63,574 nt of DNA, filler included, from Rhabdomonas costata (GCA_019059605.1; 36 parts of 36 records of this genome joined end to end with filler, not necessarily neighbours in it), one strand, 5' to 3'; shown: positions 1 to 63,574, counted from the first letter of the whole stretch. Made by a program: numbers and translations. The notes: generated by a model from the letters alone, not told the origin.

Positions 1-180
1 TTTTTGGGGTACGCGAATTTTCAGTGTGTTATTGTGAATTAAGAGCCGTGACACGCTGGCTGGTTCCGGACCGCTTGGGCGCTTGTGCGTTCGCCGCATC
101 TTGTCATTGGGGTGCAGGGCACTTGGTTCCTTGCGGGTGTAGCTGTTGTATCGTATGAGTGAGAGAATAGCAAAATGAAC

Positions 181-1247
181 CTTTGCTGCGAGCACAGGGG
201 CAATGCAGCACAGCCCAATGGGCTTCTTGGCGCCGTGGAAGGCCCGAAGCACCGCGGCAACGTCGGGCTGCACGGTCATGTTCGTGCCCTGGGTGGCGAA
301 GTCGCACAGGTTCTTGGCAGCTCCAAAGCCTACAGGTGAAGGAATTGCATCAAGGACCAGCACCCAGAACTCCTGGGACAAGCCGACGAAAAGGTCTTCC
401 GGGGATTGACGGCTGATGCAGGAGTGGTCATGTATCGTCAGAACATTTTTTAAACATCGAGTCGGGTTTGCACTCCGTTTATAGCCCCGCCAGTGGCTGC
501 CGCTGGGGCGAGCATTCTGCAACTAGCTTCGAAATCTTACATAATGGTATCCCAAAAATATATTCAAAAAGATAGGCAAGCGCGGCAAGAAGGCGAAATG
601 GGGGCATTCCTCCCGGAAAGATCACGGCGTCCTGGGAAGAGGCGTCCAGCTCGGACAGAGGCTTGATGTTCCCCCGGGCAATCCGGGCGGACTCCACCAG
701 AACATTCCGGGACTCTGTTTCCGAATAAAATTCGAGAGGAACCATAGAACCAACAAAAACCGAAAGTTCATCATATTTTTGGTCAGGCACTTAACAAGGC
801 GGTCTTTTGCTGTGCCTCCTGTTCTGTGTGTTTTTGGAAGACAAGAGCAATGCAGGGAATCGAATTCTGCGCAAAAAAAAAACACTGTCTGTGTGTGTGT
901 GCTCCTGCTGGGGTGCCGGGATACGGGTTGTCCATGAATACGTCAACTTGCAAGCCCTAAGCTGCCCGCATTGACACTGTACCATCGTGGCCCTCCCTAA
1001 GCCCCTAAGGCGTGTCAGTGGCACGCGCAAAAGAGAGGACGTATCTATCACCAATAGCATGGTGAGAACCTGCAACCAATACTTTATTGCTTTGCGCCAC
1101 TGTGAAGGAGTGTTGGCAGCTGCATTTAGGTCACATCACACCGCCCTCGGCGGGGGCACCCTTGAGGTGGTTAATGACGTGCATCTGGGGGCGGTCCGGA
1201 GCGAAGATCGAGGTCTGTGCCTTGGCCCTGCTCAGGTGGATCAGTAC
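181..1247 (-). CDS. ES1/ElbB (GATD3-like, DJ-1/class I glutamine amidotransferase superfamily) protein; internal exons 1247-1142, 714-610, 329-181
   Basis: Spliced translation [82 protein letters not shown]...[20 protein letters not shown] contains the ES1 motifs [19 protein letters not shown] and [10 protein letters not shown]. Confidence 0.93.
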
Positions 1248-1670
1248 CTGCAAACCCAACCAGGCCAGTACAAACAAAACAAAGGGAGAACAATGGATCC
1301 GCTTTGGATTTCAAGAATACTTTGATTCAATTGGTCGGAAGTAGGCAAGAGACGCGAGGATCGTTAGCCCAGCAGCAGCTCGGCCACCTTGGTGCTTTCG
1401 CCACTGCTCTAGTGTTCCAAGAACAAAACGCACACACATACGTTGCGCACTTGGCCTTTTTTCTGGGGAAGACTCACGTTTCTCTTCCCTCCTGGGCTCC
1501 CCACCTTCAATCACGCATGACCAAAAATTGACGAATTGCTGTATGGCAGTGTGGCTGACGGTGTTCCAAAGCGCTGGAAAGGTGACGTTTGAGTCCTCGG
1601 GAGTCCAAATTACTTTCCGCAGGCTGTGGCTGTATGCTAAATCTCGTAGACGAGGTGCCCCACACCCACA

Positions 1671-1770
1671 NNNNNNNNNNNNNNNNNNNNNNNNNNNNNN
1701 NNNNNNNNNNNNNNTTAATTAATTAANNNNNNNNNNNNNNNNNNNNNNNNNNNNNNNNNNNNNNNNNNNN
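1671..1770. other. Artificial contig spacer N44-TTAATTAATTAA-N44 (first of 35 identical spacers; 36 contigs of ~1.67 kb)
   Basis: The same 100-bp unit, with stops in all six frames, recurs about every 1.77 kb. Near-equal contig lengths suggest a length-sorted concatenated assembly. Confidence 0.99.
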
Positions 1771-2013
1771 GGGGTGGGGGGGGCTTTCAGGGCGATTCGG
1801 AAGCGCACAATTATTTATTTTTGCTGCAAATGGGCATAACCAATGCTCAACACCTTCCCTTTCCCTTCACAGACACAGAACCCCCTCTCATCGCGCATAT
1901 CTCCCCAATTCACGTGGAAGTTTTCTATCTGCCTCGCGCAATTAGATTTTCTGTCCCTCCCTATTGCTTTGCCACTGTTTTGTGGAGTGTGGATGAGCTT
2001 GTCGGCCGCGCAG

Positions 2014-3441
2014 TTTGTGGGAGCACAAGGAGCAGTACGCGCAGCTGTGGGAAACCCGGTGTCGCAGGCTGTTCTGCTGCCTCCGCTCCAGGATTGCCGA
2101 CAGCTCGGTGTTCTCAGGCATGTGCTCCTCTCAAGAAAACCTGTGCCGCATGGAGGCGGGGATGGGGATGCATGGGCACTGTGGCCAACCATACCGGGGC
2201 TCTGCTCCGGGGGCGAGTATTGCGAAAATCCCGCAAAACCTTATAATTTTTGGTTGTGTACTTGAGTTCTCCTCCTTTAGATTTGAAAATCCGGGGGTTT
2301 GGTAGCGAGACATCCCCCCATGTCCTGGATCTGAGTTTGAGAGTTTGACCACCAATCTTCCCGGATGTAGAGGATTGTGTAACCTGTGTGCTTTGTGCTC
2401 TGTTTCCGCGTCCCGGGCGCACCCCGCAGACATCGCGCGGATGCTGTGCTGGGTGTGGCGTGGGGTGGACATCGTGCCGTCGGACGTGGTGGCGGGGATG
2501 CTCCTGCTGTACCTCAGTGAGCGGCCCTCCCCTGGCGCTGGACATGGGTCCACCTCCAACGGCAGGGACGTCCCCCCAGTTCCTCCGGAGACCTTGCGGA
2601 CGCTCGATCACTACTCCAGGTCTCCCCCCGTGCCACCGTGTTGGGCATGTTCGACGAAAGTATCAGAGTACTGCCCTTCCCCTTCTTTGTTCTGCATCGG
2701 GTTTAAGTATGGCTGCTTGCCGACAGCCGCTGTACGTGGGCAATTGTGAACATTGCTTTGCTAGTTCTTTTCTGTATTGATTGGTTTAAAAAAAAGTGCA
2801 TAAGGCTTTCGTGATTTTGATGTGAACAGAAGGGTAGTGGTAAACGAAGGCCATCTCTCTGAACCTTTGGCTCGAGCGCAGGTGTCAGCTGATCGGGTGA
2901 ACGCGGATGCAAGTGTGTTGTATATGCATTGCATAAGGGGTCTGCATAAAAAACAGCAGCCACATGAAGGATGGCGGGCCAGGTTTGGGGTGCGCCCAAG
3001 AGGAGGGTGCCATTTCGTGGCAGAAAATCAACACTTTTTTGCTGGAGGGTCTCTTTTTCGCGTTTGTGCCCTTCCAGAATTCTTACTTTGGCATGACGCG
3101 GAGGATACGCTCACGCCAAAAAGGTTGAAAAACGAATTCGGATTTTTCTTGGACGAAAGCCTAAAACGAACACTTTTTCGCTGTCTAGCAGCACCTAAGG
3201 GGCATTTTTTTTTCTTGTTTGTTTTGTCCTTTATTCCTGTTGCCGAGATGGTGCGGAACATACATACCCGAAAATTGCATGGGTTGGTACCAAAGAAAGT
3301 CCCATGATGGTAGGTACTACATGGGGACCTATGGTTGGATGGTATACGCCGCTTCTCGGCCTCGGGGGTGCCCTCGGCTGCTACTGCGGCTGCTGCGGGG
3401 CGGCGCCCCTCCGATCGTGCGAGGCTCCCTTCCCCACCAAC
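2014..3441 (+). CDS. Diacylglycerol lipase (DAGL alpha/beta-like), partial; exons 2014-2117, 2430-2619, 3314-3441
   Basis: LWETRCRRLFCC...VFS-DIARMLCWVWRGVDIVPSDVVAGMLLL...LDHYS-RYYMGTYGW resembles the DAGL pre-catalytic region (DxVPSDxxAG, AYGW). Intron 1 is GC-AG, intron 2 is GT-AG. Confidence 0.75.
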
Positions 3442-3733
3442 NNNNNNNNNNNNNNNNNNNNNNNNNNNNNNNNNNNNNNNNNNNNTTAATTAATTAANNN
3501 NNNNNNNNNNNNNNNNNNNNNNNNNNNNNNNNNNNNNNNNNAATTCGTTGTGCCCCATCTGAAGCCAGTCGTTATATGTCGTGCCGTCCATCCATCCATC
3601 GTACTCAGGCGGAGTAGGTTTGGGGGGGCTTGTGCGGATATTTTTCTCAGGTCCTTTGCTCTGTGTGTCAGTGTTAGGGTGTTGCCCATTGCCTTCCCTT
3701 GATTCCTCGCCTTTCCACTTCGCCTCTGCACCA

Positions 3734-5210
3734 ATGGAGGCGACCTCCGTGCCTCCCTCCTCGGCGTCCACCGCAGCCTCCCCTCCGCTGTCCTCCTCAG
3801 CTTCTGCCCGCAGCTATGAGCTCCTAGGGCGGCCGCTTTCCGGGCCCTTCACCATCCCTTCCGGCATCGCCACGGTCACTCTGGACGGCCTGGAGCTCCT
3901 GGCGCGGACCGTGCCGCAGCTCGGGGTGCTCACCACGAAGAGCATCGGCCCAGAGCCCAGAGCGGGCAACCGTGAGCCGGTGTACGCCCAGCTGGAGGGC
4001 CAGTCTGGAGCCTGGGTCAATGCCGTGGTATGGGTTGGAATGATCGGAGGGTGGGGGGCTTGAAATGATTGATGAGGGGTCTCAATCCATGGGTTGGTGG
4101 CTGTGCCGTCAGAACCTGGGCGAGAATATGATCATCCGGCACCCCCCCCCCTTACAGTTCTGCATTGGCCTGATTAATTGGGGGTACAACGCTATATATG
4201 GAATGCTGAATCAAAAAAAATGCCTTGCTGCCTTTCCGGGGGTCCATCACGTGGGTTATTGTTGTTATTAGAAACTCATTTCTTGGTGAGTTTTAGCTAA
4301 CTTATCGTATAGGATACTTTTAGGGGTAGATGGGGGAATGGCAGCACGGTAGATGGGGGGATGCGCGTCTTGCGAACCATTTACATTGTTTCTCATTAAA
4401 CCCCAGTTAGCGCCATACCCAAAGGGGCGTTCTGAGATGCGACACTTCCGACATTGGGCAGCAGTGCTAACAGTCGAGAGAATGCCAAGCGCACCGGGGG
4501 AGTGTGGTGCAGCACACAAAGAATTGAATGAAAGCAGGCTGTTCAAGGATGGACAACAGGGATTTGTGATGTAACCGCTAACAGTGGCTTTCCGTACCAT
4601 TGTCTGAAGGGCGCAGGGGCTGCTGTTGTCTGCACCGGACTTTGAACACTGGACAATGTGCCACTTTGGTCAAGTTTCGCAATTCTCTATATAACGGGGT
4701 TATGCCGTATAACGCTCCCCCTCTCCAAAAAAAAAGCAGACCGGACTCCCGTTGCATCTGCAGGGGGCCTCGTCCCATATCGGCTCTGACAGAAAAAGCT
4801 CAATTTTGCGCTATTTTATGCAGCCTGCTGCATAAATCCGGGTTTAGTTTTCTCACCGTCCAAGTGAAACGACGATTTTTAATTTTCGGAACTGCTGTGA
4901 GCAGCAAAGGTCTCTTCTCGCTCTTGTTAATTAACTTACACCCACCTCTGGCACGCGCCCACGCACGCACGCAGGCAACCACCCACCCATCCACACTTAC
5001 TCGCTCGCTCAGGGGTTGGCCAACCCTGGCTGCTATGAGTTTGCCAAGGAGCTGCGCGAGCTGAAGCTTCCCCCGGGGCGCTTCCTGCTGGTGTCCATTA
5101 TGGGCGGCAACACGGCGGAGTTTGTGCGAGTGGCAACTACCCTGGGCCCCTTCGCGGACGGCCTGGAGCTCAACTTCAGCTGCCCCCACGCTGAGGGCCA
5201 CGGGCAGGCC
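3734..5210 (+). CDS. pyrD: Class 1 (1B-like) dihydroorotate dehydrogenase, N-terminal part; exons 3734-4027, 5013-5210
   Basis: Motifs PFTIPSG, TTKSIGPEPRAGNREP, NAV-GLANPG (across a GT-AG intron), LLVSIMG and LELNFSCPH with the catalytic Cys. Confidence 0.85.
4622..4660 (+). repeat. Dispersed conserved motif GCTGTTGTCTGCRCCGGACTTTGAACACTGGACAATGTG, copy 1 (in the pyrD intron)
   Basis: Near-identical copies at 33794-33848 and 41320-41372 in unrelated contigs. Confidence 0.85.
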
Positions 5211-5493
5211 NNNNNNNNNNNNNNNNNNNNNNNNNNNNNNNNNNNNNNNNNNNNTTAATTAATTAANNNNNNNNNNNNNNNNNNNNNNNNNNNNNNNNNN
5301 NNNNNNNNNNCCAGAAAAAATGGTATGTTCCCCCGCCCCCTGGGAAGTCTTCCTAACCCCATTAAACGCATCCTGAAGGCTCCTATGGGTGGTAGGCATG
5401 GCGTCCTTAGACGTCCCCAAGCACCATCAATGAGTGTGCATACATGTGTTGTGGGTTGTTCTTCACTCACGTGGCTGGATGAGGTGCACTCGT

Positions 5494-5783
5494 TGAAAGG
5501 CTTCGAACTTAGTTTATATACACAGTGGAGCGCGAGATGGAAAGAACCACAAACCCAGGTAGATCAGGCGGGAAAAGGAGCAAGGCGAAGGGCACACGAG
5601 ACACACGAAGAGAAGCCCAGACAAGCGGAGATTGTAGGGAGGGTCCAGATGACATCCGGGACGGTGAAAGGCAACCGAGCCCGTCCGCCAGGAAAGCAGG
5701 CCCAATCCCGGAGTGGGATCTAAGCCCGCAAGGGAAGTCGGGCCCAAGGGAAGTGTACTAGCGTGGAAAGTTGGGTACCCACA
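5494..5783 (-). mobile_element. Possible solo LTR (~290 bp, TG...CA on the minus strand)
   Basis: Minus strand begins TGTGGG and ends TATATAAACTAAGTTCGAAGCCTTTCA. Shares short words (CCGAGCCCG, GGGAAGTCG, GAGTGGG) with the 7081 repeat. No target-site duplication seen. Confidence 0.35.
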
Positions 5784-6199
5784 AAGAGATCTTTAAACGT
5801 GCTAATAAAAAGGGTTCCGCGTACACTGTGGATCGGGGGTCATGTGGGGTAAGTCAACCCCACGTGACAAGAAATTTGGGCAAGGCAGATGGACCGACAA
5901 AACTTGAGACTCGATGGGCCCATCTGCCGAAAGTTGGGAGCCCAGGTGGTAGTGGACCTCGTGTCGTCCCGAGAAAAAATTCACCCTGGTCAAGTGCACC
6001 CAAGTGTGTTGTGGGTTGCTCTTCATTCACATAGCATGTATGGGGCGCACTTTTTGCATCCACCTTTGACCACCTTCTTTGCAAACCCTTCACAGTTTTT
6101 GACAGCCTTCGTAGTGTTTGGGTGGGCGATTTCCGAAAGAAGCTTTTTTGCACTCGCCTTCGGATGGGTCCCAACTTGTTGCGTCGTTTGCTGTGCAAA

Positions 6200-6980
6200 T
6201 TCGGGCTGGTGGTGCAGGGGCACTATTCCTACTGCCGGGTCACGTGATGAGGAAGAGGAAATTCTTCGACATGAACAGAATGCTCTGCCACCGAGAAAGG
6301 CTGCACCTCAGCCGGATTCAAGTATGCCCTCTCGGCGTGCAGCTTTATCTCTCTTGTTACCGTTGGCGTGAAATGTCTCTGCGCTGTACTGAACAGAATT
6401 TTCTTTACTGGTGATGTGGGGTGTGTACTGCACTTTTCGCTCATCGCACGATTTTCGGCGCCAGCATAAATGCAAGAACCATCTCCATCTGACCTCGCTG
6501 TTGCCTCCATTCAGCATAGTGGGCATAATGTGCCAGGTGCACCCTCCGCTGCGCTGCACAAAATAAAAAACGAGCCAATGGGCACGCACACGCCCGCAGA
6601 GTAAACTGGGAGACCCCGAGTGTTTCCGGAGGCCTTTTGTGTATAAAATGACCCTAAGCCTGCTTCGGCTTCGCATTCTGTCCTAGCACGTAAAATATAG
6701 TCCAATTCCAATAATTTGGCATTGGAATGTTTGCAGGCCTGGCTCGATTTTCTGCTTTCCTATGTATCTCAATAAGCGGATGAAGACGAGGAGATTGTGG
6801 ACGAAGATGAGGACAGCGATGAGTCCGAGGATGCAGAAGACGCCGCCGTTTCCGCCAAGCCCGCACCAGCGCATCCTCGGGACCATGGCTGCCGCAAACG
6901 GCCGAGCTCCGGCTCCTCCGCCCGCGCCCTCCCCGCGGGACACGGCGCGGCACATCGCGATCGGAGTCCCACAACAACAC
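6200..6980 (+). CDS. Hypothetical acidic low-complexity protein, two exons (~6200-6321, 6777-6980)
   Basis: GSRDEEEEILRHEQNALPPRKAAPQPDS joins TDEDEEIVDEDEDSDESED in phase through a GTATGC...TAAG intron. The start coordinate is approximate. Confidence 0.4.
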
Positions 6981-7080
6981 NNNNNNNNNNNNNNNNNNNN
7001 NNNNNNNNNNNNNNNNNNNNNNNNTTAATTAATTAANNNNNNNNNNNNNNNNNNNNNNNNNNNNNNNNNNNNNNNNNNNN

Positions 7081-7262
7081 GGCCCTCGGCGAAAGCGAGG
7101 CCAACCCGGGGGAAAGAAAGTCTCCTCACCTAGGTGAGTTGACAGCGCTCACAAAGCGAAAGCTTTGTCGGGAGGGACCACGGAGGGAAGCGGATCGAGT
7201 GGGCTACGCGGGGAAGTCGCAAGAGCCACGTAATTGGTCCGAGCCCGCCGTGCCGTCTGACA
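7081..7262 (-). repeat. Structured dispersed repeat, copy 1; sharp boundary reads TGTCAGACGG on the minus strand (LTR-like end)
   Basis: 7132-7262 is nearly identical to 15924-16053. Identity stops abruptly at ...GCCGTCT(G/A)ACA. Confidence 0.85.
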
Positions 7263-9068
7263 CCCTTCCAAAGCCCGCGGCCCAGCTTTTAGCTTTTAGC
7301 TTTTAAATTGTGTGCAATCATTCCATAAAACCTCCAGCAAGCGCAAATAAATTGCAAAATTACGTCACCAGAACAATATTTAAGAGCTCCAAAAATTCCT
7401 TTAAAAAACAAGCGGCACTAAATACACTAAAAACAATAAAAACAACATTTGGTGTTTACCGGCGGCAATAGCACAGCAGAAATTGGGGTAATAAGCAATG
7501 TTGTGGTGAAAAAACGAAGGGAAGTATGAGTGCAGATGGTATGATGGACATTGGATCAGGGATGCGTGTAAGAAACCAGTTCAATTGCACGTCCTGTTGG
7601 TACCAGTACGTTTGAATCACGGTTTATTTATGTGGATATAAATCTTCTTGTAGTGAAGCATTCTGCGCATTTTTTGAATTTAAGAAACAAAAGAGATGTT
7701 CCGTAATAAACAGCATCAGGAAAAACACAGTAAAACGAAAAATGATGCTAATAATGAGCTATTGTTTAGTTTTTATGATCGCGAGCTTGTTAACTAAATT
7801 GAATTATCTCTTGAAGAGTTTAAATGGTTCAAAACTATACACAACACCTGTCTAATACCGCATTTTTCATAAAACGTACATACATATGTGGTAGGGAATC
7901 GCTACCATCGCTTTGGAGACAATGTTGTCCCAACAAAAGCCATCAATTGGAAGGAATAACATATAAGTATTTCAACTCTAGTTTTTAATATCCATGGACC
8001 ATGGTAAAGTTTGAGGTTGGTGTTTTGGTAATTGGTATTGACTTGAATTGACGTGACAACATTTTTGTGAGCTATATCAGTTTGGAGTTAAAAGTTTGCA
8101 CAGAATAAACATTCATGTTTGAAACATCCATAAAAACAGTTTATACTATTTGGTTTTGGTGTAGAAAATATTACTATTACAATTACGCAGTAGCCTGTCA
8201 TTCTTGCTTTTGAATGGCATGTGTGTTTTTGGTATACAATATTGTTGTGTGACACTTTTACATCCAAGAAAAATTGCGTCTATTAAGTTATGACCTTCCT
8301 TAGGAATGGATAAAATGCAACACGATCAATAACTAAAGTAAGGAATTTTAGAGCAGATTCATATTTGGTAAAGTACTCGTAAACACGCGTTATTTATTTG
8401 ACAAATGGGCGTGTATGATTTTGTGTTGGCTTAGTGTTTGGCGTTGTTATGTTCTGTCCAGATGTTGCAAACATGTGGATGGCGTAAATTAAAGATAAAT
8501 TATCTGGCAGATGTGGTAGAGGACCTCGCGGATCCACATAAAGTGTAGTACACCGTAAACAAGAACCACAGAATTCGTGGCTTTTTATGTAGGTTTTTGC
8601 TCCCCAAGCACAGCATTTCCGCTGAGTGCAAAAATCCAAACGTTTTTCTTGCTCACGCAGCGCGTATCAACGCAAAACAATACGTTTCCATGATACGTGT
8701 ACAAGCCAAGAGCGCAGGACAGTAAGGACAGTATTTATCCCAACAAAACANNNNNNNNNNNNNNNNNNNNNNNNNNNNNNNNNNNNNNNNNNNNTTAATT
8801 AATTAANNNNNNNNNNNNNNNNNNNNNNNNNNNNNNNNNNNNNNNNNNNNGGTGTTTTGTACCACACCTGCATTATTTTTTGTTCAAAACTGATGGTAAA
8901 AACCCTCGACAATGGTAGACGGTTGAGTATGCAACGGGAGTGATGACAGAGGTACTGGTGTGTGGCGGTGGCCCAGCACCCCGATGGCACCTTCCCGCAA
9001 AAATTCAAAAACTCGACCCACGAGTAAACGATGTGAGGGCAGGTGAAGTGGGGGATAGGGGTGGGAAC

Positions 9069-10400
9069 CTGACAGCATGGCCTCCGGGCCGTTCACCAGC
9101 AGCCCCACTACACCCATGCACAGAAGGTTCCAAGCCATACTCCAGCGACTCAGAGGGGCGTACACGAAAAGCAGCGCCGCCCCTGACAGGTGAACCCAAG
9201 CAAGCACAGCAAGTGAAGGGCCCTACGCAAAAAGATGCACGGTGAAGGGGAGAGTACCAGGTACCAATGGTGAACGAAAACAAACCCTGCAGACGAAATC
9301 AAACCGGGCAGGCACCAAAAGATCTTGGACCGCCTCTCTGGGATGGCGCCTCACCAAAACTTTTGTATTTCCATTTTGACCAATGTATCGCTTCGGCCAC
9401 CCCGTGGTGCAAACCTTCCGCATAAATCACAGAAGCATCATTCACCGCCATGGAAAAGTAGAAGGAGACGGTGAAGTCAGTCATGTTATTCAATTCATTT
9501 AAGACGACAAGCTTGTGAGTGTGTGTCGCGATAGCAGACCTGGCTAGTGCGGAGCTGTGGTTGTGTGTGTGTGCATGTTCGCATGGGTTGGGTGAGGTCA
9601 GCTGTAAAACCCTCTCGTCGTGCTTGAAAGTTATCATACGGATGGGATACAAAGTCCGCCCCTCCCCATTTTCCGTCCATACCGCAGCACACTCCAATGG
9701 CGGAGGTGAGGATGACCCGGCCGCCCATCAGCCGGTCTGAGACAACCCCAATCACAATGCTGCCCAGCACCCCACCCACTTCAAAGCCTGTCGCAATGTA
9801 CCCGGAGGTGGCCATGCTGTACCCTGAGGCAGTGCCCCCCACACACACACCGCGTCTGATCAGCGCACGTGAGTGCAGACACGCAAATGCACTTCTAAAA
9901 TGAGGTGTTCAGAATACAACATCAATCAACTGGCTGTAGTGAGCACGAGTGTTGTCTTGTGGTGGCAAAAGCTCTGATAAGGAGGTTACCCCTCCACCCA
10001 AAGTCAGTCTCTGCAAATACCTGTGACTCATTTGATGCTGAGCGCCCACCCACACATTGAACATTCCCACTTTAAGAGTTGTTTGCGCTGTTGTGTCACA
10101 GTGCCGTGACGTTTTACGTTCCGTTTTGGAGTGAAGGTGCGTGAGTACTGACGCTGAAACGGCGCATGGCCAGGTCCCGAAATAGAAAGAAGATGAAATA
10201 GAAAGAAGGCGACTTGCGCATACCCAAGCAAGCTAATAGCCTCCTAAAGTAACCGCCCCCCCTCTCCCGCTATCCCGTCATCGTTGCGTACCCAGGCCCT
10301 TGTGGTGATAGTACGGCAGCCAGAACAACAACACATAGCGCTGCAGCTGCAGGAACAGCACCGCCAGGGCCACAGGGAGCACAGCGGGCAACCGAAGCAC
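9069..10400 (-). CDS. MFS transporter, OPA/SLC37 (GlpT/UhpC-like) family, C-terminal half; exons 10400-10292, 9823-9683, 9182-9069
   Basis: LQRYVLLFWLPYY...G-YSMATSGYIATGFEVGGVLGSIVIGVVSDRLMGGR...GLLVNGPEAML carries the FWLP and GxxSDR MFS motifs. GT-AG introns are in phase. Confidence 0.85.
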
Positions 10401-10666
10401 CTGAAGGACCCTCCCCTCCCCTTCCCTCCCCTCCATCCCCAGAATAAAAGAGGTAACCTTCACTAACACAGGTGGGCGTCAACAAAAAGCAAATGACCCG
10501 AAAAAAAAAGTAAACAAANNNNNNNNNNNNNNNNNNNNNNNNNNNNNNNNNNNNNNNNNNNNTTAATTAATTAANNNNNNNNNNNNNNNNNNNNNNNNNN
10601 NNNNNNNNNNNNNNNNNNGGTGGTGGTGGTGATCGTGTGTATGTGTGTGGAGGGGGCATGAGGAAC

Positions 10667-12161
10667 CTGGGGGGCACGCTCGGGGCTGCACCGCGGAGGT
10701 GCCGTCGGGGCAGTAGAAGCCCGCGGGGCAGACCAGGCAGACGCTGATCGTCGTCGCCCCCACCACTCCAGAATACGTCCCCGCGGGGCACGGCACAGGG
10801 GCAGGCGAGCCCGCTGGGCAGTAGAAGCCCTGCGGGCACTTCAAGGTCTCGTCCACGATAGCCGTGCCTTGGGGGCAGTAGTACCTCTGAAAGAAAACCA
10901 TTTTTCAGACCGCGCCTGATGGAGAACGAACACACATCCACACTATTTTGAGGCGAAACAACGGGAGCTTCCGTCGCATGGAAAAAACCCGACACACTCC
11001 CACACAATGCACTGTTTTGAACGGCTGGACGCGCTGAAGGGCGTCTGAAGCTGGCCCATGTTTCACGAAAATGTCTTACATGCATGTCTGTCCCACACGC
11101 GGCCCCACATGGATTTCTTGGTGCAATGAGCGTGCAACCGCTCCAAAGTCACCTGACACGTCCAACAAAACATATCACCACAGGGCAAAAAGAGAAAAAG
11201 CCGGCGTCAGAAGAAAAGGTGAAGAAAGACAGCTGGAAACCAAAATCGGGGCAGAACTGGCGCTCCGGAGAGCGGGGGGAGGGCACACCGGAGGGCACTG
11301 GGTGCAAGCCTGGCCAACCGACTGCCCATTGGTGGTGTTCCCGTAAGTCCCAGCAGGGCACTTGACCGGCACAACGCTGGCGATTGGGCAGTAACTCCCT
11401 GAAGTGGAGTACGGTTAAATCTGTCCTTACGTCATCATTTGTCAAGACCGCACACAAGCTACCTTGACGCGGAACCCCATGCGAAGTAAATCTCGTGAAC
11501 ATAGGCGCCTACTGCTTTCAAAAAAGTATTTTTTACACGCACACTGCCCAAAGAACTTTCGCTCCGTTCCTCTAACGTCGGGATTGCACCAGCCCTTTTC
11601 AGCTGATGAGAGTAATCCTATCGGCTATTAAACCCCATTTCTGTCTGGCCGCACTCATGTTGAGGTTTTTGCTCGCAAAAACACGCAAGACCGCAAGACT
11701 GAGTCTGGATGGTACTATTAAGAATGGTCATCTCCTGCCTCCCGCCCCGCCCGCGAAACAAGGAGGACACGTGCGGTGAGAACACCTGGAATGGGGAGGG
11801 TTTCCATTTCAGCACTACTCCACCGTGTCTCCGCTTGTCCCTCATTTCCCCAATTGTTAGTTTACGGAAGTCTAGGGATCCTCCTGGAACACGGAATGCA
11901 CCCAGAGATGGCTCATCACACATCACACATCAACAAGCACGCATGCACGCACGCACGCATACACACACGCACACACACAGCGGGATTGACGGGATTGACG
12001 GGATTGACATGTACATCCGCAGGAGAGGGCAGGTTGCAACCTTGAGGACACTCATAGCCTGCAGGGGTGGGCGATGTGCTGCCAACAGGGCACAGCCACC
12101 CCGCGGGACACGGGTCGCACACGACACTGTAGTTATAGGACCAGTACCCTGCAGGACAGAC
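10667..12161 (-). CDS. Cys-rich surface protein with Ephrin_rec_like/GCC2_GCC3-type repeats; exons 12161-12041, 11398-11289, 10886-10667
   Basis: Repeated CPAG(F/Y/T)YCP and CxxCP units. Canonical splice sites are in phase. Confidence 0.85.
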
Positions 12162-12891
12162 CTGAGGGGCAGAAAAGAACGAGGAGAATTTACAACAAAG
12201 AGGCACAACGCGCGGCACAAGCCCCAGCGAAAAACACTGCTCGCCAGAGAACAGAGGAAAGATCGCTGAGTGAAAGCCACCAACACANNNNNNNNNNNNN
12301 NNNNNNNNNNNNNNNNNNNNNNNNNNNNNNNTTAATTAATTAANNNNNNNNNNNNNNNNNNNNNNNNNNNNNNNNNNNNNNNNNNNNGTTGGTGGGGGCT
12401 GCTTATATCTAGTGTACAGCGCAGTTGCGGGGGGTTTTTCGTCTTCTTGGGGCGGGCCATGTTGCCGCGGCTGCGCCGCCTTGGCTCGCTCGCGGTGATG
12501 GTGGCGTCCCGCGAGGTTCTTTCTTCCATCCATTTCTTTTCCTTTTTTTTTGAGTTGTTGTTTTCCCCGCAGGCTGTGTATATGTCACTCTCCTCCTCCT
12601 CCTCCTTTCCGTCATTCTCCTCGTCCGTCCCTCCTTCTCACGTTTGGCTGCTGGATCCAACCTTGAGCTTCTTATTTTTTCTGCAGTGTCGCGCGTACTC
12701 GCCTTGCCGCCACTACGGTGGTAAACACTCTTCCGTTCAGGGCGCGCGCGGCAAAGCAACGTCAATTTTTTCATGTATCAGAAACTGGTTCATGTGAAGC
12801 GCGAAGACGCGAGCGGCTTCAAAGAAAAGAGACATTGCGAGGATTTTCCGCGCCGTGGACTTTCACTTGTTGCAAACATCGCCAAACTGAC

Positions 12892-14053
12892 GTCACCTGA
12901 GGAAGCTCCATGTGGATGTGCGTGTCCCCGGCCAGCAGCCGCTCTGACGCGAACTTGGGGTACAGCGCGGAGACCAGGTTCTCAAAGCTCTCCTGAAAAA
13001 GACCCCAGCCACACCCCCAAAAAGCCGCATCAGACATCAGACTACGCGGAAAGTCCCTCAGACAACCCACAAAAACGCAAACCGTCAACAATCCTGACGA
13101 AAAATGCCAGAGACGAAAACAACTCTCACTGCAAAAAACAAGGCCAGCAGCTCTCAAAACCTTCTGCTCTAGCACAGCCTGCTTGCTCCGCTCCCACGTC
13201 TCCTCGATGCTCGACAGCAGACGCCGCGCCGCAAGGTGCAAGATGACGCAGCCCCCGACAACGAGCGCAAGCGCCGCGAACACAAGGATGATCATACGGA
13301 TCAACATAGGACCCTCCACCTCGCTGCGGTCCACCTTGAACACAACCCCAGCCGAAAGCGCCGTAATGTGACCGTATGCGCTCAGCACCTTCACCCCGCG
13401 GTAGTCTGACCCGCTCTGCAGCCCACTGCCCCCGCTCACCGCGGCCCACAATGCCTCAAAGAATACAGAGCCTCCGCCGCAGTTCTCCCCACATCGCCGC
13501 AGGTCGGTCAGGATCTTCACCGCGGTCAGGTCGGCCGAGGAGGTTAGGGCAGTCTTCCTGCCCACCACCAGCTCCAGGGAGCCCGTCTGCTGCAGGTTGA
13601 AGCTGTTGGCATAGGCCACAGTCTGATTCAGGCTATTCTCATGGATCTCCGCGATGTCCTGCTTCAGCAGCAGCCCTGCGCCGTGAAGAAGCAGAGGAAC
13701 AAGCAGAACTACGAGCGGCAGGACAGTCAACTGACATTCATTAAAACCAAGTTTGCAATGGATTGAAAGAAACATACCTACGTCCAGGTCCGGCACACAC
13801 GCGAAGCTCACAAGCGTCTCCACCCCGCGGTAGTCAGTGAACACCCCCGAGCCCTCCTGGCACCGCACACTGGCGTTGTACATCGCGGAGTCATACCGGC
13901 ACGACCCCGATGGGCACCCGTAGCGGCGGTCCGTGAGATATTGGTAAGTCACCGTACCGTTGACCACGGTGCTCTGGCCCAGCAGAAACTCTGTTGTGCC
14001 TGGAAGTTGCCTGTTAATCTCCGAGCTGGAGCTGGAGAGTGGACCAATCATCA
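12892..14053 (-). CDS. Receptor-type class III adenylate/guanylate cyclase: Cache-like extracellular domains, TM helix and start of the cyclase domain (partial)
   Basis: Two DYRGVxxLxxF/Y Cache-type motifs, TM segment MIILVFAALALVVGGCVIL, then ESFENLVSALYPKFASERL (pre-cyclase helix). Two stop-free in-frame GT-AG introns inflate the 410-aa ORF. Confidence 0.75.
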
Positions 14054-14499
14054 NNNNNNNNNNNNNNNNNNNNNNNNNNNNNNNNNNNNNNNNNNNNTTA
14101 ATTAATTAANNNNNNNNNNNNNNNNNNNNNNNNNNNNNNNNNNNNNNNNNNNNTTGTTGGGAGATTTCCGTGAAGGATTAGCTCTAAGAGAAAATGGAAA
14201 GTTACTCGATTAGAAGGAAGAGGAAGGGGAATCACCCCTTGCTATACAAGCGATATCTAACGAATACAAACACAAATTCAAAATCATAGCAATCGTAGCT
14301 TCCTGGGTCAGCTTGTTCAAAAGGTTTTTATGCAGAGGTGTGCTGTTTTAGGATTGTTAACGCATAGCTTAGCCCAGCGTTGCTAAGTTGCGTGTGTGTG
14401 TGTGTGTGTGTGCCTGATGCAGGCAGGGTGCCTGTTTTCGCGCTGCCACGGGTGAGCGTCCACAGTTTTGTTCATTATTGCATGTGTCTGTCATTGCTG

Positions 14500-15452
14500 C
14501 TTTGAAAAGTGTCTCAGCAGACGGGAATGATTGAGAATGCCAAAGATGGGTGCTCAGGGCTGCATCCGCCGTTCTGCTGTGGCGTTCTCTGTGATGGAGG
14601 TACATATTTTGTGCATTCTTGAGTGAGATGATCGACGACTCTCCATATTTGATTCTTCTTTCCAGTGGAGCGTCGTCTGGAACCTCGTGGGCATTCTATC
14701 CTGGCGGCAGTGAAATTGCTTGATCGCTTTTTCGACCCGAATTCCTCTGTGAAGCACTGGTCCTTCACTCTTTTGGTCATTTTAGGGCAACGACAACTGC
14801 TCTGTTCTGGGTCCCTCGACGCCTTTGTCCTACAAAGGGATTCCCCGAGGCTGTGACACGGTGACCTTCGCTAACGTCAGCCGGTCGGGAGTCGCCTAGG
14901 AAGGGGCGTTTCCAGGGTGAACTCGACTGAGGTACCTTGCTTCACACACCACTGCACCATGTGCGGCATCCATTTTGATCTTAACACCCGAATTACCGGA
15001 GGCCCCAATTTTCACCCCAATTTTGGGGCAAGGGTCTTTCGCGACCAAGCGCGAATGTTTTTCCTTACTGATGTCTGGGAGCAAGTGAATCCTCCCGGTA
15101 TGCAATCACGAAGCTCGATAGGCGCGCCCATGAGGTGTCAGGGACAGGGTGCCAGCCAGCAAACTGAAGAAGCCCAGCTAGGCTGCTGATCGAGGTTGTT
15201 GTTATTGTTTGCAATAAATGTGGCATTCTTCGTTTCAACTGTTGGCGGGCCGGGCTACGCTGCACGGCGTGGTCGTGGACCACCCCAAGGCACTTGGGAG
15301 CGCTGCGAGATTGATGACCTTCGCTGGACTTGCAATGGGCTCTTCTGTGTGGGCGATCTTCTGGGGAAGCGCGGCGTTGATCGCACTTCGGGTACTCCGC
15401 TGTGATTCACATGGTGAGTAATAGAAAGCTTCTGAAGCCCTTGGCTTGCCAC
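14500..15452 (-). mobile_element. Possible highly degenerate RT/RNase H remnant (DIRS-like?)
   Basis: Broken frames contain weak RT/RH-like words (FVIAYREDSL, KCLGVVHD, HSRTADAALS). Many stops and no splice pattern. Confidence 0.25.
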
Positions 15453-15923
15453 TATCCGAAATCTTAAAGAAGTACTTTTACCCCAAAAACTGTGCGAGAT
15501 TGTCTGCGCTTTCCGTGTTGCTGCTTTTCCGCTGGGATGTTCATGTCACCGCGGTGCATTTTTTTGTTGCGTGGATGGACTTCTGATTTTCAGGGCGCTC
15601 TCTGCACTTATGTCTGATTGCACCAGCTGAGCGCCTAAGTTCGTCGCGTTCAAACACCTTACTATTATTACCATTGGCTCCATAGATTAACGGGACAAAA
15701 GCACCCATAAATCCTCCCCAAAACCATATTTTGAAAACCTGCAGGAACAGCCCTTATTGCAGGCACCGAGAACGAACGGTTATAATACGCGCATTCGGCA
15801 TGTAGTTGAACTGACAACACACANNNNNNNNNNNNNNNNNNNNNNNNNNNNNNNNNNNNNNNNNNNNTTAATTAATTAANNNNNNNNNNNNNNNNNNNNN
15901 NNNNNNNNNNNNNNNNNNNNNNN

Positions 15924-16053
15924 AGGTGAGTTGACAGCGCTCACAAAGCGAAAGCTTTGTCGGGAGGGACCACGGAGGGGAGCGGATCGAGTGGGCTACG
16001 CGGGGAAGTCGCAAGAGCCACGTAATTGGTCCGAGCCCGCCGTGCCGTCTAAC
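15924..16053 (-). repeat. Structured dispersed repeat, copy 2
   Basis: About 130 bp matching 7132-7262 with 2 visible substitutions. Confidence 0.9.
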
Positions 16054-16699
16054 ATAAGTGTACCGACGTCAGTCGGGGAACGAACCACTCATTCTTCCTT
16101 CTTCCTCTTCCGGGGTTGGGGTTCGGAGTTCGGAGTCGGAGGAACGAACGTAGGCACCTTAGGGTGGCGGAGGGAGTGACGACTGCATCGCCTCTCTTAC
16201 TCCCTTACTCCTTCACCACACCCGGGGTTGGTTTCGTTGCTTAGGGTCTGGACAGCATCGACATCAGCATGCCGCATCAGCTTAGGGCCTTGACATTGGT
16301 GCGTGACTCTACGCACCAATATCCCACACTCTACGACATCTGGGTTAGGGTCGGTAGCTTTTACCCTTTCATGTTGCATTCTGGGCTCCTCTGGACCATC
16401 CCACCTTCCAACTGACATCGCTGGGTGTGGTTGTGCCATGGACACAGAGCATGACGTGGAGCCTGGCAGCCAGCAGCAGCATCGTACCATCATTTCACGT
16501 GGACAGAAGGGTGATGGTGGTGACCACCATGGTTGTGTGAGGAATGCGGTGAGGTGAGGCCAGTACATCAAGAGAATGGCATCAACGTGCATGTCGGTCT
16601 CGGCAACCTCCACTTCGCATCAACCCTTCCATTGGATCTTGGCATCACCCGGTTGGCATTCCCACGACCAGGGCACCACGCCATGACCACCGATGGCAT

Positions 16700-17400
16700 C
16701 AGAGCGACAATGACATCACGCCATGACCACCACTACACCAATAGGATAACATAACGTACACACAAGGAATACGTAACGGTACCACTACGGGTAGGTGAGT
16801 GGGAAGGAGTAACGCCACCACCGCCTGACACCACCACCGGATGAGAGTAGGGTAGAACACATTCAACGGTAGGCTAACACTCCTTCTACATGAGGTGCTA
16901 CCGTAGGACATGCCAACCACCACCACCACCACGGAGTGAATGGATGGGAACAGGATCCAACCACTATTGCATACCACACTATGCATTGGCAGCATTGCCA
17001 TGGTGACGTTCACCTTACGCCAATCCCAACACCTGGTGTAACACACACACCCAAAGTAGTAGTAAGTGGGTAACTATGCCCCTACGTTCCTACCATGGCA
17101 TGTACGCTACGGTGTTGTGTCTCTGGATACATGGGGTCATGAACGTGTGACAACCTGTGAGGTACGCGCATGACTCGCCCCATGCCAACTCAGCATCACC
17201 TCAGCACCTGCACTTGACCAACCTGTGGCGTTCATGCATAGCCTTAGCTCAACTGTTACCAGCGGACTTCCACGAAGTACTCCACATTCCATTTCCTTGT
17301 TTCCTACGTGGGATCTCAGCTTAATTGTCGTGTGTACTCGTGTTGGTGTCGTTATCCTAGGTCGTAGCTGTTGCGGGTAGTGCCTCTTGCTTGATCTCAC
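16700..17400 (-). pseudogene. Degenerate non-LTR retrotransposon reverse transcriptase remnant
   Basis: TTIKLRSHVGNKEMECGVLRGSPLVTVELRLCM resembles the LINE RT GxxQGxPLSP motif. It is followed by YYFGCV (YLG-like). Interrupted by stops. Confidence 0.4.
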
Positions 17401-18528
17401 AGTCCCCTAGGTCTCCTATCCAATCACCTCCACTCCGCTCGACGAAAGACACAGTACAAGCGCTATAACCCCTGAATCCCTGGGAAGGCCAACAAGTAGA
17501 GATATGGGAAAGCACACACCGATACACTACCAGATACACACACGCACGAACCCCACACCAACGATACCCTCACCACGACACCCTCACCAACCCCCACNNN
17601 NNNNNNNNNNNNNNNNNNNNNNNNNNNNNNNNNNNNNNNNNTTAATTAATTAANNNNNNNNNNNNNNNNNNNNNNNNNNNNNNNNNNNNNNNNNNNNGTG
17701 GGTGGTGAAGCGAAGGCGAACCATCGCTTACCTTTTTCTCGTGTTACCGCCTTCCTTTCCACCTATATTCCGCCTGCTACAGATAAAGGAGATCTCCACC
17801 TGCGAACGCTCGTTTGGCGCCTTGGAAAGGTAGCCTTTTTGTGAGCCAGCAAGAGTAAGGGGTGGAGAAAGAGGAAGTTCAAGAGAGTTTCTAGGGGAGG
17901 GGTGCTTTGTTCAGTGCGCATCTTTAACGACCGATGCGTATCCGCGCCGGACATAAATGCTTCAGCAGATTTCGTGCTTTCGACACCTCTTCCCGTTCAC
18001 AGAAAAGCACACGTGAACAGCAGAACCAAGTTCTTCCGAGCACGCCCTGTTGGAAAATCGAAAAAAGCCCGCCTTTGGTTGCATAACACACAGACTAAGA
18101 AGCTATAGCAGGCTGCATCGTAAACAGAGAGTTTTTTCACCACGGCACAACACAGGATGCCGCAAAGGACCACCGGCATAGATATAGGCCAAATACACTT
18201 CTGTTGTGTCGAAATATCACAGACTAAATTCTCAGTTTTGGAATGTTACAAGCCTTATGATGTATTTAAGGTGTAATCGAAAGTGCATAGCGCTTGAACC
18301 CCTCCGCGCTTCAAGAGATCAGAGAAAGTCGAGACTAAACCACGACACAAAGTAGAGCAAGTGGCAAGGACTAAATAATTTCAACAAGTTTTGTTGTACT
18401 TTTTACTGTTTCCGCCGTTGGGTCCCAAAAGGTCGTTTTTATTGAACAGCCGTCAGAGAAATCAAAATAAAGCTCTGCCTATTTTCGAACGGGGTTCCCC
18501 CATCCCTCCCCGCCCTGCTGTCTTTCAG

Positions 18529-18766
18529 AGGGCTTCGTGCCTTTGTGAGGTACGTGCCTCGGGAGGTGGTGCGGTCGATGCTGAGTGGGCACCTGTCGTG
18601 GGAGCAGCCGATGTCGCGGCAGGAAGTGACGATGTTGTTCATGGACGTCGAGCATTTCTCAGCGCTGTGCGAGCAGCTTTCCCACGCCAACCTGATGGAG
18701 CTGACGTCGGCCTACCTGCTGCAGATGTGTATCGTCATCGAGACCACCCGTGGCATCCTGGACAAG
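18529..18766 (+). CDS. Class III adenylate cyclase catalytic-domain exon
   Basis: RYVPREVVR...EVTMLFMDVEHFSALCE...IETTRGILDK, flanked by TTTCAG and GTTCCG. Confidence 0.9.
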
Positions 18767-20491
18767 GTTCCGGTGCCTTACCAGCTTTCAGGGACACACC
18801 CTCAGGGGCCTTTTCAGTGTCAGGGCCAGTGATCAAGCATTCAGCTCTTTGTGTGCCCAATTACGGCACCCAGGAGTACTTCAGATGAGCATCACAATTG
18901 CGTGAGGTTGAGCTCGTTGGTGTTTTTGTGCCCCCCTCACACACACGCTTCTCCTTTCCGATCCGCCCTCCACAAGCCTGTGGCCCTATTGTCGTTTGTG
19001 GATGGGGGGGAATCGATATTAATTTTGAGTACCCCAGGCTGCACGCATCTTGGGACAGAAGCAGCTATTCTTTTCTTCAAAGTTATTTTTCCGAAAGGTT
19101 TGATATTCTGTTATACCTCCCCGGAAGATCAACCTGTTGAGTTTTGACATTTTCGACTGTTTAACGACGTTGAACGTTTAACGGTATTAAAAGTTTATCG
19201 GCGTTTAACATTTTACGCCCCACCCCCAAAATACAACAGCCCCTCGGAAAGACGGGAGCAGGGAGGAGGGTGCGGGTACGCGAAGCGGGAATTTCCCACT
19301 GATTTCTTTGTATTATTGGGAGCCAGGTTTCCTTTTCTTAGACGGGATTCCCACAAACAAAAACAANNNNNNNNNNNNNNNNNNNNNNNNNNNNNNNNNN
19401 NNNNNNNNNNTTAATTAATTAANNNNNNNNNNNNNNNNNNNNNNNNNNNNNNNNNNNNNNNNNNNNGGGGGGGGTGATGTACTACTGGACTGATGTACGA
19501 ATTACCGCAATGAAGGGAGTCTAGATATCTGAACGACCACTTTTTTTTGTACAATTCATGGGTGGGTCGTTCATCCTTCTTCTTTCTTCGCTTTGCTTTT
19601 GTTTGTGGCGTGCGCGTGCGAATGTCTGCGAAGCCCTTCTTTGTAATTGATTCGCTTGTACTTCTTTCTTTTTGGGGTGCGACCGATGCCACCGATGGGT
19701 GCGACCGTGTGCTGCTAGTTTTTCCCTGTTTCTTTGCCTGTCCTCCCATCCCTCACCCAGGTTCGGCTTCCTCACACAATCACACACAAAGCGTGGGCAC
19801 ATCATACAATCTCTTTCCTGGCCAACCACTGAGCCCGGGTCTACCTTTTCCGACTGCTGTGATACGCGGTGTCCAACTCACGCCTCCTCGTATGGCAAAC
19901 CCGCAGCGTTTGAGTTCTTTCCGCGCTTCCTCGATAGCAGCCCTCTCCTCATGCATGGTTTTCCAGTTTTATGGCACAGCAGGTTCCCTACCCACATCAC
20001 AGATGTGTGGAACCGCATGTGCGGTTGGTCTCGAGAATGGCAGAAGTGTGCGTGTTGTGAGTAGCCGTGGAAACGAGTCACTTGTGTGCGCGTGCAAATG
20101 GTTTGCATTGGCGCAGGCCTTCAGGTCTGGCGAGGGCAGGCGGAGAGGACACTTGTGAGCGGAAAGATTATTGGAAGATTTAGGAGCCCGAGCGGCTCTT
20201 CCCATACTCTTCCCGAGCGGCTCTTCCCGAACCTGGGCAAAGTTCAGCAGATCAGGAGAGCGAGTCCACCGCGGCCGGACTTCCTGCGTTGCCTGACGGT
20301 TGACCCACTCAGTTTTTTTTTTGTGTTCTCAGGCTGACGCATACACATTCTGGTATGAAGTCTGTCCGACGGTCGGATGTGTCTTTGCCCTGTTTCACAG
20401 CGGTTTGCTGCCTGTCAGTGCCCGCACCCCCTGGCAACTTTCTCACGGTAATTCTTTGGCCCCTCCTCACCTCCTTTACTGGCTTCAAAGG

Positions 20492-21108
20492 ATGACTTTT
20501 GCACGTGCGATACTTCGCTTGCTCCTGCTCCACGTTCTCACTGTCTCGGCATCGACAAGGACGTCCCACTGCTGTGCCATAGTCTACATGGTCCACCCAA
20601 ATGAAGCAGGCAACTTGATCGAGAGCGTGAACAGGATGTTCACGTTCTACAACCAGCGGTACCTCCACCCAACGCTTCTCTTTTATGACATCAAGTTGGC
20701 TGGGCAGCTGGCCTCACTGCAAACGACTTTGCAGTCCGCTCTCAAGCCGGAGTGGTTCCGCACCCTCGAGTGGATTCAGGTCCTGCGCTTTGAGGAGGGA
20801 TTGGATTTCTCTCGATTTGTTTACGTCGGTCACAACTTCCGCAACCCCCCCCCCTTCTTTGTTTCAAGGCTGTTCAGGACCGTATCTGTGCATTTTTCCT
20901 GTTGCAGATTCCATGGGACCCTCCGAAAGACGTCCACCGAGAGGATGTTTTGGAGGCTGTACGTCATTGGTTCCCTGACTACACGCTGATGACTCAGTTC
21001 TGGTTTTCCGACATTCTTCACCTGAACGCCACCAAGGGGTTCAACTACTACCTCAGGCTCGACACAGACTCGATGCTGCACTCTGGTTTTCCCGTTGATC
21101 CCTTCCAG
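20492..21108 (+). CDS. Glycosyltransferase family 15 (KRE2/MNT1-like alpha-1,2-mannosyltransferase); exons 20492-20779, 20908-21108
   Basis: Signal-like N-terminus, then AIVYMV...LIESVNRM...YNQRYLHP, YTLMTQFW and FNYYLRLDTDS...DPFQ, matching the GT15 pattern. Confidence 0.8.
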
Positions 21109-23317
21109 GTGAAGAATGTCGGAAAACCACCCCCCNNNNNNNNNNNNNNNNNNNNNNNNNNNNNNNNNNNNNNNNNNNNTTAATTAATTAANNNNNNNNN
21201 NNNNNNNNNNNNNNNNNNNNNNNNNNNNNNNNNNNGGTTTTGGTTTCCTCCAAAAACTTTTTCTCCCACCTTCCCGTGGATGCTCAGAAGCAAAAGTTTT
21301 TGGAGGAAACCGTAACTTTCAAAGTCAGCAACCACAGCTGCGACAAGCAAGCAAACTCCAAACGCGAAACACATTCCGATAGTTTTCCTGGGGAGACCTT
21401 CCTTCTTGCGAGCCCAGCGGCCGGGCTAATGCCCTCCGCGCGGCATGGGTGAAGAATCAGTATTCGATGAACGCAAAGACGAAAAAATAAAAGAGACAAG
21501 GAGGGTCAAAGAGGCAACCAGTTCCGATATACTGTCGGGGGGTGACACTTCACAGAGTGGCTCAGGAAGCTCCGCTGACTTCTTGCAAATCAGTGTGTTA
21601 TGGCGCTTGCGGCGCAGTGCCCCACGGTTCTTAACGTCACGCGATACGAAGAAAGGCTCGCCAAAGTCTGTGGTGCTGCTTCAGCCTCAGGAGACGACCG
21701 GCAGTAAGTTCAGCAGATGCGAGAAACAGAACCCAGACGCCAACACTCACACGCACACCAGGAAGGACCAAAGGAAGTCCCAGTAGGCTTTTTCTCCGTG
21801 GGCTGCGGGGACTTTTGGGATCCTCTCCCTGTGTCAAAATATACAGGGGTGCGCGTTAACGGAGGCAATCCAAATGGACGTGGTGCACAGGCATGGGGAG
21901 AAATGTTGAAGCGCAGGCATCCGGCGTGCAGACGATACAGATGGGTGGGCAAAACCAGAGTTCCTCCTACATCATACGCCCCTGTACTCACAGCGAACTT
22001 CACCAGATACAAACAAAGCGAGAGTGGAGTCTCCCTTCGTCGAGTCTTCGGTTGAACAAAAACGTTTGAATAAATGTCATCGCTCATTCCCTTCTCAGGG
22101 ATAAGGAAGGGTACCTCGTGGACGCTTCCTGGCGAGGGAGCCGTGAGAGAGTTGTGCATCGGCCCACCCTGCGCATAAAAAAAGGCAGCGATACGAAGGA
22201 GCCAGCCCCAGAATAATCACCAGCATCCCGGAAAGATCTCAAAACGTGCAGCATGAAAAATGGATCTGAGGGGCATTCGGAAGGTTAACTTCACAAGTCT
22301 TTTCATTAGGGTGGAAGCTCAAAAATAAAACACGCAAAGCGGTGTCTTCAAAAAATAAACGATAGCACTCCACATTTCTGGAACATACGCCACACTCCCC
22401 ACCAAGGCCGAACGCCATTTTCTTTCCGGGATTTCAATTCCACCCCCATTCTCTGCCGTCCTTCCCGTCATTCTCGCCATGGCACACCGTTGATGACCCC
22501 AGGGCCCCCGGGGAGTGCTTATCAGCCTGTGGCAAGCGGTGTGCACGAGTGCGGTCAAGTCAAAGTAATATCCCGCAAAAAAAAAGGAAAGATCACTGGA
22601 ACTAGGGCTCCCCACACCACCAAAAGTGCAAAGCACTCGTCGTAAACAATGTGAACTCACGCCCATGTCCATACACTTGCGGGAGGAAGCTGCAACTCCC
22701 CTTTCATCAATAGACGCAAAACCACCAAAAATTAATTCGACGTACACGCGCTTTCCCCCCGTTACCCGTTACCCCCATTACAGAAAAAATCCAGGGGTGG
22801 CCAAAATTAAGGGCTACCAACAGAAACCATGTCACCACCGCGCCCGTTAGGCCAAAAAGGTAATCTTACATCCGTCTTCCTCCTCATCCTCCCCACCCAC
22901 ACCCNNNNNNNNNNNNNNNNNNNNNNNNNNNNNNNNNNNNNNNNNNNNTTAATTAATTAANNNNNNNNNNNNNNNNNNNNNNNNNNNNNNNNNNNNNNNN
23001 NNNNGTCCTGTTATAAGTGTGTGCTTGTGACAGGTCCAGCACCCAACAGACGTTTGCAAACATCGTTTCAGGCATTCCCTCAAACTCTGGTCCCCCATGC
23101 TCACGGGAAGCGGGGGGGCTGGAAAGGAGCGCACAGGGTCCTGTTATAAGTGTGTGCTTGTGACAGGTCCAGCACCCAACAGACACACACACACACACAC
23201 ACTCTCTCTCTCTCTCTCTCTGCCTGTGGTTGTACCTCCACCCTTCCACAGCTGTCCTGTGCATCTGTGCTTTGATGTCAGGAAAGAGAAGGAGGAATAA
23301 AGGGGACTGGAGGAAGC

Positions 23318-23538
23318 ACCTGCCAGTCCACGGGGCTGGGCCCCTTGACCAGGATGCAGGCGTAGGGGAAGAGCGTCTGCAGGCTGGGCTGCAGATCCCA
23401 CTGCTCCTTCGCCGCGCGGATCGCCCCGCTGAAGTCAATCTTCGCCTCGTGCGCCAGCTGCGCCTCTAGGGCCGAGGCCAACGCGTCAACGTCGTCCCCC
23501 ATCCTCAACCTGTCCCCCTTTCCTTGCAGCGTGCTCAC
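23318..23538 (-). CDS. Hypothetical protein exon
   Basis: GC-rich coding-like frame (DDVDALASALEAQLAHEAKIDFSGAIRAAKEQWDLQ) ending at a CAG|GTGCTT donor. No family recognised. Confidence 0.4.
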
Positions 23539-24783
23539 AGTTCACTTCCCCCACGGAGTCACACAGATAAAAGGAGGGGCGGAAAGCGGTCGGGTTCGCG
23601 AGCGGGGCGGGAAGCGGAGAAGCGGTGTCGCCCTCCACAATGCCAACCCCCACTGCTGTTGCACCCCACACAGGTAGAGGCAGTGACGGAGCCCTCTTCA
23701 ACGAAGAGAGAAAGAGTAACGGCGGGCTCGGCAGGCCAGGGACGGGACGGCGCTGCCGCAGTGCCCAAGAAGCGGCTGAGACTCCGAAGCACGCCACCAA
23801 AAGGATAGCTTTGCGCAGCAAAGCTCGGGAAAACGACGACAGGCACCAATCAACAAAATCGACAAGATAAACAACGGGAAAAGAGGTTCTCTGTGCCGCA
23901 GCGTCGCGGGGTGGAAAACGCATGCCAAGGGGCCGCACCAAGGGGGGGTGTGCCTTCTCCATTTGGTTCCAGTTGACTCTGTTCGACTTGGGTTTCTGTT
24001 TCACCAAAGTCTCACGAAACAAAAAAAAGACACAAAAAGGACGCAAGCTCATAGTTGCACAGTTCAAACACTCTAAAAAATATTCAAGTGCATCAATAAA
24101 CATTTGCGGCGTTCTGAAAAATGCGCAGTTCCGTGTATCCAGAAAACGGCTGTTTCCGACCCCAACTGCACAACTGCAGTCAAGACACAAACACATTTAT
24201 CACTTTCTCACTCCACACAAATTCTAGCAATCATTAACCATTTTTCGAGGTGGTTGCCATTCCATTTGTGCCGCCGTTCTGAATTTGAACGGCAAAAAAC
24301 ACACCACCGATGCAGAAGTCTTTTTCAAAAAATTCTCTGAACCAAGAACATCCGCACCGGACAAAAGTGAAGGCGGCTGGCTGCCATAATGGCTGGAAAT
24401 GAACCGCCAAAAATGGTTCTTGGACAGTGGTTCCCTTTGGGGCACAGAGGCACGGATTATGAAAGTTTTGTGGTCCTGCAAACGGAGCCAAGGGATTCCA
24501 CAATAAACGGGATCTCGTCTTAGGCTAAAAAATACCGAATGAAGCACGGACCACCGAATAAGTCAACACGAATTCATCAGTACGCACCAAGCACCGCAAA
24601 TGACAGAGCCCGGTCCAGGGAACCGCGGCGGAGTCCAACTTCGATCCCCCCCCACCTAAACTCACCCAACACANNNNNNNNNNNNNNNNNNNNNNNNNNN
24701 NNNNNNNNNNNNNNNNNTTAATTAATTAANNNNNNNNNNNNNNNNNNNNNNNNNNNNNNNNNNNNNNNNNNNNGGTTTGGTTT

Positions 24784-24890
24784 GATGTAGGGTACGGCTC
24801 CATTCAAACGTCTGCTCCCTTAAATAAACGCTCTCAGAGAGAGCGCTTATTTAAGGGAGCAGACGTTTGAATGGAGCCGTACCCTACATC
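24784..24890. repeat. Near-perfect inverted repeat (52-bp arms, 3-nt loop, 1 mismatch) followed by telomere-like CTAACCCTGACCCTAACC
   Basis: Read directly from the sequence. It lies at a contig start. Confidence 0.9.
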
Positions 24891-25029
24891 TAACCCTGAC
24901 CCTAACCTGGACCTGAGTTGTGAGGATGCCGCGTCAGAACGTAAAGGCGAAGGCGTGTGTAAGCGGAGGGGGGTCGTTGTCTGGCGATGTTAAGTAAAAG
25001 AAAACAACAGAAAGGAAAAACATACTTCG

Positions 25030-25850
25030 AGGCAGTGCACAGAGCATATAGAGGCCCGCTGCCATGGCGAGCCTTCCTCGGTCGCCTCAGGAAGCGGCTG
25101 CGAGCCAACCGGGGTTTCAGAGCTAGACTCTGAGGTGGAGAACAGGCTGTCCGCCTTTGGGCGGCTCACACCTCGCGAAGCTAGGCTGGGAAGCGTTCTC
25201 AGGGAGTAGACTCGGAGAGTGTAGGTCTGGGCGACTCGGGTGGCATCCACGCGGTGGTAAACCAGCGGGATAAAGAGGGAGTCAGCACTCTCCGTAATGT
25301 GGTCCACGACCCCCGCCACTTCCGACGAGGAAACGAGGTCCCAGCTGCGTTGCGCCACCAAGTGGAAGAAAAGACAAATTGATTCACACAGGAGTCGTAA
25401 CGCGTCAGAGCAGAGACTTCTACAGCCTTCGATCCGAAAACTGAACAGAAAAACAGGAAGCGCAACAACTTTCACAGTATTCTTTATAATACTCCGAGAA
25501 CGCGAGCATTTGAGAAATAAAAAGCTGAAGCCAGCTAACGTGAGTCGCAAAATCGCAATGTTGGGGGTTCTGGTTTCGAATTTCCAGGCCGATTGGCGTG
25601 CGTCACATTGGGATAAAAGAATCTGTTTCAGCACACTGAATGAGACATGCGACCGCGCTCGGAAAAATCGTATGGAAAACAAAATCATTTATTGATCCCC
25701 AGTCCTTCCAATTGCAACCTTACTCTCGGGAGGGCATTTGGTGTCGACGAGGACGAGTCTGACGCTCCAGGGGGGCTGCGGGGCACCAGAAAAGGATCCA
25801 CAGAAACCCGCAGCTGCTGCACAAGCCCCATCGACGGCAGCTCGGAAGAC
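25030..25850 (-). CDS. Hypothetical protein exons, possibly a calpain domain III-like C-terminus
   Basis: LFIPLVYHRVDATRVAQTYTLRVYS loosely resembles the calpain dIII end (IVP...F.LRVFS). Flanked by S/P-rich exons. Confidence 0.3.
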
Positions 25851-26594
25851 TGCAGAATAGATGTGGGGAAGTTGGATAATGGGAAACGCACGCACGCACG
25901 CACGCATGCGCCCGCGCGCGCGCACACACACACACAGACACTCAGCAGAAACTCATTCTAAGCCCCACACTTTGACAGGTTGCCAGCAAAACAAAGTTCC
26001 AAAAGGCGCTCATGTACTTGTGGCATTTGTAACACTTGCCTTGCTGTGTATTCGATGCGCTCTTGAAACCAGAAAAAATGCCAAAGAAAAGCAAGAAAAG
26101 CAAGCCAATCATGATACGGCAAAACGTTGTCCATGAGATGAGGGAAGAACAAGTTCAAATGTTCACTGCAATTCATCGTTAAACCCTGTGCAACACACTT
26201 GTTCCAGAGCTTGGTCCCCGACACAGATACAGAGAAGCACGAAACAACGCCACGAAACCCTAGGAGTGGGAGAAACGGGGATGTTTCCTTTACAAGGAGA
26301 AGTGTGCGCCAGGAGAAAAACCAAAGTGAGGGGGAGGCAGACACAGGACATCCCCCCGCCAACCAACTACTGCCTCAATGAACGACCTGAAGTGCTGCCA
26401 TATGGTGCAACACAGAGATGGTGAAGGCGACAAAAACAACACNNNNNNNNNNNNNNNNNNNNNNNNNNNNNNNNNNNNNNNNNNNNTTAATTAATTAANN
26501 NNNNNNNNNNNNNNNNNNNNNNNNNNNNNNNNNNNNNNNNNNTTTTGGGTGTGAGTTTGTGCTTGATGTAAATGGTCCGAGTGTTTCGACATAC

Positions 26595-28086
26595 GCTGGT
26601 GATCTGGTTGCGAAGGGCACCGTCCGTAGGCATGGGGTAGTGCTCCAGGATCCTGAAGAGCTTGATTTGCAGCCAAGGGGCCGGGACTCCGTAGTAGACG
26701 TAGTCGTTGGCGCAGTCCTTGGAGAGGATGATCTGTGCGGGAACAGGGGGAACACAGCTCGCCTCGTTTTGAGGGCACGGCAGCGGGACTGAAAGGAAAA
26801 GCTGGTGGGAACGTTCCGTCATACTTTGGACAAAACCCCGATGCACTTGCCCACGCAAGCCTGGTAAGGGGTGATGTCCTTGGCAAGGAAGCCGAGAAGA
26901 AGACTGGCGACGCAGTTGACTACCCCGAAGTCCACCCCTATAGTAATGCGGAAGCAACAGTAAATCGGCAACCTTTCTTCCTCTGCACGAGATGCAAGCC
27001 ATGGATGCGAGGGAAGCCACTAATCTTTCCAAGGTTTTTGAGGTGTCATTAGGAAAACCTTCCGGGCGCATTGGTGCTGAAAAGTCAGGCTCAGCTACAA
27101 TGGAATGCAAAGACACAAAAAGTGCAAACCCAAAAAGACGGGCCCTTCAAGAAAGCAGAGTTGCAGAGAGAGTCGGGAAGCTTCTGCACCGTTCGACGTT
27201 GGTGACCTCCACGTTGAGCAAGAAAACTTGTGCTCAACTACCAAATGTGAACCCCAACCCCCAACCAGCCAGTCCAACTCCGTGTCACGTGCAGCTCTGG
27301 CTTGGGAACCGTATGCACCTTGAATCGGGCAAAGGAAAGCACCCCCCAAACAGCGCTCACCACACGCATACAAAAAACCACACCTCCAAGAAGTTCAAGC
27401 ACGGGCTCAACAACGTTCTCAGGGGAAAGAATCTCGGGGTACTTTCTGTACAGCCGAAGGAGCGTGAGGGCACTCTTCTTCCTCACAATGGCCTTCGTGT
27501 CCCTGGATAAAACCACTCCACCATGAAAATGGAGAGCAGAAACGAACACTGAACAGCGAAAAAGTAAAAATGCAGAATTTCCATCAACCAGCTTTTAGGG
27601 TCGCAGTCAGCTACAAGGGGGAAATGAGAGCATGAAACCTGTGGAGAAGAATCTTCTGCACGTCCTGGGCCATGGACTCAGCAAATTCTTTCCCACCAAC
27701 GTTTGCAATAGCCGTCAACGCCAAGCACTGAAACTGCTCTTTATCTGAGGAAATTGCAGTCAATGTCGAGGGCTTTTCCTTTCCCCACTACAGTGAAGCA
27801 AAAGAACAATGAAGGCGCTTCTTCGCGCATAACCTGCAGAGAGTGAAAACTTTGGCCGGGTTCAGGTTTCACTTTCCTCTACCCCAAGCGCAAGCAAACT
27901 AAGGAGGAAGGGGGGCTGCCACATCAGTGGCGTTTCGTTGTGAGTGTTTCACCCAACAACTAACAACTGTTGCAGTGACAAGTGAAAAAGGAGCATACGG
28001 CAGTTCAAGTCGGATTTAATCGACTGAGTAATGAGCATGAGCAACTCATGGTTCTCATTCAGCAGCAGTGTGCACGCAAGGTAACC
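26595..28086 (-). CDS. AP2A: AP-2 adaptor complex subunit alpha, five internal exons
   Basis: GYLACTLLLNENHELL, CLALTAIANVGGKEFAE, VRKKSALTLLRLYRK, DYVYYGVPAPWLQIKLFRIL. All four introns are GT-AG and in phase. Confidence 0.95.
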
Positions 28087-30855
28087 CTGTAGGACAAGAG
28101 GTGCCTGAAGCAAGAGAAAGGACTTTTTCGTTTGGTCTCATGCACACAGAACGAGGTCACGCAACCCCCCCCCTCCCGCTATTACATTATCAGGCACTTG
28201 TGTCGTTTGAGNNNNNNNNNNNNNNNNNNNNNNNNNNNNNNNNNNNNNNNNNNNNTTAATTAATTAANNNNNNNNNNNNNNNNNNNNNNNNNNNNNNNNN
28301 NNNNNNNNNNNTGTGGGGTGGGTGGATCGGCATCAGGTGCATTTCCTCTTTCATTTTCTCTCTCCGCTTGATGCTAACATGGTAGCAGCGCAGGCTACCA
28401 GGCGTATGTGGTCTGCTCTTGCTCTTGGTGCGTCTGAGCTTGCTTTTTGTTTTCATTTTTGTTTTTGGTTTTTTATTGCCCCTGAGGTCTTGTCCGTGTC
28501 GTTGCACCGCGAGGATGTCAGATCAGAACTATCGAATATATGAAGGGAACGAGATGACAAAGAAATGAGAATGAGGGAGACAAGTCGAAAGACTCAACCT
28601 CAACTCAATGCATGAAGAAAGAGATCAAGACCACATTCAAGAGCAAGAGAGGAGCCGCAGAATCCCAAAAACGCGATATTTCCCTTTGAGTTTCGTATTG
28701 GGAGCGAAAATATAGACTATTGTGACGACAACCAAGCCACGACACCGCGGCGGAAAGTTCTTGCAGTTGCAGAATCAGCACCAAACAGACCGGACGTAAC
28801 GGAAAAGAACGCTGTTGGCTTCAGGCTGACACTTGAGACACACGTACAAACAAACAATTTACAAGAAGGAACGTGAGAGATCGGAGGGAGAAAGCAAACT
28901 TCAAAGGCTGAAACGGCAGTGACAAGTCCGAGAGGAGGGAGGGGGCAAAAACGGGATGAATGGAGAATTTGGTACCAGAGAAACATGGACGCACAGAAGA
29001 GAGGTGACCAAGGACAGAACAAATCTACAGGGAGCAAGCACAACGCAAACGCTGCCACAAACGCAAAATAGAGATCGCCTTGGAGAGCTGGTGGGTTGGC
29101 GCAGTGATAAAGGGTCGGGTGCGACGACCCAAAGCGAGCCCTCTTTAGAAAAAACATTCACTCACAAGGAGGATCGTTTGAAAAAGAGTGGAAGGTGAAA
29201 GGGGTGAAAGGGTAAAAAGCTAAGAGGAATGCCAGAGAAGGGGAGATGAACATGCTGTTTGCAGTGGAGGCAGGAAGGAAGGAGTATGGCCGAACATCAG
29301 AAGCATTGTATTATTCTAGCGTCATTGAATGTTATCTTTTTTTTTACCAGGAGCAAGTTTTGTGTTGGAATGCATCTCCCAATGGTTTTGCTGGCGCTTC
29401 AACTCTTGTCTCCTTACCTGGACCGTCGTCTGTCGTGCGTCGTGTGTCGCCACCATGGTCTGGCTGCTTTGGTATTTCCAAAACTCTGATTCTTCACGGT
29501 GAGCGCTCTTCGTCTTTTATTTTTTATTTTAGTCCAAGCATGTTGCCAGAGAGGTTCGGTGAAAGCCTCGGAGGGGCGTGTTAGTTTTTTATAGGAAATT
29601 TCACCGCTCTTCGCCCAAGTGTTTCATAGCGGGGTTTCCGCTGAGATGAGATTCCGAAACAATTAAGATCTTTGCAAGTCTTTGACATAACTTATTTCCC
29701 GTACTTTTATTCGCATCATTCGCATTAGGGCGATGGCTTTTTACGTCGGCCTTTGTGGTGGCTAGTTGGTGGCTTCCTGTGGTATCCTCTGCTGGGGCTC
29801 AAGACAACTCCACTCGTCTTCTTCGTCGCTCTGCCGCTATGCTACTTGAGTACCACACCCTGGGCAGGACCACTGCGACCTTGCTGTGGCCCAAGGAGTG
29901 CAGCGAGAATGGCAATCCCCCACCTATTTTGCAGATGTTTTTCGCGCCCGACCCGCTGCCGTCGCGGCCTGCAGTCGTGGNNNNNNNNNNNNNNNNNNNN
30001 NNNNNNNNNNNNNNNNNNNNNNNNTTAATTAATTAANNNNNNNNNNNNNNNNNNNNNNNNNNNNNNNNNNNNNNNNNNNNAGGGGTTTGTCAGGTTTTTT
30101 ATACAGGATTTCATTGAGGGCACGAAAGAAGCAAGTCGGGCTGGGTAGCGGCTGCCTGGTTTTGAAACGTCTTGGGGGTTCCTGATGTTGAGTGACAGCT
30201 TGGGTTTCGGGAGAAGCCGGAATTTTTGTCTTGGACTCTTTCGTTTCCCATTTACCTCCCAGTATCCGTGAATAGCGTTCGCTGCTCAGCCGTATGTGGC
30301 GATATCTACGCAACAAACTTCGGAACGACCCTAAATGCTGCCCTTCTGCTGCAATTCCAGGGGAGCGTGTATGGCGCTCAGATGTTTGGCTCAGGCCGCA
30401 CAGCGGCTGGCTTCGCCACCGCGACGACATGTTGTGCTCGTTCCTGGCAAAATCATAATGGCACAAAGCTAGTATTCTGAAGCCCGAAGGTAGGTGCCAT
30501 TGCTCAGGACATCTTCCCGATCAAACGCACTGAAAAATGTCCGACAAGGGCTGAGCGGGTCCCTGCCCCAATCACACAAGTGAAAGGAACAAAGAAATTC
30601 TTCTATCTACATCGAAAAGATAGCAATCACCCGAACATACCAATCCCCCCCCGTTCCAGTGACGCAGTGAAGGGCTGCATACAGCACTCGATCCTCTACA
30701 AGAGCATGGATCGAGCAAGGGGAGGCCCTTTTCAAACAACACTACACAACACCCGGAACCTTCTTTGGCAATTACATCCCTGTTCTGCAGCGATTTCCAA
30801 TGTTTTCTGATCTTCAGCAGACTAACGAGTCGGAAGTCCTCGCCGGCACCTCTAC

Positions 30856-31112
30856 TCACAATCCAGAGGCAGGCTGGTTCTCGGCCTCCAAAGCGGCGAC
30901 GGGGTCGGTGCTCCACAAGGGGTGGGTGTCATCCGTCGGCTGCGGGGGGTCAGGCCCAGCACCCAGCACGGGCGAGGCGCTGGGGTCTGGGAGCCCTTGC
31001 CACAGCAGCGGAAGGGTGTGCCGGCACCACGCTACTGCGCATAGGGGCCCCAGGGTACAGGGCACAAGGTACAGCAGAGCAGGCTGCCCTCTCACCCCAT
31101 TGACGGTCAGCC
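30856..31112 (-). CDS. Signal peptide peptidase-like (A22B) protease, terminal exon
   Basis: GQPALLYLVPCTLG hallmark motif, TTTCACAG acceptor, and a stop at 30856. Confidence 0.85.
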
Positions 31113-31850
31113 CTGTGAAAGGAACGGGGGCGAAAGACGAAAGCTGGGCTGACGAGGCACATGCCCATGCTTCTCACTGGAGGCGACCCACGGGGTGCCT
31201 TGGGGAGCGATGTGGAAGACAAGAGAATGAGCATTTCGGGGCGATGAACGCTGGCCGGTTCCTGAATAAGCTGCTTTGGTGCCACTCACCACCGAGAGTG
31301 CTGTTGCATACCCCAAGAAACCCACGGAACCTGCATGTCATCGGACGTACTTCAACAGACCGAAACCCGGTAGGAGATACAAGTCGATAGCTAGTCTCTG
31401 ACAACGGTACACAGGGCTGCCTGCAGACCTAACTATCAAATTCATATCATTGCAGAGTCGTTCCGTTTATTCCATCCTGCGACCCCAGGCCCCAGACATT
31501 CCATCAAAGCTCCTTGAAACCTTCAAATTGCCGACCCCAGACCTGCTTCCACTTGGCCCCCTCTCAGCCAGTAGTCCTTTAATACACATACAGCGCGTTA
31601 CACCGTAAACTCAGAGCACTTGTTTTTGTCTCAGTATCATGATAACGTTAGATAGAAACATGTCATATGCACGCCAGCCTGGCGGCATTTTTACCGTTCT
31701 CAGGACTTCAATTGGAAAGTGGTAACATACCAAATTCGGGATGCAACTTNNNNNNNNNNNNNNNNNNNNNNNNNNNNNNNNNNNNNNNNNNNNTTAATTA
31801 ATTAANNNNNNNNNNNNNNNNNNNNNNNNNNNNNNNNNNNNNNNNNNNNA

Positions 31851-32680
31851 TGTGTCAGGCTATATATCAACCAGATGTGCGAGAAGGCTAGCAGAGCAGG
31901 GCCAGGCTGGAGATGGAATGACAGCATAGAGACAGTGGGGAAGACCCCGTGCGAGGCAGAGAGCCAGGCCAATGGAGGCATGTCATCCTGAACCCCCAGT
32001 GGTATGCAGGGTAGTGCCCCCAGAGGTCGTCAGATTTACGCCAAAGCTGCTTGGTAAATAGAAAAGTGGTTGGCACCACCGCCCCCGTTTCAGAAAGGCG
32101 ACGCCCGCAGTAAGCATCATCAGGGATACCCCAGGTCAAACGGAAGAGACCTCCGCCAAGTTTTAGATGCCAATACACCTAGGTAAGCCGATGGCTCGGA
32201 CACCTTGTGCAAGCAATGTCGTGATACAGTCGAGTTCGAGTTTATTCCAGAGGCACGACCACACAAAGAGGTAGGAACTACGGGAGAATTCCCGCAGCAT
32301 AGTTGTATTGTGAAACGTGGTAGAAGAGAATCTTTGAAAGTCCAAGCCCTGAAGAGCGCAGCGTGTGACCAAATTGAGCGTATTGGGTGCAAAGTCCGCG
32401 GAGAAATCTAGCGAGTGGTGATCCACATTTACAGGTGACTGCAGGAAGTCAGAGCGCAAAAGGCCCACCCCAGCGAGCAATCCATCGCATAGTTCGATTA
32501 GATATTTACTGTCGATCAATACGCAGAGGGTATTAGTAGTGGAAATGAAAAGTTCTGCTGCTGGCTCAATGGCAGATCAGAGGACGCGATGAGACCCAAG
32601 CGACATAACCGGAAATACTGAGCACAGAGGTACATAATTTACCCCCCACACTAGTGTAGGATGGGATCTAAGTACCATCA
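31851..32680 (+). mobile_element. 5' LTR of a Ty3/gypsy-type retrotransposon
   Basis: Starts TG near the contig start (may be truncated). Ends ...CCATCA, followed by AG and a tRNA primer-binding site. Confidence 0.65.
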
Positions 32681-32682
32681 AG

Positions 32683-32695
32683 TGGTAATCAGAGG
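32683..32695 (+). promoter_or_regulatory. Primer-binding site TGGTAATCAGAGG (initiator tRNA-Met type)
   Basis: Resembles the TGGTATCAGAG iMet PBS. It sits 2 nt after the LTR CA and just upstream of the gag ATG. Confidence 0.7.
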
Positions 32696-32707
32696 TGGAT
32701 ACGAGTC

Positions 32708-33518
32708 ATGTCAGGAAATCAACAGCCCATAACCCAAGAGCAGCGCACGCACCACCGATGGAGCAGAATTTTCTTACTCAAATGGTTTCATTCTTTTGTA
32801 GCATGGAGCAGCAACAGAGGGCAAATCACGGTCTTACTCAGGAGTTGCTTATCAGAGTGGTTTCTGGGCCACCAGAAGAACGTTCGCAGAGTGGCGGAGG
32901 GGCGCCAGCATTCACAGTCCCAGAAGTGGTCGGAGCGTTGCAAGAGAAAGATCCAGAGTTCCAGAAGTACGACGTGAATTGAGCAAATTTCTTTCCTTGT
33001 TTGGTTTCTGTTAAGGATCTGAAAATTTCCGGAGACTTCCAGATCAGGTGGCAATCATCTACGCCGCAGATGCTTTGTGATCATACGCCAGATGGATCTC
33101 AGCGCCAGGCCAGACGTCTGCCGACTGGAAAGAATTTTCTGAAACGATCAAGAGGCCCAGACCTAGGACTATAATGTGGTTTGGATGTTGGAGCAGCTGA
33201 AGATGTCAGAGGGAAACTTTCAGCTTTACCATCAGCAGTTTGTGACTGGGATAAATTTGCTGAATTGAGCGATGTTTTGGAGCGATATCTTATTGCAGTA
33301 CCTGTTAGTAAGTATCAATGCTTCACGTTTGGAACAAAGATAAAAATGCTATGAGCCATACGAGCTCGGAGAATGCTATCAGGCTAAAAAAAAATATCAG
33401 CCTCAAGAGGCTTGAAAGTTGACATCCAGGCGAAAGTGATGGCGAATAATCCGAGGAGACTTAACGAGGCCATGGAAAAGACCTGGCAGTATTTCCGCAA
33501 GACGAGACCCCCCCCCAC
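32708..33518 (+). pseudogene. Frameshifted gag remnant
   Basis: ATG directly after the PBS. The C-terminal GLKVDIQAKVMANNPRRLNEAMEK fits the retrotransposon gag GLxxxI...PxxLxEA signature. Multiple stops. Confidence 0.65.
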
Positions 33519-33793
33519 NNNNNNNNNNNNNNNNNNNNNNNNNNNNNNNNNNNNNNNNNNNNTTAATTAATTAANNNNNNNNNNNNNNNNNNNNNNNNNN
33601 NNNNNNNNNNNNNNNNNNTTTCGCACACTGCGACTCCCGACAAGTACGGGAGGTTCCCAGAGGGGCCTCGGTCGGAGTGGGTGGGCGTTTATGGGAGTGG
33701 ACTCCGAGGTAGTTGCTGCTGTTGTCATGTTTCACCAGTGTCTTCTTGTTCCTCCCTTCAAACTGTCTGTTTTCCCGCACTCACGTTCTCTTT

Positions 33794-33848
33794 TCTTTGC
33801 ATCTGTGCGGCTGTTGTGTGCGCCGGACTTTGAACACTGGACTTGTGT
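33794..33848 (+). repeat. Dispersed conserved motif, copy 2
   Basis: TCTTTGCATCTGTGCGGCTGTTGTGTGCGCCGGACTTTGAACACTGGACTTGTG. Confidence 0.85.
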
Positions 33849-34175
33849 GTGTACAGCATTGTTGTTCTTAGTTCTAAAAGGTATTAGATGTAGTTGTCCA
33901 CATCACCACCTCTACCGGTAGCAGCCTCAACTCCGTACGTTGGAGGTTGGGCCTCACCCAACGTTACGGTTGGGTACAGAGTCACTGCTCTGGTGGGTGT
34001 TTGTCTTGGCCCAGACCGGCCACTGCTAGTCAGATTTCTCCGAAGTGGAGCGCCCCGCCCCTCACTCGCCTGCGGTCGGGAACTCCCTCCGGAATCCCAA
34101 GGCTCTTGGATTCTGGGCTTTCGACTTTCGGCATGCTTCTCCTCCTTTCGCTCGAGCTCTTGGGCTGGCGCTAGA

Positions 34176-34206
<31 letters not shown>
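34176..34206. repeat. (GCT)n microsatellite inside a P/A-rich minus-strand ORF
   Basis: About 10 GCT units. Confidence 0.9.
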
Positions 34207-34208
<2 letters not shown>

Positions 34209-35489
34209 GGAGCTGGTAGGAGCAAAACGCGTGCTGGGGCTGGGAGCTCAGGACGCTGTGGAGGTGCAGGAGGTCCAAAAGCATATGCCGCTAAGGTAGG
34301 AATGCGCAAAGCTGAAGGAACGGCTTCTTTCGTGAAAGACGGCCTTGGCATAATCGAGATTGCGGGGAGGCTTTTATCTATCAGCCGTGGATCACCCTAC
34401 ATCAGCATCACCGGAGCAAAAGACAACCCAGCTTTTTTCAAACTCTTTGTGGAGAGGAGTAGTTTCTGTAGTTATGCGCCGCAAAAGCGACACATGAGGG
34501 TAGTTTTCTGATGGACCTTCTTCTTGAGACTTGAGACTCTGTCGACTGTTCTGGCTCTCTCGCACGCACCGCACGCACGCTCGCCCGCTCTCGCTTCACT
34601 AGTTGCCCATCATGGGAGGCGCAATTTTTTTTTCGAATTTTCCAAAATTTCTCTTTCTTCGTCAAGCGAAGGACTTGGGAAGCAGGCAGATTGCAGCTGC
34701 AGGGGTTGCAGACAGGGGATCAACGCAAAGAATGTCAGTGTACAAAATAGCTGATGCAAGGAGGTTGGGTTTTCGATGTCGTTTAGGCAGCGCTGGATAT
34801 TCGGATGTTGAGATAATTCCTTTGCATGGAAATGTGAATGATCTATCATGAAAACAACCCGCCAGGGCCTTTGTGTCATATCTGTAGGGTTTGTGTAATC
34901 AATTGTGAATTGAATATGCGATTTTACCAAAAAAAAAAACCAGAGCAGAAAAGTATCGCGCGGTCGGGGCCTGCTTTTGTATCCTCCTTGCACAACAACA
35001 GTCACTCTTTGCCATACCAGCTGTTCTGCAGGATGCCGCAGGATTCGGCAGAGATTTCCGAGTCGATTTACCCGTCGATCGCCGAGCATTTCATCCGTAT
35101 GGCCGACCACGGCCATGTGTCAGAAAAGTCCACAAAAAGCGAATGAGGACGCCAAAATACTCACCCACGCCCTGTAGGGGACAGGTACTTACTCAGTTAG
35201 CCCATCATGGGCAAGCGCATGCCTAAAGAACTAACTTGAACTTGGCCACGAAACTCACAGGATACCAAGGGTTGCGCTCACCCACANNNNNNNNNNNNNN
35301 NNNNNNNNNNNNNNNNNNNNNNNNNNNNNNTTAATTAATTAANNNNNNNNNNNNNNNNNNNNNNNNNNNNNNNNNNNNNNNNNNNNGGGTTGGGGTTGTC
35401 TTCATCGTGGGATTCTAGTACTTACTGCACACCTCACGGCTCCTGCAATGTTCGATTCCAAAGAAGAGAGACTGGGCCTTTCCTCGCAG

Positions 35490-36491
35490 GTCATCCTGCA
35501 GCCTTGGCTCTTTCCTCCGACGGAGGTCATGGCTGTCCCCCTGCCTGCTGGAGTGGAGCACCTGTTCAGCATCCTTAGCGTGGCTTGTCTGTCAGCGTGC
35601 GTGGTGATGTACCACCTGCTGTGGTGCGTGGTGTGCACTTATGATAACCCCTTTGGCCACGGCGAGGCCCGGGCCTTTGCGCGGAGCAGCGACGGGGTAA
35701 TCGTGGCGACGACTCCCAAGTTCGACGCCATGTTTGGGGAGGCCAGCCTTGTGGGCAGGTTGGCGAACGCTGCCCTCGGAGCCTCTTGCTCCTTTCGGCA
35801 TTGAGTGAGTAGGGATTACCATAGGTAACATTGCCTTTCATAACCCATCTCCGGAGTAAATGCAACCATAACAGTAACCAACAAAGGCATCAACCAGTGG
35901 ACCACAACGCCATATGTTATAGCAACCCCCCTCCCCGCACCACACACATATGCTCAGGCCACGCATCAGTATCCCACCTCAGCCGCGCATTCGGGCCGGG
36001 CCCCAGACTTGGGTTAATTAGAACTGCTGGTCTCCTCTCCTTCAAGGTGTACCTCCCTTTTTTCGTTGGAATGAACTGCATTTTCTGAGAAAATCCAGCG
36101 AGAAATAGAGAGCACCACATCTCGTCGTCCTGTGTTTGGCGACTCGCGCTTCCTTCGAAAAAGCACTTTGATTTCTGCAAAGGAGAGTAGTCTCAGCCAG
36201 ACGGCTGTTTTTCCGTGTTGGCGCCACGCATTTCTGACTGTGTATGGCGTGGCAGGTCCTACCTTAGCTACCTCCCCAGCGAGGAACTCGCGGTGGAGCG
36301 GCTGAAGCCCACCAGTACAGCGATCTGCCGGCCGAACGCAAGCGGTGGAGATGGCCGTACAAGTGGAGCAGATGAAAGCACTGGGCTGACGGCAGCGGTG
36401 CAGGCGGTGCTGTGCCGGGCCACACGGTGGAGCCGGAAGTTTATTCTGCTGGACCTCGAGAACATCACGGAGGCCTCGCTGCGCAGCGAAG
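35490..36491 (+). CDS. Membrane protein with a possible PAS-like sensor segment; exons 35490-35758, 36256-36491
   Basis: TM helix, then DGVIVATTPKFDAMFG...LVG-RSYLSYLP and FILLDLENITE, which echo PAS start and end patterns. The GT-AG intron is in phase. Confidence 0.45.
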
Positions 36492-37197
36492 GTTGGTCCC
36501 TTCTCCCCCACTACCTTTTGTTTCTGTTCAAGGGGACTGGATGAGAATAGTCAGTCACGTGCTTTCATTGCTTTAAGTGACCTTTTGGAAAACCCTTCTG
36601 ATTTTGTACTTTAATTCGGGGGGGGGGGACAAAATTAGCACAGTCATCTGTGGAGATGCATTATGCTTTGACTGAGCGGCACGTTTGGATTGGACCTTTA
36701 CGGGAGGGAGACGGGGAGATGTACTTGCGCAGATATTTGAGATTATTTGAGGTGAGCAGCTTCAAGTCCCAGGAATCAAAAAGGCGAGACGATATTTTAC
36801 AGACCAGCGGCAAAGGGCTGTCTGCCCTGCGTCCTGTCTGCTTAACCACTGCGGGTTGGCACCCCGTTCGTGCTAACTTGCCCTATATTATTACCCAGTT
36901 TTTTATATAAAAAACGATATTTTCGCTGGCCACAAGATTGGCTCCCAAATGATTCTCTGTGACACTCTCATTTCCTTCTTCACACAAACCCCATTGCCGT
37001 AATTTGGCTGTGTAGCGAATGAGTCCCTTCTGGATGGTATCCTGACAAACAAAAANNNNNNNNNNNNNNNNNNNNNNNNNNNNNNNNNNNNNNNNNNNNT
37101 TAATTAATTAANNNNNNNNNNNNNNNNNNNNNNNNNNNNNNNNNNNNNNNNNNNNAAAAAAAGCGCACGCCACCTTTTACGAGCCTGAAAGATCCTT

Positions 37198-38805
37198 TTA
37201 AAGCCCTTTGGGCACTATAAAATCGGGGTCTTCAAAGGGTTGACGAAGACCCTTGGACTCCTGCCCACTCGCTTCCAAATTGGAAAAGTAGGATGCCAAC
37301 CGGGGATTCAATTCAGCAAGTAGTAAAGGGTGCTGCACATGGCACAAGATGGCGCAGCGGAATCCCACAATGACTGAGGACCAGGTGTGCGAGATCGCAA
37401 GCCACAACAGAGGAATAGTCGCCAACACAAAACGGCTGTGAATGGTATTGGCGAGCAGGGCGGTGACAACCGTTCCTCGGCTGATAAAAGTGAAGCAGCT
37501 TATTGCGACATCCTCCTTCAGGTCAGGATGACTCAGCAGGGCTGAAGCAGAGGTCAACTCGTCCGTCACTTTCACAGCACGTACATATGTCCAATGGTTC
37601 AAGATACATGCCGGCAAAGCGAGGCACCGGTAGCGGTCAAGGAAATCCGAACCACCCCATCCTCGGGAGCGATACGGGACCCGAACGAGACGCGTCATCT
37701 GTGACAGAACATTGACCACGGCACGTATCATCACAAATGTCATCACAACAACATAGATGAAGCAATCAGTGACAAGAGCCCCCATGTAATGTCGCAGGAT
37801 CGACCAAAACGCATGAAACGTACGAATGTGAAGCTTGGCACAACGCTCAGACAGGCGGTGACCTACAAGACACCCAACCGTCGCATCCGTTAACCCCGTG
37901 ACTACTGAGCAGCTCCAAAAAAGTGCAAGAAGGCCCAGAGCAAGGGGCAGCAGCCAAAACAGACTAAAGCTTTCATCAGATAATGCCACAACAATGAGCT
38001 GGATGAGAAAAGCCACGATGTAGCTGAGGTAGAAGAAGCAAATGCCAACCCAGGCCAACTGCATCCCAAGCATCAGAACAAAAATAAGGGGGTGGTGCAG
38101 AAGTTGCATCGCAACGAAAGAGCAGGCCACAAAAACGCACTCAAGAGTGCGGCGATTTGCAACTAATGAGCAGAACTTCACGACAAAGTACACGATGGTG
38201 AACAGCAAAAGAAACCGAAACAGAACAGGTACGAAGGTGTCCCCGTCAATTGTACACAGTTTTCGCATGCTGATAGCAGTAACTGCAATGCCAACCGTTG
38301 CGGTAAGCGTTCCCATTATCGCACGCGGAAAGAATGCCATCATCACCAAGAGGGCACTCGCCACGCCATAACCGATGAGAAGCCCATAAACGGTTGTTGT
38401 CACTGAGAGGAACTGCTCAATTGCTCCCCCAAACTCGGCACTTGCGATTTCCCAAGGGAAGCTTCTCCCGACGTCGTCCAGCATGTTTCCCACAGAGAAT
38501 TTCGCAAACTTCAGCGCTGCCATTGAACCCACCACGGTCAGCACAAAACCAATCAAAGCAGGTTGACCGCTCTGGGCCCACTCCTTGACAAAATGCACAG
38601 TACCACTCGAGTACATCATCCCCTTTGGCATCACAGTGGCAATCGATTCTCGCAAGGACTTCCAGCCCGCTTCAGCTACCAGCTGCTCCTTGGGAGCATG
38701 TGAGGAAGGGTCCAGCTCTTTCTGCCCCACCGCGTCAGGACTTGGAGGCTGTGAGGCTAGTGCAGGGCTGCACACCCCGGTTTGCAAAGACAAGGTGTCC
38801 GGCAT
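37198..38805 (-). CDS. Multi-pass membrane protein, divergent choline transporter-like (CTL/SLC44) family; uninterrupted 535-aa frame
   Basis: About 10 hydrophobic segments. HAFWSILRHYMGAL and ACILNHWTYVRAVK loosely match the CTL C-terminal patterns. The frame is open to the contig end. Confidence 0.55.
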   Translation of the reverse strand: MPDTLSLQTGVCSPALASQPPSPDAVGQKELDPSSHAPKEQLVAEAGWKSLRESIATVMPKGMMYSSGTVHFVKEWAQSGQPALIGFVLTVVGSMAALKFAKFSVGNMLDDVGRSFPWEIASAEFGGAIEQFLSVTTTVYGLLIGYGVASALLVMMAFFPRAIMGTLTATVGIAVTAISMRKLCTIDGDTFVPVLFRFLLLFTIVYFVVKFCSLVANRRTLECVFVACSFVAMQLLHHPLIFVLMLGMQLAWVGICFFYLSYIVAFLIQLIVVALSDESFSLFWLLPLALGLLALFWSCSVVTGLTDATVGCLVGHRLSERCAKLHIRTFHAFWSILRHYMGALVTDCFIYVVVMTFVMIRAVVNVLSQMTRLVRVPYRSRGWGGSDFLDRYRCLALPACILNHWTYVRAVKVTDELTSASALLSHPDLKEDVAISCFTFISRGTVVTALLANTIHSRFVLATIPLLWLAISHTWSSVIVGFRCAILCHVQHPLLLAELNPRLASYFSNLEASGQESKGLRQPFEDPDFIVPKGL

Positions 38806-38923
38806 TGCCGTGTCCCCACCAACNNNNNNNNNNNNNNNNNNNNNNNNNNNNNNNNNNNNNNNNNNNNTTAATTAATTAANNNNNNNNNNNNNNNNNNNNN
38901 NNNNNNNNNNNNNNNNNNNNNNN

Positions 38924-38940
38924 GTGGTGGGTGTGTTTGG
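38924..38940 (+). other. Whole-genome-amplification adaptor remnant (GenomePlex-type TGTGTTGGGTGTGTTTGG)
   Basis: GTGGTGGGTGTGTTTGG at the contig start and reverse-complement CACACCCAACACA at its end (40580-40592). Most contigs start G/T-only and end A/C-only. Confidence 0.75.
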
Positions 38941-39334
38941 GTGGTTTTGTCAGGGGAGGGGAGGCGCGGTTAAAAACTCTCAGTTTACGGTACCTGGTAA
39001 ATAATTTTCTTCACTCTCCCCAGCAATCGGTGGGTTCCTCACTGTAATCTAATCCTCTTTAAGCTACTAGGCCCCAAGAAAGCCCTGGCACCGCGTTTGG
39101 CAGATTTTGGTGCACGGCGCACGCCTTCAAAGCATCCTCCCCTCCCCTCCCCACGGCACATCCCGGATGCCGCGAAAAACCAGCGGAATAAATGTAGACT
39201 CAAAAAACGGGTCTTGCTAGACTCATAGATTGCACGGGTTAGATGGATTTTGTGGAGTTTCCGCCAGTGAGTGGGGTGGGGGGCCCAAAAACTGATGCCC
39301 AAGTCGCAATGGGAGAGGAGAGGAAGGGAACCAC

Positions 39335-39463
39335 CTTTCCGGCCCTGCCCATGAAGTCCTTGAGGTCCTGCCACAGGGTGGCATAGGAGAGGTTGCCGAC
39401 GTAAACCCTGCACCCGTCATTGATTCCCTTTGCGGTATCCCTGGGGGGCGAGTCGTCGGCCAT
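39335..39463 (-). CDS. RRM RNA-binding protein (Gbp2/hnRNP-M-like), first coding exon
   Basis: [43 protein letters not shown] contains RNP2 plus the WQDLKD motif. Donor is AAG|GTGGTT. Confidence 0.88.
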
Positions 39464-40754
39464 TGTGAGGAGTTCCCCCACTACACTTGCTTCGAAGCCA
39501 CGAAAAGAAGTGAAAAAGGCACCGCAAAGATCGCTGCGAGAAGAAGGAAGGACAAGACAGAGACATGCAGCACTTTTCAAACAAAACGATTCACACACTC
39601 CTTTCTGAGAAGTTGATGAGCGATTTCTTACTTTTTTTACTTACCCTCGTACTTACTTTGACATCATAGTATATACCCCCCCCCACCCGCCACCATTTTG
39701 CCCCTCATCCCGACAAAACATCAAAACATCGCTCGAGTTCTGAAGCGCATTTTTTCAAAGAGAAAAATATGAAGCCACGCGCCCCGCTCGGGGTTCACAT
39801 TTGGATGAAGCATTTGAGTACTGCACCGTTGACATATATAAAATATACGAACATAAGAATCAAATATAATAAAGCAGGTAACACCCTAAAAGTAAGAGAA
39901 TAGTGCGCAACGAATTCCGATATGAAGTTCTTCCCAGTGACTTTCAAACGGTGGCCTTTTTCGGCGTTGGATATTCTGTTTTTACCTTCAAACCGTAAGT
40001 TCTTACTTTACGGTGTAACCTGCTTTATATACGACAGTTATATAAATAAACCGCAGTGAACCTATTTTCCCTTTATGTCTCCTTCTTGAGGATGATCACT
40101 ATTTATGATGTCTTGGAGTTCTGCAGTGATGATTTGAAGCTTCGGGAGTGGCTAAAGGGATGTTCTTTTATTTCCTCTCGAGGTTACGGAGCGATGTACG
40201 TGTCCCCTGGGACATGATAATTAGTATCGCATGGGGTTAAGGAGCGATGCAGCTGTCCCCGAAAAAAAGGTTCACGCGGTAGGTATGCCAAATAAAAACA
40301 ACTGCACTGGTTGACATAAAATGGGGGCAACCTGCTCCTTCCCAATCATATCACATGTTACCCAAAATTGGCGCGCAATTGCAGTAAATGCTCGCATGCG
40401 AAGAAAAAGTCCGAACAGAGCACGACAAAGAGAACAACAAGCAAACAGGGGTGCCGCTCGGTGCGCGCAAGCGAGAAAAATAAACGCAGAGAAAATAAAG
40501 GAGGGGGGACAACGATCACAATGCACACACGCACGACACCAGAGAACGCGCACACTCACACCGGCCCCCACCCACAAACCACACCCAACACANNNNNNNN
40601 NNNNNNNNNNNNNNNNNNNNNNNNNNNNNNNNNNNNTTAATTAATTAANNNNNNNNNNNNNNNNNNNNNNNNNNNNNNNNNNNNNNNNNNNNTTGTTTTT
40701 GGGTAAATGTCGGGTCTTCCTCTTTTTATGCCTTGCAGCTTCGTGCCTACCTTC

Positions 40755-40830
40755 GTGCTCGAGATAGCTGCACACAACCGTTGTGCTCGAGATGGCTGTA
40801 CACAACCGTTGTGCTCGAGATGACTGCGCA
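40755..40830. repeat. 28-bp tandem repeat, about 2.7 copies (GTGCTCGAGATRGCTGYACACAACCGTT)
   Basis: Read directly from the sequence. Confidence 0.85.
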
Positions 40831-41319
40831 TACTCATCAGTGCAGTTGACCTGCTTCTCTTCCGCAACTCATCTCATGTGTTTTTGCCTGTTCTGTTTTT
40901 TGAGGAAGAGCGGCGAAGGCTCTGCAAGGTGGGCGCTTTGCCCCACTGTGAAGTTTTTTATACGTGTCCTTTGCTTCTGTGTGGTGACTAAGTGCCACCT
41001 TGTGACGAAATCGAAAGATATAGAAATGGAAAGTACGTTGCCATTTCGAACTTTCCTAGAGAGGTGTCTTTCTACTGAGGTGATTGGGTGATTGGGGTGG
41101 TTGTGTTTTTCATTGTTTTCTCTCCTGCGCGCCAACCGCGCCACCCCACTCTTCCTTGTGACTCACATACATGACTTATTATTACTATCTCTGTCGCATT
41201 GGTGGACGCTGAGCATAGGACATCCGTGTTGACATGACTCCTCATTTCGGATATACGCCTGCCCCACACGCCTCCCCTCAAAGTGTGCTGCTCTCCCGTA
41301 TTCTCCCGTACTCCTCTCC

Positions 41320-41372
41320 TCTTTGTATCTGTGCGCTGTTGTCTGCGCCGGACTTTGAACACGGACAATGTG
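41320..41372 (+). repeat. Dispersed conserved motif, copy 3
   Basis: TCTTTGTATCTGTGCGCTGTTGTCTGCGCCGGACTTTGAACACGGACAATGTG. Confidence 0.85.
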
Positions 41373-43434
41373 ACGAAAGGAGTCATCCTTGATGCTGAAC
41401 TCTTCATTTGCTTTGATCTCACAGCTCATTTGTTTCGCTCACCCTTTTTTTTTAACGATTTCCACCCACCCAACCGCACACTCACACACTGCTCACACGT
41501 GCTGTCACTCTGCGGCAGTACACACCCACCCTTATGTGATCGCTTGTGTGTCAGCAAAGGAACAAGAGGTTCACCAACCACACAGTGCACAGGTGAGAGA
41601 AGGCAACGCTCGTTGCAATCAAGTTGTTTTTTTCCGCTTTCTCCTTTTGCGTTTTCATGTGACCCGTTTTGTTTGCTCAAGCGGCCCAAATGGCCAGCAA
41701 TTAATAATTGGGTGGTTTGGCTCCTGCTCTACCCCATCCGCTGCCTTGTATTCCCCGCTTTCTTCCGACATCAATTGCCAAAACCCCGTGTAAACTGTAT
41801 GTATCGGTGGCTCTTTGACCATATGGTTGTATGGGTTTTTCACAGTTCGATGGTGGTTTGATAGATTGCAGGCTCGACGTTACTTGCCATTGCTGACCGG
41901 TTTTTCCCATTTGCGAAGCTGCGTCTCCCTCCTAAAGAAGATTTTCACGAAGATTTTTCATGCTACCTGTTTCCTCACCACACGATGCATTTGCCCTTAC
42001 CCATTTGAGACCGAAACCGATGCTTTTGTTGGTGGTGCTTCCAATTCGGAACCACCGCTTGCGTTACTGTGTTGCTGTGACTAGTGGGTTGTTTTCTTTT
42101 GTGTGGGCTGGTGAAGTGGTGAGGCATTAAATCAGGTGAAGGAAATTGGGTTTTTAATCCGAGTCATTACGCATCATTGTTGACCCTGGATTACACAATT
42201 TAACCATCCTTCGAATTTGTCCACAAGCACACACATTTGGAGTTCCCTGCACCCGACATGATGAGACAATGAGGGATGAGTCAATTTTCCTGCTAAGTGA
42301 ACTGCACCACAACCCATCGCTGATTTCAAACCCGAGCTTTACAAACCGTTCACCAAAAACCNNNNNNNNNNNNNNNNNNNNNNNNNNNNNNNNNNNNNNN
42401 NNNNNTTAATTAATTAANNNNNNNNNNNNNNNNNNNNNNNNNNNNNNNNNNNNNNNNNNNNTGTTGTTGGGCAGGCCGGGCGAGTTGCCCTGGCCATGGA
42501 GCACTCCAGTGCGGTACCTCTGTGTTTCTGCGTGTGGGATTGGGGTTCCTGTTCGCAGGGGCATGTTCCGAGTGGACGACAGAGTAAGTTCGGAGTGAAG
42601 AGCAGGGATTTTCCACCCCGCAAGGTTGCGCGTTCCGCAGGTATGATGTTGCTTGAATTTGGTTGTGGTTGTTCAGATGACTTTTTTGCAGGTTTATTTA
42701 CTTCCTTATCCCGATCTTATTTGTGAGGAGGTCCCCGGGCGTGGGACATGCGAGCGTCCACATATCGGGCGACCCTTTATTGCCTTGATTGTGTAAGGAA
42801 GGAAGGTGGAAGGGATATCCCTTTATAAGACCCCTTGCCTGCTTCGACTTCGTCTGCACATATGTTTGCTATGTATCTCGGAACACTCGCACCGCGTGTG
42901 GCCGGGCTCGTTCATGTCTAATTGTGGACCTATGTTGTTTTTATCCCTTGTGGTCATGCGGCTCACAGAAAAGCTGTGCTGGGGAATCAACCCTTGCATT
43001 ACACTTGCGGATATGCACCAGAGCTGCGGCAGTCCAAAGAAGGAGGAGGAGTTTCTCCCACCGAAGCTTACCAATGCAGAGGGGACATACTTTCAGAGGC
43101 TGTCGCCAGCGCGCAACCCACCCGATGCGTGTACACTCCAACTTGAGTAGATATTTGGCTGGTCTGTGCTCAAAGGCCTTTGTCAACTCGTAAAAGAACA
43201 GCGTTTGTCTCTCCGTTCTCTCTGTACTCCGTCCAGAGTGAGCAACTTGTCAACGAATGCGGAAGGCTGGGAAGAGTTAGTGGGTCACCGCCTAACACGG
43301 AAGCCAGCCAATTGTTGTCAGAGGCAATAGCGACGGGTTCGAAGAATCTTTTTGGCTTCCCGTCACCGTCCGCCCACTTCCGCGAGAAAACATCCAGCCC
43401 ATTAATTTTGCTTCAATTAGCTGCGTGGGCTCTA

Positions 43435-43487
43435 ACTGACTGACCGACTGACTGACTGACTGACTGACTGACTGACTGACTGACTGA
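43435..43487. repeat. (ACTG)n microsatellite
   Basis: About 13 units with one interruption. Confidence 0.95.
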
Positions 43488-44230
43488 AATTAGTGAGACC
43501 AGAAAACTTTCGAGAGGACCGCAGTGGCTGGCCACTGCAAAACAACTGGGGAATTTTAAGATAGAGAAGAAGGAGAAAATGGATGTCTGTGTTGTTTCAT
43601 AGTCCCAATCAAATGAGACGCGGAAAAGGAAACAGATCAAAGGCGAAGGTGGGGCCAGAAATTCCGACGAACAGTACAGTCCAAACTCCACCTCGCACAG
43701 GACGTCAATCCCCGCCTTTCCCCACTATCGCTATTCCTAAGACCTCGTCCATATGCAAGGGCCAGCTCAGCGGGCCATCACTGTAATGGAGTGCCTTCTC
43801 TCCAGCCGAACTCCAACATCAGTATGTGTCGTGTGTTCTGTTTAAGGGTGAGGAGTGGAGTGGTTACTTGAGCGCAGAAAAGCTTCCAGCGGATAGCTTT
43901 GAGACAATTCACATGTACACGATCACACATCACACGTCACAACGGATTTCGAAATACGCGTCACTGCCCACTGATTTCCTCAGATTTCAGCGAGACTGCA
44001 ACAACTGAGTCAACGGAAAATAGCCCAATGACACAGAAGCCCAAACCGATTGAAAACATTTAATATGTGTGGTAACGCAACATGTCCACAAATCCCCCCC
44101 CCCTTTTCTTCACCGCCCACCACACACCACNNNNNNNNNNNNNNNNNNNNNNNNNNNNNNNNNNNNNNNNNNNNTTAATTAATTAANNNNNNNNNNNNNN
44201 NNNNNNNNNNNNNNNNNNNNNNNNNNNNNN

Positions 44231-45898
44231 TGTTGGGTGGGGGGGCCGTGCCGGGGGCTGCCCCTGTGGCCGCGGTCTGCAGGCGGCTCATCGCAGCGTC
44301 CTGCTCTGCGGGCGGGAGCATCTTGATCACCGCAGAGAGGGACTGCGTGAGTGAGAGAGTGAGAGTTTGTGAGCGTGTGCGTCACTGTGTAATCTTTCGA
44401 ATCTTTCAAATATAAAAGCCTGCCCCCCTTGAGTCTGAACAACCTCCCCAGAAAAAACCACCCCAGAAAAAACAACACTTCAACAAAAACATGCAAAAAA
44501 AAAGCCCCCTAGGTGCCGCGGTGGAGGTTGGTTTGCACAACAAGCATCAACGAAAAAGGCGCATATCAAGCAAAACTATATGCTCATCAGCGGCAAAACC
44601 ACCGGGGCTTGCGGCAGAGGGGAGGGAGCCTTTGCGTCCTCGAAGAAACCGAAAAAGAAGCAGAATATAGTTGCTGCAGATTGGGGTGGCGGGCTACTAA
44701 TCACCAGTGGCGCCCAGCATTGCTGGATGAAAAACAACGCCAGATTGCCGACACCGACTGGACACGACGCGGAGCGAATTGAGAGCTCCAGCCCTCCACA
44801 TTACCCAGGGAGCCCACCTGCACGAACTGATTCTCCGTCAGCGCCGAAACAGGCACGAGGCCACGCGAAGAGAGCCCCTCTGGGGAGCTCAGGCTCAGCA
44901 GGCGAGCCAAGTCCTGCACGCTCACCGTCGTCTCCAGCACCCCGGACAGCGCCGCGGCGCACGACGACACGGGCACTGTGGAGGGAGGTGGCGCAGCAGG
45001 GGTGGCTGAGCCTGAGGAACCCGACGGGGAAGAGGCTGAGGCGGGACGATCCTCCCGCCCCACAAGGGAAGCGAACAGCAGCGCCCCGTGGCCCTGAGGG
45101 CAGGAAACCCAGCCCAGTCGGGGGTGGGGGGACGGAAGGGAAGCAAAGTGAATCGCAGAGCTGTTCGAGGAGAACGCCGCATACAAGATGTACATATTTT
45201 GAGCGATTCTGAGTAGCAATGGTCAGTGGTGCACAGCGCGTGGTGCGCTATGAGAACAGGGCGGTGCTTTGCACTTGCACTCTTCAGCATGCGCCCGTTC
45301 GCCTGCTTGAAAGAAAGAATCTGAACTTTTTTCACACTATCTAGAGGTATACAGTGTGCGAGAGTGCGGAAGAGAGTGCCTGCGTGAGTTTACACCCGCC
45401 AGGCCAGGGAAGTGGTTTCCTTTAGGATACGCGCGCCGCGCGCGTTTCGCTTCCCCTGGGCTCCCCCACCTTTGATGGGGGCATGGACCCATCCGACCTC
45501 ACCCCCTCTCTGTCCTGTCCGCTCTGCGCCTCGCTGCCTCACGCTGCTCTGCCCTATCTTGCAGGTTTGGCATCCCCCTTGGAATCTACGACCGATGGTA
45601 CGGGGTACACGCACCGGGGATGATATCAACCCCAACGCATTTGGGATGACTACTGCATCGCGCCTTCTTTGCCCAAGACCCCAGTCCCAGGTGTGTGTAC
45701 GATACGTGCCTGGAGCTGGCTCTGAGCGAGGCCTGGGATGGTGGGGGGAGTCCGCGAGGGTGAGACGGACCGCGGCACGGACAGGGTGATGGTGGTGGGC
45801 CCAGAGGCCAGCCGGGAGGTTGGGGAGCCCGCCGTCGCCGCGTTGAGCAGGGAGAAGGGTAGCCCGCGGGCACTGCGGGTGGAGGGGCTGCCGCTAAC
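44231..45898 (-). CDS. PH-domain-containing protein, partial, several exons
   Basis: FVQVGSLGNVEGWSSQFAP-RLFRLKGGRLLYLKD fits the PH beta1-beta3 pattern GxL...WxxRxFxL...LxY. It is preceded by S/P-rich exons. Confidence 0.6.
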
Positions 45899-46365
45899 NN
45901 NNNNNNNNNNNNNNNNNNNNNNNNNNNNNNNNNNNNNNNNNNTTAATTAATTAANNNNNNNNNNNNNNNNNNNNNNNNNNNNNNNNNNNNNNNNNNNNGT
46001 TGGTGGGGGTGTGCATGCTGACCTTGTTTTATTTGTTTTAGAAACAAAGGCACTTCGCGGTAGTGTAGAATTTGACATTGAAGCGATTGTTTGTGATTGT
46101 ATATTTTGTACAAAAGATTTTTTGTTCTAAATGCATCTTTCCGGCTGATCTGGGTTGTTGGGTCTCATTTAATGTGGTGCACGGTGGATATAGCTGTAAT
46201 ATGGTCCTAGCCCCAAAGCGGTATTTATTTGCTTCATATGAATGATCGGGACGCGTTTCATTTCGAAGCTCGCGGACGTGTTTTCGTATCGTGTATTTTG
46301 TTAAAGGGCTCCGTTGGCTGATTCTGGAATGACTTTGGGTTGAGGAAGGATGTGTGGCCTTCCAG

Positions 46366-47491
46366 GGCGTGGAATTGGACGACGTGATCGAGGAGCTTGC
46401 CGAAGCCCACCGGTTTAAGCAGCTGCAGCACGATGCCAAGCGGCTGGCCAACGCAGAGCGCAAGGTCGTCCGGCTGTGCAGCCTCTCTCCAACAGCGCTG
46501 AGGAGCTGGGACGTCGTCGGGCCCACGGTTTCTGTGGTGGAGCGCATCGGTAAGCTGCGGATAGGTCCCGGCCCCCTAGTCAGCTGGTTCTCCGAATCGG
46601 TTTGTATTTCCTAATACGTACCGCTTGTTATTTTTTTTTTGCAATGGCAGTAATTGGCGCAAAACGGCGCCAAATGGCAATTTCGACAACTCCTTCAAGG
46701 AGGTCGCCTAGGTCTCCGCACTGCGTCACAACTGTTGGAGTAGCGCAGACACAGAGGTTGCAAAACAAAAGAGGAATGGTTAAGCAAGAGAGAGCACGCC
46801 AGGGACCATGAGGCGACTGAGACAGAGAGAGCACAGAAGGAAATATGCCGATTGGTGATTTAAGTATGCAGGGGCATGGCTATTCGGAAGGCCAACCTCT
46901 TCAATGCCTGGCGCCAGGAGTGTGTGCTTTACGTTAACTGCATTCGGGAGTGGGGTGTTGCTGGGGTGTTGAGCGCAGCCCGCCCCCTTCCAAATTCATC
47001 GCCCCCCCGGTGCCGCCATGAACCCGAGCTCGGAAGAGTTCCCGCCGCATCTTCCTGTCCAGGTTACAGAGGGTCTGGACGAGTGCATCTCTACCTGCTG
47101 GTCCTCCATGGGCAGTGACTCCCCACGCAGCGCCCTGAAGCGGAGGCCTCGACCCATCCTTCCGAGTTCCAGCTCCAGCTCTAGCTTCGCCCAGCGGCAG
47201 GTATCCTTCACTCTCTCGGAGTCGCCTTGCACCTCGCCCACCCGTACCCCGACCAAGACCACCACTTCCAGGGGAGCCTGTGAGGGTCTGCCCGTGGAGA
47301 TTCGCGGTGGTGAGCCGCTGGCTGGGCGATGCGTGAGCTTCTCGAAGGGTAGAGAAGCGGCGCAGGGGTTTTCGTCCATCAGGCCGGCTTTGCCCTCCAG
47401 GTTTTTGTCAATGCTCAGCCCCAATCGAAGGAAAGCAAGGCCAGATGACACTGGAAGAGCGTGGTCCTCCGTGACAATGGAACTCCGCTGA
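46366..47491 (+). CDS. Hypothetical protein exons (helical exon plus S/P-rich C-terminus)
   Basis: Coding-like frame GVELDDVIEELAEAHRFKQLQHDAKRL between TTCCAG and GTAAGC. The downstream exon phase is unresolved. Confidence 0.35.
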
Positions 47492-47829
47492 AAAAGTACA
47501 CCCTAAATCAGGCATTTTGGGACTCAACTCAGGGAAATGGCTGGGATGAAAAATGGATTTTTGCTCCTGAATTAGGGTTGACCTTTTTTGCTTTCTCCTG
47601 TTCATTCTCGCATTCTTACCTTTGAGGTGTGATGGGCCTTTTCACGTGTATCAGAGACACACAAACNNNNNNNNNNNNNNNNNNNNNNNNNNNNNNNNNN
47701 NNNNNNNNNNTTAATTAATTAANNNNNNNNNNNNNNNNNNNNNNNNNNNNNNNNNNNNNNNNNNNNGGGTGGGTTGGTGCCCAAGACCTCCAGCTCGTCG
47801 TCGTCGGTGGGATCCGCTGACCCGCCTCG

Positions 47830-48340
47830 GACCCGCATCCTGCCGTGCTGTGCCAGGGTCGCCGCCATCAGCCACACCGCCATGGACAGCGCGTTCCACA
47901 CCTTGGCGTCCAGGTCCGCGGCGGTCTCGTTTGCATAGGCGCAGCTAGTCTTCAGCTGCTTGATGGGATTTTTTGTAAAAGAGATGGCCTGGGGGTGTTA
48001 TCCGCCATGCTCCTCTCCATCCTGCGTCCTGGCATCCCGGCAGGTACCGCTTATCCTTGTGCTGGTATGCCTTACACAGCAGGTCGGCGGGTACTGCCTC
48101 AAGAAGCTGCGGGAGGCGCTGTTCCTTCAGTGCCAAGATGTTTACTTCTCGGCAGATTGCACCCATTGTCTCTTCGAGCACACTGTGTCCGCGTGCTGGC
48201 GTACCCGATTCCGAACATTTGGTCAGGTGCTTCCCGTCGGTATCTCTTTGGACCCCGCAATTGAGGCAGCATGCCCATTCTTCGACGCAAGTGAGGCCAA
48301 GAAGCCATGCTAGGGCTGCGCGGGACTGACCGGGCGCCAT
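47830..48340 (-). CDS. Hypothetical protein exons
   Basis: LEETMGAICREVNILALKEQRLPQLLEAVPADLLCKAY and DLDAKVWNALSMAVWLMAATL have coding-like composition. No family recognised. Confidence 0.35.
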
Positions 48341-49598
48341 GGAGACCCAGGTATTAGATCCAGTGAGCGTGCGGGAAATGAAGAGACAGCAGGCGTTCCT
48401 TGGCGTTCTGCCCCCCCAGCTTGCGAAGAATTGTGCTTTGGTTGCCTCGTGGGGCTCGAGTTTTAAGACGTGCTAGAAATGAGGCTCGGGATGTGGCACG
48501 GACGGCTTTGTTTCCCCGCGCATCGAATCGTAGGGCTCTAGAGATTTCCGCTTTCAGCATGAATGGGTTCTGCTGCAGCTGCTGAAGAGGGTGGGCGCCG
48601 TTGCGTTCCTCATCAGAACGATGCGGCCTTGGGTCGTTGGCAACCGGGATGGGGCGAACAAAAAACGGACGTGGGAAGACAGACGGGCGGAATAGATACC
48701 GTTCCGGGCTGGAAATTTCGTCGTTTGCTCTGTTTTGCGCGTGTATCCGCGTCGCTACTCCGTCGCGGTCCTCCGATTTTTGCTCAAGGCAATTACGTTT
48801 TATTCGCTTCTTTGTTGTTTCTTTTTTGGTACACTCCGTTTCTGTTTGTCTCTGCCGGTGCGAGCGCTGCTTCGGCCTTGGTCAAGGGCACGGAAGAATG
48901 GAGGGCATGTCGGACGCCACTCGCCTGGGCTTGCGTCACGACAAACCTGCAATGTGCGTTGGATGCTCCTTCGCTCCATTCCCACCTGCAAATACTGGGC
49001 AAAGTGCACTGTTTAAGCTTTTGTAACCCACTTCCAGTGAAGAAGGTGAATAATTGGGCATGAAATTCAGTATATCATCAACAGGACAGTTTCGTGTCTT
49101 GGCCAGACTGACGGAAACAGGCTAAAGCTCAACCGATGGGGCCGAACAGGTAGACTCTGCTTTTAAAGGTGAAGCTGCATTATTTTCGCAACAAGACAGC
49201 CATTTCAAACCAAGTGTAAAGGTTTAAAGTTGAAATGTCTGAGTTTCAAAAGGGCACAAAGTACATTATCAGCGACAAGGGAGAAAGTGAGATATGCAAA
49301 ACAACGACTGCTAACCACCACTCGCTTACACAGCACATAGAATATCTTTGGAGCGAGTCAACAACTCAACCGTGTCACAGCCCCGGAACCTGCGGAGAAT
49401 AACGCATGAAGATCACAAATTAGTGGGGACATCTNNNNNNNNNNNNNNNNNNNNNNNNNNNNNNNNNNNNNNNNNNNNTTAATTAATTAANNNNNNNNNN
49501 NNNNNNNNNNNNNNNNNNNNNNNNNNNNNNNNNNGTGTTGTTTTTATTTTTTAAAAATAATTGTTTGTATTCAATTCTTTTATTTTCAATTTCTTCAA

Positions 49599-50276
49599 GT
49601 TACATTTGAAGAAATTGAAAATAAAAGAATTGAATACAAACAATTATTTTTAAAAAATAAAAATGACATTACAATAAATCAGCAATATTTAATTTTATGC
49701 TTGTATACATTGCAACCACCTATACGTATGGAATATATCGATATGGAGATTATGCATAATAAAGCACCAAAAAGTCAAACAAAGAATTTTATTGTTAAAA
49801 AAGATGACAAATATTATGTTATCATCAATAAAGACAAAGTCATTGCATCACATGGTGTCGGTATTTTTGAATTATCTAGTGATCTTTCAAAAATAATAGA
49901 TCAATCACTTGAATATCTACCACGTAAATATATTTTATCTTCAATTACAGATATTCAAAATCCTATGTCTAGATTACATTTTTATCACTTAGTACATAAA
50001 ATATTTAATAAAAAAGTGGGTGTTGATATATTACGCAGTGCATATATTACTCATATGTATGATGACAAACACTTTACAATGAAACAAAAAGTTGAATTGG
50101 CGCGATTAATGAGAAATAGTCAAGGTGTAGCATCTTCTATGTATCATAAAATAGATCAGAAATATAATGAAGATGTTATAATTAAAAAATTTGTAGATCA
50201 AATACAAGATGTTGATCATAGTAAACTAAAAACAGGAATTTATAACTTGCTCATAAAATTAAGACGTGAAGAATGA
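49599..50276 (+). CDS. Tyrosine recombinase of the polinton-like virus/virophage (OLV11-like) type, 5'-truncated
   Basis: YLILCLYTLQPPIR (catalytic R), INKDK (K), VDILRSAYIT (box II R) and LARLMRNSQGVASSMYHK (catalytic Y). Intronless and very AT-rich. The frame extends upstream to the fold-back at 49599. Confidence 0.78.
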   Translation, partial: VTFEEIENKRIEYKQLFLKNKNDITINQQYLILCLYTLQPPIRMEYIDMEIMHNKAPKSQTKNFIVKKDDKYYVIINKDKVIASHGVGIFELSSDLSKIIDQSLEYLPRKYILSSITDIQNPMSRLHFYHLVHKIFNKKVGVDILRSAYITHMYDDKHFTMKQKVELARLMRNSQGVASSMYHKIDQKYNEDVIIKKFVDQIQDVDHSKLKTGIYNLLIKLRREE

Positions 50277-50285
50277 TAGAAAAAT

Positions 50286-50304
50286 ACCCGTATAATTTAC
50301 GGGT
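50286..50304 (+). terminator. Hairpin ACCCGTA-TAATT-TACGGGT just after the recombinase stop codon
   Basis: Perfect 7-bp stem 9 nt after the TGA. The function is inferred. Confidence 0.5.
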
Positions 50305-50380
50305 GCTCTAGAATCTAAACATCGTAATATGCTAGGTTAAAGTTTTTAGTGTTCCGAGGTGTTCTGGGCTGTTCTGTACT

Positions 50381-50412
50381 TGTTCCGGGGTAATTAAAAA
50401 TACCCCGGAACA
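50381..50412. terminator. Hairpin TGTTCCGGGGTA-ATTAAAAA-TACCCCGGAACA between convergent ORFs
   Basis: Perfect 12-bp GC-rich stem in an AT-rich background. The function is inferred. Confidence 0.55.
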
Positions 50413-50459
50413 GACCAGATGATCTTAAAAACATATTTATATTATAGATCTTATATATC

Positions 50460-50903
50460 TTATAATATAATAAAATATAATAAAATACATACATACAGTA
50501 TTGATGTTTGTATCGGATCAGACATTAAAAATTGTTCTATAAATTCTGGTTGATAAGTATATTCATAATTCAAAATTTGTTGTGCAATAATATTTCTATC
50601 ATTAATTAACCACATTGTATACATGTATCTATCAATATTATCTCTGTCTTCAATATTCAACATATATGGATCATGTGATGATAAAACATCATCACATGCA
50701 GTATTTTTTGATAAAACATCATCACATATATTATCTTTTGATAAATCATCATCACATTCAGTATTTTTTGATGTTTCATCATCACATTCATTATTTTCTG
50801 GTTGTACTTCTTGTTTTGTGTTGTTTATAACTGTTTGTATTTTTAGTTCAGATCTATTTTTTTCAATATGATTTATAATTTTCTTTTTAATAATATTATA
50901 CAT
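50460..50903 (-). CDS. AT-rich virus-like hypothetical protein with four 10-aa CDDxxSKNTx repeats
   Basis: 147-aa intronless ORF with a 30-bp tandem repeat at 50672-50790. It may continue upstream into 50911-51096 through a frameshift. Confidence 0.5.
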   Translation of the reverse strand: MYNIIKKKIINHIEKNRSELKIQTVINNTKQEVQPENNECDDETSKNTECDDDLSKDNICDDVLSKNTACDDVLSSHDPYMLNIEDRDNIDRYMYTMWLINDRNIIAQQILNYEYTYQPEFIEQFLMSDPIQTSILYVCILLYFIIL

Positions 50904-51329
50904 ATTATATTCATCGATACACAGGTATTTTCTTTGTTAAAAAAACATTCGTATTTGAAGTACATTGTACAGTTTTTGTTTTATCAAGACAGAAATTTAT
51001 GATTGGTTTCGATTCATTTACATCCATCCAATGTGCATATTTCTTTACAATTTCAACATCATTGACATCATCTATAATAATAAAAGAACGACAAGCTATA
51101 GATGATGTCAATGATGTTGAAATTGTAAAGAAATATGCACATTGGATGGATGTAAATGAATCGAAACCAATCATAAATTTCTGTCTTGATAAAACAACAA
51201 CCNNNNNNNNNNNNNNNNNNNNNNNNNNNNNNNNNNNNNNNNNNNNTTAATTAATTAANNNNNNNNNNNNNNNNNNNNNNNNNNNNNNNNNNNNNNNNNN
51301 NNGTGTGGGGGTGGGCTGACCTCCCGCCA

Positions 51330-51460
51330 GTGCGTGCTGCGCGGGCTGCTGCCCAACCACAGCTACCGCGTCACAGTGCTGTGCAGCATCGCAGGAGAGC
51401 CGCCACCCACTGGCTCCTCGTCGTGCACAGTGGTGCGGTTCATGACTCAGCCCGAGCCGG
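51330..51460 (+). CDS. Fibronectin type III domain C-terminal half
   Basis: VLRGLLPNHSYRVTV...VRFMTQP matches the FN3 LxGLxPxxxYxVxV motif. Confidence 0.6.
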
Positions 51461-53089
51461 TGCCGAGCAGAAGGCTGCTGTCGTTTGGGCGAGGGCCGGT
51501 GGTTCGTGTACGGACCGCGGCGGGGCCGCGGCCCCCTACAGCACCTGCGGGGGGTGGTCCTCCGCTGCGGCAGTGGTTGCGGTGTATGGCAGGGTCGGCG
51601 GGAACAAAGCGGTCACGGGTGGGTGAAGCTGTTCGAGCGGAGCAGCGGGGTACTGCCGCTGCCGCCGCACTGCCGGAGTGGGTGCCCTACCCAGCTCTTT
51701 GAGGAGCCACCACGATGTTTGTGCCCGTGGCGGGATGCACCAAGTGTACAGGATGTGTCCATTGTGCGGGGTGTGGAACGGTTGTCTTGTTGAACTGTGC
51801 ACCTTTTGTTTTCTGATGTGTCGTGCATTTTGCTTGGTTAGCATAGCTCCCTTGTCAGACAGTGCCAGGTCGTTACCACCAGATGTGTCCGTGAAATGCA
51901 TCAGATTCAGCCTTCGGGCTGACCTCCGTCCGGCGCACCCCACGGTTCGTGTGTACGCCCGCACATTTGATCACATCCGATCACCCGCGTGGACATAACG
52001 TGCCGTTCCGCCATTCCGCGGCATGCACAACGTCACCCTGCGCGCCCCACGGTAACGACCTGAAACCTCCACAGAACTCCGGCGGGGTCTGCTGATTGAT
52101 GCCGCGCCCTTTGCCCTTTTCTACGCTGCATGCGGAATGTGCGTCCTAGCCCTGTGAAACGTTGGTTATTTCAGCCCCTTTCGGCGCCGCCGCTTTTCAG
52201 AGATGGTATTGAAAATGCGCCTAAAACATTCAAATGCCAAAACGCGCTGTTTCACCTGAAAGTTTTTCAGGTTTGATCGGGAAGACTTCCCCAGGCCCAT
52301 ACCATCACAACGCTTTCTGAACAGGGTACGATCGCCACCTGATCCAATATTATGTTCAAAACGCGTGTGGCATGACAAAATCGCTTGAAAGAGCAACCTG
52401 CCGTTTGAAGTCAGATTCGTGGTAGTTCAATTCTGTTTTTAGCTGTTTTGAAACACCAGGAGCAGTGGTTCCAAAACCGAGCAAGCCTTTTGAACAGCAA
52501 GATCTTTACATTCCATCGGTAGTCGGGATCATTTACCTGCGCTCCAAGCGAAATGAAGTGCTTCCTGGCCAAACTACTACCCGGGGCAATGCGTCTCGTA
52601 CATGTCAGCAGGCATGGCAAAAGCCAAGTCTGTGGGAATAAGCACATAGCACATCATTTGCCCTGGACAGGTAACATCCTGCCGAAAGGTGGCTGCATCA
52701 GCGTGGCAGAAAAGCCTTGCTGCTGAGGCATTTTACCAGGAGAGTTTTCGCCTTCGGCACCTTCTCGGGAGCAGCGGGATGGGTTCCGAGAACGAAAAGG
52801 GTTGATCTAGACTCAATGGCCTTCATGGTTATTTACATATTCAGAAGGATGAAGGGAGGGTGGGAGGCATGATGATGAACGTTTGATTGCTTTTTCAAAA
52901 GGAACACGAGAAAGCTTCTTCTTTAATCAAAGGGTTGACCCGATGAAGGACAAGATAGCCCAACACCCNNNNNNNNNNNNNNNNNNNNNNNNNNNNNNNN
53001 NNNNNNNNNNNNTTAATTAATTAANNNNNNNNNNNNNNNNNNNNNNNNNNNNNNNNNNNNNNNNNNNNGAAGACCTCTCGCTCTGGCTT

Positions 53090-54331
53090 ACGTAGAAGCA
53101 GTGATGGAGTTGCACGGAAGGTACGAGGGGATGGTCTCCACGCGCTTCGAGAAGTGCCCTGCGTTCTCGACGGTGGTGAAGTTGGTGTGGAGCGTTCTTT
53201 GATTTGCGTCCAGGAGAAGGGTTTGAACATGTGCTCGTGTGTGATAAGGTTGAAATTGCCCCTCGTTCGCCATGGCCCTAAAGTCGGTGTGAGAGAGCGT
53301 ACCTTCAGTGGGTGGATGTGAGAAGTGTGTGCATCGGAGACGATTTTGTGCACAACTGCTATGGTGATGGAGGGAACCCTCCCCCTTGTGTGGTTGGTTG
53401 TTGGGTGGGTTTTTCCTGACCTATCGTCGTAGCAACTCGAAAGACATTTCTGGTCTTGGGGTGTGGCGGTTGATGCATAACGCCGTCGCCTTGCTACCCC
53501 TGGGCACTTCGCCGTCGTGGTAACTCCTTCTGACTTGCGAAAATATTTTTCTGAACGAGCGCATCGCCCTCCACCCCACTCCGAGTTTTCATGTCTGCTT
53601 TCTGCGGACGCCGTGCACGCTGTTTCACGCGTCCAGGATGCGCCGTTTTGCGACTTAATCATCTGAGGGCCACGTTAACTATGCATCCCCCTTGCCGCAG
53701 GGATTTGAGGCCTTCATCAATGTCACTCTGTTCCGGGAGCTCAAGGAGGACAAGAAGGTGAAGTCCTTCTTTGCAGGTGTGCTTGACGCTCCTTGGAAGA
53801 CCTCTCGCTCTGGCTTATCTGGTCCGGTCGTCGTATCCACTTGGTCGTGAGCCATTTGCGACCAAAACCTCGAAAAACTCAATGCAGTTAGGAATGGCTG
53901 ATATCTTGAAACCACAGTTTAAATGGAATTCGGGGTGAAGCAGAACTGGTTTTGTGGGTGGGTGCTCGTCACCCGTGGGTGGGTGGGTGCACCGGCAGAG
54001 GTTCTGCCGACATTTTGCGATATCATGATGAAAAACGAGAAGATCACCCCAGACCAGTTTGCAGCGAAGCTGGACAGCATCATGGGCATCTTCGCTTTCA
54101 TCAGGTACCCCCGGACCGTGCCCCCTTCCGCACCTCAATCGTTAGTTCCTGCTAATCCAAGGACTGATTCCATTATGCGCTGGAAGGGGGTGGTCCCTGC
54201 TATTCTTTTGGGTGATCGCGCGCAGTGATAAGCAACTCTTCGAGGAGGTGTACCGTCGGCAGCTCTCCAAGCGGCTTCTGGTGACGAAGACGGATCCGGA
54301 CCACGAAAAGGATATCTTGGCCAAGCTCAAG
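53090..54331 (+). CDS. Cullin; exons ~53090-53184, 53701-53776, 53999-54104, 54226-54331
   Basis: GFEAFIN, FAEVLPTFCDIMMK, IFAFI-SDKQLFEEVYRRQLSKRLL, EKDILAKLK. All introns are GT-AG and in phase. Confidence 0.93.
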
Positions 54332-54896
54332 GTGTGGTTCTTCGTCGTTCTACTCAGAGCTGATGTGGAAATCGAGGTTGTTGAGAGACTCTTCTACGAA
54401 GGCAGTGTGCCATTTCCGCGATTGGCTGTAAGTAATGGATTGTGCTCCCGCATTGAGAGCACAATCATCCCACCAATCGGACTTTAAAGTGCGCTGGGAA
54501 ATGCCCATTTCCAGACTGCGACGACCTCTCGAGTCTCGCCGTCAACCTCAGCATTTCAGCCTTTTCTCTATCGTCGTTTATGAGTTTCCTCGGTGCACGG
54601 CCTGTCGCCTCATCATCTCCTGCCGGCTAATTTGGCGGCTAATTCCTTCGAACTGTCTGAATCGCCATCCCCTGCCGCCCTTCGCTTCCATTCTCTGGCA
54701 ATCTTCTGTCTTCTTCTTCTTCTTTTTTTTTTTNNNNNNNNNNNNNNNNNNNNNNNNNNNNNNNNNNNNNNNNNNNNTTAATTAATTAANNNNNNNNNNN
54801 NNNNNNNNNNNNNNNNNNNNNNNNNNNNNNNNNGTGTGTTTTTATTTTTTCGATGAGTGGGTGTGTCGGTGTTTCTCTTGTTCTGCGCGTGGTTAG

Positions 54897-55799
54897 GCAT
54901 GACACCAGCATTGGACCACGTACGGCAATTCCCTGGGGTACATCTTATCCTCACTGACCTTCGTATGATGGACGGCGACGGGCTGGAGCTGACCCGCAGG
55001 CTCCGTGCCATTGCTGTGGAAGGGCTTGACTCGCCCTCCTCCGAGGATTGCCGGCTTGAGCCAGTGATAATCGGCCTTTCCGGTGCTGCAGAGCCGGACG
55101 TCGTAGAGCAATGCAGGCAGGTACAGTCAAAATGCCCTCCCCTCGTTGAACGAGTGCTTAAGGAAATGCCGACAATGTAGGTGAACATCCATCACATACA
55201 GTGTGAGCAACAAAGGTTGGGGAGAACGAAGGGGTGGGTTTTCCTCAAAAAAAACACCGATGCGCTCTTGCTCACATTGTGAACAGTTATATTTTAAGCT
55301 GGCAAAAATTAGAAGAATCCACCCTGGACAGAACCGATTCCCAAACAAACGTGCAAATCACCATGCGAAGATCTGTATTCCGTGGATATTTATGAGCACC
55401 CTGACACGGATCTTGGTACTTTCCCTAATGCAGATGCCTGATCTTAAGCCCCAATGGGTCGTGCTCTGCAGATCAGCAGGCAACCTATCGTCTTCCCGGT
55501 CAGTCAGCTACATCCGCTGGCGAATAGAGTCAATACATCTTCCCTCAGGTTGTGGTTTGACAGGTGGAAAGCAGGCTGTGCACGGGCGGAGAATACCACT
55601 TGATTTTGAGCTACAGAAGTGCACGGTTCATCGAGGATGTAACCGCCACACACATGCCATCCCGTCCCGCCTTTAGGCTGGAATGAACGCCTTCCTCAGC
55701 AAGCCTGTCACAAGAAGTGTACTCCTTCACGCTGCCACGCGCTGGCTGCTTGAGCGGGAGACCTCCGTTCCCACCCCGGGGGAGTTTGTGCTGAGCTAG
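54897..55799 (+). CDS. Response-regulator receiver domain at a C-terminus (probably a hybrid histidine kinase); exons 54897-55120, 55677-55799
   Basis: LILTDLRMMDGDGLELTRRLR, PVIIGLSG, AGMNAFLSKPV, then a TAG stop. Confidence 0.9.
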
Positions 55800-57520
55800 G
55801 CTGCTCAGTGGACTGGAGTGAGCGTTCCTCCAAGGACACGAATTATTGCGTGTATACTCATTGGCTCAGTAAGTCCGCCCACTCCTAGTTGTTCTCCCCC
55901 AAAAGGTGTGGTTTGAGTTTGCGCCTTTCTTTGGAGCCTGTGACTATTCGGAAATAAGGCTCCTTCGCCCCCGTCACCTGATTTTCCCTTTTTGTGCAAG
56001 AAAAGAGGCGGTCCAGTGGCTTTCTGCCTCTGCCTTTCTGTTCATTCCAAGCTTGACGTCCTCTCAGATGCAGACCGTAAGCTTTGGAACTCTTTTGCGT
56101 TTTTGTTTGTCATCCGCAAGGATGAAGAGCCCTGCTGTGTAGTTTCGTATTTTGACAGATTTACTGATTTCTTCTTCCTTGTTTGATGGGTTAGGAGACC
56201 GCGGTCTGGGTCTGCCTGTCGCCGCGCAGTTCCTTGGATCGCAGCCTGTTGGTGCTTTGAGTGCTGCCATCGCTTGACCCTGGAATTAAAAAATAAGATT
56301 GTGAACGCTCCCCCTAAATAACTTATTGCTGGGATGAATCGGAAGTTGCTGGGCTCTGATATATGATGTTGGCGGGGTTGCGCAATATGCTTTTGCGAGC
56401 GGGGGGGGGGTTCCGTGACAAAACTCAAATGACTGGAAAAGGGCACTTTTGGCGAATTAATTGCATATTAAATAGATAATCCGCCGCTGGTCAACCCCCA
56501 CNNNNNNNNNNNNNNNNNNNNNNNNNNNNNNNNNNNNNNNNNNNNTTAATTAATTAANNNNNNNNNNNNNNNNNNNNNNNNNNNNNNNNNNNNNNNNNNN
56601 NTGTGTTGGTAAGAAAAGCTTTACCAAAAGATTTTGGTGTTTAATTATTATTGCTATTATTATTTGGTTAATTTAGATGGGGGTGAAAGAGGTGAGCACG
56701 ATGACAACGGGTTTTCGTAATAAAATGGGCACTGAAACGAGCACTGTTTGCAAAAAAAAAACTGTTCAGAATGCCGTTTTTATGTGAATACTTTGCTATT
56801 TTTACAGTGAAACTGCAACAAAAGAGGTCCGCACAGTTAGTGAATTTTCCAACGTCTTCGGACGACGTTTGACTTTTTGATCTTGGACTTTGGGAGACCG
56901 TAAAGATGCCTTCTGGATTCTTTTACCTCCGTTTTGCCCTCCCTCCTTCCCTCTGCCTCTAAGGCCCGCGGTCCTGGCGCATGCAGGACGGGGGCAGCGC
57001 GTCCTGCACTCGTCCTCGCCCTGCCGCATCAGCTGCTTCACCCCTTAGCTCTCCGTTCGAACAGCGATTCTTGGCTTGTTCTTGCTTTTTGTAGACGATG
57101 GCTGCTCCCTTGACATCTGCCTTTGGATTTCATGTGGTTGCTCCTTTGGGTCGGGAGGCACGCCGCATCTTGGCTGACAGGTTCCGAGTGTTCGTTGCAT
57201 TTCGCAGTCTCATTTCGCAGTGGACAAAATGGTGGTCTATGATGCGTGAAGTGATGCGTGAACCTGGCTTTAAAATTTGATGAGCTGTGTGTTGCGCACC
57301 AATGAATGCTAGTTCGGGTTAGGGTTCAACCTTTCTAATTTAGTGGGCTTTACGGAGCTTTGAAATTAAACAAAGAGGCCCTGCTTTATGCTGCTTTGGG
57401 GCCAGCCTTTCAGAAGGGTAGAAAATTGCTTGTCTGCTTTTTGTCATATGCTGATTTTTTTAGGGGAAGTATCGATGGACAAGGATTGAGGTGCCTGGCA
57501 ATTTCCCGTCGTTTTTTCAG

Positions 57521-58163
57521 GGACTCGCGCGAGAAGGACCGACTGGCTGAGCGTCGGTCAGGGTTTGAGCGACACGACCCTCTCCCAAACCCGATTGTCT
57601 CGCAGCCTAATTCTGCCGGATTCATCACCGACGAGGACCGCCTCCACCTGGACGTCGCTGGAGATCTGAAGAAAGCTCATGACGTACACTGCTGCTCGCC
57701 TGTTTTCCTTAACGACCCGCCGTTTCGTTTTTTTGTCGCCTATTTAGTTTTTCTCTGCGTTTTTGGATGTCTGCCAAATGCCAAAAAGAGTGATTTTGTG
57801 GCAGTTGCCCGAAATACTGAATCAAGACTTTCACGTTTCCCTGAAGACTGTTTTTCGCCTTTCGGTAGCTTTCGGCTCGCTCAATCGACTGTGGTCTGCA
57901 AACCCGAAACTGACCCCCCCGCGCGCGCATTTTGCTCCTTCCAATACAACGTAGTCAACAAATTAACTGCTTCACAACTCAGCTCACGGGCACTCCACTT
58001 CAGGACCACATCAGCAGCCGGCAATTGATGCTTGATGATCGCCGGCAGCGGCGGCTGGACCACGAAAAGCAGCGCTGGGATGAGCTGTACGCTACAGAGC
58101 AGGCCTACGACGAGCGTGGCGCAAAGCTGGCCGGCACCTCAAAGCGCAACAATGGCAGTGTGG
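57521..58163 (+). CDS. Hypothetical charged/coiled-coil protein; exons 57521-57683, 58004-58163
   Basis: An in-phase GT-AG join gives ...DLKKAHD-DHISSRQLMLDDRRQRRLDHEKQRWDELY. No family recognised. Confidence 0.6.
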
Positions 58164-58599
58164 GTACGGGAGCTTCATGCCTTTTCATGACTGTCTGAAG
58201 GGCAATGCTGGTTAGGTAAACTCTCGCGCTAGCCTTGCTATTTTTCTTTTTTTTCCCCAAAAACANNNNNNNNNNNNNNNNNNNNNNNNNNNNNNNNNNN
58301 NNNNNNNNNTTAATTAATTAANNNNNNNNNNNNNNNNNNNNNNNNNNNNNNNNNNNNNNNNNNNNGTTACCATGTGGTTTGCACTTTTCCACGTTTTTCC
58401 AGTTCATTTTGAAAGACTTTCATTTGAGTTTTGTGATTTTTATGGCTTCCAGCAGACAACGCGTGCTATGCGTTTTTATTTTGACGCTGATGGCAGGTCT
58501 TGACATACTCGCGGACGTGTAGCTGGATGTGTTGAAAGGTGTAGCGGAGTTTGACAACGACCACGGTCCTGTGAATTTATCAACTTTACACCGATGTGT

Positions 58600-59980
58600 A
58601 ATGACACATCACCACAAGTGCAAACCACAAACCACACGCCAAGTCAGATGGACAAGCAACCACTCACATGGATACTGCAACACACGCCTCAGAAGCACAT
58701 GTAACACTACAATAGCATCACTACCAACAGCACATAAACCCATGCAAAAGCCAACGAAGCCGAATGAAACAACGCAAAAACTCGTGTTCAACAAGTTCAA
58801 ACCAAGGAATGCCTATTTTCAAAGAATAGAAAAGACACACAGACCACAATCGACAACAATCCACACCACAACAAACCATTCTACCACATTCACCACTTGA
58901 ACAATCAGCACCCACACCGCTAGACAACTAAACCACAAAACACACAGCAATCGGGCACAACGCTCCAAAGTCACCCACACATAAGCATTCATCCCACTCC
59001 ACGACACGACTGGTATCCCACATACAATCACCTCTATCCAAAAAATGGCAATGCATCACGCCCACAAGCGCAAGCAACATACTTACAGAAAACAACAACA
59101 CCAATTTCACTCCCAAACCATAAACACCACACAACTACGATCCATAACCACACAAAATGACACACGGCAAACACAACAGAAGCATTCACACCAAAGCATC
59201 CAAATAACGATGGAAACCACAGCAAACCTCAGCGCAACATAGTTTAAATGCAATGCACCACGACCCATCATGCCCCAAGTGTCACTCACAATACATTGTA
59301 CCATCAACAAATTCAACAGCCTAAACAACAAGAATACGCAATATTCAACCAGCACACCACCAAGAGCACTCACATATACACATACGAAACCCACTACAAC
59401 ACCACCCCAAACACACGAACACCGTACAGCACACTCAACCACAATCACACTCAACTGACAGCCACAAAGACAACACCAAAGCACATGCACAAACACCGAC
59501 AACCCAAGCCACACCCACAATGAAATTCTAAGCAGCACATCAGCGCACAAACCGAACATCAGACAAAGCAACACAACCAACACAACAACCCACAAAGCCA
59601 ACGAATTACGACCACATGCAACACAAGCAAAAGTACAGCAACCATAGTGAATGAGCACAAACACAACGGAAGCATGAACGCACACATTCAAATCACCCAT
59701 GCAATCCACAAACAAGATCACACACAACAACACACTCAAGTCAAATACCAACCAACAGCATGTATTCACAAACAATGCTACCGATAGATTACCGAGAAAC
59801 CCATGACCCATTGGTATAGGTGGCAAATGAGACCAAGAAACGACGTAAAATTATCCCTAGACCAAAAGAAGAAACCAAAGACCTAAGATCAAATGCACAA
59901 ACGTCAGAAAAATCACGCACACAATACACAACACAACGAAACAACCAAGACAACACCAGCACTATCACACAAACTGGCGC
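58600..59980 (+). mobile_element. Strongly A/C-skewed region, possible decayed LINE (APE endonuclease start near 59270-59400)
   Basis: G-poor plus strand. LTIHCTINKFNSLNNK and IYTYETHY resemble the APE motifs NxNGL and QETH, in different frames. Confidence 0.35.
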
Positions 59981-62043
59981 CACTGCTGGGTAGGGCTGGT
60001 TGTCACACTCCAACGATAGTGCGGGAACACTTACNNNNNNNNNNNNNNNNNNNNNNNNNNNNNNNNNNNNNNNNNNNNTTAATTAATTAANNNNNNNNNN
60101 NNNNNNNNNNNNNNNNNNNNNNNNNNNNNNNNNNGTTTGTGTTGGGAAATACACAGAGGCCGAATGGCAGAGAAGACAAAAAGTTATAGCAATGGATAAC
60201 ATCCAATGCTATGACACCTCGGAGACAGTGCCCGCCGAGTCCAGCAGCTTGCTCATCGACAGGAAGTCAACAATGTCCTTACTATCTCCTTCAACGGCTG
60301 CGAAAAAATGACGTATGTATCAGCAACAACACATCCGACCGATGGGAAAACACATTACCCTTGGAGGATCATGCTGTCCTTTGGGCAGCTTGGCTCCCAT
60401 TCATTCTATTTCTTGTGGAGAGTTTACCCGTGACACCCGCAACGAACGTAGTCAAAGCCCACCAGCAAAACCACCGGTCACCCTTATCAGACAGAGATCA
60501 GACATCCTTGTCCTGATATTTACCCTGTTCATGAACGAGGATGGCGCAAAATGAAAGTTTTTCGGGAAAAGGACCCTCCCCAAACAAAACCCCGGGAAAA
60601 ACATACTAAGCCGCCCAATGAGGTCACATCGGATCTCCGTGTACTTGACCGGACTTCCGGAGGTTGCTGAGACAAGCACTTGCCCTGCAAAAAGTTGGCC
60701 CGTGCACTTCCTCCCCCACACGAATGTGAGCAAAGGAAAATAAGGTGCAACTTAAAGACAGAGTACCGCTGATGGAGTCCCCGCTCGTGAAAAGGTAAAG
60801 CACTGTTGCCTAAATGAGAGTGAAGAAAAAAAGAATAGGAAAGGGTCGCCAGTATGTCATCTCATCCGATGACCAACATGTTCCCCGCAGACAACATAGC
60901 TAAGCAACCTCAGAGGAAGAAGTTGAGCCCTTGCTTCGGGGTGCAGCAAGCCGTTTTCTGCATAACAAAAGCATGACACTCCACAGAACAGCAGTCCACA
61001 GGAGCAAAAGCGCGCAACATAGAATTATCACCAAACAGAGAACACCTCAAAAATGAAGAAAATATTGTACAACGAATTCCGCTCGCTTCTTGAGTGATGG
61101 TTGCTGTTTATGTTGCTACCATACAAACCTTACGTCCTGACTCTGTTGCAAGCTTAATTTTTGCTTGTGTGGGTAACCAACTACATAAACTGCGAGAAGA
61201 AGACAGATTTAACAGAAGAATGAAACCACCCCCTCCCTCCAATCCCCGGTGAACATCGTCATCGTTGAATCGTCTTTCGAATCCCGACGAACATTCCTCC
61301 GCTATACGTTTGTGATTCATCAACCCGATTCGCCCCAGCATCCATGGAAACACACGAATAAAAAAGCAAAAAAAGAAGGGTGACGCCAGACCTGATGTGC
61401 GCGTCATTGAAGGTCACGTTGATATCAGCTGACGCAAAGAACATCTCTGGGGCATAGCTCGCACCTCAGATAACGTTCTGACCTTCAAAAGACTCCTGTT
61501 CCCTAGATCCCTATTGAGTCCGAAGATAGACACCAGAAGTCAGACACTGCTCCCCCCTCAACTCAGATTAAATTGGAGTCACACAAATCACCACCTCGGC
61601 AACATGGGGGAATGCAAAAAAGAAAACCAAAAGAAAGAGATCTGACAAATTACATGCAAAAAAAGAGAGTTCCAAAAAACCGCGCACGAATTCCCTGATC
61701 CCAAATCGCAAACCAAAACCAACACCAAAGCCGATGCACTGAGTCGCTATCCGCTGAATAATGGGATAGGGACAGACGACTCCATGCTGAAAACCCACAC
61801 AANNNNNNNNNNNNNNNNNNNNNNNNNNNNNNNNNNNNNNNNNNNNTTAATTAATTAANNNNNNNNNNNNNNNNNNNNNNNNNNNNNNNNNNNNNNNNNN
61901 NNCAAACCTTCCGAGTCAGGTGGCGCTCAAGCATACATGTGTGTGTGCGTATTTATTTGCTTGTTTGTTTTTTGCCAACCCAAAATTGTTTCTGTTTCTG
62001 TGATCTTCCTCCAGAGCCAACACCTGTCCCATATTTGCCGCAG

Positions 62044-62939
62044 GTTCTTCGTCGCCCTGCGGGGATTGCGGCCACGGCGCCTGTGACGAGGCTCTGGTGT
62101 GGTGCATGTGTAATCCCGACTGGAGTGGTCTCAACTGCACGGAGCACAGTTACTGGTGCATCAGCGGCCCAACCCCGCGGGTCCTTACCGAGGCGTGTGG
62201 AATTCTGCAGGTACCGCCCCTCCCCCATCTTTGGAGAGTAGTGAAGCATGCAAATATAGTGCGGCATACAATTGAATGGCAACTTGGGTTGGGTTGAGTT
62301 GAGTTGAGTAGAGTGCAAGTGTTTTTATTCATCTGAGAAATATACGCGTCTTAAACGGCACGTTTGGAGGAGCCCCAAAAGTACGGGTCGGCTGAAGGCT
62401 GCGGGTTTTGATCCTGAGCGTGGTGCATCCGAACGCGCATAGTTGGCACTGGAATGATACTCAAGCAAACGCAGGAGATGCATCTCTGTGAAAATAGTGG
62501 GACTCGAACAACCGCCCTTGCCCGGGAGGCTGTTGGTCGCAACCCTTCCGTGCAGTGCTAATTCGGCTGCGGCAGATTCGGAGGCTTTTTCGCTGCTACA
62601 GGAGGCGCGCAGCAGCAAAAGCACGCACAGTCCCTCACTGCGCTCAGGTTACCGGTAATGCCGTCTACGCCAGCAACATGAACTGCATTTGGATGATAGT
62701 TGGGCCTCTGAACTCGAAAGTCACCCTATCCTTTGAGTCCTTCTCCTCGGAGAGCAGGTGGGACCGGGCCACCGTGTACACCACCCCGACGCCCGATCCT
62801 GTGGCAGCCCTCGGTACTCTCTCGGGGCAGAACGTCGCGGGCATGACCTTCATTTCTCTGAGCGGCACTCTGCTGGTGGTGTTCACCTCCGATGGCTTCC
62901 TGGAATACAGCGGGTTTACGGCCCGGTGGAACATCACAG
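62044..62939 (+). CDS. EGF-like plus CUB domain protein (attractin/MEGF8-like module); exons 62044-62210, 62648-62939
   Basis: EGF: CGHGACD...CMCNPDWSGLNC. CUB: YASNMNCIWMI...VTLSFESFSSE...WD...LLVVFTSD...SGFTARW. Confidence 0.9.
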
Positions 62940-63426
62940 GTGAAATTGTACTTTTTTTGTTCGGTTTGGATTGACAGAGGTTTTATGGGAAGGGGTGTGG
63001 CTAAAGGCATACGCGAATCCCGTCCTCTGAACCCGTGGAATCCGTGGTGGGGCCACAGGCATTGTCTGAGCACTGAAACAGCATCTGAACAACTGATGAA
63101 AGTTTTTTCTCTCGGTGAATAATGCTTCATTCTGACCATTAAACACAGAGTCTTGGCAGAAAGCTCTGCCAGGCTGAGATGGAAGATCGATCCTGCTTCA
63201 GAGAGAAGCGGTTGGTCACCGCTTGGTTCCAGAGGGTCTCAAAGCCCTCCCCAAGCTCTCCCGTGTGAAGTAAAGTCACCCGCGTGTGAAGTAAAGTCGA
63301 CTGTGCGTCGGAGGAAAAGGGCGAACACAAGATTTTGAAGTCTCTTCTACTCCTCTGGGCCCAAATCCTCCACGTCTCAAGCATGCCTCGTTCATTTTCG
63401 GGCCTTGCATCCATGCTTTGTCTTAG

Positions 63427-63430
<4 letters not shown>

Positions 63431-63468
<38 letters not shown>
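63431..63468. repeat. (CT)n microsatellite
   Basis: About 19 units. Confidence 0.95.
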
Positions 63469-63470
<2 letters not shown>

Positions 63471-63574
63471 GACCACGCCTTCTCCTCAGCAATGCCGAAC
63501 TGCAGTGAGTGGATTGAGGTTCTGGGTAACCGGTGTCCCGAAGGCTCCGCCCTCAACACCTCAGCACCACACCC

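Follow-up and report, generated by a model that had tools for sequence, protein, structure and literature searches.

One of the 36 contigs in the analysed stretch of Rhabdomonas costata DNA (GCA_019059605.1; the window, 63,574 nucleotides in all) encodes what its structural model identifies as the catalytic domain of a tyrosine recombinase (Yrec). On balance, this contig is probably a fragment of a small, AT-rich dsDNA element of virus type from a protist, most likely a Polinton-like virus (PLV) or virophage, which may be free, co-amplified or integrated. As part of this reading, the family of the recombinase would be the one described in print as the OLV11-like Yrec of PLVs, virophages and some giant viruses. 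The PLV/virophage-type origin, which had been proposed in the first-pass annotation, is supported for the family because relatives of the gene adjoin capsid, A32 ATPase, S3H helicase, Prim-Pol and VLTF3 genes, but the support does not extend to the contig itself, where no capsid, ATPase, helicase, TIR or host junction is found along the 1,668 bp.

The window is composed of contigs of approximately 1.67 kb each, separated by 35 N...TTAATTAATTAA...N spacers. The contig in question has a GC content of 25.3%, compared to 39.5-60.6% in the remaining 35, in agreement with the earlier remark that it is far more AT-rich than the rest. Its main features are as follows:

49535-51202, no strand: the whole AT-rich contig, 1,668 bp, GC 0.253, with an N/TTAATTAATTAA spacer on either side
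49536-49668, no strand: 5' terminal foldback, arms 49536-49598 and 49606-49668, 63 nt, 97% complementary, 7-nt loop
49599-50276, plus strand: Yrec fragment, 225 aa and a stop, comprising the catalytic domain and C-terminal helices
50460-50903, minus strand: ORF-B, 147 aa, convergent with the Yrec gene
50911-51096 (end approximate), minus strand: ORF-A, 62 aa or longer, truncated at its 5' end by the 3' foldback
50972-51201, no strand: 3' terminal foldback, arms 50972-51076 and 51097-51201, 105 nt, 99% complementary, 20-nt loop

Mirrored copies generated by the foldbacks account for about 170 nt of the contig, and the unique sequence comes to about 1,485 bases, of which the three ORFs (the Yrec fragment, the 147-aa ORF and the truncated ORF) fill about 88%; the description of the contig as gene-dense is thus borne out. 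The capsid-ATPase module, the TIRs and the 15-40 kb size of a PLV or virophage genome are absent from this contig of about 1.5 kb and three ORFs. Given its shortness, the missing hallmark genes are no argument against a PLV or virophage origin; nor can so short a contig, with damaged ends, reveal whether it is part of the host genome.

The foldbacks at the two contig ends, which the first-pass annotation had not mentioned, are read as assembly or amplification artefacts. The left arm of the 5' foldback is a mirrored copy of coding sequence and the right arm of the 3' foldback is likewise a mirrored copy; together the foldbacks truncate the recombinase on its N-terminal side and the ORF at the far end. 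At least three similar end foldbacks are present on two other contigs (24779-24895, 21237-21316 and 21001-21129), and two further contigs give weaker k-mer signals of the same kind. Genuine hairpin telomeres of a mini-element were considered and rejected because the foldbacks cut through ORFs and similar ends occur on the two other contigs. The contig has 48 Rfam matches at E <= 1, all under the gathering score and nearly all to generic 'miRNA precursor' models on the two foldbacks; those at the 3' foldback reflect hairpin shape only. At gathering score, no Rfam match is found across the whole window. ARAGORN detects no tRNA and thus nothing that points to a tRNA-type att site.

ORF-A and ORF-B are orphans. 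No homologue of ORF-B is detected (three candidates scored, none at E <= 0.01), and neither ORF has a relative within the 73 loci from which the context of the recombinase family was drawn (best E 1.5). ORF-B includes four 30-nt tandem units (50670-50819) that encode a CDDxxSKNxx-type peptide repeat. The two ORFs may be one gene that runs across the T7 tract near 50940.

The frame at 49599-50276 is open and closed by two stops; by our own estimate, in which about 9% of random codons are stops at about 25% GC, 225 open codons would arise by chance with a probability of about 1e-9. Read codon by codon, this ORF includes the motif set reported earlier, namely LYTLQPPIR, INKDK, DILRSAYIT, MRNS and MYHK, with the key residues listed below. 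Conservation was counted in an alignment of 157 relatives, in which totals per position vary.

49725-49727, plus strand: codon of R43 (in LYTLQPPIR), the first catalytic Arg, R in 149/149 aligned relatives
49836-49838, plus strand: codon of K80 (in INKDK), the candidate catalytic Lys, K in 152/155 relatives, between model beta strands E71-76 and E88-91
50025-50036, plus strand: D143-I-L-R146 (in DILRSAYIT), counterpart of the HxxR box, with Asp for His and the second catalytic Arg kept (R146 in 155/155)
50109-50120, plus strand: M171-R-N173-S174 (MRNS), counterpart of the second His/Trp position, with Asn at 173
50142-50144, plus strand: codon of Y182 (in MYHK), the predicted nucleophilic tyrosine, Y in 151/153 relatives

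The motif set is no chance pattern, because R43, K80, R146 and Y182 are near-invariant among the aligned relatives. The two catalytic Arg, the beta-hairpin Lys and the Tyr nucleophile of the tyrosine recombinase superfamily are all present. The HxxR histidine of the superfamily is replaced by D143, and the His or Trp that lies about nine residues ahead of the tyrosine is replaced by N173. The eight commonest residues at position 143 among the 157 relatives are D (84), N (27), S (9), R (8), Q (7), K (5), G (4) and T (4), with H outside this set. Position 173 is H in 111 of 153 relatives, N in 16, T in 15, S in 10 and Q in one, and is Ser in the two closest relatives. Replacement of the first histidine by Asp is thus typical of the family as a whole, whose active site is regularly without the HxxR histidine, while Asn at the second histidine position is found in a minority of relatives. 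The divergent active site inferred in the first-pass annotation holds in that both histidines are replaced, but not as a peculiarity of this gene, since most relatives have D or N at position 143.

The N-terminal core-binding domain is absent from the contig. Homology begins at residue ~104-116 of the relatives and reaches the foldback axis, where the gene is cut, so that about 105 residues are missing by comparison. The relatives possess the N-terminal region, and the gene of the organism itself may be complete.

The assignment to the tyrosine recombinases, made earlier from motifs, is confirmed at the level of the predicted fold. The AlphaFold2 model of the fragment (pLDDT 87.7, pTM 0.76) retrieves XerH, XerA and Cre from the PDB with a Foldseek probability of 1.00 (best E 2.9e-4). 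In VIA-align, the model gives Z scores of 16 for Cre, 14.1 for XerA, 13.2 for XerH and 11.6 for lambda Int, and 45 of the 50 matches listed are named recombinases, integrases or type IB topoisomerases, the other five being the phage repressors SroF, YopR and MrpR. The alignment to Cre (Z 15.9-16.0, rmsd 2.5 A over 163-164 residues) pairs model residues 1-185 with Cre 137-327, a range whose end is consistent with Y182 matching the Cre tyrosine. At the sequence level the fold goes unrecognised: PF00589 (Phage_integrase) matches none of 16 family members at E <= 1, and searches of PDB sequences with the single sequence and with HMM profiles of 16 and 146 members return no recombinase, the profile matches being to unrelated helical proteins only. 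The three ORFs of the contig, compared with Pfam, PHROGs and PDB sequences, yield only sub-threshold noise (DUF1462, BAR_4, phrog_16520 and elongin-C).

The family is large and poorly annotated. An initial search returned 15 relatives, the top one at 50% identity and none with a Pfam domain. Clustered at 50% identity, the family comprises 1,074 cluster representatives at E <= 1e-3, 216 at E <= 1e-10 and 24 at E <= 1e-30, and no Pfam model describes it.

Where informative, the gene neighbourhoods of the relatives, drawn from the 73 loci, are viral. In the group of L001 and L002 (contigs of 16-21 kb, 27-29% identity), the gene immediately downstream of the Yrec gene encodes a 431-aa protein, the model of which matches double-jelly-roll capsids (Z 19.3 for PBCV-1, 15.6 for mavirus, 15.3 for Sputnik and 11.7 for PRD1), and the same contigs encode Pox_A32, a DUF5906 (S3H) helicase and GIY-YIG. 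This capsid gene recurs in 21 of the 73 loci (18 distinct). Loci of closer relatives include Pox_VLTF3 with Pox_A32 (L023 and L024, 43% identity), Prim-Pol (L025, 36%), Capsid_N at 22.5 bits, slightly below the 24-bit cut-off (L026, 34%), and Bro-N with VRR_NUC (L014 and L015, 40%). A genome context of capsid, A32 ATPase or primase-helicase is thus seen for relatives only (the L001/L002 group, L023, L025, L026 and L032). All relatives with informative context reside on AT-rich contigs of at most 22.7 kb, and of the 23 loci at 36% identity or more, 20 have a GC content below 38%. The first-pass annotation had suggested searching the assembly for contigs with a capsid, A32 ATPase or primase-helicase; such genes are found at the loci of relatives, but not among the other 35 contigs of the window, where tblastn with 14 hallmark proteins from related loci gives no match (best E 0.21). 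Pfam matches none of eight long ORFs on those contigs, and their protist origin is presumed.

The closest relatives, those with 44% identity or more, come from contigs of 1.06-4.5 kb on which no informative neighbour is present; searches of the neighbouring sequence return no more than sub-threshold protease matches at L007 and nothing at L009 and L013. That these relatives are complete elements of 1.3-2.4 kb was also considered and was rejected, as terminal repeats, direct or inverted, were detected in none of the loci shorter than 5 kb.

A giant virus of the Nucleocytoviricota (e.g., an AT-rich member of the Imitervirales) that infects or accompanies the protist is a possible, if rather unlikely, source of the contig; the recombinase would then be a gene of the giant virus or of a virophage or PLV integrated in it. 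This alternative draws on structural comparison with BFVD, which also speaks for the viral affinity of the family; the top 14 matches there (E 1.3e-10 to 5.8e-6) include proteins of Hyperionvirus (two; E 1.3e-10), Tetraselmis virus 1, Virus NIOZ-UU159, Hokovirus, Harvfovirus, Aureococcus anophagefferens virus (AaV), Pyramimonas orientalis virus (PoV; two) and Heterosigma akashiwo virus (HaV01). Nine of the 11 named organisms among these 14 are giant viruses, the other two being Virus NIOZ-UU159 and one virophage, Qinghai Lake virophage. The 25% GC and the hairpin after the stop codon (below) would also fit mimivirus-like genomes, and the VLTF3-like gene at L023 belongs to a Pfam family named after poxviruses. 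In addition, an OLV11-like Yrec is reported in AaV by Yutin et al. 2015 (PMC4642659). Against a giant virus, the small size of the informative contigs holds throughout, and those adjacent to capsid genes have PLV-like gene sets. The three nearest clusters of the ESM Atlas, which are unnamed and mostly viral, have Preplasmiviricota as the commonest phylum in two cases and Uroviricota in one, with Nucleocytoviricota in none. Moreover, the AT-rich contig is the only one of its kind among the 36, and no giant-virus hallmark was found in the other 35.

It is improbable that the contig represents a host-resident, capsid-less Yrec transposon of the Crypton type or the decayed, solitary remnant of a viral insertion. 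Cryptons are eukaryotic transposons that encode a Yrec (as reported in PMC12220804), and the closest relatives repeatedly occur on contigs of 1.3-2.4 kb with little beyond the recombinase gene. Short contigs, however, are usual in the collections searched, and the lack of terminal repeats extends from the loci under 5 kb to the 12 longer whole-contig loci examined (above 5.8 kb). The ORF is intact over its 225 codons, the flanking ORFs are equally AT-rich, unlike the contigs of about 50% GC, and the relatives with context adjoin virion and replication genes.

A bacterial or phage contaminant with an XerC/D-type or phage integrase, suggested by the fold shared with Xer, Cre and phage integrases, by the bacterial tyrosine recombinases that form the fourth-ranked cluster set of the ESM Atlas and by one relative in a MAG labelled Myxococcales, is highly improbable, since tblastn finds no match in 50,697 phage records and only that one relative, on a 1,788-bp MAG contig, across the genomes of 185,579 prokaryote species, PF00589 and PHROG matches are absent, and BFVD ranks proteins of eukaryotic viruses above phage integrases, the first of which appears at rank 15. 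The outcomes that the first-pass annotation had named as refuting its reading thus did not arise in these searches.

In the PLV/virophage reading, the action of the recombinase may be envisioned as follows. The full-length enzyme, of ~330 aa with an N-terminal DNA-binding domain that would lie off this contig, is predicted to bind inverted half-sites. Y182 would attack the scissile phosphate to form a 3'-phosphotyrosyl link, with the phosphate held by R43 and R146 and the leaving group protonated by K80, while D143 and N173 would stand where the two canonical histidines normally sit. Strand exchange in two rounds, via a Holliday junction, would then join a circularised viral genome to a host or giant-virus target.

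The sequence between the Yrec gene and ORF-B has two features:

50286-50304, no strand: hairpin with a 7-bp stem, 10 nt past the Yrec stop codon
50350-50412, no strand: GC-rich island of TGTTCYG repeats and a perfect 12-8-12 palindrome

The hairpin is likely a 3'-end or terminator hairpin. In the island, direct copies of TGTTCYG start at 50350, 50360, 50370 and 50381 and an inverted copy occupies 50406-50412. The first three are spaced by exactly 10 bp, whereas the fourth and the inverted copy belong to the palindrome (50381-50412: TGTTCCGGGGTA / ATTAAAAA / TACCCCGGAACA), which lies 105 nt downstream of the Yrec gene. Two readings fit the island, a terminator or a candidate recombination site, and the more specific prediction that it is the recombination site of this very recombinase is doubtful. 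The nearest relative (L004, 50% identity) has a GC-rich 10-12-10 palindrome with GTTC at its start, 216 nt upstream of the gene; a scan of 22 sequences finds palindromes rich in GC close to the gene only in the window and in L004. Of the seven loci with identities of 44% or more and a long enough downstream region, three have a perfect palindrome (9 bp or longer) within 300 nt downstream of the gene, these palindromes being AT-rich and of varied sequence. No other locus examined shares the TGTTCYG cluster. If the prediction were true, this protist-virus gene and its site would make up a compact lox-like module for a Yrec clade that dispenses with both canonical histidines.

The findings flag the assembly as a probable holder of a PLV/virophage-type element or of a giant-virus partner. 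The kind of element is already described, and the contig adds one fragmentary member to it. Compared to Cre, XerH, XerA and lambda Int, the recombinase has the same catalytic-domain fold, and its conserved Arg, Lys, Arg and Tyr would lie at a spacing similar to that of the Cre, Xer and lambda enzymes. Identity in the structural alignments is only 8-18% and there is no match at the HMM level. The family further differs from the Cre/Xer/lambda-Int type in the change of the HxxR histidine to Asp or Asn, joined in this gene by the change of the pre-tyrosine His/Trp to Asn, and in its near absence from prokaryote and phage collections.

The OLV11-like Yrec, reported from PLVs, the Organic Lake virophage group, PgVV and AaV (PMC4642659), is likewise a divergent Yrec missed by standard domain models, and the relatives of the present gene share with it small, AT-rich dsDNA genomes that encode a capsid, A32 ATPase, S3H helicase and GIY-YIG. 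The link to that family is indirect and consists of structural matches to proteins of AaV (E 5.7e-8) and Qinghai Lake virophage (E 5.8e-7). By contrast, the gene here is a C-terminal fragment only, and in the tree the clade of the window stands on a separate branch from the capsid-adjacent marine clade (27-30% identity between them).

Endogenous elements provide the remaining comparison. The EMALEs of Cafeteria are endogenous virophage insertions (PMC8547959), and insertions of PLVs and virophages that carry a YR and show a drop in GC are reported to be common in protist genomes and to be fragmented in short-read assemblies (PMC10120064). PLVs and virophages that integrate by a YR are thought to shape protist genomes and may defend against giant viruses (PMC8547959, PMC10120064, PMC12220804). 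While the present contig differs from such insertions in having no insertion boundary, TIR or capsid gene, it resembles those described in PMC8547959 and PMC10120064 in its AT-rich sequence amid GC-richer contigs, its YR and its fragmentation into a small contig.

The window is composed of 36 contigs of ~1.67 kb each, with 35 N/TTAATTAATTAA spacers between them, and 49535-51202 is exactly one of these contigs (1,668 bp). The GC content of this contig is 0.253 versus 0.395-0.606 across the remaining 35, and its three ORFs cover ~88% of its unique sequence.

Features of the AT-rich contig
Contig start: 5' foldback, loop 49599-49605 (7 nt), arms of 63 nt
Contig start to double stop 50274-50279, + strand: Yrec (tyrosine recombinase) frame, open throughout
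50286-50304: hairpin with a 7-bp stem, 10 nt past the Yrec stop codon
50350, 50360, 50370 and 50381, inverted at 50406-50412: TGTTCYG copies in a GC-rich island
50460-50903, - strand: ORF-B, 147 aa, convergent with Yrec
50911-~51096, - strand: ORF-A, the third ORF
Contig end: 3' foldback, loop 51077-51096 (20 nt), arms of 105 nt

The contig with the second-lowest GC in the window (7081-8750, GC 0.395) has no stop-to-stop ORF of at least 100 aa and resembles none of the viral hallmark proteins compared with it; thus, it looks like non-coding DNA and not a second viral fragment.

Stops are calculated to occur at ~9% of random codons at the base composition of the AT-rich contig; thus, the 225 open codons of Yrec are far beyond chance. 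The 225-aa fragment is not recognised by sequence-profile libraries. A confident AlphaFold2 model built from a 16-sequence alignment (pLDDT 87.7, pTM 0.76) matches tyrosine recombinases of the PDB by Foldseek, among them XerH, XerA and Cre (best E 2.9e-4, probability 1.00). In VIA-align, residues 1-185 of the model align with Cre 137-327 (Z 15.9-16.0, rmsd 2.5 Å over 163-164 residues), and XerA, XerH and lambda Int follow with Z scores of 14.1, 13.2 and 11.6. Named recombinases, integrases or type IB topoisomerases account for 45 of the 50 VIA-align matches listed; the other five belong to phage repressors (SroF, YopR and MrpR), which share the tyrosine recombinase fold.

Active-site residues of Yrec, aligned with 157 relatives
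Position 43: R here; relatives R 149/149
Position 80: K here; relatives K 152/155
Position 143 (His of HxxR): D here; relatives D 84, N 27, S 9, R 8, Q 7, K 5, G 4, T 4
Position 146: R here; relatives R 155/155
Position 173 (second His/Trp): N here; relatives H 111, N 16, T 15, S 10, Q 1
Position 182: Y here; relatives Y 151/153

The AT-richness and recombinase motifs described in the first-pass annotation are confirmed, with residues 43, 80, 146 and 182 near-invariant in the aligned relatives. The two lost histidines, which it reads as a divergent active site, are not special to this gene: Asp143 is family-wide, with His not among the eight commonest residues at this position, and Asn173 is a recurrent minority state, the position being Ser in both closest relatives. 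The missing histidines are a family trait and a minority state, not a sign that this copy has decayed.

A first search identifies 15 relatives of Yrec, all metagenome-derived, none with a Pfam domain and the best at 50% identity; an exhaustive search yields 1,074 cluster representatives (E<=1e-3), of which 216 reach <=1e-10 and 24 reach <=1e-30. The 14 best matches in the BFVD structure library (E 1.3e-10 to 5.8e-6) are from Hyperionvirus (two), Tetraselmis virus 1, Virus NIOZ-UU159, Hokovirus, Aureococcus anophagefferens virus, Harvfovirus ('Integrase'), Pyramimonas orientalis virus (two), Qinghai Lake virophage, Heterosigma akashiwo virus and three unnamed entries, and the first phage integrase ranks 15th. 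No phage relative is detected by tblastn against 50,697 phage records, and a scan of prokaryote genomes of 185,579 species returns one relative, on a 1,788-bp MAG contig. This locus (L074, 24% identity, MAG labelled Myxococcales) is probably mis-binned viral DNA. The three nearest clusters of the ESM Atlas are unnamed and mostly viral (commonest phylum Uroviricota in one and Preplasmiviricota in two, on 4-5 phylum-known members each), with bacterial clusters bearing PF00589 fourth. In a FastTree topology without support values (window Yrec and 50 locus-derived sequences, leaving out hits <140 aa, hits with stops and duplicates), the relative at locus L004 is sister to the window Yrec, the clade also holds L014/L015, L024, L025 and L026, and a capsid-adjacent marine group forms a separate, distant clade. 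The window Yrec adds a new, incomplete member to an already known family of eukaryotic-virus tyrosine recombinases that has no Pfam model.

Gene context of the relatives is drawn from 3 IMG/VR and 70 metagenome loci. The marine group (27-30% identity to the window Yrec, contigs of 3.3-22.7 kb) has a conserved gene order of Yrec, a 431-aa protein and proteins of 641, 325 and 514 aa; the block spans 4875-11975 of L001, with the same order in L002, L003 and L037. The model of the 431-aa protein (pLDDT 60.6) combines a confidently predicted beta core with disordered loops, and aligns with the double-jelly-roll capsid proteins of PBCV-1 (Z 19.3), Faustovirus (18.3), mavirus (15.6), Sputnik (15.3) and PRD1 (11.7). 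All of its top 15 matches are double-jelly-roll capsid or scaffold proteins, and its best E in BFVD is 8e-14. The unannotated 641-, 325- and 514-aa proteins are probably further virion proteins, and Pox_A32 ATPase, DUF5906 (S3H) helicase and GIY-YIG nucleases are also encoded on marine-group contigs. Closer relatives neighbour Pox_VLTF3, Pox_A32 and a fibre-like protein with Peptidase_S74 (L023/L024, 43% identity), Bro-N and VRR_NUC (L014/L015, 40%), Prim-Pol (L025, 36%) and Capsid_N at 22.5 bits, below the cut-off of 24 (L026, 34%); in one scan of neighbour ORFs, 6/10 have no match. Within 7.8 kb at 27% GC, L023 (1-7772) encodes Yrec, a VLTF3-like factor, an A32 ATPase, a C2H2 zinc-finger protein and a 757-aa fibre-like protein with the Peptidase_S74 chaperone domain, an unusual mix for so short a stretch. 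GC is <38% in 20/23 loci with >=36% identity to the window Yrec.

The outer foldback arms of the AT-rich contig mirror inner sequence; thus, its unique sequence runs from ~49602 to ~51086. Similarity of Yrec to its relatives reaches the 5' foldback axis, beginning at their residue ~104-116; the gene is cut there, not started. The 3' foldback truncates ORF-A and yields a mirrored pseudo-ORF (50999-51250). End foldbacks occur on two more window contigs (24779-24895, 21237-21316 and 21001-21129), with weaker signals on two further contigs near 37055 and 58366; inverted-repeat arms elsewhere in the window are 28-57 nt and loops 3-51 nt. Since other window contigs likewise end in foldbacks, inverted chimeras look like a general artefact of this assembly or library. 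The ends of the AT-rich contig are such artefacts and not a viral telomere. The sub-threshold Rfam 'miRNA' matches on the contig arise from the two hairpin-shaped foldbacks.

A search of 5.8 billion proteins, over the length range that it covered, finds no homologue of ORF-B; four tandem 30-nt units (50670-50819) encode a CDDxxSKNxx-type acidic cysteine repeat. ORF-A and ORF-B lie in different frames with a run of seven T/A near their boundary (~50903-50945), and may belong to a single gene, interrupted either by a homopolymer-length error or by a real frameshift. The 183 nt between the convergent Yrec and ORF-B fold much better than shuffled sequences (z -4.83). This region holds 5 of the 30 TGTTCYG matches of the whole 63.6-kb window within 63 nt, the last two copies forming a perfect 12-8-12 palindrome. 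The conservative reading is two 3'-end hairpins serving convergent genes; a bolder one, in which the island combines a lox-like core site and phased accessory half-sites, seems unlikely. In L004, the nearest relative, a GC-rich 10-12-10 palindrome, likewise GTTC-initial, lies 216 nt upstream of the Yrec gene; it is the only other such palindrome among 22 sequences scanned, and the TGTTCYG cluster is absent from all other loci.

The balance tips modestly toward the AT-rich contig being a piece of a PLV (Polinton-like virus)/virophage-type element, whether integrated, free or co-amplified. This first-pass reading is partly supported: the viral neighbours of the family favour it, and on the contig itself no capsid, ATPase, helicase, TIR or host junction is found; 14 hallmark proteins are likewise not found on the 35 other window contigs (best E 0.21). 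Derivation from a giant virus is a lesser possibility, because all relatives with context are on small contigs with PLV-like gene sets and because short-read assemblies of protists reportedly break multi-copy integrated PLVs into small contigs (PMC10120064). Less likely than either are a solitary transposon or remnant, which is improbable, and a bacterial contaminant, which is barely credible. The contig is chiefly of use in suggesting a new look at the same assembly for sequence of PLVs, virophages or giant viruses.

Yutin et al. 2015 describe the OLV11-like Yrec as a divergent tyrosine recombinase that occurs in PLVs, the Organic Lake virophage group, PgVV and AaV, and a recombination hotspot of PgVV maps next to it. 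The family of the window Yrec fits this description.
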